Shown here: piece after piece, positions 1-4,131 of the stretch | Layout of the letters: every line of letters begins with the position of its first letter | Numbering within the stretch: position 1 is the stretch's first letter | DNA from: a virus | Taxonomy: Duplodnaviria > Heunggongvirae > Uroviricota > Caudoviricetes | DNA: 4,131 bases | Virus record (IMG/VR): IMGVR_UViG_2671180770_000018 | Strand: one strand, 5' to 3' | Notes under the pieces: model-generated | Seen by the model: only the letters and a program-made list of their open reading frames with translations | Database searches by the model: none | What the model was told of the DNA's origin: nothing | Program-made: the position numbers and the translations under genes

Positions 1-324
1 ATGACAAAGGCTGGGATGCCAGAAAGCGTGCGTATTGCCTGAAAATCCAGCCAGCTACAGGGTCGTTCGCACGAAATCTTATTTATTCAACAAAGCCCTT
101 TTGATGTAGAAACTAAGAATGGCCTTCCCTCCACGGTTCAGCTATTTTATGAGGAATCTAAGGATAATGAACCTTTAGCGAATATACATTTTCAAGCAAT
201 AGGTTCTGGTTTTTTAACGTTTGTTAATGCCTGCCAGGAACATGATGACAACAGCTTAAAATTATTTGCTTCGCTGTTAATTTCACTTTCATATTCTAGT
301 GCCTACGCAGACTTATCAGAAACA

Positions 325-648
325 GTGTATATTAATGAAAATAATGAGAGCTACCTGAAAGCTCAGTTTGAAAAATTATCTCAACGTGATATGAAGAAGT
401 ACCTGGGAGAGATGAAGAGTCTGGCAGATGAGGGGGGAATGAAATTTGATGACTATCTGGATAAGATGTCATTTCTGGTGAATGAAGGAAAGCTCGAGCC
501 TGATATTTTAAGCAAAATGCGAGATGCTGCACCGAAATTAATTGCCTTTGCTAAGTCGTTTGACCCAAACTCAAAGGAAAAGATTAAAATACTTACAGAT
601 ACTTCTAATTTAATTTATGATTTATTCGGGGTTAAATCGGGGAAATAA
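325..648 (+). CDS. Hypothetical protein, helical and K/E/L-rich, start codon unresolved (frame open from nt 43)
   Basis: Frame +1 is open from nt 43 to the TAA at 646-648 (201 codons) but has no ATG/GTG/TTG before the GTG at 325, which is where the track ORF starts. No convincing Shine-Dalgarno precedes 325 (agaaaca). The translation is protein-like across the whole open stretch (e.g. YLKAQFEKLSQRDMKKYLGEMKSLADEGG). A hairpin plus T-tract follows at 686-720. No family recognised. Confidence 0.45.
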   Translation: MYINENNESYLKAQFEKLSQRDMKKYLGEMKSLADEGGMKFDDYLDKMSFLVNEGKLEPDILSKMRDAAPKLIAFAKSFDPNSKEKIKILTDTSNLIYDLFGVKSGK

Positions 649-685
649 TATGTGAAGTTCTTCGATGGTATGGAAGGCATTACAT

Positions 686-720
686 AAAAGAACCTAATAC
701 TTATTGGGTTCTTTTTTCTT
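686..720 (+). terminator. Candidate intrinsic terminator downstream of the 325-648 ORF
   Basis: aaaagaacc (686-694) is the reverse complement of ggttctttt (707-715), giving a 9-bp AT-rich stem with a 12-nt loop, followed by a T-tract running to 720. The stem is weak and the loop large, so this is tentative. Confidence 0.3.
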
Positions 721-919
721 CTATCAGTGCCATTAGCAGGAAGAGATATCACCGGAGTTTAATGTGTGATTTTTTATTTATCGTCGAACCTGGATTGTTT
801 ATCATTGTCCTTAACAAGGCTAACGGCTAATAAGATTATTTCCATCACTTCGTGAGAGCTTCATGCTTTGAGGGGATCTCATTTTTCTTTTGCAATGAGA
901 CAGGTGCTTCCTGTTGTTA

Positions 920-928
920 TGGTATAGT
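920..928 (+). promoter_or_regulatory. Candidate extended -10 promoter element (TGgTATAGT)
   Basis: tggtatagt at 920-928 matches the extended -10 consensus TGnTATAAT at 8 of 9 positions. No good -35 at 17-18 bp spacing. It lies about 440 nt upstream of the 1370 start, so any link to that operon is speculative. Confidence 0.15.
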
Positions 929-1369
929 ACCCCGCTATTGAGCCTCCTTCACAGTGATGCTGAATAACATAACTCAATGATATATCGATAAAATAATCTC
1001 TACATTTGAAAATGCACGGTAATTCTGAAATGCAAAAAATCAACCAAACCAGCGCAATGCCTGAAAAAACTGACGTTCACTGGAGTGGTCGGTTTAGCGT
1101 TGCACCAATGCTCGATAGGATGTACCGTTTTTGAAAAACAAGTAGTTATACACTTTGTGGGAGCCTATTGGGAACCTGTTATTCTTAGAAAGCATCATTT
1201 GCTCATCACTTCAATTGACCATGGTTAAAGCCAGCTATAAACTTGACAAACGAGGTAACTGGTTGCTTAGGCCCAAGTGGGCACACCATAAGAAGCTCAT
1301 GTTGGTGATGAAGCAACCCATGAAGTATCGAGAATAATTATAAAGTTCACTATCTTTGAGGTTTCTTAT

Positions 1370-1942
1370 ATGTTTTGCGAAGAAAAAGTAGCTCAAATGG
1401 CTGCATACCTACTTCTTAAGAGAGGTGGGCGCATGGCATATCTGAAATTGATGAAGCTGCTCTATCTGTCTAACCGCCAGTCGATTTTGAAGCATGGCAG
1501 GATGATCGGCGAAGATAGCCTTTACTCTATGAAATTTGGACCAGTCATGTCGAATACGCTGAACTTGATTCGCGGTAAGGCTGAAGGCATTGGTGACTAC
1601 TGGTACAACTTGATAGAGACGAACGGGCATAATGTATCGTTGCGTTCAGATCCGAGGGAAATGGATGCAGACGAGGTCTTTGATGAATTGAGTCGTGCAG
1701 ATATCCGGATTTTAGATGAAATCTATTCTCGGTATGGGCATATGAACCGATTTGATCTCGCAAATATGACGCATTTAGAAAGCGTTTGTCCAGAGTGGCA
1801 CGATCCTGGCAATTCTCGTAAGCCTATAGACCTGAAAGAAATGCTGATCAGTGAGGGTAAAAGCGAGGATGAGGCTAATCGCATAATTGGCAAAATGGAA
1901 GAATCTCAGAAACTTAAGGAATTTTCTTTGCAATTATCATGA
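1370..1942 (+). CDS. Panacea-domain (DUF4065; GepA/SocA/PanA-like) protein, putative antitoxin
   Basis: ATG at 1370 with GAGG at 1358-1361 and an 8-nt spacer; 190 aa. The N-terminal two thirds carry what I recognise as the Panacea/DUF4065 hallmark: LKLMKLLYLSNRQSILKHGRMIGEDSLYSMKFGPVMSNTL, then YWYNLIE, then HLESVCPEWHD. The C-terminal 35 residues are an acidic, probably helical tail. The TGA stop at 1940-1942 overlaps the next ATG (ATGA). Confidence 0.85.
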   Translation: MFCEEKVAQMAAYLLLKRGGRMAYLKLMKLLYLSNRQSILKHGRMIGEDSLYSMKFGPVMSNTLNLIRGKAEGIGDYWYNLIETNGHNVSLRSDPREMDADEVFDELSRADIRILDEIYSRYGHMNRFDLANMTHLESVCPEWHDPGNSRKPIDLKEMLISEGKSEDEANRIIGKMEESQKLKEFSLQLS

Positions 1943-2358
1943 CGGATTATCAGCCATACAGGAAAGGAACTGTGCTTGCCCCAACTGGACCATGCAATCA
2001 TCTTCATGTGATTTGTAATGATCCTGTTTATTACCCCGTTAACGATTGTTATTGTGTTTTAGTTGTTAATATTTCTAGTATCAAGGATGGTGTCCCCCAC
2101 GATCCGTCTTGCGTCTTGAATTCTGGTGATCATCGCTTTATCAAGCATCCAAGTTATGTTGTTTACGCTGAAGCTATAATTTGGCGAGTGGATAACATGG
2201 TTAGAAAGCAGCGATCGGGTGAGATTTCTGTTCATGATGATATGCCAGAAGCTACATTCAATAGAATTCTGGACGGTTTTGATATCTCTGATGAAGTTAC
2301 GCCAAAGAACCTTAAATTTAAAAATAAATATTGCGTATCATCTATTGATGATGAGTAA
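1939..2358 (+). CDS. Hypothetical protein translationally coupled to the Panacea gene; candidate toxin/effector with possible MazF/PemK-like fold
   Basis: ATG at 1939-1941 overlaps the upstream stop by 4 nt and has no Shine-Dalgarno of its own (nearest AAGGA is at 1916-1920, too far), which implies coupled translation; 139 aa, TAA at 2356-2358. By-eye similarity to MazF/PemK/Kid toxins: KGTVLAP near the N-terminus, CYCVLVVNISS (cf. MazF CLCVPCTTQ), VLNSGDH (cf. VVLSGQER), AIIWRVDN (cf. SIAWRARG), MPEATFNRILDGF (cf. APEELQLIKAKI). The N-terminal half is also rich in Cys/His. The fold assignment is unverified. Confidence 0.7.
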   Translation: MTDYQPYRKGTVLAPTGPCNHLHVICNDPVYYPVNDCYCVLVVNISSIKDGVPHDPSCVLNSGDHRFIKHPSYVVYAEAIIWRVDNMVRKQRSGEISVHDDMPEATFNRILDGFDISDEVTPKNLKFKNKYCVSSIDDE

Positions 2359-2397
2359 ACAACAGGAATTGTTTCGGTATAACTTCTGGAGTTTTCT

Positions 2398-2571
2398 ATG
2401 GAAGATCAAAAAGCAACCAAGCCACAGGTTAAGTTCGACACAATGAAAGCATTCGTAGGTATGGGTGCTGCTGTTGAAGTTCTGATGAAGGCTGCTCCTA
2501 ATGCGTTCACTCACGCTACTGTCTCTGGTAAAGAGCAGCAGGGTAAGCTTCGTCGTCTCAAAGCAGCATGA
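2398..2571 (+). CDS. Small hypothetical protein (57 aa), below the ORF track cutoff
   Basis: ATG at 2398 preceded by GGAG at 2388-2391 with a 6-nt spacer; open frame to TGA at 2569-2571. Translation: MEDQKATKPQVKFDTMKAFVGMGAAVEVLMKAAPNAFTHATVSGKEQQGKLRRLKAA. Codon choice (ggt, gct, cgt, ctg, aaa) looks like an expressed enterobacterial gene. A strong terminator begins 20 nt after the stop. The overlapping track ORF 2219-2446 is in another frame and lacks these signals. Confidence 0.5.
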   Translation: MEDQKATKPQVKFDTMKAFVGMGAAVEVLMKAAPNAFTHATVSGKEQQGKLRRLKAA

Positions 2572-2590
2572 TCATAGCTGGTGCTTTTTG

Positions 2591-2619
2591 AAAACCCGCC
2601 TTCAGGCGGGTTTTTTCTT
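2591..2619 (+). terminator. Rho-independent terminator, plus-strand oriented, possibly weakly bidirectional
   Basis: aaaacccgcc (2591-2600), loop ttca, ggcgggtttt (2605-2614): a perfect 10-bp stem with a GC-rich core, followed on the plus strand by a T-tract (ttttttcttt, 2611-2620). On the minus strand the hairpin is followed by caaaaag, so termination of the minus-strand operon here should be inefficient. Confidence 0.8.
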
Positions 2620-2900
2620 TAGTGATTTTCTTTGCCCTTCTGTTTGACTGTTCTGACCTGTTCCCACTCGATACGTCCTTCTTCTCGCCTTTTGTCTATG
2701 TATTCCGCAAGATCCTGAATATTGATGCAACGTTTTGCTTTTTGTGATGTGCCGATGCGATATGTTGGAACGGGCAACTTACAAGCGTTTGCTTTTGCTT
2801 CTGCCGTGGCTGGACTCATACCAAAGTACTTTTGGCTAACTGCTGAGAGTTCAATGTTTGGGGTATTGAATTCAGCCATCAGTAAAAACAAGGTGTTCAT
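2619..2900 (-). CDS. PrtN-family small DNA-binding protein (pyocin-activator-like; excisionase-like in enterobacterial prophages)
   Basis: The track ORF is 2619-2927, but the most plausible start is the third in-frame ATG at 2900-2898, which has GGAG (2910-2907) and a 6-nt spacer. The product then begins MNTLFLLMAEF and contains IQDLAEYIDKRREEG, both of which I recognise as PrtN-family features. TAA stop at 2621-2619. Confidence 0.7.
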   Translation of the reverse strand: MNTLFLLMAEFNTPNIELSAVSQKYFGMSPATAEAKANACKLPVPTYRIGTSQKAKRCINIQDLAEYIDKRREEGRIEWEQVRTVKQKGKENH

Positions 2901-2936
2901 AATTTTCTCCATCAAAACCGGCTGCACCCGGGAAAA

Positions 2937-3509
2937 TCATAATTCTGTGCTGGTGGCAGGAATTAATTTCTGCCAGATAGCGGAAACATATTTTGCCTGA
3001 TGACGGGCATCAGCCAGGGCGTTGTGCCGTTCGCCATCGAAAGGCATGTCCATTTTGGGGTCGAATCCGATGGAACGCCCAAGCGTAACGATCGTGCGTA
3101 CATCGTGGTCATTCCAGTATGCCCACGGGCAGATTTGTCCTGCTCGCTCATAAGCTCCACGTAAAATTACGTTGTCGAAGGTGGCTCCGTTACCCCAGAC
3201 TTTTAAATATTTCGTATTGTCTGCGTGCCGGTTAATGAAATGATTTAGTTCTGAGAGAGCATCGCTGATCGACAAAGTATCATCAATACAGATTGCAGCT
3301 CGTGCTTCAGGGCTTTGTTTCAACCACCACAGGATGGTATCGCCGTCAGGTGTAGCTCCTTGCTCCATAGCACTTTCCAGGCTAACAACCGTATAGAATT
3401 CTTGTCCGATGTCTCCGATTTCTGGAGTGAAGAACACCGCGCCAATGGAAACGATCGGTGCATCCTTATTTTTCCCCATCGTCTCAAGGTCGATCATTAA
3501 GTTGTTCAT
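2937..3509 (-). CDS. DnaQ-like DEDDh 3'-5' exonuclease (phage-type)
   Basis: The track ORF starts at a GTG at 3512, but the adjacent ATG at 3509-3507 has a strong Shine-Dalgarno, GGAGGTG (3521-3515), with a 5-nt spacer. The 190-aa product shows three exonuclease motifs: IDLET (Exo I, D and E), WGNGATFDN (Exo II, D) and HNALADA (Exo III, H and D). The start shares one nucleotide with the upstream stop (TGATG). Confidence 0.85.
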   Translation of the reverse strand: MNNLMIDLETMGKNKDAPIVSIGAVFFTPEIGDIGQEFYTVVSLESAMEQGATPDGDTILWWLKQSPEARAAICIDDTLSISDALSELNHFINRHADNTKYLKVWGNGATFDNVILRGAYERAGQICPWAYWNDHDVRTIVTLGRSIGFDPKMDMPFDGERHNALADARHQAKYVSAIWQKLIPATSTEL

Positions 3510-4075
3510 CACTTCACCTCCAGCGGCGGTTCCGGTAGCGGCATCCAGTGAGTTGCTTGCTCAATACCATTACCCGGCTTAATCGTTGCATCTCCGCGCC
3601 GAAAGGTGCTTCCGGTATAGCGTGCGGAGCATATTAGCGGTTCAACCTGAGAGCTATCGAAATTCACCGAAATAAGCACGTTCTGGCCCTTTTCAGGCAT
3701 TCGATCACTACAGCTTATCCAACTATCCGGAGTTCCCGGAGAGTTGCCATTTACATCGAAGTTTGGCTCTGCGTCCTGAACTAGGAGGATGTAACCATTT
3801 TTGGCTGTATCAAGTTCTAACGCCTCGGTGACGGTACCGAAATAGCGATTACCTAAATCAACATCACAAGTGCTTACATCAATGGAAACTTCCATGCCTT
3901 CGATTAATTCTGGCAAGTTGTAAGTTTGGCTTACAGGCTCTGCTTCCAGCGATACCAGTGCAATTCGTGCCAGTTCTTCCGCTTCTTCTGCTGGCAGTAC
4001 AACGTTGCTGCCAGGTCCGTATGTTTCGCGCCACTGCTGGATTGTCAGCAGTCGCCCTTTGGTAATAGTGATCAT
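3509..4075 (-). CDS. Phage DUF551-like protein
   Basis: ATG at 4075-4073 with GAAGGA about 8 nt upstream on the minus strand; 188 aa. The C-terminus reads ATHWMPLPEPPLEVK, which matches my memory of the conserved DUF551 C-terminal motif. The TGA stop at 3511-3509 overlaps the exonuclease ATG. Confidence 0.75.
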   Translation of the reverse strand: MITITKGRLLTIQQWRETYGPGSNVVLPAEEAEELARIALVSLEAEPVSQTYNLPELIEGMEVSIDVSTCDVDLGNRYFGTVTEALELDTAKNGYILLVQDAEPNFDVNGNSPGTPDSWISCSDRMPEKGQNVLISVNFDSSQVEPLICSARYTGSTFRRGDATIKPGNGIEQATHWMPLPEPPLEVK

Positions 4076-4131
4076 GCCGCGTTTCCTTCTTTCTTATTAA
4101 CAATCACACCGTCATATATTTCATTAAGGTG
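4072..4131 (-). CDS. 3' end of an upstream minus-strand gene, truncated by the window edge
   Basis: The minus-strand frame entering from 4131 is open for 19 codons (HLNEIYDGVIVNKKEGNAA) and ends at a TGA (4074-4072) that overlaps the DUF551 ATG in an ATGA arrangement. Only 60 nt are visible, so this is weak. Confidence 0.3.
   Translation of the reverse strand, partial: HLNEIYDGVIVNKKEGNAA

Follow-up and report, generated by a model that had tools for sequence, protein, structure and literature searches.

Lambdoid phages may carry morons, extra genes that are found in some relatives only and are often deviant in composition, stx being an example. Elements that integrate specifically at dusA, including phages Lys8385Vzw and mEp460, enter the 5' end of that gene, carry a phage-borne surrogate dusA 5' end, and have a PrtN-family gene near att, the integrase lying by attP in the opposite arm (Farrugia et al. 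2015; PMC4482086). A PrtN homologue is frequent among them, occurring in 60 of 94 dusA islands, but not universal (PMC4482086), and Lys8385Vzw itself was published as dusA-integrated (PMC7946995). The T6 cluster of PanAT toxin–antitoxin pairs combines a stand-alone upstream Panacea antitoxin, with no N-terminal domain, and a downstream toxin of MazF/PemK-like fold at a −4 overlap (Kurata et al. 2022; PMC8832971). Its validated member is from Pseudomonas moraviensis, where the T6 toxin is toxic and inhibits translation, and its PanA binds and neutralises it (PMC8832971).

The locus described here is alike in these dusA-element features and in the T6 gene arrangement and toxin fold. The window (the whole stretch of DNA analysed, 4,131 nt of virus IMGVR_UViG_2671180770_000018, with coordinates counted from its first letter) takes in the left border of a lambdoid prophage that sits in the 5' end of the E. 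coli dusA gene. Compared with described dusA-specific elements, the addition is that the interval between att and the excisionase gene (xis) is a slot for cassettes, of which at least four alternatives occur, and compared with the published T6 pairs the PanAT pair sits in a defined att–xis slot of a Stx-type lambdoid phage, where it is known from sequence.

Anatomy of the prophage border at dusA

1–97, plus strand: right end of an IS903-type (IS5-family) insertion sequence (genome matches, inverted repeat)
98–648, plus: 3' part of a host DUF2713 protein gene, E. coli yjbL/yjbM (PF10897, E = 1.6e-59)
686–715, plus: host intergenic hairpin followed by a T-run, likely the yjbM terminator (hairpin search)
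1012–1116, plus: host dusA, codons 1–35, displaced when the prophage integrated (translation against K-12 DusA)
1105–1115, no strand: attL crossover, the host/prophage junction (alignment of window, host and phage)
1116–1176, plus: phage attP arm of ∼60 bp, common to all cassette variants (homology)
1177–2384, plus: exchangeable cargo cassette, PanAT (homology breakpoints)
1370–1942, plus: panA, putative 190-aa antitoxin with Panacea (SocA/DUF4065) domain (PF13274)
1939–2358, plus: panT, putative 139-aa toxin of MazF/Kid/CcdB fold
2398–2571, plus: conserved 57-aa backbone gene (phrog_2741 match)
2590–2615, plus: intrinsic terminator between convergent plus- and minus-strand genes (hairpin and T-run)
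2619–2927, minus: excisionase-type gene of the PrtN family, PyocinActivator domain (PF11112, E = 4e-23)
2937–3512, minus: 3'–5' exonuclease, Rv2179c-like, DEDDh, early-left operon (PF16473, E = 1.4e-74)
3509–4075, minus: DUF551 protein, early-left operon (PF04448, E = 1.7e-21)

The window opens with the end of a mobile element of the IS903 group (IS5 family), recognised by a transposase C-terminus at 1–42, ending ...MTKAGMPESVRIA and a stop, and by a terminal inverted repeat that stops at 97 (...TTATTCAACAAAGCC). Positions 1–110 have 1234 matching sites in 516 E. coli genomes (355 plasmid-borne), every one of them annotated 'IS5 family transposase', and the L104 copy of the element is 1056 bp long with a matching left repeat, GGCTTTGTTGAATAAAT, that is mirrored at window 81–97. 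The element interrupts the host DUF2713 (yjbM) gene, to which homology begins at 98; BLAST matches to yjbM start at 85, and the reading of 85–97 as yjbM sequence was rejected, since the IS inverted repeat resembles yjbM there by chance. In CAU16175, O157:H7 and K-12 the DUF2713 gene sits downstream of zur, and E. coli chromosomes match the window at 98.7 per cent identity downstream of zur and DUF2713. Positions 98–648 are AT-rich chromosomal DNA and not phage (GC of 85–648, 36.0 per cent).

The dusA remnant translates identically to residues 1–35 of K-12 DusA and then diverges, its open reading frame continuing into phage DNA to a stop at 1134; RefSeq labels the stretch an incomplete tRNA-dihydrouridine synthase, and dusA is intact at the corresponding site in K-12. 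Host-specific bases extend to 1104, 1105–1115 are identical in host and phage, and phage attP sequence follows from 1116. The Stx1 phage Lys8385Vzw matches 1009–4131 at 99.1 per cent and has its integrase across attP on the other side; the integrase lies beside attP both in this 99%-identical phage and in mEp460, while the window itself covers attL only. Insertion in the dusA 5' end, a displaced 5' fragment at attL and the PrtN-family gene, which also matches phrog_1300 'excisionase' (E = 8e-40), together place the prophage among the dusA-specific elements.

Base composition and the exchangeable slot

The first-pass annotation had described 1–2620 as an AT-rich cargo block beside a GC-richer phage backbone, citing hand counts of ∼32, 45 and ∼60 per cent GC and a strand switch at the terminator, and had proposed that the plus-strand genes were acquired separately from the early operon. 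The counts were exact on recomputation (31.7 per cent at 661–720, 45.0 at 121–180 and 60.0 at 3001–3060, the last inside the PF16473 exonuclease gene as stated), and the strand switch is likewise present, plus-strand frames stopping at 2571 and minus-strand genes starting at 2619. The hairpin at 686–715 falls within the 661–720 spot. A GC profile computed as a test of the annotation also contains a step, which is modest: mean GC is 39.9 per cent in 1–2620 and 47.3 in 2621–4131, a difference of 7.4 points. The ranges of 200-nt windows overlap between the two blocks (32.5–47.5 against 42–52.5 per cent), so the original spot counts pitted a local minimum against a local maximum. A model with one change point is significant, with a log-likelihood gain of 13.55 that was reached by 1 of 1000 shuffles of 100-nt blocks. 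A step near 2600 is thus real, but its best fit is ∼2400 (2412; −2 lnL support interval 2349–3003) and not 2620, where the gain is 10.5 (12.5 at 2384).

Divided by origin, GC is 37.0 per cent in host DNA (85–1134), 40.6 in the cassette and 47.1 in the backbone, and the cassette is more AT-rich than the backbone (chi-square p = 5e-4). The K-12 counterpart of the host stretch, with no prophage present, has 34.8 per cent (∼35 per cent). In Lys8385Vzw a trough of 40–42 per cent at 21.0–27.0 kb spans integrase, dinI and hypothetical genes; against the phage mean of 51.6 per cent the cassette lies at the 5th percentile of equal-size windows, and the stx1AB region forms a similar trough. Low GC is therefore a trait of the whole att-flanking 6 kb, and alone is no proof of separate acquisition. 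On the best explanation the step arises where AT-rich host DNA and an AT-rich att-proximal accessory zone of the phage abut the somewhat GC-richer early operon.

Within that zone the cassette has sharp breakpoints, at 1176 and 2385, in alignments to relatives. Homology to mEp460, O157:H7, PhiR40_1 and 1720a-02 extends to 1176–1178 and ends there; related prophages have 1009–1176 in common and then fill the slot with a 177-aa gene, a YafO pair or a 182-aa gene. In the 177-aa variant homology is regained at 2385, and in the YafO and 182-aa variants at 2638–2649. Where it restarts at 2385 it does so at the ribosome-binding site of the 57-aa gene, which is kept at 97–100 per cent identity behind both PanAT and 177-aa cassettes, and 2385–2618, comprising this gene and the terminator, is conserved backbone and not cassette. 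The terminator has an 11-bp stem with 6 G–C pairs followed by a T-run (−19.3 kcal/mol, z = −3.4). Each alternative cassette terminates in its own hairpin, and all are oriented like the displaced dusA 5' end.

The dusA prophage backbone, recognised by the adjacent xis–exonuclease stretch, is carried by 741 of 5426 complete E. coli genomes (∼14 per cent), and 205 of these 741 (∼28 per cent) have the full PanAT cassette; among 80 loci in IMG/VR, 42 have PanAT and 38 the 177-aa cassette. In Pluralibacter and Kosakonia a PanAT cassette ∼77 per cent identical adjoins an xis ∼74 per cent identical; the cross-genus census is thin, a scan of genome contigs with the excisionase yielding just 4 loci. Because PanAT adjoins a comparably diverged xis in other genera, these loci suggest that PanAT has long been one of the slot's alleles and was not imported recently. 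A repeat search turned up only short chance pairs and no repeats flanking the cassette of the kind that would mark a transposable unit, and cassette exchange is more simply read as homologous recombination within the conserved flanks.

The cassette resembles lambdoid morons in being present in some and replaced in other phages of a homologous backbone, and in its below-mean GC. It differs from them in that alternative cassettes replace each other instead of being simply inserted, that it shares its terminator with a gene of the conserved backbone, and that its promoter is only putative: the cassette leader has one promoter-like site (1215–1243, a 9/12 consensus match), and a scan of the whole window gave 6 sites against 8.8 expected from shuffles, which is no enrichment. 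An Rfam scan gave two sub-threshold matches only, both terminator-driven.

The PanA/PanT pair

PanA matches PF13274 over residues 27–137 (E = 2.2e-19; score 70.9 bits, cut-off 25.7) and is named 'Panacea domain-containing protein' in RefSeq. The two genes overlap by 4 nt (ATGA, 1939–1942), and the same two-gene module with the same overlap is also found in Proteus, Shewanella and Enterobacter, in unrelated settings. The locus thus has the three marks of a PanAT system, namely a Panacea-domain antitoxin, a co-oriented and tightly spaced gene pair, and a partner in a recognised PanT cluster. The partner's profile match P0151 (E = 2.9e-46) is WP_025672779.1, to which PanT is 49 per cent identical and which appears as a T6 toxin in Dataset S1; the E. 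coli prophage pair's own accessions were not found among those Kurata 2022 dataset accessions that were searched, so the T6 link rests on the homologue's accession. The N-terminus of PanA, MFCEEKVAQ, also resembles the published MIFSEQKVAQ (PMC8832971). From these matches the cassette appears to be a type II PanA/PanT toxin–antitoxin pair of the published T6 cluster, and the encoded PanT is presumably toxic.

PanT has the SH3-like barrel of the MazF/PemK fold, and its best structural matches are all toxins. It is a distant member, with only 8–17 per cent identity to MazF/Kid/PemK toxins and different conserved residues, and its antitoxin is a Panacea protein, not MazE. Searches with PanT gave no significant match in Pfam (PemK_toxin, PF02452, included), NCBIfam or the PADLOC models, and a sequence-profile search of the PDB with the PanT family gave nothing at E < 0.3. 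In contrast to the description of the published T6 pairs, the family here is marked by His, Cys and Asp invariants (H21, H23, C26, D55, C58 and H65). A SocA-type protease-adaptor mechanism for PanA is not favoured, given the stable complex formed by the published T6 pair.

Competing readings and their implications

Several readings of the AT-rich side of the window were weighed. That the whole of 1–2620 is a single cargo block acquired apart from the early operon would agree with its lower mean GC, with the strand switch at the terminator and with the variability of part of it among relatives, and yet is barely credible, and is already ruled out for positions 1 to ∼1110 and 2385–2618: 1–97 is an IS end, 98 to ∼1110 is host DNA that is present and equally AT-rich in prophage-free K-12 and contains both AT-rich spots of the first-pass annotation (121–180 and 661–720), the phage genome matches from 1009 only, and 2385–2618 is conserved along with the backbone. 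What had been observed in the sequence is confirmed, and the interpretation is partly supported, in that the plus-strand genes of 1177–2384, the sole part that behaves as cargo, are exchangeable among otherwise near-identical prophages and AT-richer than the backbone; relatives, aligned as a second test, vary in slot contents and do not all carry the same block. The supposed block is an IS end, host DNA, the attL junction and the cassette, an ordinary prophage border that can already be explained. A near-even chance, on the lower side, is given to the step being uninformative about acquisition, with an AT-rich att-flanking zone, as reported for lambdoid phages generally, lying beside an islet of host DNA and PanAT long resident in the lineage. 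The Lys8385Vzw trough covering integrase and dinI, the shared 40–42 per cent GC of all four alternative cassettes, a third-position GC of PanA (0.47) equal to that of backbone genes, and the Pluralibacter and Kosakonia loci all fit such residence, but the third-position GC of PanT is only 0.31, the module also occurs in unrelated elements, and the slot is polymorphic with sharp breakpoints, so exchange has happened.

The role of the pair can also be read in several ways. It is possible, though on the unlikely side, that PanA/PanT acts mainly in abortive infection, the Panacea domain sensing phage and freeing the MazF-fold toxin; the pair occupies a prophage slot that also hosts a toxin–antitoxin pair with a YafO-family toxin, and the module adjoins an Abi_2 gene in Proteus, yet the pair has no PADLOC match, a literature search turned up no T6 PanAT assayed for defence, and the data are no less compatible with an addiction or stabilisation role. 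A broader and more speculative proposal, which we would regard as unlikely, makes the att–xis interval of dusA lambdoid phages (Stx1 and Stx2k included) a dedicated hotspot for toxin–antitoxin and defence cassettes, all facing the same way, fed in the lysogen by the host or phage-borne dusA promoter and each insulated from xis by its own terminator, with T6 PanAT a phage-sensing abortive-infection module whose toxin has a His/Cys metal site. In PADLOC and NCBIfam scans of the window and alternative cassette proteins YafO was the sole useful match. The 139-aa protein might instead be no toxin but a MazF-fold or SH3-like accessory such as a metal-binding regulator, PanA having some other role. 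Its want of a sequence-family match, its His- and Cys-rich invariants and the fact that the single T6 member tested comes from a distant genus would suit this, but its pairing with Panacea holds strictly across genera and contexts, as does the 4-nt overlap, the protein falls in the same homology cluster as the validated toxin, and its best structural matches are exclusively toxins, which makes an accessory protein quite improbable.

The best explanation overall, and in our judgement a highly probable one, is a left prophage border at dusA, layered as IS, host DNA, attL, att arm, slot and backbone, with PanAT in the slot. From left to right the layout runs from an IS903-type end in yjbM through AT-rich host DNA to codon 35 of dusA and attL at 1105–1115, and onward through a 60-bp att arm, a 1.2-kb slot, and the 57-aa gene with its terminator to the minus-strand early-left genes. 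PanT would be a translation-blocking endoribonuclease that PanA holds inactive through direct binding. A lysogen may express the pair on the plus strand from a cassette promoter, by read-through from the dusA promoter, or both, and its transcription is predicted to halt at 2590–2615, before running antisense into the excisionase gene. The prophage could gain from the pair either an addiction module or an abortive-infection defence.

A GC step at a prophage border can blend true cargo with host DNA, insertion sequences and conserved phage genes, so that boundaries drawn from GC alone are misplaced; here the comparison of relatives fixed them to within a few bases, at 1176/1177 and 2384/2385. 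The slot is a natural system for the study of cassette exchange. The putative PanA/MazF-fold pair is carried on Stx1-converting phages also, and if it serves to keep the prophage in place or other phages out, it would matter for how Shiga-toxin phages persist and spread.

The dusA junction and its host flank

Identity between the window and E. coli chromosomes reaches 98.7%. Gene order in the annotated E. coli genomes examined runs zur, DUF2713, truncated dusA, a Panacea-domain gene and two hypothetical genes, followed at the same loci by a PrtN-family gene, a 3'-5' exonuclease gene, DUF551 and lambdoid early genes as far as a LexA-like repressor and Cro. The features on which the argument depends are as follows.

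1-97: IS903-type (IS5-family) element, right end; genomes carry as many as 31 copies of this piece, and plasmids have it too
98 to ~1110: host chromosome, comprising the DUF2713 gene (PF10897; 3' part only), its terminator (686-715) and the dusA leader
1370-1942, + strand: panA, 190 aa, Panacea/SocA domain (PF13274, E = 2.2e-19)
1939-2358, + strand: panT, 139 aa, overlapping panA by ATGA
2590-2615: strong hairpin with T-run (terminator), between the + and - strand genes

Homology to free phage genomes begins only at 1009, and the top match, the Stx1-converting phage Lys8385Vzw (99.1% over 1009-4131), carries its integrase across attP and has been published as dusA-integrated (PMC7946995). At the same site K-12 has an intact dusA and no prophage. 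Alignment of the window with attB of K-12 and attP of two phages places the crossover between host-specific bases, which extend to 1104, and phage-like sequence from 1116, the intervening 1105-1115 being common to both partners. The dusA remnant open reading frame is exactly DusA residues 1-35 and diverges afterwards, and the phage has its own surrogate dusA 5' end. In the phage-side sequence L002 this surrogate (5004-5110, against window 1012-1116) encodes a variant N-terminus, MHDNHETLKINQTSVMPEKTGVYWNSRFSIAPML..., which would substitute for that of the host in the dusA restored at attR. The host's own dusA promoter and 35 codons, now displaced, are directed into the adjoining cassette. Displacement of the dusA 5' end and supply of a phage surrogate are likewise described for dusA-specific integrative elements, and 60 of 94 dusA islands hold a PrtN homologue (Farrugia et al., PMC4482086).

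To the left, the IS903-type element (1056 bp in length, its terminal repeat mirrored at 81-97) disrupts the host DUF2713/yjbM gene. Homology to yjbM starts at 98, and the best-matching complete E. coli genomes, which are without the insertion, begin to match at 85 or 98. K-12 has the yjbL-yjbM gene split, several strains carry it with a frameshift, and O157:H7 has it whole (318 aa). The host stretch is 37% GC, and its K-12 counterpart, where there is no prophage, is an islet of 34.8% GC within flanks of 51%, formed by the yjbL-yjbM region and the next intergenic stretch (1505-3169 of the K-12 sequence). Both AT-rich spot counts that the first-pass annotation had assigned to phage cargo (121-180 and 661-720) lie inside this host DNA.

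Composition and the exchangeable slot

The first-pass annotation had read 1-2620 as an AT-rich cargo block, separately acquired, beside a GC-richer early operon; the observation is confirmed in substance and the interpretation is partly supported. Its three hand counts were exact on recomputation (31.7% at 661-720, 45.0% at 121-180 and 60.0% at 3001-3060), but they set a local minimum against a local maximum, and over the full blocks the contrast is smaller, 39.9% (1-2620) versus 47.3% (2621-4131), a gap of 7.4 points, with overlapping ranges in 200-nt windows. The step itself is significant: when 100-nt blocks were shuffled 1000 times, the observed likelihood gain of a one-step model was reached once. 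It had been expected near 2600; its best position is 2412 (support interval 2349-3003), and it therefore falls closer to 2400 than to 2620. The strand switch at the terminator is real, with + strand open reading frames ending at 2571, the hairpin and T-run at 2590-2615, and - strand genes starting at 2619.

Comparison with other prophages shows which part of the block varies. At 93-99% identity, the window's 1009-1176 and its sequence from 2385 on recur in the O157:H7, 95NR1 and 2014C-3097 prophages, in mEp460 and in 38 IMG/VR contigs, all of which hold between 1176 and 2385 an unrelated segment of 803 bp with a single gene of 177 aa. In PhiR40_1 the slot is filled by a two-gene pair including a YafO-family toxin (PF13957) and in 1720a-02 by one 182-aa gene, homology to the window picking up again in both at 2638-2649. 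The right homology breakpoint coincides with the ribosome-binding site of a 57-aa gene, and therefore the exchangeable unit is 1177-2384. By sequence comparison, that gene (phrog_2741) is backbone rather than cassette, as is the terminator. The 57-aa gene (2398-2571) is 97-100% identical behind two unrelated cassettes and is missing where the slot holds the YafO pair or the 182-aa gene, as well as in the Pluralibacter and Kosakonia relatives. The excisionase-exonuclease stretch occurs in 741 of 5426 complete E. coli genomes and the window's full cassette in 205, while several hundred other E. coli genomes match over ~213 bases only, that is, the 57-aa gene and terminator. Other cassettes finish with hairpins of their own, like that at 2590-2615.

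An AT-richer exchangeable segment thus does lie beside the early operon but is confined to 1177-2384, and the remainder of 1-2620 consists of IS end, host chromosome, att arm and conserved backbone. The right breakpoint of the cassette (2384) and the best GC change point (2412) are 28 bases apart. The cassette is 40.6% GC against 47.1% for the backbone (p = 5e-4) and does not differ significantly from the host DNA to its left (p = 0.09). Further homology breakpoints at 3520-3554, ~3748, 3937, 3976 and 4075, at or near the exonuclease/DUF551 boundary and within DUF551, are the usual lambdoid early-left mosaicism.

Low GC is not a mark of recent import, and belongs to the whole att-proximal accessory zone. 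Lys8385Vzw is 51.6% GC genome-wide, with a 40-42% trough at 21,000-27,000 that takes in hypothetical genes, dinI, integrase, attP and the PanAT cassette, and a second AT-rich trough over stx1AB (41,000-43,300). GC is 40-42% in each of the four alternative cassettes, and third-position GC in panA equals that of the backbone genes, only panT being markedly AT-rich (0.31). A PanAT cassette with ~77% identity adjoins an excisionase gene of ~74% in Pluralibacter and Kosakonia, and in Phytobacter ursingii a YafO cassette of 78% adjoins an xis of 77%, and thus cassette and backbone appear to have diverged together. Given this matched divergence across genera, the cassettes resemble long-established alternative alleles of a single slot.

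The PanAT pair and its possible role

No Pfam, NCBIfam or PADLOC model matched PanT. Within the compact family that its homologues make up (Enterobacterales, Vibrionaceae, Shewanella and relatives), H21, H23, C26, D55, C58 and H65 are invariant and H70 nearly so; the abundance of His and Cys in this set is suggestive of a metal site, which, if present, would be unusual for a MazF-fold toxin. The start at 1939 is supported by the N-terminus MTxYxPYRKGTVLAP, conserved among 36 homologues, and by the ATGA overlap. RefSeq gives a later start (128 aa) in several genomes, e.g. WP_014640052.1. One 90%-identity protein-collection cluster files the 190-aa PanA and 139-aa PanT with a 232-aa member, probably through a clustering artefact or alternative gene calls.

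A homologue of 49% identity, WP_025672779.1, is entered as a cluster T6 toxin in Dataset S1 of Kurata et al. (2022), where T6 is described as 'EndoA/PemK/MazF-family RNAses' in which the antitoxin gene comes first and the genes typically overlap (-4 or -1). For the T6 pair of P. moraviensis, toxicity, neutralisation by PanA, complex formation with PanA and selective action on protein synthesis have been shown (PMC8832971). The most likely function of PanT is that of an endoribonuclease that blocks translation and is kept inactive by PanA.

The same two genes, with the same overlap, occur at the end of a Proteus prophage, in an integrative island of Shewanella and in an Enterobacter lambda-like tail operon, and the module therefore moves as a unit. 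The Proteus copies lie beside peptidase S8 and Abi_2 or UPF0167 genes, and the small Shewanella island has an AlpA gene on one side and an integrase gene on the other. In Enterobacter hormaechei-type prophages (L095-L098, 3432-4453) the pair, with a toxin of 73% identity, sits between a Prok-JAB/NlpC-P60-domain gene and a tail-tip J-like gene.

All cassette variants are oriented like the displaced 5' end of dusA, and no terminator turned up between 1134 and 1370, so read-through from the dusA promoter could transcribe the cassette. Expression may depend on this route, on a weak promoter-like site at 1215-1243, or on both, and transcription would stop at the 2590-2615 terminator, just short of running antisense into xis.

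All components are of known kinds (IS903, dusA-specific prophages, PanAT cluster T6 and lambdoid mosaicism), and the E. coli/Stx-phage PanAT pair and the slot with its four alleles add members or instances to these rather than new categories. Panacea as a sensor is a published hypothesis, and for T6 a hypothesis only (PMC10440598). For the prophage, the pair may serve either stabilisation or abortive-infection defence.

Follow-up and report, generated by a model that had tools for sequence, protein, structure and literature searches.

A start-less open frame at the edge of an Escherichia coli contig is best explained by an IS903-group element end abutting an interrupted DUF2713 gene

Open frames and genes in the window

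The window, that is, the whole stretch of 4,131 bp analysed here, is the complete draft contig CYAV01000139.1 of assembly GCA_001277695.1. At its left edge, frame +1 translates as MTKAGMPESVRIA over bases 1-39, meets a TGA at 40-42 and then runs through 201 sense codons (43-645) to a sole stop, TAA at 646-648. The earliest ATG, GTG or TTG codon after the TGA is the GTG at 325, the 95th codon of the open stretch, and the next ATG follows at 391. Frame +3 is also open, from base 3 to a TGA at 102-104, with no stop between. A preliminary description of the window had reported both readings, and all of its coordinates for the two frames proved correct.

We estimated how often such openings occur by chance. 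An open frame of 201 codons has a probability of ~2e-7 by base composition and was open in 0 of 20,000 shuffles; this stretch is real coding sequence and not a chance opening. Its first 94 codons, which lack any start, are mildly unusual (P ~0.007 by composition; 120 of 20,000 shuffles). In the 75 codons equivalent to window 100-324, start-type codons are absent from K-12, RM11911 and CAU16175, and O157 and KY1497 have one each. The lack of a start before 325 is thus accounted for by the sequence being the interior of a coding sequence, since K-12-type alleles likewise have no start-type codon there. The 33-codon opening in frame +3 is within chance (P ~0.08), and no homology was found for its translation.

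Downstream of this region, the window contains the beginning of dusA followed by prophage DNA. The first 104 nt of dusA (1012-1115) are identical to K-12 and homology then ends; the resulting truncated dusA ORF occupies 1012-1134 (MHGNSEMQ…APMLDRMYRF and a stop). A lambdoid prophage has integrated into the 5' end of dusA, and its early-left end makes up the remainder of the window (about 1116 to 4131). CAU16175 is the closest complete genome (98.7% identity over 85-4131); there, this prophage measures ~50 kb and ends with a tyrosine integrase beside a full-length dusA, the 5' end of which is phage-supplied. Within the prophage part of the window, a gene with a Panacea/SocA-like antitoxin domain (1370-1942, +; PF13274, E 2e-19) shares 4 nt (ATGA) with an overlapping ORF of 139 aa (1939-2358, +), for which RefSeq uses a later start giving 128 aa. 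The 139-aa product had no Pfam or PADLOC match and matched phrog_19071 (unknown function) only. In its layout, the interval 1370-2358 resembles a PanA-type toxin-antitoxin pair at a prophage end. The sole PADLOC match obtained, to ZorD (13 bits, E 0.004), was treated as chance. Between a 57-aa ORF (2398-2571, +) and a convergent PrtN/excisionase-like gene (2619-2900, -), we read from the sequence a GC-rich hairpin at 2591-2616 (AAAACCCGCC TTCA GGCGGGTTTTTT) flanked by A- and T-runs, which has the look of an intrinsic terminator working in both directions. The Rfam search gave no match in the window. The features around the left edge are listed in Table 1.

Table 1. Coordinates of the features at the left end of the window
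Feature	Position	Strand	Basis
Right end of an IS903-group (IS5-family) element	1..97	+	97/97 identical to complete elements; contig starts inside the element
Last 13 codons of the transposase, MTKAGMPESVRIA	1..39	+	In phase with CDS L004 374-1342, which ends …NRMTKAGMPESVRIA and a stop
TGA, natural stop of the transposase	40..42	+	CDS ends at L004 1342 and L001 4757 both correspond to window 42
IS terminal inverted repeat; reverse complement GGCTTTGTTGAATAAAT	81..97	-	Its 17 nt open the left end of complete copies as well
Target-site 9-mer CTTTTGATG, right-hand copy of the expected duplication	98..106	.	Intact alleles and an independent assembly
5'-truncated DUF2713 gene, yjbM type	98..648	+	PF10897 match; colinear with intact and K-12-type alleles
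107-aa ORF, CTT80055.1, internal fragment	325..648	+	DUF2713 profile positions 129-235 only
Terminator-like hairpin and T-run, 3' of the DUF2713 stop	686..715	+	Consensus scan match only

The insertion sequence end and the junction at 97/98

When the locus was compared with 5,426 complete E. coli genomes, matches began only at about 85-98 and lay under a gene annotated "DUF2713 family protein", and the first 97 bases matched IS5-family elements at other places in these genomes. Over their full length, these 97 bases match, with 100% identity, the right ends of an IS in E. coli ecoli019 (L001 4716-4812) and of an element on the Klebsiella pneumoniae plasmid pLVPK (L004). They were moreover present at a coverage of at least 80% in 2,237 plasmid records, mostly from Klebsiella. 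The complete copies in ecoli019 and pLVPK measure 1,054-1,056 bp. That of pLVPK (1,056 bp) begins with GGCTTTGTTGAATAAATCG…, finishes with …ATTTATTCAACAAAGCC and carries a CDS at 374-1342 for a transposase of 322 aa that finishes with …NRMTKAGMPESVRIA-TGA. This protein matched the IS5-family profile NF033579 (E 1e-104, 350 bits, cut-off 140) as well as PF13737 and PF01609, which identify the transposase of the complete copies as one of the IS5-family DDE type.

For assignment to the IS903 group we considered an inverted repeat GGCTTTGTTGAATAAAT(C) of ~18 bp and, for a complete element, a length of ~1,057 bp; the contig begins 97 bp from the IS end. The reverse complement of 81-97 is identical over its 17 nt to the left inverted repeat (IRL) of the complete copies. 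Both inverted repeats published for IS903B have the same terminal 17 nt, GGCTTTGTTGAATAAAT, and a 9-bp direct repeat was reported for that element (PMC10569121). The 50-nt IRL of IS903B equals the left-end 50 nt of the complete copies, but its right inverted repeat (IRR) agrees with the right end of the window at only 33 of 50 positions and diverges after nt 17-26 (PMC10569121). This low identity of the right end ruled out IS903B itself as the element in the window. As judged from these comparisons, the element is an IS903-group isoform that is related to IS903B; the copies in E. coli and on Klebsiella plasmids of the pLVPK type are identical to it. In ecoli019, the copy of this IS type is flanked on both sides by a 9-bp duplication, TCCATCACT.

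We then determined where the IS ends. By direct comparison the boundary lies at 97/98; from 98 on, the sequence tracks that of DUF2713 in RM11911 and CAU16175. The apparent start of the gene match at 85 in the BLAST results is due to a chance resemblance of 10 of 13 positions between the IS tip and the gene. The breakpoint falls directly after the outermost base of the IS inverted repeat (…CAACAAAGCC/; here and below a slash marks the junction), and on the gene side it lies within codon T53 (A/CT) of K-12 YjbM. In uninterrupted sequence, this place reads …CAATGTA CTTTTGATG TAGAAA….

With this boundary, frame +1 of bases 1-42 corresponds to the C-terminal end of the transposase and its natural TGA stop, bases 43-97 form the IS end, which is non-coding and contains the terminal inverted repeat, and from 98 onward the same frame is that of the interrupted host gene, undamaged up to its own stop at 646-648. 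That the transposase stop and the remnant share one frame is a 1-in-3 coincidence. The preliminary description had considered a nonsense mutation, a frameshift or a sequencing error around 35-110 in one continuous gene. The TGA in frame with a long open frame, together with a frame +3 that is open across 3-101, could indeed suggest such a lesion or a recoded TGA. However, the sequences that meet at 97/98, transposase and DUF2713, are unrelated. In the complete copies examined, the transposase normally ends at this TGA, which is thus no lesion. Frame +3 is within chance and lacks homology, and Rfam finds neither a recoding element nor any other RNA family in the window. We therefore give a single continuous gene, damaged or recoded, almost no credence. 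Selenocysteine insertion or readthrough at 40-42 was likewise rejected, given the unrelated genes on either side, the non-coding IS end at 43-97 and the lack of any Rfam match.

A different concern is that the first 97 bases were misjoined during assembly and that the gene is intact in the organism, since misjoins are likeliest at the very end of a short-read contig, which is where the IS segment lies. Against this, the breakpoint falls at precisely the outermost base of the IS inverted repeat, where a random misjoin would fall in only ~1/1,000 cases, and the 10 of 13 matching nucleotides before the junction include no shared exact stretch able to mislead a k-mer assembler. The same contig was moreover recorded for 2 samples, and the reciprocal junction exists independently in assembly GCA_045080185.1 (see below). 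An assembly artefact is thus highly improbable. The left end of the contig lies inside a multi-copy IS, so that only the final 97 bp of the element are present, and a short-read contig that ends just inside such a repeat is how an IS insertion usually appears in draft assemblies. The right contig end (4076-4131) comprises the 56 nt upstream of a DUF551 gene start, in prophage DNA of which related strains have several copies in each genome (each listed record shows up to 5 places). Both contig ends are probably repeat-induced assembly breaks.

The DUF2713 remnant and the deposited 107-aa reading frame

The translation of 43-645 matched the Pfam family PF10897 (DUF2713) with an E value of 9.7e-116 (385.9 bits, cut-off 27), and the match reached the end of the profile (235/235). 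The Pfam alignment starts at residue 7 of this translation, within the IS-derived part; we regarded this as an over-extension on the basis of the DNA and protein alignments. Indeed, protein homology starts at F54 of YjbM (FDVETKNGLPSTVQ…), and the 19 residues before it, KSSQLQGRSHEILFIQQSP, are IS-derived and aligned to nothing. In alleles of 318 aa, homology starts at about codon 136, and the part upstream of it is replaced by IS sequence. The remnant holds the last 2 nt of T53, codons 54-235 in K-12 YjbM numbering and the TAA at 646-648. Its 182 retained codons are colinear with all compared alleles and contain no internal stop or frameshift; at the DNA level, window 100-645, colinear with residues 54-235 of K-12 YjbM, is 95.4% identical to K-12. 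The NCBIfam collection holds no model matching the remnant. Window 100-645 also matches the phage-protein family phrog_29005 (E 5e-112), the function of which is unknown in PHROG; one likely reason for this match is that phage catalogues delimit dusA prophages too generously.

In uninterrupted genomes the locus has the order dinF-yjbJ-zur-DUF2713-dusA-pspG-qorA. Intact single ORFs of 318, 318, 330 and 340 aa are found in O157:H7, KY1497, E275a and M23314, respectively. In K-12, RM11911, CAU16175 and ecoli019, the PGAP annotation gives a "frameshifted" DUF2713 pseudogene of 986-992 nt, and the K-12 counterpart ORFs are yjbL (84 aa) and yjbM (235 aa from ATG, or 246 aa from GTG). Most of the literature retrieved under yjbM/yjbL concerns B. 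subtilis YjbM, a (p)ppGpp synthetase, which is an unrelated name collision. Homologues continue upstream of base 98, by 157 nt in K-12 yjbM and by ~400-470 nt in the intact alleles of 318-340 aa. The remnant has no start of its own and falls short of both complete forms, the 235 aa of yjbM and the 318-340 aa of intact alleles. It is start-less for 94 codons because the true start would lie on the far side of the IS.

These alignments settle several points of the preliminary description. Its suggestion of a disrupted gene was borne out insofar as this is real coding sequence of such a gene; the cause is an IS insertion and not a nonsense or frameshift mutation. Its alternative, an accidentally open sequence upstream of a short gene, holds for bases 43-97 (the IS end) only, as the frame is DUF2713 coding sequence from 98 on. 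It had also named homologues that begin near 325 or 391 as a sign that the upstream open frame is chance; in the alignments that we ran, homology reaches back to 98 and continues farther upstream.

We next considered the deposited product of this region. A 107-aa ORF at 325-648 was called on contig CYAV01000139.1 and is recorded as CTT80055.1. One could imagine a functional short gene here, an N-terminally truncated DUF2713 protein initiated at GTG 325 or ATG 391 and possibly transcribed from the IS end: the frame is intact up to its natural stop, gene callers report the 107-aa ORF, and IS ends can sometimes give outward transcription. However, GTG 325 and ATG 391 are internal domain codons (Val129 and Met151, at positions 129 and 151 of the 235 in the profile), and the product would be missing roughly two thirds of a protein of 318-340 aa. 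No Shine-Dalgarno-like motif occurs within 20 nt upstream of either codon, and a promoter scan of the + strand over 1-324 gave no promoter-like site. A short true gene starting at 325 or 391, as proposed in the preliminary description, is therefore very unlikely. From the absence of consensus signals, we infer that the IS-truncated remnant is very probably silent; the deposited CTT80055.1 is an artefact of gene calling on this pseudogene remnant.

The DUF2713 locus has a G+C content of 36% and varies strongly between strains. Among most E. coli genomes it is only 92-97% identical, and most genomes show 90-95% identity to the window; the best match reaches 97.3%, and one allele only 79%. Over 182 codons in five alleles, rough Nei-Gojobori estimates of dN/dS were ~0.33 against the divergent KY1497 allele and 0.5-0.8 among close alleles, which fits a weakly constrained, fast-evolving gene. 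Loss of such a variable gene through an IS is thus unsurprising. For DNA at a core position in E. coli, the locus is unusually polymorphic, and the differences look mosaic (window 98-1011 compared with L001-L010). The intact alleles differ by indels of a 10-aa repeat (D-x-x-KDKLDN) in their N-terminal part.

The far side of the insertion and comparison with known elements

The contig contains one side of the insertion only. If a complete IS had simply been inserted, the 5' half of the gene would read …ACT TTT GAT G/GG CTT TGT TGA into the element and its product would end in …CTFDGLC, followed by a stop; in GCA_001277695.1, the corresponding left junction would be …CAATGTACTTTTGATGGGCTTTGTTGAATAAATCG. 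By exact look-up, the predicted product of 58 aa ending in this way was found for two alleles, HGG2444485.1 and WP_274539981.1. The contig that encodes HGG2444485.1 (GCA_045080185.1, L013, 38 kb) has the order lexA-dinF-yjbJ-zur-yjbL, followed by yjbM'-IS. Its left junction is …TGTACTTTTGATG/GGCTTTGTTGAATAAATCGAAC… (in a longer reading …GAACAATGTACTTTTGATG/GGCTTTGTTGAATAAATCGAACTTTTGCTGAG…), lies in the context …CAATGTA CTTTTGATG/GGCTTTGTTGAATAAATCG…, and the contig ends 146 bp into the IS. The 9-mer CTTTTGATG is thus present at the junctions of two different assemblies, at window 98-106 and at L013 3160-3168. Taken together, the right junction of the window, …CAACAAAGCC/CTTTTGATGTAGAAAC, and the left junction of GCA_045080185.1 reconstruct a 9-bp target duplication of CTTTTGATG. 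As each junction belongs to a different assembly, the evidence strongly suggests, but does not prove, a simple insertion in the genome of the window.

Further look-ups gave the following negative results. None of the records among the 5,426 complete E. coli genomes covered at least 80% of a 101-bp junction query, and an exact 31-nt junction pattern gave 0 matches in a collection of species-representative genomes. A homologue search with the predicted chimeric product returned 26 short fragments only, and the partner contig of GCA_001277695.1 was not among them. P0002, which had been considered as a partner, was ruled out; it comes from another strain, in which an IS1 is inserted at CTTTTGATG.

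These results bear on a possible rearrangement, namely an IS-mediated deletion or inversion or a recombination between IS copies, after which the 5' half of the DUF2713 gene would be absent or located elsewhere. The window holds the right junction only, the same junction occurs in none of the 5,426 complete genomes and the partner contig was not found in the look-ups, all of which would be compatible with such an event. In contrast, GCA_045080185.1 shows the exact complementary left junction at the same 9-mer and in the normal gene order lexA-dinF-yjbJ-zur-yjbL-yjbM'-IS. A complementary left junction with the same 9-mer is the signature of simple insertion with target duplication, and we consider a rearrangement unlikely.

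As judged from the sequence comparisons, bases 1-648 of the window thus very probably represent the end of an IS903-group element abutting a DUF2713 gene that the element disrupted, and the event itself was probably the simple insertion of a complete IS. In this scenario, an IS903-group (IS5-family) element would have transposed into the E. coli DUF2713 gene between zur and dusA, which was already variable and is often a pseudogene, by the standard DDE mechanism with a cut at CTTTTGATG staggered by 9 bp, leaving a 5'-truncated gene remnant. In the genome of the window, the IS would accordingly be complete, and the 5' half of the gene would lie beyond it. Overall, the feature is ordinary, fully explained and of a known kind, an IS-disrupted gene at a contig edge.

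Other IS insertions are found at this locus. In GCA_003292835.1, the 9-mer CTTTTGATG (L012 1000-1020, corresponding to window 98-106) is directly followed by an IS1 (GGTGATGCTGCCAACTTACTG…), so that an identical target was used by two unrelated IS families, IS1 and the IS903 group. In another assembly (P0033), an IS1 junction follows …DNEPLA within the gene, and strain ABWA45 has an IS1 at the DUF2713 locus. In ecoli019, the same IS903-group element lies between DUF2713 and dusA (L001 3750-4821), 750 bp downstream of the present site, where the duplicated TCCATCACT corresponds to window 841-849. Since the insertions in GCA_003292835.1, P0033 and ecoli019 involve different elements or positions, they represent events independent of the one described here. 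The AT-rich interval is a recurrent IS target. A more speculative proposal, which we consider doubtful, is that CTTTTGATG might be a structural hotspot for transposition, used by the IS903 group here and in GCA_045080185.1 and by IS1 in GCA_003292835.1, and/or that the IS end might drive expression of a truncated, active C-terminal DUF2713 fragment.

The value of the case lies mainly in annotation clean-up: CTT80055.1 is an artefact, and the in-frame TGA is a transposase stop and represents neither recoding nor a lesion. It illustrates how contig ends inside repeats can yield open frames that look chimeric. No new biology is implied; the case is one more example showing that E. coli can dispense with the DUF2713 (yjbL/yjbM) region, which varies strongly and is a repeated IS target.

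The arrangement can be compared with two known systems. The yjbL/yjbM pair of K-12 occupies the same chromosomal place, between zur and dusA. There, a frameshift divides an ancestral gene of ~320-340 aa into yjbL and yjbM; in the window, an IS additionally interrupts the yjbM part at codon 53. On the side of the element, the complete copies share with IS903 and IS903B a length of ~1,055 bp, an IS5-family DDE transposase and a 9-bp target duplication. As far as the reports describe them, insertions of IS903 or IS903B in mgrB, cirA and wbaZ of Klebsiella inactivated chromosomal genes by simple insertion, as proposed here. In contrast to these Klebsiella targets, the gene interrupted here has no known phenotype.

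Follow-up and report, generated by a model that had tools for sequence, protein, structure and literature searches.

Genes and features of the locus

The window, by which we mean the whole stretch of 4,131 nucleotides analysed here, carries two overlapping genes, panA and panT, between the attachment site of a prophage and a convergent early operon. The features on which the argument draws are the following.

1006-1134, plus strand: 5' fragment of dusA, prophage attachment site (translation MQKINQTSAMPEKTDVHWSGRFSVAPMLD, annotated as a partial tRNA-dihydrouridine synthase)
1177-1369, plus strand: cassette-specific upstream region, not in mEp460, which has both flanks
1215-1243, plus strand: candidate promoter, TTGACC (1215-1220), 17 nt, TAAACT (1238-1243), scoring no better than shuffled controls
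1358-1361, plus strand: Shine-Dalgarno sequence GAGG of panA, read directly from the sequence
1370-1942, plus strand: panA, 190 aa, predicted stand-alone Panacea-domain antitoxin (Pfam PF13274)
1939-1942, plus strand: ATGA start/stop overlap of panA and panT, with ATG at 1939-1941 over TGA at 1940-1942
1939-2358, plus strand: panT, 139 aa, predicted toxin, assigned to Kurata cluster T6 by homology to T6 members and to the MazF/Kid/CcdB fold by a fold match
2398-2571, plus strand: 57-aa open reading frame (ORF57), phrog_2741 (E 1e-34), with its own Shine-Dalgarno sequence GGAG at 2388-2391 and 6-nt spacing
2590-2615, no strand assigned: G+C-rich intrinsic terminator hairpin of 11 bp between the convergent ORF57 and xis (-19.3 kcal/mol, z = -3.5)
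2619-2927, minus strand: PrtN/AlpA-type excisionase (xis), which opens the convergent early-left operon (Pfam PF11112, E 4e-23; phrog_1300 excisionase, E 8e-40)
2937-3512, minus strand: 3'-5' exonuclease of the convergent operon, from domain and phrog profile matches
3509-4075, minus strand: DUF551 protein of the convergent operon, from domain and phrog profile matches

The original prediction had read this block as a Panacea gene, a 139-aa frame that overlaps it by 4 nt and has no ribosome-binding site of its own, a 57-aa frame and a strong terminator, placed convergent to a prophage early operon in AT-rich DNA. All of these elements are present. A Pfam profile search of 1370-1942 matches SocA_Panacea (PF13274) over residues 27-137 and profile positions 1-109 of 113, with E 2.2e-19 and 70.9 bits against a cut-off of 25.7. 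The Panacea core spans roughly residues 1-137 and is followed by a helical C-terminal extension (helices 155-161 and 166-189); the AlphaFold model of the protein has a pLDDT of 93. PanA has 215 homologues, with PF13274 in 120/120 among the matches listed. The convergent genes for the excisionase, the exonuclease and the DUF551 protein lie on the minus strand, and the G+C content over 1200-2550 is 37-44%.

At the junction of the two genes, the nearest purine-rich motif 5' of panT is AAGGA at 1916-1920, which at 18 nt is too distant to serve, and panT has no Shine-Dalgarno sequence of its own. The ATGA junction recurs in 15/15 viral loci and in most of 17 genome loci, and the overlap is predicted to couple the translation of panT to that of panA. 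The N-terminus of the toxin, MTxYxPYRKGT, is conserved among homologues. Because of this conservation and the recurrence of the ATGA junction in most other loci, ATG 1939 is preferred and is, on sequence grounds, the correct start of panT. RefSeq/PGAP places the start at GTG 1972, which gives a protein of 128 aa and loses 11 conserved residues, and 128-aa versions of the toxin are also found among database entries. The motif AGGAAAGGA before GTG 1972 was considered as a Shine-Dalgarno sequence and rejected, being the codons of the conserved R-K-G.

Comparison of the upstream region with shuffled controls yielded no statistically supported promoter for panAT. The segment 1177-1369 showed no conservation with the regions upstream of PanAT cassettes in other contexts. 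A near-palindrome of 14 bp that covers the candidate -35 element (1215-1228) was dropped as an operator because, by a rough estimate, chance alone would give one in 300 nt.

Downstream of the pair, the frame of ORF57 is intact in 16/16 alleles examined, and their 15 variable sites have no third-position bias; since the alleles are too little diverged, this codon-position test is uninformative, and we treat ORF57 as a putative coding sequence. The terminator hairpin is flanked by an A-run on its 5' side and a T-run on its 3' side and may for this reason work in both directions. An Rfam search gave only sub-threshold matches, which are due to this terminator.

An exchangeable cargo slot in a dusA-integrating prophage

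Positions 1009-4131 are 99% identical to Escherichia phage Lys8385Vzw, which establishes the prophage origin of this part of the window. The alignment of the phage genome begins at 1009, and the left prophage boundary lies somewhere in about 1009-1116. Phage mEp460 has segments 1009-1176 and 2385-3937 in common with the window, but not 1177-2384. Because mEp460 has both flanks without this segment, the limits of the slot can be set at 1177-2384. Between attP and xis, this lambdoid E. coli prophage, which integrates at dusA, thus has a slot whose content can be exchanged, and panAT is its optional cargo. The earlier view of these genes as prophage cargo is borne out. An alternative allele of the slot, a 177-aa gene, replaces panAT in many E. 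coli prophages.

The original prediction also allowed for a module of three genes. In such a module ORF57 would serve PanA and the 139-aa protein as a chaperone, regulator or accessory. This part did not hold. The three frames are indeed co-directional and close together with one terminator after the third, and accessory third genes occur in a minority of PanAT loci (Kurata et al.). The distribution of ORF57 speaks against such a module, however. The frame is present in mEp460, which lacks panAT, and together with the terminator it is 97-98% identical in mEp460 and in E. coli prophages with the 177-aa gene instead of panAT; the terminator falls within the segment common with mEp460 and belongs to the phage backbone. 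The 177-aa cargo takes the place of the pair in 20 of the 80 viral ORF57 loci, and among complete E. coli genomes ORF57 is found in 562 as against 208 for the panAT pair. No ORF57 homologue was detected in 33 other PanAT loci (18 genome and 15 viral), the nucleotide homology of the cassette with other contexts is limited to about 1355-2336, and ORF57 has a Shine-Dalgarno sequence of its own. We therefore regard a three-gene module as extremely improbable and, from this distribution, assign ORF57 to the phage backbone and not to the PanAT module.

A pair conserved as a unit

A PanA homologue lies immediately 5' of PanT in 18/18 evaluable genome loci and 15/15 evaluable viral loci, and this holds in the Proteus, Shewanella, Enterobacter and Pseudomonas neighbourhoods too. 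These 33/33 evaluable loci range from Enterobacterales to Methylococcales and Beggiatoa, with Pseudomonas as well, and the genes around the pair are different at each locus. The similarity scores of PanA and PanT co-vary over loci (Spearman 0.87, n = 15). As a unit the pair appears in unrelated contexts, namely as a tail-gene moron, at a prophage end and in an integrase island, and it extends beyond phages to chromosomal islands. Both proteins are conserved as far as Pseudomonas, at about 43% identity there, and panA and panT are real genes. The sequence features by which Kurata et al. define a PanAT locus are thus seen here, with an overlap of -4 nt, the pair in all 33 loci and variable flanks. 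Within complete E. coli genomes the pair is found in 208 of 5426 (about 4%), and the toxin carries the label 'hypothetical protein' in 25/25 pair-carrying records inspected.

Relation to described Panacea systems

Sequence comparison places this pairing in a toxin cluster that has already been described, cluster T6 (Kurata et al. 2022, PMC8832971), and the E. coli prophage pair is a further member of a known family, not a new type of system. The T6 entries of their Dataset S1 include toxin WP_101821906.1 (PMC8832971), which is the toxin of one of the loci compared here (L008) and about 55-57% identical to the window toxin. Pantoea septica LMG 5345, a T6 strain in the same dataset, is the strain of another (L009). 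Across the part of the dataset covered, the Enterobacterales T6 members share 55-87% identity with the window toxin, and it is through these listed members that the T6 assignment is made; the Pseudomonas side was compared through P. idahonensis, not P. moraviensis. The P. idahonensis pair is 42% (PanA) and 43% (PanT, E 1e-32) identical to the pair of the window, and the first ten residues of its PanA, MIFSEQKVAQ, are those of the decapeptide given in print for the PanA of P. moraviensis. The E. coli phage-borne pair is not among the T6 rows covered in Dataset S1, and its own accessions occur in no searchable paper, nor in the parts of the Kurata and NetFlax supplements covered.

The validated T6 representative is the Pseudomonas moraviensis pair PanA WP_083354365.1 and PanT WP_083201923.1 (PMC8832971). 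Its toxin is toxic, is rescued by its own PanA, co-purifies with it and specifically inhibits the incorporation of 35S-Met, that is, translation, while RNA cleavage by the T6 toxin is called only likely by Kurata et al. (PMC8832971). Of the 25 candidate PanTs in their screen, 8 showed no toxicity in E. coli and rescue failed for 5 (PMC8832971); family membership is therefore no guarantee of activity. The T6 PanAT share with the window pair a stand-alone ('noNTD') Panacea antitoxin that is encoded first, a toxin of about 130-140 aa with a MazF-like fold and no CDD or Pfam match, and a start/stop overlap of 1 or 4 nt. They differ in setting: the P. moraviensis pair is classed as 'NotPhage' in the part of the dataset covered, whereas the window pair sits in the cargo slot of a lambdoid prophage that integrates at dusA.

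A second validated system, the PanAT of E. coli STEC O31 (PanA WP_000287252.1 and PanT WP_000019185.1, cluster T3; Kurata et al. 2022, PMC8832971), likewise has a Panacea antitoxin with the toxin downstream and comes from the same species. Its PanT, however, is a small peptide that depolarises the membrane and is related to the 139-aa protein of the window neither by sequence nor by fold.

The comparison with SocAB, the type VI system of Caulobacter, raises another reading, in which PanA would be a proteolytic adaptor delivering the toxin to ClpXP and not a direct blocker. The SocA antitoxin also has PF13274, the Pfam domain is named after it, and many database records carry the label 'SocA family protein'. 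Yet PanA scores only 14.4 bits against the NCBIfam SocA equivalog (NF047745), whose cut-off is 190, and its partner has a MazF-type fold that sets it apart from SocB as described. In addition, Kurata et al. showed a stable PanA:PanT complex for the T6 representative, with neutralisation through complex formation, and placed PanAT pairs in type II (PMC8832971). A SocAB-like mode of action is for these reasons very improbable.

The link to a validated family gives this E. coli pair a testable function. The practical value lies in annotation, namely the label and the start codon of the toxin, and current understanding is not overturned.

Fold and conserved residues of the toxin

PanT belongs to a large, unannotated family of 2954 clusters at 50% identity (E <= 1e-3) that is without a Pfam model. 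The clusters of ten distant representatives contained only unnamed or metagenomic proteins. Its predicted structure matches the SH3-like barrel of MazF, Kid and CcdB, and the best matches are RNase toxins, ahead of CcdB. The second gene had been proposed as a toxin-like, coupled partner, and its conservation, the toxin fold and the ATGA junction in most loci agree with this. Pfam at E <= 1 returned neither PemK (PF02452) nor CcdB for PanT or for 103 diverse relatives. An hhalign comparison of the family with five approximate MazF/Kid/ChpBK/EndoA sequences gave a probability of 0.3%, and that with E. coli MazF alone was not significant. The family profile found no MazF and nothing relevant among PDB sequences, and PADLOC, NCBIfam and Pfam searches with the toxin gave only noise (e.g. 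ICMT and DapC fragments). As far as the structure model tells, the relationship between PanT and MazF is one of fold alone.

The organisation of the pair is nonetheless that of MazEF, Kis-Kid (PemIK) and CcdAB, with the antitoxin gene first, coupled translation and a small toxin, and the MazF phenotype resembles the translation inhibition by the tested T6 homologue. Besides the missing sequence similarity to PF02452, several traits distinguish the window pair. The antitoxins of MazEF, Kid and CcdAB are AbrB- or RHH-type DNA binders with a disordered tail, whereas that of the window is a globular Panacea protein. Relative to the toxins of these systems, PanT has two additional elements, a helical segment near the C-terminus (104-131) and a loop, long but ordered (48-71), with the invariant D55, C58 and H65; the position of the catalytic Arg is apparently occupied by a His.

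In E. coli MazF, the catalytic residues are Arg29 at the start of strand 2 and Thr52 at the end of strand 3. An alignment that is co-linear but not significant places H21 of PanT on H28, next to R29, and S46 and S47 on T52 and T53; in the same non-significant alignment there is no Arg in PanT at the Arg29 position. On this alignment another residue appears to stand in for the catalytic Arg, whose position the invariant His21 adjoins. Near-invariant residues of PanT are H21, D55, C58, H65, S72, Y76, G113 and S117, the first six of them across 127 diverse family members, and 126 of 128 sequences have Ser or Thr at position 47. D55, C58 and H65 have no MazF counterpart, and the chemistry of PanT may differ from that of MazF. 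The set His21, Asp55, Cys58, His65, Ser72 and Tyr76 would be a fitting composition for a metal site or for catalysis by thiol and imidazole groups. With a MazF scaffold beneath it, the conserved His/Asp/Cys/His set offers a definite starting point for working out the chemistry of T6 toxins.

How far this departs from an RNase-type growth toxin can be weighed. PanT could have the MazF/CcdB fold and yet be an effector that acts on a different target or by a different chemistry, for instance by poisoning gyrase as CcdB does, or as an enzyme that depends on a metal or a thiol and uses H21, D55, C58 and H65. Alternatively, it could be a phage lytic-cycle factor that PanA only regulates. The family's lack of sequence similarity to MazF and PemK, near-invariant residues that differ from the MazF catalytic set, and the wording 'likely' for T6 RNA cleavage in Kurata et al. 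fit such a reading. Against it, the T6 homologue specifically inhibits translation and not replication or transcription, the best fold matches are RNase toxins and not CcdB, and the co-linear though non-significant alignment puts His next to Arg29 and Ser46 and Ser/Thr47 on Thr52 and Thr53; moreover, the pair also resides in chromosomal islands, outside phages. All these variants taken jointly are rather improbable. A bolder proposal is that T6 PanT is not an ordinary MazF-type RNase and has a new target or chemistry, and that the prophage pair is an abortive-infection switch whose Panacea protein senses incoming phage. A new target or chemistry is conceivable because the MazF-like barrel carries its own near-invariant residue set; the proposal as a whole is unlikely.

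Proposed mechanism and role

We consider it very probable that 1370-2358 is a two-gene type II PanA-PanT cassette of toxin cluster T6, carried as optional prophage cargo and acting in the following way. Gene panA would provide the stand-alone Panacea antitoxin, and termination-reinitiation at the ATGA would lead to translation of panT, so that the toxin would be made only alongside its antitoxin. By homology with the P. moraviensis T6 toxin, PanT with its MazF/Kid-type barrel would block translation, with RNA cleavage as the most probable means. PanA would neutralise PanT by binding it directly, through either its Panacea core or the long helix at its C-terminus, and loss or displacement of PanA would set the toxin free. 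The present comparisons show the identity of the genes, the fold of the toxin, the conserved coupling, the limits of the cassette and its family; toxicity, rescue, complex formation and inhibition of translation are carried over to the window pair from the literature on the homologue.

The cassette would most likely serve in superinfection defence or prophage retention, and from its position a role in phage defence or abortive infection is plausible. Searches with the PADLOC-DB 2.0.0 models at E <= 1 gave no match for PanA, PanT or ORF57, and no later literature on Panacea systems in phage defence was found. The slot beside attP in dusA-integrating lambdoid phages is now defined with two alleles, panAT or the 177-aa gene, and phages that are isogenic except at this slot offer a clean route to learning the value of the cargo for the lysogen.

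A probable toxin-antitoxin pair of a known family

Four features make up the block in which the pair resides.

1370-1942: panA, 190 aa, Pfam SocA_Panacea with 70.9 bits (cut-off 25.7), GAGG 8 nt upstream
1939-2358: panT (ORF139), 139 aa, its ATG overlapping the panA stop as ATGA
2398-2571: ORF57, 57 aa, with its own GGAG
2590-2615: terminator, a strong hairpin followed by a T-run, with an A-run on the 5' side

The panA-panT pair is very probably a functional or recently functional PanAT type II toxin-antitoxin cassette of the T6 cluster; the present analysis established what the genes are, the fold, the coupling, the boundaries and the family to which the pair belongs. The original prediction had read 1370-2571 as a two- or three-gene toxin-antitoxin or abortive-infection module carried as prophage cargo and had included the small ORF. 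The first part holds for the pair, and the Pfam search confirmed the first ORF as a Panacea protein, while ORF57 turned out to be phage backbone. PanA has no additional N-terminal domain, and its model (pLDDT 93) has the Panacea core followed by two helices, a short one and then a long C-terminal one (166-189). Its assignment as a SocA equivalog was rejected.

Whether the pairing had been described, which the original prediction could not tell, is answered by Kurata et al. 2022 (PMC8832971), who defined Panacea antitoxins and sorted their partner toxins into clusters. In the accessible part of their Dataset S1, T6 includes Yersiniaceae bacterium 2016Iso4 (toxin WP_101821906.1), Pantoea septica LMG 5345, Proteus vulgaris, Pluralibacter gergoviae, Methyloprofundus and Beggiatoa among many entries from Spirochaetes to Cyanobacteria; these place the antitoxin first and the toxin second, mostly with overlaps of -1, -4 or -8 nt. 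WP_101821906.1 is exactly the toxin of one of our comparison loci and shares 55-57% identity with ORF139, and another of these loci belongs to the Pantoea strain named under T6. The pairing is thus already described, one member of its family having been validated, and what is new here is a predicted phage-borne E. coli representative.

The T6 representative is the Pseudomonas moraviensis pair, whose PanT has no CDD hit and an HHpred prediction resembling EndoA/PemK/MazF. This PanT is toxic in E. coli and specifically inhibits protein synthesis; its PanA rescues and co-purifies with it (PMC8832971). The pair nearest to that of P. moraviensis among those we found comes from P. idahonensis and is 42% (PanA) and 43% (PanT) identical to the window proteins. 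Its PanA opens with MIFSEQKVAQ, the decapeptide quoted for P. moraviensis PanA, and its 1-nt toxin-PanA overlap agrees with the dataset (PMC8832971). By analogy with a homologue of about 43% identity, the window PanT would be toxic and inhibit translation, and PanA would bind and neutralize it. RNA cleavage by PanT, a contact surface on PanA and a trigger are likewise putative.

Conservation of the partnership and the panT start codon

Adjacency of the two genes in other genomes, on which the predicted pairing depended, was found at every evaluable locus. When one genome per species was scanned, a PanT relative was encoded at 19 loci, of which 18 could be evaluated; each of these 18 has a PanA homologue directly upstream, mostly with an ATGA overlap. 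The same holds for the evaluable divergent viral contigs (15/15) and for neighbourhoods in Proteus, Shewanella, Enterobacter and Pseudomonas. Similarity scores of PanA and PanT co-vary over loci (Spearman 0.87), and nucleotide homology among cassettes from different contexts is limited to about 1355-2336. The genes around the pair vary from one context to the next: it sits among lambda-type tail genes in Enterobacter and at a prophage end beyond tail-fibre genes in Proteus, and in Shewanella it occupies an island, flanked by an integrase and AlpA. In one Proteus prophage (locus L025, 3657-4721) it adjoins an Abi_2 gene (PF07751) and in P. idahonensis (locus L189, 2744-3272) a Phd/ParE pair, both settings resembling small defence/TA islands.

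The panT start is annotated in two ways. RefSeq/PGAP (WP_014640052.1) calls GTG 1972, giving 128 aa and dropping 11 conserved N-terminal residues, and the GenBank record of the phage starts at ATG 1939. Since homologues keep these first eleven residues (MTxYxPYRKGT) and other genera show the ATGA junction too, ATG 1939 is the right start, as originally placed. The predicted overlap and missing ribosome-binding site were also recovered: no Shine-Dalgarno lies within reach of this ATG. A purine-rich run ahead of GTG 1972 was discarded as a Shine-Dalgarno, being merely the codons of the conserved R-K-G.

As a side observation, the 190-aa PanA and 139-aa PanT share one 90%-identity protein-collection cluster, which also contains a 232-aa protein; ORFs that were called differently or extended are the most likely cause of this apparently artefactual grouping.

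Fold and conserved residues of PanT

PanT has no significant match in Pfam, NCBIfam or PADLOC; its sole family match is phrog_19071, to which no function is assigned. A full HMMER scan outlined a large family, with 2954 clusters at 50% identity reaching E <= 1e-3 and 1165 reaching E <= 1e-10. The similarity to MazF-type toxins is structural only: at E <= 1 the models for PemK and CcdB match none of 103 diverse relatives, and profile comparisons with MazF/Kid and with PDB sequences gave nothing significant.

Among 127 diverse representatives, H21, D55, C58, H65, F67, S72, Y76, G113 and S117 are 93-99% conserved and G63 91%; 126 of 128 sequences have Ser or Thr at position 47. In a co-linear but non-significant alignment, H21 falls beside MazF Arg29, and S46 and S47 opposite Thr52 and Thr53, which makes an RNase-like site with His replacing Arg plausible. 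D55, C58 and H65 lie within a long loop that is modelled with confidence and absent from MazF. A chemistry different from the RNase type is conceivable as well. This unexplained His/Asp/Cys/His set on a MazF scaffold is worth keeping.

The cargo slot and its prophage

The window is E. coli chromosome running into phage DNA.

43-648: yjbM (DUF2713), Pfam E 1e-115
1006-1134: dusA 5' fragment

Escherichia phage Lys8385Vzw matches the window at 99% identity from 1009 to the end, and 1340-2620 is 100% identical to it and 99.4% to phage SKA5. In circular phage order, int and attP (with a dusA-like 5' segment) are followed by panA, panT and ORF57 on one strand and then by a convergent early-left operon (xis, 3'-5' exonuclease, DUF551 and the remaining genes). 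The terminator hairpin, 3 nt from the xis stop, probably ends both transcription units; early-left transcripts passing it would run antisense over ORF57 and panAT. The dusA-like segment is borne by the phage itself (window 1006-1176; comparison locus L002, 5662-5830). With attP and cargo slot between int and xis, these two genes come to lie at opposite ends of the prophage. G+C over the block is 37-44%. In the yjbM region (window 1-648), codon 14 of the frame opening at base 1 is a stop, and PGAP annotates yjbM as a frameshifted pseudogene in this and other strains with a prophage at dusA.

ORF57 and the terminator do stand behind the pair as predicted, and they belong to the phage backbone. 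Two segments of the window, 1009-1176 (89%) and 2385-3937 (98%), are shared with phage mEp460, which carries a different gene, gp23, in between.

L031 (a comparison locus) 2281-2814, equivalent to L003 (mEp460) 3284-3817: alternative slot gene, mEp460 gp23, WP_000956557.1, 177 aa

Other E. coli strains have this allele at the same dusA position. It has no match in Pfam, NCBIfam or PADLOC, and might likewise serve in defence or exclusion. Of the 80 viral contigs that contain ORF57, panAT is present in 60 and the 177-aa gene in 20; in 5426 complete E. coli genomes the ORF57 segment occurs in 562 and panAT in 208, always chromosomally. From the allele comparison and the occurrence of ORF57 without panAT, the slot is 1177-2384, holding only panA, panT and their upstream region. 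No ORF57 homologue was found at the other PanAT loci compared. The ORF57 frame is intact in 16/16 alleles, has a good Shine-Dalgarno and belongs to a PHROG family; no codon-position bias is seen at its 15 variable sites, and it may or may not be translated. The exact cassette and slot boundaries and the corrected panT start are worth keeping.

Possible role in the lysogen

A role in defence against other phages or in prophage retention is suggested tentatively, its two grounds being the variable cargo slot and the kind of gene, Abi_2 for example, that adjoins the pair elsewhere. No PADLOC model matches the pair, and our literature search turned up no study in which a T6 pair was challenged with phages. 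The NetFlax study reported direct neutralization by stand-alone Panacea antitoxins and proposed Panacea as a possible sensor (PMC10440598).

Follow-up and report, generated by a model that had tools for sequence, protein, structure and literature searches.

A predicted MazF-fold PanT toxin of cluster T6 paired with a Panacea antitoxin in an inducible Escherichia coli dusA prophage

The closest described relatives of the gene pair reported here come from a survey of the neighbours of DUF4065/Panacea genes, in which nine PanA-PanT pairs were validated (Kurata et al. 2022, PNAS 119:e2102212119, PMC8832971). Two of the PanT toxins, those of Pseudomonas moraviensis and Bifidobacterium ruminantium, were without CDD matches and were linked by HHpred to the EndoA/PemK/MazF RNases; both specifically inhibit the incorporation of 35S-methionine, and RNA cleavage by the T6 toxins is called only "likely" by the authors (PMC8832971). 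The P. moraviensis PanT is toxic, is neutralised by its PanA and co-purifies with it (PMC8832971). In an excerpt of Dataset S1 of that study, this toxin (WP_083201923.1, with PanA WP_083354365.1, strain LMG 24280) is assigned to cluster pT6/T6, and the same excerpt holds T6 rows for Pantoea septica LMG 5345 (antitoxin-toxin order, overlap of -4), for 'Yersiniaceae bacterium 2016Iso4' (overlap of -1), for Proteus vulgaris and for Pluralibacter gergoviae (PMC8832971). E. coli is not among the T6 rows listed in the excerpt, where the two E. coli rows listed belong to T1 and T3 (PMC8832971). The B. ruminantium toxin (WP_026646888.1, cluster T25) is the other MazF-like, PanA-neutralised toxin that inhibits translation; T25 is recognised by sequence as PemK/MazF (CDD names), whereas T6, including the toxin studied here, is not. 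A MazF-like toxin under a Panacea antitoxin is thus already known, having been published and validated in 2022 (PMC8832971), so the E. coli prophage copy opens no new question and is a further member of T6. What interest is left lies in T6 itself, which keeps the MazF fold without the catalytic Arg and has an invariant His/Asp/Cys/His set of its own.

The window, by which we mean the whole 4,131-nt stretch of DNA that was analysed, is DNA of the induced phage Lys8385Vzw (MT225100), whose prophage is integrated in dusA. We read 1370-2358 as a bicistronic type II PanAT module on this phage (Table 1), in which the product of 1939-2358 is a T6 toxin with the MazF fold that blocks protein synthesis, likely by RNA cleavage; we put the probability of this reading at roughly three in four. 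On this reading the two genes would be co-transcribed and translationally coupled, PanA would neutralise PanT by direct protein-protein binding, and PanT free of PanA would arrest growth by specifically blocking protein synthesis, the binding and the block being taken over from the P. moraviensis T6 relative for which they were shown. The P. moraviensis and window pairs have the same antitoxin-then-toxin order with small overlaps, both PanA proteins are without an N-terminal domain and have similar N-termini, and both toxins are predicted to be MazF/PemK-like. Unlike P. moraviensis PanAT, the window pair is carried by an inducible prophage in dusA of E. coli, and the properties given to it here are presumed by analogy.

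Table 1. Features of the locus and of the predicted toxin. Nucleotide positions are those of the window; residue positions are those of the toxin.
Feature	Position	Strand	Description
dusA 5' fragment	1012-1116		seen in RM8385, where zur and a frameshifted DUF2713 gene also precede panAT
sigma-70-like promoter candidate	1215-1243	+	weak; TTGACC-17-TAAACT upstream of panA, overlaps a 9-nt palindrome
panA	1370-1942	+	putative antitoxin, 190 aa; Panacea/SocA domain at residues 27-137
panA/panT overlap	1939-1942	+	ATGA start/stop, read from the sequence
panT	1939-2358	+	139 aa, ATG start; predicted MazF/Kid-like fold; PanT cluster T6 member by sequence
intrinsic terminator	2590-2615	+	strong; 11-bp stem with 6 G-C pairs, T-run; would end a panA-panT(-orf57) transcript
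toxin strands (AlphaFold2 model)	residues 10-16, 19-25, 30-32, 37-47, 72-83, 97-99
toxin helices (AlphaFold2 model)	residues 84-93, 104-116, 122-131
four segments singled out in the original prediction	residues 9-15, 37-47, 59-65, 79-86		KGTVLAP, CYCVLVVNISS, VLNSGDH and AIIWRVDN, in this order
fifth segment singled out	residues 102-114		MPEATFNRILDGF

The original prediction, made from the letters of the window, had proposed 1939-2358 as a candidate toxin gene with a Cys/His-rich N-terminal half. The ORF is present as described, all five segments that were singled out occur in its translation, and the count of ten Cys/His within residues 1-70 is exact (C19, H21, H23, C26, C37, C39, H54, C58, H65 and H70). 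This is a genuine, conserved and widespread gene: when 1.84 billion cluster representatives were searched with a profile, 2,706 relatives of the toxin came up at E<=1e-3, 930 of them at E<=1e-10, and 62 close relatives occur in Enterobacterales, Vibrio and Shewanella. RefSeq/PGAP starts the protein at GTG 1972, which gives 128 aa. We favour ATG 1939 over this codon because residues 1-11 (MTxYxPYRKGT) are kept in homologs, because strand 1 of the predicted structure is made up of residues 10-16, because the ATGA overlap with panA recurs at other loci, and because the GenBank record of phage Lys8385Vzw also starts the toxin at ATG 1939. The RefSeq start codon of a common protein is corrected in this way (GTG 1972 to ATG 1939), and a putative function can be given to a gene pair, 'hypothetical' or 'Panacea domain-containing' by annotation, whose region is matched in ~10% of complete E. 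coli genomes.

Assignment of the toxin to T6 comes from its homologs. Those from Pantoea septica LMG 5345 (56% identity, -4 overlap with panA) and Chimaeribacter coloradensis 2016-Iso4 (55% identity, -1 overlap) share their strains and their overlaps with T6 rows of Dataset S1, which places the window toxin in the same cluster. A homolog in a Pluralibacter metagenome-assembled genome is 87% identical to the window toxin, and a Proteus protein with 63% identity to it has the same PanA neighbour and a -4 overlap. The PanA N-termini are also alike, MIFSEQKVAQ in P. moraviensis (PMC8832971) and MFCEEKVAQ in the window. Judged by sequence, then, the window toxin belongs to the T6 PanT family as published, and its link to the tested P. 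moraviensis PanT runs via the shared cluster; that toxin was not among the best 120 matches of the profile search, nor was it picked up by the genome scan, which used narrow patterns.

The partner gene agrees with this assignment. The toxin had been proposed to stand under a Panacea antitoxin rather than the usual MazE/PemI partner, and the product of the gene directly upstream does match PF13274 (E 2.2e-19) and is named 'Panacea domain-containing protein' in RefSeq (WP_000458584.1). Domain scans found no MazE/PemI-type partner (AbrB/SpoVT or RHH) and no DNA-binding domain in PanA; MazF and Kid, by contrast, are partnered by MazE/PemI proteins of AbrB or RHH type. In 30 of the 32 loci retrieved, the gene just before the toxin gene, in the same orientation, encodes a PanA homolog; the other two loci end at contig edges. 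These 30 assessable loci belong to Gamma-, Alpha- and Betaproteobacteria, and on going from Enterobacterales to the Alpha- and Betaproteobacteria, PanA and PanT lose similarity to the window pair together. The -4 overlap is found in 17 of the 30 loci, as it is in many of the T6 rows in the excerpt of Dataset S1 (PMC8832971), and the ATGA arrangement suggests that panA and panT are translationally coupled. PanA partners are uniformly ~184-195 aa long, with a conserved C-terminal extension of ~50 aa past the Pfam domain that contains the motif PEWHDPGNSR (residues 141-150). A Phd-C extension has been described (PMC10440598), and by analogy the extension of PanA may be regarded as a candidate neutralising element.

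The same Panacea/SocA domain is present in SocA of Caulobacter, the founding Panacea protein and part of the type VI system SocAB. The window PanA scores 14.4 bits against the SocA equivalog (NCBIfam NF047745), for which the cutoff is 190. The toxin of that system, SocB, is unrelated; its target is the beta sliding clamp, and it is broken down by way of ClpXP. Type III toxins such as ToxN, CptN and AbiQ are neutralised by tandem-repeat RNA. In contrast, the window antitoxin is a protein, and an RNA-antitoxin arrangement was rejected here on the grounds that there are no tandem repeats near the gene and no Rfam matches, and that the upstream gene is protein-coding. A third component was also considered, but orf57 (2398-2571, 57 codons) is absent from the 32 other loci. 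Upstream of panA, the promoter scan returned 3 sites against 4.4 expected from shuffles, which is not above chance, and the 9-nt palindrome was all that was seen of an operator-like inverted repeat, which was accordingly dropped as a candidate.

The predicted structure indicates that the toxin is built like MazF. An AlphaFold2 model computed from a 53-sequence alignment has a mean pLDDT of 90 and a pTM of 0.84, with 116 residues at 90 or above, and it displays the SH3-like beta barrel and C-terminal helix that mark MazF, PemK and Kid. The segments singled out in the original prediction had been equated with the strands and C-terminal helix of these toxins. Four of them do lie in such elements of the model, KGTVLAP as strand 1 (10-16), CYCVLVVNISS as the long strand 37-47, AIIWRVDN at the end of strand 72-83 and the start of the helix that follows, and MPEATFNRILDGF as helix 104-116; VLNSGDH instead sits in a well-ordered loop with only a short bridge at 59-60. 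When the model was compared with the full PDB by Foldseek, the best 50 matches were all MazF entries (top match E 3e-3, probability 1.00, TM 0.48 by query and 0.60 by target), and the top matches among viral structures carry the names PemK-like or endoribonuclease. The three fold searches are concordant, and every structural neighbour of known function is either an endoribonuclease or CcdB. CcdB is a gyrase poison, and as it belongs to the same fold superfamily, one could suppose that the window toxin poisons gyrase in its manner and is no RNase at all; we hold this to be extremely improbable.

The fold assignment holds because an SH3-like barrel is predicted and because neither structure nor profile searches placed the protein confidently in an unrelated family. 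The proposal of a MazF/PemK-like topology was thus borne out by the predicted structure and by Foldseek, and at the level of the model it is correct that the 1939-2358 product adopts the MazF/Kid SH3-like barrel with a C-terminal helix. The protein had also been put at about 25 residues longer than toxins of this type, and the difference is in fact 28-29 residues, its 139 aa standing against 111 aa for E. coli MazF and 110 aa for Kid. Relative to both, the extra length consists of an insert at 30-36, helix 84-93 and the terminal helix 122-131 with its tail.

At the level of sequence the relationship is undetectable, in keeping with the low identity to MazF types that had been remarked upon at the outset. 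Compared with the MazF/Kid (PemK)/EndoA family (PF02452; PDB 5CR2, 1M1F, 4MZM and 8ZWS), the window toxin is without detectable profile membership: it has no match to PF02452 (PemK toxin) at the gathering threshold, and that profile is touched by just 1 of 113 toxin relatives, with an E of 0.11. Profile searches of PDB sequences with the toxin family did not find MazF, the phmmer and hmmsearch matches being at chance level only. A profile comparison of the HHpred type, named in the original prediction as a check, was likewise not significant, hhalign giving a probability below 1% when the family alignment was set against single MazF, EndoA and Kid sequences and again when it was set against a purpose-built MazF alignment (Neff ~2, mostly near-identical NdoA). 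The most reasonable explanation for our not reproducing the published HHpred link by sequence is that the MazF alignment we built is low in diversity. The short local alignments returned by hhalign, all with a probability below 1%, fall in the structurally expected register, S46-S47 lying against T52-T53 of MazF and T46-S47 of Kid, and H21 lying against MazF H28, which adjoins R29. Scans of the toxin against Pfam, NCBIfam and PADLOC gave no significant match; ICMT (E 0.05) and DapC aminotransferase (17 bits) were rejected as both far under their cutoffs, PHROGs places the toxin in the uncharacterised family phrog_19071 only, and PADLOC has no model for PanA or the toxin.

To describe what the family conserves, we scored each residue over 279 toxin relatives, down to ~24% identity. 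Among the ten Cys/His only H21, C58 and H65 are near-invariant, and together with D55 they make up a tetrad that is found in 262 of the 279 relatives (94%); the other near-invariant positions are L22, G63, F67, S72, Y76, G113 and S117. The remaining Cys/His behave differently, position 23 being His, Phe or Tyr, position 26 mostly Leu, positions 19, 37, 39 and 54 freely variable, and position 70 His in ~60% of relatives and mostly Arg or Lys in the others. Because most of the ten vary, the Cys/His richness of the N-terminal half is largely a lineage feature. The earlier proposal that these residues might form a metal site or be incidental is therefore divided in its outcome: seven of the ten are, from their alignment columns, lineage-specific and incidental, which rules out a metal site built of all ten, and H21, C58 and H65 are set apart from them by being near-invariant, as is D55.

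No Arg is invariant in the toxin family (279 relatives), including the region near strand 2 where the catalytic Arg of MazF has its place. The basic columns are 8, 9, 69, 109 (Arg/Lys in 90%) and 123. Since the catalytic Arg of MazF is not conserved, the chemistry of the toxin may differ from that of MazF. Positions 46-47 are always Ser or Thr, occasionally Cys. To see which of these residues come together we used a mean-field covariation analysis of the family (Meff ~224), so that the clustering rests on covariation and not on coordinates. Covarying pairs trace hairpins (K9-I25, G10-C26, V24-I45, I45-V74 and S46-Y73) and pack helix 104-116 on the sheet (C26-F114 and V24-M102). They set H21 beside S47/I48 and S47 beside the invariant S72; segment 55-58 falls against residues 118-120, and D64 against R109. 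In E. coli MazF the catalytic pair consists of R29, where strand 2 begins, and T52, where strand 3 ends, and the H21/S47/S72 corner drawn by covariation would be the same corner as that of R29 and T52.

We infer from this register that S46/S47 take the place of MazF T52 and that H21, where strand 2 of the toxin begins, takes that of the catalytic Arg, and that D55 (or Glu) and H65, both on the 48-71 loop, may contribute to the active site. In our preferred reading of the window product as a MazF-fold toxin that acts on RNA, PanT would be a metal-independent endoribonuclease that cuts mRNA, tRNA or rRNA at the MazF-equivalent site; an invariant His would stand in for the catalytic Arg, the Ser/Thr would be kept, and D/E55 and H65 might take part. 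An arrangement of His, carboxylate and His is classic for metal-independent cyclising RNases (RNase T1, barnase and YoeB types). Compared with MazF, then, the window toxin appears to have an invariant His for the catalytic Arg and has D55, C58 and H65 as added invariants. A wider proposal, which we advance only tentatively, is that the T6 family as a whole is a MazF scaffold rebuilt around H21, D/E55 and H65 (with C58, S72 and Y76) in replacement of the Arg/Thr dyad, perhaps yielding an RNase that relies on His and differs in target specificity or, more radically, a metal-dependent or non-RNase inhibitor of translation.

The same residues can be read in another way, with a MazF-like scaffold that is not a classical RNase and in which H21, D55, C58 and H65 form a metal (e.g. 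Zn) site or a Cys-His-Asp-type centre, translation being blocked through a different chemistry, e.g. cleavage that depends on a metal, or an attack on a translation factor or tRNA by proteolysis or modification. The presence of the tetrad in 94% of the 279 relatives and the absence of the canonical MazF Arg would fit such a centre, and the 24-residue loop 48-71, which is almost without regular structure and yet has a pLDDT of ~95, is as expected if it is held by a ligand or by tight packing; what has been demonstrated for the family is moreover the inhibition of translation and not the cleavage of RNA (PMC8832971). The four residues are not, however, lost together. Departures from the tetrad are uncorrelated, with D55E in 6 relatives, H65 replaced by Gly or Tyr in 2, and C58V in 4 diverged members that keep the other three residues intact. 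C58 suits a buried core better than a metal ligand or nucleophile because C58V occurs with H21, D55 and H65 kept. Asp to Glu is the conservative replacement commonly seen where a carboxylate is catalytic or serves as a ligand. The covariation of 55-58 with 118-120, away from the H21/S47/S72 corner, also counts against a single centre of four residues, as do the classic role of His/carboxylate/His in metal-independent RNases and the restriction of function-known structural neighbours to endoribonucleases and CcdB. We therefore consider this alternative unlikely, and retain RNA cleavage on a MazF-type barrel as the better account.

The panAT region is 100% identical to the chromosome of E. coli O103 RM8385. 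Of 5,426 complete E. coli genomes, 565 (~10%) have a match to it, nearly always with 95-100% identity, and in 205 of these 565 the match covers 80% or more of the 1.3-kb query. Carriers of the region include O157:H7 and O103 STEC prophages. A further rival view, that the pair is a relic which has decayed or is not toxic, or that the product serves the phage in some way other than as a toxin and has only the fold in common, is brought to mind by the shortened ORF that PGAP annotates from GTG 1972 and by at least one PanA-associated candidate from an E. coli prophage that is given as 'not toxic' in the excerpted published material (PMC8832971). That candidate is of cluster T1, a different cluster from T6. 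The ORF in the window is intact and so widely matched at such high identity, it keeps every residue that is invariant in the family, and its panA partner and ATGA coupling are likewise intact, all of which makes decay or a change of role a decidedly improbable explanation.

The surroundings of the module indicate the kind of role it may have. In RM8385, panAT is followed by a lambdoid early region that encodes a PrtN/excisionase-like protein, a 3'-5' exonuclease and a DUF551 protein and also holds ea22-like genes and the cI/cro repressors. On the circular map of Lys8385Vzw, panA and panT lie between integrase and excisionase, i.e. across attP, and because the phage is temperate and functional and this is its int-xis interval, we regard them as accessory cargo at the attachment-site end. 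Elsewhere, the Proteus panAT locus comes after tail-fibre genes and beside Abi_2, and in the P2-like phage Sirocco panAT has the end of the genome on one side and the portal gene on the other. These positions are typical of accessory or defence cargo of mobile elements, which makes a role in abortive infection or prophage stabilisation plausible; judged from genomic position only, panAT probably serves abortive-infection defence, prophage stabilisation, or both.

The two available annotations of the toxin gene panT conflict over its start codon. RefSeq/PGAP begins the protein at GTG 1972 (WP_014640052.1, 128 aa), whereas the GenBank phage record MT225100 begins it at ATG 1939. A Shine-Dalgarno-like sequence, GGAAAGGA at positions 1958-1965, lies 5' of GTG 1972. 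We favour ATG 1939 on the basis of sequence conservation and the structural model, as residues 1-11 are conserved and the first predicted strand spans residues 10-16; WP_014640052.1 is thus probably truncated by 11 residues at its N-terminus. In the antitoxin, a C-terminal extension beyond the Pfam Panacea domain (residues 138-190 of the window PanA) is conserved among PanA proteins associated with the T6 toxin cluster, with E142, W143, P146, S149, R150, I153 and G163 near-invariant. This segment could be the toxin-neutralising element, a suggestion made by analogy to a different PanA with a Phd-C extension (PMC10440598).

Just 3' of panT is a 57-codon ORF of unknown function, followed by a strong intrinsic terminator (see table). 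This ORF has no counterpart beside PanAT in the 32 other loci compared and is therefore likely to be an independent phage gene with a shared transcript end. At the other side, the fragment of dusA marks the prophage attachment site, and the segment with the DUF2713 family gene, a frameshifted pseudogene according to the annotation of the E. coli O103 chromosome RM8385, is host chromosome flanking the prophage. In the circular genome of the inducible phage Lys8385Vzw, int and xis flank panAT, and the window corresponds to the att-proximal end.

Features of the window and of loci with homologous PanA-PanT pairs
Sequence	Feature	Coordinates	Strand	Details
Window	DUF2713 family gene, 3' part	1-648		PF10897, E 2e-59
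Window	dusA 5' fragment	1012-1116		MHGNSEMQKINQTSAMPEKTDVHWSGRFSVAPMLD; PGAP: partial tRNA-dihydrouridine synthase
Window	57-codon ORF	2398-2571		phrog_2741, E 1e-34
Window	Intrinsic terminator	2590-2615		11-bp stem
Window	DUF551-domain protein	3509-4075	-	PF04448, E 2e-21
Pseudomonas phage Sirocco OR683410 (L041)	PanA gene	929-1486
Pseudomonas phage Sirocco OR683410 (L041)	PanT homolog, unannotated	1501-1863		48% identity to window protein; after PanA gene
Proteus/Providencia loci (L034-L039)	Homologous PanAT pair	2438-3408		63% identity; -4 overlap

In the P2-like phage Sirocco, the PanA-PanT pair (929-1863) has the genome end on one side and the portal gene on the other, and this position is a known hotspot for defence cargo. 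The Sirocco record has an opposite-strand 135-nt ORF annotated in place of the PanT homolog. The Proteus/Providencia pair lies immediately 3' of prophage tail-fibre genes, and its neighbours differ among these loci (Abi_2 or UPF0167, then peptidase S8), an arrangement that resembles a variable island of accessory or defence genes.

Among the T6 rows of Dataset S1 of Kurata et al. 2022 (PMC8832971), several Pasteurellaceae toxins (Histophilus, Haemophilus, Pasteurella) bear the RefSeq name 'terminase', which is probably a propagated misannotation for proteins of ~130 aa that adjoin PanA. Within the window, the DUF551-domain protein is named 'valyl-tRNA synthetase' in MT225100, a label that likewise looks like a misannotation.

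Follow-up and report, generated by a model that had tools for sequence, protein, structure and literature searches.

The window, by which we mean the whole 4,131-nt stretch of DNA analysed here, contains the attL region of a lambdoid prophage that has dusA as its insertion site. In this prophage, a cargo operon on the plus strand and the early-left operon on the minus strand face each other across a 47-nt gap, and a hairpin occupies the gap. The features are the following.

1009–1115, plus strand: attL region with the host-derived 5′ end of dusA (homology breakpoints; RefSeq partial tRNA-dihydrouridine synthase)
1370–1942, plus strand: PanA, Panacea/SocA-domain antitoxin gene, first of the cargo operon (Pfam PF13274, RefSeq)
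1939–2358, plus strand: gene of a 139-aa putative toxin with a predicted MazF/Kid-like fold (AF2 model and Foldseek)
2398–2571, plus strand: conserved 57-aa ORF, third cargo cistron (phrog_2741, E 1e-34)
2560–2587, plus strand: upstream stem-loop AAAGCAgCA...UGgUGCUUU, whose loop contains the stop codon (RNAalifold consensus, 11 lineages)
2590–2615, plus strand: terminator hairpin (window scan, folding, d score, kept in 10 lineages)
2591–2594, minus strand: run giving UUUU, followed by CAAAAAG, a weak minus-strand tail (sequence; d 16.8 vs 43.0)
2611–2620, plus strand: T-tract TTTTTTCTTT (sequence; in every lineage the ORF strand has five T or more)
2619–2900, minus strand: PrtN-family gene, likely excisionase/RDF (Pfam PF11112, E 4e-23; phrog_1300 'excisionase', E 1e-39)
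2937–3509, minus strand: Rv2179c-like 3′-5′ exonuclease gene of the early-left operon (Pfam PF16473, E 1e-74; RefSeq '3'-5' exonuclease')
3509–4075, minus strand: DUF551 gene of the early-left operon (Pfam PF04448, E 2e-21)

Homology with the empty dusA site of O157 Sakai, where the gene order is yjbM-dusA-pspG, stops at 1115, and homology with phage Lys8385Vzw begins at 1009. A truncated dusA ORF spans 1012–1134. The dusA fragment and the host promoter are directed into the prophage on the cargo strand, and int is located across attP at the other prophage end. Term-seq data for O157 Sakai have reportedly been published.

The first cargo protein carries the Panacea domain (PF13274, E 2.2e-19, above the gathering score) and is named 'Panacea domain-containing protein' in RefSeq. 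The start of the 139-aa gene overlaps the PanA stop (ATGA). The AF2 model of its product has a mean pLDDT of 88.5, and its top 50 Foldseek matches in the PDB are all MazF, Kid or MoxT, with a best E of 5e-3 and TM of 0.5–0.6. Because of the overlap with a Panacea antitoxin gene and the exclusively MazF/Kid-like structure matches, ORF 1939–2358 plausibly encodes a toxin, as the initial annotation had proposed. The 139-aa protein has no match in Pfam, NCBIfam or PADLOC, and the latter two have none for any cargo protein. Sequence searches of the PDB with the excisionase, 139-aa and 57-aa proteins also gave no match. A scan for sigma-70 promoters of the cassette gave no convincing one, the candidate counts being not above the shuffled expectation and the best candidates, such as that at 1215–1243, matching the consensus at only 9 of 12 positions.

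The PrtN-family gene is the final gene of the early-left operon, with a TAA stop at 2621–2619 and an alternative GTG start at 2927. Small, of the DNA-binding type and encoded where the early operon ends towards att, its product likely belongs to the excisionase/RDF class, and the mEp460 homologue is annotated as excisionase. Homologues of prtN occur in 60 of 94 dusA islands (PMC4482086). A search of genome contigs with the excisionase retrieved mostly distant Burkholderiales loci, none with a comparable junction. In the 458-nt pL leader of Lys8385Vzw, neither a plausible N-like antiterminator ORF nor an Rfam match was found.

The initial annotation had placed a hairpin between two convergent genes, and both are there. 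The 57-aa ORF stops at 2569–2571 on the plus strand and faces the PrtN-family stop on the minus strand. The hairpin core read from the sequence is 2595–2610, with CCCGCC (2595–2600) and GGCGGG (2605–2610) around the loop TTCA, and A:U and G:U pairs lengthen it to 2590–2615. Its folding energy is −19.3 kcal/mol on the plus strand (z −3.5) and −18.1 on the minus strand (z −4.6). It ranks best among the terminator-like matches of the window scan, which returned 7 sites against 2.8 expected. Among more than 80 near-identical prophages, the hairpin varies by a G/A change in the loop, one G:U-preserving change in the stem and one change in A-tract length.

On the plus strand, the GC-rich stem-loop is followed by the U-rich T6CT3 tail, the final two bases of which are shared with the excisionase stop codon. 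The 57-aa stop codon lies 18 nt ahead of the extended stem and 23 nt ahead of the GC core, leaving enough room for the hairpin to fold. We scored both faces with a d'Aubenton-Carafa-type d score, for which random 91-nt windows reach −4.7 at their 99th percentile. The plus face scored 43.0, and three textbook terminators scored 31–37. Only three sites in the whole window have d above 0. Between the host yjbM-like terminator at 690–711 (d 12.5) and the early-left genes, the hairpin is the only such site on the plus strand. By these sequence rules the plus face is a Rho-independent terminator, and we infer its actual efficiency from the same rules.

On the minus strand, the tail is TTTTCAAAAAG and its four U directly abut the stem. 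This face scored 16.8, higher than the yjbM-like terminator and above the random percentile, and is the sole minus-strand site with d above 0 in the window. The initial annotation held that a T-tract exists only on the plus strand. The asymmetry is real (T6CT3 vs T4) and the hairpin suits plus-strand termination far better, but "only" is too strong because UUUU adjoins the stem on the other strand.

Only 4 nt separate the excisionase stop codon from the extended stem, and 8 nt separate it from the GC core. This asymmetry in stop-codon spacing, 4–8 nt on the minus strand vs 18–23 nt on the plus strand, had been missed in the initial annotation. For the lambda tR2 terminator in E. coli, the efficiency dropped from about 0.9 to below 0.1 with a stop codon 5 bp away, was variable at 17–18 nt spacing and reached a plateau past about 27–30 nt (PMC4824070). 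Read-through on the minus strand is thus physically plausible, since the stop codon is so close to the stem, and on grounds beyond those first offered for it.

As read from its homologous loci, the hairpin at 2590–2615 is owned by the 57-aa gene, and the terminator travels with this gene between sites. The 57-aa protein has relatives in 48 clusters of Enterobacterales with 63–98% identity, nearly all of 57 aa, and the ORF has a third-codon-position excess of 145/124/328. The gene is found at two unrelated phage sites. One is between att and xis, as in this window, mEp460 and Salmonella dusA prophages, and the other is between Q/antiterminator and holin genes, where the copies are co-directional and have no convergent partner. 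Homology with mEp460 begins at 2385, 13 nt ahead of the ATG of the 57-aa ORF.

In all ten lineages compared, a hairpin with at least five T lies on the gene's own strand, 23–28 nt past the stop. Stems and loops differ by lineage (CCCGCC/TTCA, CCCGC/CTCGC, GCCTCGG/TAAT and others), so that hairpin and U-tract are retained despite the change of sequence. The d score ranges over 24.5–51.7 on the ORF strand and from −40 to +16.8 on the opposite strand. Convergent copies do not score higher on the opposite strand, with −9.1 in lineage L190 and −2.4 in L142, vs +16.4 in the co-directional L104. The A-run behind the minus-strand U's also varies, with CATTC, CTTTC, CTACA or CTAGA in other lineages. 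It is not longer where genes converge, as the two other convergent variants have CATTC (L190) and CTTTC (L142).

These homologues bear on the suggestion that the hairpin is a bidirectional terminator, in which UUUU and the upstream A6, aided by head-on collisions, also halt the early-left transcripts and leave no meaningful antisense RNA. The two runs could still form a usable terminator of this kind. The minus face outscores 690–711 as the only candidate on its strand, the stem folds with equal stability on either strand, and bidirectional terminators at convergent E. coli genes rely on a stem-loop and collisions rather than perfect U-tracts (bioRxiv 10.1101/2022.10.23.513370). However, with the stop codon so near, the minus-strand hairpin should be strongly occluded by the ribosome (PMC4824070), and in single-molecule experiments only 9% of polymerases were freed at the face with the shorter U-tract under one-directional transcription (bioRxiv 10.1101/2022.10.23.513370). 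The U-tracts of the two strands are not comparable (TTTTCAAAAAG vs TTTTTTCTTT) and the convergent homologues lack a signal on both strands. The U-run lost in these copies is therefore not maintained for a bidirectional role, and we consider such a role unlikely.

The stem at 2560–2587 belongs to the 3′ end of the 57-aa gene, and its pairs are mostly invariant with slight covariation. Together with the U-rich linker, the terminator and the U tail, it might make an Hfq-type sRNA derived from the 3′UTR, and the main role of the terminator hairpin would then be in sRNA biogenesis and stability. Across genera, the 3′ end keeps its two hairpins and their spacing, it has a long U tail, and this phage family does encode prophage sRNAs such as sRNA-17, although at another place. 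Yet the upstream stem overlaps coding sequence with almost no covariation, and no Rfam family reached its threshold, the best scores being 30 bits against a GA of 55 and 24 against 80. We give very little credence to an sRNA here.

Several candidates of structured RNA were set aside. Rfam matches at E ≤ 1 were taken as chance, namely rnk_pseudo (29.8 bits, GA 55), RNAI (24.4, GA 47), sroH (24.1, GA 80) and P9 (22.3, GA 43). All these sub-threshold matches were driven by the terminator. The E. coli K1 sRNA-17 is not this locus, as both the sRNA and its primers match the pL leader of mEp460-like phages, which the window does not include. A long-range pairing of 2540–2547 with 2631–2639, on either side of the hairpin, was rejected as a sib-like structure. 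Its z-scores are weak (−2.0 and −2.6), its two arms belong to unrelated coding regions, and it is missing from junctions with another downstream gene.

The junction itself varies among related phages. Where phages carry other cargo, the backbone homology ends at about 2638–2650, in the last codons of the excisionase gene. Such sister dusA phages have different hairpins at the junction, with gaps of 26–33 nt. Across 5,426 complete E. coli genomes, junction types A, B and C were present in 562, 79 and 50, and E. coli O103 RM8385 has a junction 100% identical to that of the window. Type B, the second commonest and found for example in phiSTEC1575-Stx2k and PhiR47_1, has the opposite polarity, with its T-tract on the excisionase strand (d +17.6 vs −18), and type C has its T-tract on the cargo strand. 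All three types and a CoiA variant share one att-to-xis site, with a varying distance to att. The cargo from att to the 57-aa ORF measures 683 to about 2,800 nt. Hence, among close phages, the presence of the unit at a fixed site is variable.

According to the initial annotation, minus-strand read-through as antisense RNA would tie the cargo expression to the early transcription of the prophage. In its selected form, the hairpin would be a one-way valve that lets read-through at induction or superinfection alter cargo expression by antisense RNA over the 57-aa ORF and the toxin and antitoxin genes. The minus tail of four U only, the 4–8 nt spacing, at which tR2 termination was almost lost in vivo (PMC4824070), and the lack of a further minus-strand site with d above 0 downstream within the window all agree with it. 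So does the orientation of the cargo, which is always convergent with xis throughout types A, B and C.

Nevertheless, the tie is unsupported. The polarity is a property of the 57-aa cassette, which keeps the same one-way terminator at the co-directional late sites, and the variable A-run that encodes the minus-strand U's is not shaped by convergence. Sister dusA phages with other toxin-antitoxin cargo show a different hairpin or, in type B, the reverse polarity. The cargo is freely swapped, so there is no fixed antisense target. Moreover, any antisense RNA over the cargo would be untranslated and have more C than G, with a skew up to 0.37, and would therefore be a likely Rho substrate. Antisense transcription would also meet head-on traffic across the cargo, and head-on collisions at hairpins block read-through (bioRxiv 10.1101/2022.10.23.513370). 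We regard the selected valve as quite unlikely.

A variant is that the valve depends on state, the expression of cargo and recombinase reporting the physical form of the phage genome. In the excised circle, int is downstream of xis on the same strand, so a leak would reach int only when the genome is circular. This would be a split operon of the Bertani type, in which the leak of the integrated form runs antisense over the PanA/MazF-fold module into the host and the host dusA promoter feeds the cargo in the integrated state only. We hold this variant to be highly improbable.

The reading that we favour, and consider probable, is that the hairpin is the ordinary terminator of the mobile 57-aa gene. 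Because it is the gene's own terminator, its one-sidedness would be inherited rather than the mark of a special switch. The 57-aa gene and the terminator would form a mobile accessory unit of the moron type that moves jointly between lambdoid phages. In this prophage, the unit is situated between attL in dusA and the excisionase-like gene, with the PanA and MazF-fold genes spliced ahead of it.

On the plus strand, the terminator would stop transcription from the cargo promoter and probably also read-in from the host dusA promoter, keeping antisense transcription out of xis and the early-left operon. In the late-region copies, the same terminator would protect the holin gene from incoming transcription. 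The type B phages, whose cargo-strand terminator looks poor, weaken this insulation argument. On the minus strand, the terminator would be weak and occluded by the ribosome, so that some early-left transcription probably passes it on induction. Such a leak would arise incidentally, from a one-way element that happens to sit where two operons converge, and would not be a coupling under selection.

Thus, a terminator that works in one direction between convergent genes need not be regulatory, and here its polarity is explained by the gene of origin. The 57-aa gene and its terminator make up a portable unit with clear limits, which about 10% of complete E. coli genomes contain and which occupies two different moron sites. 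The unit also marks a hot spot for swapping toxin-antitoxin cargo, including PanA/MazF-fold genes, another PanAT pair, YafMO and a CoiA-like gene. In dusA-integrating phages, the cargo comes to lie immediately behind the host dusA promoter, and the hairpin is the first terminator that follows. This placement may make the cargo expression integration-dependent.

As in the PanAT systems (Kurata et al. 2022, PMC8832971), a Panacea-domain antitoxin gene adjoins a small toxin-like gene in a prophage. MazF-like RNases are among the partners of the described PanT classes (PMC8832971), whereas the 139-aa putative partner fits no sequence family and differs from the membrane toxin of the validated E. 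coli pair. With the KplE1/HK620 modules (Panis et al. 2010, PMC2951348), the locus shares an int that is not co-transcribed with the RDF gene, adjoins att and overlaps the att site by its upstream region, and it has related early-left genes (yfdQ/yfdR-like). It differs in its DusA-type integrase into dusA, its PrtN-family RDF in place of TorI and the cargo inserted between att and RDF.

Intrinsic terminators that act in both directions between convergent E. coli genes (Wang et al., bioRxiv 10.1101/2022.10.23.513370; Ju et al. 2019, as described there) likewise have one stem-loop between convergent stops, with an A-run upstream and a T-run downstream, and are unequal in the two directions according to U-tract length. 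Here the asymmetry is strong, the weak side is not conserved and the element demonstrably belongs to one gene. Lambda tI/sib is similar in being att-proximal at the end of the recombination genes driven by pL, and in that terminated and read-through transcripts could have different fates. Unlike it, this hairpin follows xis and is not distal to int in a way that only read-through would form an RNase III site, int being across attP. The cargo cassette here is exchangeable, and no extended structure of the RNase III type is conserved.

Phage morons in the sense of Hendrix and Juhala are accessory genes with their own terminator between backbone genes. The 57-aa unit resembles them in that phages nearly identical elsewhere can have it, lack it or exchange it, and in having its own strong intrinsic terminator, which follows the gene to unrelated sites. 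The sites are classical for morons (att-proximal and Q-to-lysis), and the orientation keeps the unit outside the neighbouring phage operon. The differences are that no convincing dedicated promoter was found in the cassette and that the unit is fused behind the PanA/MazF-fold pair, where the host dusA promoter may feed it. Overall, the locus has an ordinary phage moron architecture.

The hairpin between the 57-aa ORF and the excisionase-like PrtN-family gene is best explained as an ordinary one-way intrinsic terminator of a portable accessory gene, which happens to stand at a convergent junction. The window has the following features.

43–648: DUF2713 (yjbM-like) ORF, host chromosome
686–715 (690–711 in the d scoring): terminator of the yjbM-like gene, host
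1009–1115: attL of a dusA-integrating lambdoid prophage
1370–1942, plus strand: Panacea-domain antitoxin gene (PF13274)
1939–2358, plus strand: 139-aa ORF, overlapping the antitoxin gene
2398–2571, plus strand: 57-aa ORF
2595–2610: hairpin core CCCGCC-TTCA-GGCGGG, lengthened by A:U pairs to 2590–2615
2619–2900, minus strand: PrtN-family gene of the early-left operon, excisionase in PHROGs and in the mEp460 annotation
2937–3509, minus strand: Rv2179c-like 3′-5′ exonuclease gene, early-left operon
3509–4075, minus strand: DUF551 gene, early-left operon

The E. coli chromosome spans 1 to about 1115 and keeps the first 35 codons of dusA. The attL is assigned because the match to O157 Sakai, whose dusA site is empty, stops at 1115 and that to the temperate phage Lys8385Vzw starts at 1009. 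The nearest phage records are Lys8385Vzw (99% over 1009–4131) and mEp460, and the three minus-strand genes are the final ones of the early-left operon. The DUF2713 frame is open from 43, after an in-frame stop at 40–42, with no ATG, GTG or TTG before 325. It is probably a pseudogene, since the RefSeq annotation of strain CAU16175 gives the orthologue a frameshift.

The convergent stop codons are 47 nt apart with the hairpin in between. It folds with −19.3 and −18.1 kcal/mol on the plus and minus strands (z-scores of −3.5 and −4.6), and the stem is followed by TTTTTTCTTT on the plus strand and TTTTCAAAAAG on the minus strand. Both faces, the hairpin read as a terminator on either strand, were graded by a d'Aubenton-Carafa-type score d, on which three textbook terminators reach 31–37. 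The plus face scores 43.0 versus 16.8 for the minus face, and the 99th percentile of random 91-nt windows is −4.7. Within the window, d is above 0 at just three sites, namely both hairpin faces and the host terminator (12.5). The asymmetry is real and large, yet the minus strand has some U-tract with four U's, so the initial annotation was right about a strong asymmetry but not about a T-tract on the plus strand only.

The stop-codon spacing, absent from that annotation, is a second asymmetry. The excisionase stop codon (2621–2619) leaves 4 nt to the extended stem and 8 nt to the GC core, compared with 18 and 23 nt, respectively, for the 57-aa ORF stop. In E. coli, the lambda tR2 efficiency drops from about 0.9 to below 0.1 with a stop codon at 5 bp, and its plateau is reached only past about 27–30 nt (PMC4824070). 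As both asymmetries agree in direction, the hairpin looks built for the plus strand, and the minus strand should leak under coupled translation.

The 57-aa ORF is a genuine conserved gene. It matches phrog_2741, and its 48 protein clusters of 63–98% identity, nearly all 57 aa long, span Escherichia, Salmonella, Enterobacter, Cronobacter, Atlantibacter, Franconibacter and Hafnia, with a third-position excess in the substitutions by codon position (145/124/328). Usually a 177–179-aa ORF (phrog_4350) is the upstream partner in a two-gene cassette, found at two unrelated phage sites. In mEp460 and Salmonella dusA prophages, the cassette lies next to att, with the PrtN-family gene on its other side. 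In other lambdoid prophages, it stands in the stretch from the Q/antiterminator gene to holin, and the next gene is co-directional. Copies of the cassette come from E. coli, Salmonella, Enterobacter and Hafnia, among others (loci L003 4255–5158, L101–L109 and L190–L198). In the window, the mEp460 homology begins at 2385, 13 nt ahead of the 57-aa ORF ATG, and the PanA/139-aa pair has taken the place of the 177-aa partner.

In 10 of 10 lineages, a hairpin with at least 5 T lies on the ORF's own strand, 23–28 nt past its stop, despite varied stems and loops (CCCGCC/TTCA, CCCGCC/TTCC, CCCGC/CTCGC, CCCGC/TATAA, CCCGCC/ATCTT and GCCTCGG/TAAT). The scores are 24.5–51.7 on the ORF strand versus −40 to +16.8 on the opposite strand. 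The upstream A-run that gives the minus-strand U's varies as GAAAA, GAAAAA, GAAAG, GAATG, TGTAG and CTAGG. It is not longer at convergent junctions, as the other two convergent variants have CATTC (d −9.1) and CTTTC (−2.4), while a co-directional copy has a minus tail of TTTTT (+16.4). Because the one-way hairpin follows the ORF in all ten lineages at both sites, it belongs to the 57-aa gene, its polarity having come with the cassette. Separately, a conserved stem AAAGCAgCA...UGgUGCUUU (2560–2587) with the stop codon inside precedes a U-rich linker and the terminator, giving an sRNA-like two-hairpin 3′ end; covariation is almost nil.

Where dusA phages carry other cargo, their homology to the window stops at about 2638–2650, within the final excisionase codons, and the hairpins differ, in gaps of 26–33 nt. 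In type B, with another PanA/PanT pair (phiSTEC1575-Stx2k, PhiR47_1 and 1720a-02), the stop codon of the cargo gene opens the hairpin, and the excisionase strand bears the T-tract TTTTTCTTTAT (d +17.6 on that strand versus −18 on the cargo strand), a polarity that mirrors the window junction. At the sister-phage loci L005 (1350–1371) and L007 (1210–1228), the junction hairpin begins with the three bases of the cargo toxin stop codon, and ribosome occlusion would act on the cargo strand, also a mirror image of the window. Type C with YafM/YafO cargo (PhiR40_1) has its T-tract on the cargo strand, with d of 23.2 versus 4.7 on the weak opposite face. Of 5,426 complete E. coli genomes, 562 have the window's own type A junction, 79 have type B and 50 have type C.

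In ETEC H10407 (L199 2700–4040), a roughly 1.35-kb CoiA-like cassette sits exactly in place of the hairpin stem. This cassette is bounded by long, imperfect inverted repeats, and only the T-tract is left beside the excisionase gene. In 80 near-identical IMG/VR prophages, the only hairpin changes are a loop G/A, one stem change keeping G:U and one A-tract length, with att distances of 683 to about 2,800 nt. Since the cargo, hairpins and att distances vary, the att-to-xis site is a cargo-exchange hot spot without a fixed antisense target or terminator polarity. The proposal that minus-strand readthrough ties cargo expression to induction is physically plausible as to the leak, given the short U-run and near stop codon, but selected coupling is unsupported with the inherited polarity and the varying target.

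On the minus strand, termination would be partial with an appreciable leak. The leaked RNA has more C than G (skew up to 0.37) and would be untranslated, so it is likely a Rho substrate. Leaking polymerases would also collide with opposing ones. At a convergent E. coli terminator, polymerase collisions block readthrough and one-directional release is only 9% and 39%, depending on the U-tract length (bioRxiv 10.1101/2022.10.23.513370). If the early-left transcription were processively antiterminated, the U-tract quality would be irrelevant; the 458-nt pL leader of Lys8385Vzw showed neither an N-like ORF nor a known RNA. The ArcA-regulated sRNA-17 from strain RS218 of E. coli K1 (PMC7719688) maps outside the window, to about 12020–12210 of L002 (Lys8385Vzw). 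In this phage family, these positions belong to the long untranslated leader running from the repressor gene to the early-left operon's first gene.

No plus-strand site other than the hairpin resembles a terminator from the host one at 690–711 up to the early-left genes. The hairpin would stop transcripts from the cargo as well as host read-in ahead of any antisense entry into xis, and at the late-region copies the same terminator would keep moron transcripts from the holin gene. The truncated dusA (1009–1134; context 716–1370) and its promoter face into the prophage on the cargo strand. As no terminator-like site intervenes before 2590, this host promoter could transcribe the cargo, only in the integrated phage. 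Only the portable 57-aa cassette and this read-in merit a small follow-up.

For the 139-aa ORF, the Pfam, NCBIfam, PADLOC and PDB sequence searches gave no family match. Its AlphaFold2 model is confident (mean pLDDT of 88.5), and all top 50 Foldseek hits in PDB are MazF/Kid/MoxT toxins (best E of 5e-3, TM of 0.5–0.6). RNase-type toxins are among the known partners of Panacea antitoxins (PMC8832971). With this predicted fold and pairing, the initial label of toxin gene is reasonable as a prediction, and the protein likely represents an uncharacterised putative PanT class.

The phage-genome order is dinI(−), int(−), attP, cargo(+), hairpin, xis-like(−) ... repressor(−) and cro(+), and therefore int and xis are parted by integration. 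A prtN homologue was reported, with no role assigned to it, in 60 of 94 dusA islands (PMC4482086). The int/xis separation resembles the arrangement in KplE1-type modules, with one promoter for int and another for the directionality factor (PMC2951348).

Follow-up and report, generated by a model that had tools for sequence, protein, structure and literature searches.

The locus examined here raises the question of what a small open reading frame (ORF) of 57 amino acids is doing directly behind a panA-panT pair at the edge of a prophage, and whether it belongs to that pair at all. The ORF lies in a stretch of 4,131 nucleotides (hereafter the window; IMG/VR virus record IMGVR_UViG_2671180770_000018, Caudoviricetes) that matches both E. 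coli O103 RM8385 and phage Lys8385Vzw with 100% identity. The initial annotation, made from the letters of this stretch, had offered two readings of the ORF, as a third component of the Panacea module (a modulator, a chaperone or a second antitoxin) or as an independent small gene. The features that bear on the choice are located in Table 1.

Table 1. Features of the window around the small ORF, with positions counted from the first letter of the window
Feature	Position	Strand	Remarks
Displaced 5' fragment of host dusA	1006-1117 (about)	+	Marks where the chromosome meets a dusA-integrating, mEp460-like lambdoid prophage
Panacea cassette, swapped in	1177-2384	+	Promoter-like site at 1215-1243, panA, panT
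panA	1370-1942	+	Panacea-domain antitoxin; PF13274, E = 2e-19
panT	1939-2358	+	Toxin; ATGA overlap with panA
Piece kept from the ancestral GNAT and small-ORF cassette	2385-2621	+	Shine-Dalgarno sequence, ORF and terminator; mEp460 homology resumes at 2385
Shine-Dalgarno sequence GGAG	2387-2390	+	7 nt 5' of the ATG; sequence reading
Gene for small basic protein of 57 aa	2398-2571	+	WP_000390073.1; PHROG 2741; pI 10.0; basic C-terminal tail leading to an Ala-Ala end
Intrinsic terminator (hairpin and T-run)	2590-2621	+	Accompanies the small ORF into other genomic contexts
PrtN-family gene	2619-2900	-	Pfam PF11112, E = 4e-23; RefSeq annotation

The expression signals described in the initial annotation were all recovered. 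A product of 57 aa is read from the ATG at 2398 to a TGA at 2569-2571, the Shine-Dalgarno sequence is well placed, and the strong terminator reported some 20 nt downstream is a hairpin at 2590-2615 that begins 18 nt past the stop and consists of an 11-bp stem with six G-C pairs, followed by a T-run (folding energy −19.4 kcal/mol; z = −3.15 relative to shuffled sequences). The codon choice is likewise that of an expressed gene, with an optimal-codon fraction of 0.72 as against 0.34-0.54 in six neighbouring genes, the optimal set being that of general E. coli usage. The ORF is indeed absent from the ORF track used at that stage, most likely owing to a length cut-off (60 aa by default), but it is not new, as RefSeq annotates the identical ORF as the hypothetical protein WP_000390073.1.

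Length alone is no proof that an ORF of this size is a gene, because the window contains 19 ORFs of at least 57 aa, about 12 of which are spurious; it is conservation that decides. Across the window and 185 other loci the ORF is intact in 186 of 186 sequences. For ten diverged sequences, pairwise dN/dS values range from 0.07 to 0.34 in all pairs except the window and mEp460, a pair excluded from the range since it differs at only four sites, and the minimum numbers of changes at the three codon positions are 28, 33 and 73. Indels among the diverged homologues are in-frame only. Of the six frames, the sense frame alone stays open throughout the 18 diverged homologues inspected, and the in-register antisense frame is interrupted by stops in 11 of them. 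The comparison of reading frame and synonymous sites that had been proposed as a check thus speaks for a gene: by these measures the ORF is under purifying selection at the protein level, and we regard its status as a real coding gene as hardly open to doubt.

The conservation is also sharply bounded. Nucleotide identity is 79-89% within the ORF and 32-54% in the flanking spacer, which is essentially unalignable, and the DNA downstream of the conserved ORF is unrelated between loci. Homologues of 51-60 aa occur in Salmonella, Enterobacter, Atlantibacter, Cronobacter, Franconibacter, Hafnia, Photorhabdus, Brenneria, Edwardsiella, Serratia, Pantoea, Yersinia and Shewanella, and a purine-rich Shine-Dalgarno sequence stands at the same position in all nine diverged loci inspected for it. 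A terminator motif similar to that of the window (GCTTTTTG.AACCCGC...GCGGGTTT) follows the ORF in loci L094, L097 and L104; in the window itself, the terminator also lies 3 nt past the stop of the convergent PrtN-like gene.

The predicted product agrees with its earlier description as an Ala/Lys-rich and probably helical protein. Ten of the 57 residues are Ala and eight are Lys, and AlphaFold predicts, with modest confidence (pLDDT 66), a helix at residues 15-32, a short helix at 34-37 and disordered tails; the central helix is predicted to be amphipathic. We rejected a membrane peptide of the kind found among type I toxins, since its most hydrophobic stretch of 20 residues averages about 1.05 on the Kyte-Doolittle scale (calculated by hand) and contains both Glu and Lys. 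No family had been recognised at first, and no named one was found here: the small protein has zero matches in Pfam at E ≤ 0.1 and in PDB sequence and profile searches, and PADLOC-DB 2.0 at E ≤ 0.1 yielded zero families for it and for PanA, PanT and the GNAT enzyme discussed below. It does, however, match the phrog_2741 profile over its full length (E = 1.1e-34; residues 1-57 against positions 1-57 of 57), a family of unknown function. A phmmer search of 1.84 billion cluster representatives returned only seven matching clusters, among which fused or annotated relatives were absent. Cluster members are named 'hypothetical protein', 'phage protein' and, in one case from Escherichia albertii, 'phage tail protein'.

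The surroundings of the ORF suggest how it came to stand behind panT. The window covers E. coli chromosome at a prophage edge and begins on the left with a frameshifted yjbM (DUF2713) gene, represented by its 3' part. PGAP places a partial tRNA-dihydrouridine synthase at the position of the displaced dusA fragment, which is 89% identical to the att-side sequence of mEp460; the family of integrases that use dusA has been described (PMC4482086). In E. coli O157:H7 Sakai, dusA is intact and that site carries no prophage. On the right, the convergent PrtN-family gene, probably an excisionase-like gene, is the last gene of a leftward early operon and a neighbour of the cassette lying outside it, and beyond it on the opposite strand are genes for a 3'-5' exonuclease and a DUF551 protein. 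When the window was aligned with mEp460 by blastn, homology extended to position 1176, was lacking from 1177 to 2384 and resumed with 96% identity from 2385 on, which places the right-hand junction 13 nt before the ATG of the ORF. As judged from this alignment, a PanAT segment of about 1.2 kb has replaced a GNAT gene, a spacer of 196 nt and the native promoter of the small ORF. Because the exchange removed the GNAT partner gene, the ORF is an orphan, and we consider it very probable that it is a member of a GNAT cassette orphaned by replacement and not a part of the Panacea module.

In its present position the ORF follows panT at a distance of 39 nt, as a third cistron 5' of its original terminator. 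The 39-nt gap contains no terminator-like site in the window sequence and a terminator directly follows the ORF, so the ORF is predicted to be co-transcribed with panAT. As its native promoter and leader are gone, its expression here would have to come from read-through of panA-panT. As a slot that alternates between a GNAT cassette and PanAT, the locus offers a natural experiment on how defence or addiction cargo is exchanged.

Elsewhere the small ORF has a consistent companion. The gene natively upstream of it encodes an acidic and highly divergent GNAT-fold acetyltransferase of about 178 aa (PHROG 4350; mEp460_023 in mEp460, WP_000956557.1 as the O157 allele), which has TacT3, AtaT and KacT among its structural matches and no match to Pfam, including the Pfam acetyltransferase models, or to PADLOC. 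(When the GNAT alignment was used for a PDB profile search, the only matches were spurious ones to the HIV gp41 coiled coil, which we disregarded.) Among the 185 loci, 122 have the GNAT gene together with the small ORF and 63 have only the small ORF; the GNAT gene by itself occurs in none. This asymmetry depends on one replacement event. Wherever the upstream sequence of the 63 is long enough to judge, all are in Panacea context. The small ORF lies downstream of the GNAT gene in 122 of 122 paired loci, and the pairing is kept down to about 40% identity of the GNAT enzyme and 27-39% identity of the small protein in Shewanella, Pantoea, Yersinia and Serratia. The suggestion that the ORF is an independent small gene therefore holds as far as PanAT is concerned, but not in general, the ORF being the conserved partner of a GNAT gene that is absent here.

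Sequence comparison indicates that natively the ORF belongs to a phage accessory cassette of two genes, which is self-contained and ordered as promoter, GNAT gene, spacer of 90-290 nt, small ORF and terminator. From Escherichia to Shewanella the pair occupies at least five distinct prophage positions, such as the dusA att side or end, between antiterminator Q and holin, directly 3' of the CI repressor gene, among tail and baseplate genes, beside a prophage portal gene and beside cas3. The cassette moves among classic lysogen-expressed slots of temperate phages. A promoter-like −10 element precedes the GNAT gene in each copy. A second promoter-like element, TGn-extended in most lineages, lies right after the GNAT stop in every lineage (TAGACG-N17-TAGGAT in mEp460), often with the TAG stop inside its −35 element, and is followed by a long leader and the purine-rich Shine-Dalgarno sequence of the small ORF. 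The two products contrast in charge in all 12 lineages compared, with pI values of 4.2-5.5 for the acidic GNAT enzyme and of 8.1-10.8 for the basic small protein; the latter always ends in a basic tail that closes with AA, AVA or AAA. In the four lineages tested for codon use, the optimal-codon fraction of the small ORF exceeds that of its GNAT partner in each.

Overall, these observations are best explained by an orphaned GNAT-cassette gene whose product may neutralise the GNAT enzyme; to this explanation as a whole we would give about an even chance, and less to its neutraliser part. How such neutralisation might work can be proposed more tentatively, by analogy and from predicted features. 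The small protein would use its central amphipathic helix and basic tail to dock on the GNAT enzyme, which it would block in the manner of an antitoxin, a mode of action that is possible but for which we hold only limited confidence. Its own promoter and strongly optimised codons would allow it to be made in excess. It may also be short-lived, with disordered tails and a conserved Ala-Ala end acting as a degron of the ssrA/ClpX type; under the general rules of ClpX recognition, a C-terminal Ala-Ala resembles the ssrA signal. Docking by an excess protein is suggested by the charge contrast, the codon adaptation, the additional promoter and a predicted single helix with floppy ends, and we rank the antitoxin-like role first because of this profile of a labile neutraliser and because no GNAT gene was found without the small ORF. 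The cassette as a whole might then be expressed in lysogens and act as a module of the addiction or abortive-infection type. The window copy, without its cognate target, would be drifting or would at most confer immunity to incoming GNAT cassettes, and the small protein would take no part in the toxicity of PanT or in its neutralisation. The locus itself would be a relic, and the cassette a tractable candidate for a new toxin-antitoxin (TA) or defence variant.

Comparison with known systems shows partial likeness in each case. The GNAT/RHH TA systems (TacAT, AtaRT, KacAT, ItaRT) also encode a GNAT-fold enzyme of about 170-180 aa with a small protein beside it and are likewise carried by mobile elements, and, as there, the enzyme gene of the cassette is always accompanied by a small gene. 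In contrast to those systems, in which the small gene is upstream, the small gene of the cassette is downstream, 90-290 nt away and behind its own promoter; its product has one predicted helix, no Pfam match and no RHH/DUF1778 domain; the GNAT enzyme is acidic and matches no Pfam acetyltransferase model; and conservation is higher in the small protein than in the enzyme, which in the window is absent altogether. Although the partner is a GNAT-fold acetyltransferase, the RHH/DUF1778 domain and the upstream position that define the antitoxin are both lacking, and for this reason the pair is best kept out of the GNAT/RHH class.

In gene order the cassette resembles higBA and mqsRA, toxin-first TA operons with an extra promoter for the antitoxin. 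Here too the enzyme or toxin gene comes first and the downstream small gene has an additional promoter that would allow excess product, but the antitoxins of higBA and mqsRA carry HTH DNA-binding domains and are encoded a few nucleotides past the toxin gene, whereas in the cassette the small protein is a predicted single helix in which no DNA-binding fold was recognised, and the spacer is long. As an accessory element it recalls lambda rexAB, the lysogen-expressed moron or exclusion cassette of the lambda map, in being an autonomous unit with its own promoter and terminator in classic moron slots (after CI, between Q and holin, at the att end). The proteins are unrelated to those of rexAB.

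No paper came up when the literature was searched for accession, PHROG identifier or locus tag, and our search on GNAT together with TA or defence turned up no description of the pair. Five accessions were looked for in the supplements of the Panacea and NetFlax papers, and all are absent from them. The cassette is thus probably undescribed, as it was found neither in Pfam and PADLOC nor in these supplements and the searchable literature. A broader proposal is that the GNAT gene and the 57-aa gene form an undescribed prophage family of TA or abortive-infection systems, with a strongly expressed, unrelated and protease-labile single-helix neutraliser encoded downstream behind its own promoter, and with orphans, like the one behind the exchanged PanAT here, serving as stand-alone 'anti-addiction' immunity genes against phages that arrive with the GNAT gene. 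We put this forward as a speculative reading of the comparative data that, taken as a whole, may well prove wrong.

Several features do not fit a typical antitoxin. Nonsynonymous sites have diverged less in the small protein than in the enzyme (pN 0.05-0.12 as against 0.16-0.27), and this weakens the case for a neutraliser because it is the reverse of the usual antitoxin pattern. The downstream position, the spacer of 90-290 nt and the lack of a DNA-binding domain are atypical for a type II antitoxin, and the acidic GNAT enzyme does not resemble a tRNA-binding toxin of the TacT/AtaT type. Since conservation order, long spacer, missing DNA-binding domain and acidic GNAT are all atypical in this respect, two other explanations stay alive.

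The first is that the small protein is an effector that acts independently of the GNAT enzyme, for example as a binder of a conserved host machine such as the ribosome, RNA polymerase or a protease, that the GNAT gene is just a linked or modulating neighbour, and that the window copy is fully functional and was kept by selection when the cargo upstream changed. Within the cassette, conservation is highest in the small ORF, at synonymous sites as well as in protein sequence (synonymous divergence 0.29-0.52, against 0.75-0.93 for the GNAT gene), its codon adaptation is very high and it natively has a promoter of its own. The low synonymous divergence is compatible with strong codon selection; a recent recombination tract was rejected as its cause, because identity falls to 32-54% immediately 5' of the ORF. 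The exchange junction left the Shine-Dalgarno sequence and the ORF exactly intact, which could equally fit a gene kept as useful on its own. The ORF is, moreover, intact in 57 of 57 recognised Panacea-context loci, and the exact window protein is present on at least 1000 contigs. Nevertheless, outside the single PanAT swap the ORF is always found with the GNAT gene, across about 15 lineages that span five or more insertion contexts, and in the window the native promoter has been lost.

Variation among the orphan copies also bears on such an effector. Variants of the orphans lean towards nonsynonymous changes (three synonymous and eight nonsynonymous), whereas the paired copies show ten and six, a difference that is not significant (Fisher p = 0.12). 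Some of the orphan changes fall at invariant or near-invariant positions, as with K50E, and one orphan copy carries a 1-nt frameshift. These counts are a hint, at the level of sequence variation, of relaxed constraint in orphan copies, and on present evidence we consider an independent effector unlikely, though not to be dismissed. With its enzyme gone, the orphan is a clean case for asking whether a small TA-like partner can still function by itself.

The second possibility is that the small protein is a required cofactor, a targeting subunit or a substrate of the GNAT enzyme, in which case the window orphan would be functionless. It would account for the constant presence of the small ORF beside the GNAT gene and for the complementary charges of the two proteins, and production in excess fits a substrate as well as a neutraliser. 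As a substrate, however, the small protein has no obvious conserved acceptor, because it has neither an invariant Lys nor a conserved N-terminus: K50 is replaced by Arg in several members and K31 by Arg or Ala, and residues 2-3 are variable. We therefore judge a role of this kind to be rather unlikely, and keep neutralisation of the GNAT enzyme as the preferred reading.

Membership in the Panacea module, the first of the two original readings, did not survive comparison across genomes. The arrangement in the window is suggestive enough, with the ORF on the same strand closely behind panT, a terminator after it and none between, and panAT followed by the ORF recurs in 193 E. coli genomes. Across 5426 complete E. 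coli genomes, however, the ORF is present in 562 (about 10%), the same PanAT pair in 208 and the GNAT gene in 358. As 208 and 358 sum to 566, against 562 ORF-bearing genomes, essentially every copy of the ORF is preceded by either PanAT or the GNAT gene, and about 63% of the E. coli copies sit behind the GNAT gene without PanAT. Every homologue outside E. coli follows a GNAT gene. In Yersinia phage YeP1 and Klebsiella phage ST13-OXA48phi12.5, the PanA-PanT homologues stand as a pair of genes without a third ORF, and the next gene, 16-36 nt past PanT, is convergent. In tblastn searches with the small protein, only five phage records were matched, Lys8385Vzw and SKA5 in Panacea context and three mEp460 records, and the Vibrio and Pseudomonas phages that have PanT homologues were not among them. 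Conserved co-occurrence of the ORF with PanA and PanT homologues across taxa was thus looked for and not found.

The adjacency itself is better seen as a product of the cassette swap, because mEp460 homology breaks at 1176 and 2385, the latter only 13 nt 5' of the ATG. Panacea modules do occasionally have a third gene, and the ORF resembles these in being a third same-strand gene within one terminator-bounded unit, but it differs in that it is not conserved with PanAT homologues elsewhere and owes its position to replacement (PMC8832971 for the modules). Kurata et al. 2022 found an accessory third gene in no more than small fractions of PanAT loci and judged that such genes probably have no general role in toxicity or neutralisation (PMC8832971). 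A role of the ORF as modulator, chaperone or second antitoxin of PanA-PanT is thus highly improbable. As the PanAT of the window is an ordinary two-gene module, the small ORF should be kept out of PanAT models and constructs.

Least probable of all, to the point of being negligible, is that the ORF is not a protein gene but a conserved RNA (a 3'-end sRNA or terminator element) or a chance frame: the unusually low synonymous divergence would suit an RNA, and weak matches to terminator-containing families of Rfam 15, obtained at permissive E-values, overlap its 3' end, but no family reaches its gathering score (the best are 29.8 bits against a cut-off of 55 for the rnk leader and 24.1 against 80 for sroH), these sub-threshold matches all include the terminator hairpin and lean largely on it, the wobble-biased substitutions, in-frame indels, dN/dS well below 1, conserved ATG and Shine-Dalgarno sequence and solitary open frame are those of a coding sequence, and 27-39% identity of the protein persists where the DNA can no longer be aligned.

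Synonymous divergence (pS) of the 57-aa small ORF ranged from 0.29 to 0.52 in the homologous loci L002 (phage mEp460), L006-L010 and L097, far lower than the 0.75 to 0.93 of the adjacent GNAT gene, the acetyltransferase gene that is its usual upstream partner outside the window. The small ORF is an island of conservation, with flanks that cannot be aligned. Selection on codon choice is the likely cause of this low synonymous divergence; alternatively, constraint acting on the RNA itself may lie behind it.

In the native cassette, a promoter-like element is located directly 3' of the GNAT stop codon in all lineages and is TGn-extended in most of them. Besides the mEp460 spacer, we inspected the equivalent spacers of L091, L094, L097, L099, L101, L102, L104 and L189-L193. 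The leader of ~60-250 nt between this element and the small ORF is poorly conserved.

Downstream of the small ORF, the sequence of the terminator hairpin accompanies the ORF across unrelated contexts. Because the hairpin lies so close to the stop codon of the convergent PrtN-family gene, it may end both transcripts in the window, that of the PrtN-family gene and the one from the small-ORF side; read on the minus strand, its T-run comprises only 4 T. A weak match to the Rfam family sroH (window 2591-2745, minus strand; E = 0.007 and 24 bits, where the family's gathering score is 80) is not credible as an sRNA, because the terminator hairpin is its only base-paired part.

Locations of features in the window and in loci carrying small-ORF homologs (L-numbers)
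Feature	Location	Basis or remark
Displaced host dusA 5' fragment and att-side sequence of a dusA-integrating prophage	window 1006-1176	PGAP and mEp460 comparison
GNAT-to-small-ORF spacer with promoter-like element	L002 3805-4000 (mEp460)	
Terminator hairpin	window 2590-2621	3 nt past stop of convergent PrtN-family gene
Frameshifted small ORF	L195, E. coli F2_407_2_2, NZ_CP074756.1	equivalent to window 2461-2465
RelA/SpoT-domain gene beside the cassette, Hafnia-type prophages	L091 3150-4109, L092 3051-4109, L093 995-1954	

Within the E. coli genome collection, identity of the GNAT gene was at least 99% in all 361 records carrying it, and identities ranged more widely for the small ORF (95% to 100%) and for the segment carrying panA and panT, the Panacea pair that replaces GNAT in the window (95% to 100% in nearly all records, lower than 95% in the remainder). 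These differing ranges suggest that the GNAT allele spread very recently in E. coli. In one genome with the small ORF behind panA and panT, codons 22-23 have lost 1 nt from their GGG run; this deletion shifts the reading frame, and PGAP annotates no gene there. Either a true mutation or a sequencing error in the homopolymer may account for it.

The start of PanT is itself ambiguous, with two candidates within window 1939-1972. Translation from the ATG at 1939, equivalent to the start used by PanT of phage SKA5, yields 139 aa, and the PGAP start at ~1972 yields 128 aa. We favor 1939 because its ATG overlaps the panA stop codon as ATGA, an arrangement suggestive of translational coupling between the two genes.

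At the prophage edge, the junction segment is 89% identical to the matching attP-side region of mEp460, and PGAP labels the dusA fragment as a partial tRNA-dihydrouridine synthase. Further upstream, this strain carries the host gene yjbM (DUF2713; window 1-648) as a frameshifted pseudogene: translation of 1-645 meets an in-frame stop, and RefSeq marks the gene as frameshifted.

In Hafnia-type prophages, a gene for a RelA/SpoT-domain protein lies immediately 5' of the GNAT and small-ORF cassette, between Q and holin. In PADLOC, this protein has a match to PDC-S33, a candidate defence family (E = 1e-112). The arrangement suggests a stack of defence or moron genes. One cassette copy is directly adjoined by a type I-E cas3/cse1/cse2 locus (L097 1411-6112, L098 1255-5956).
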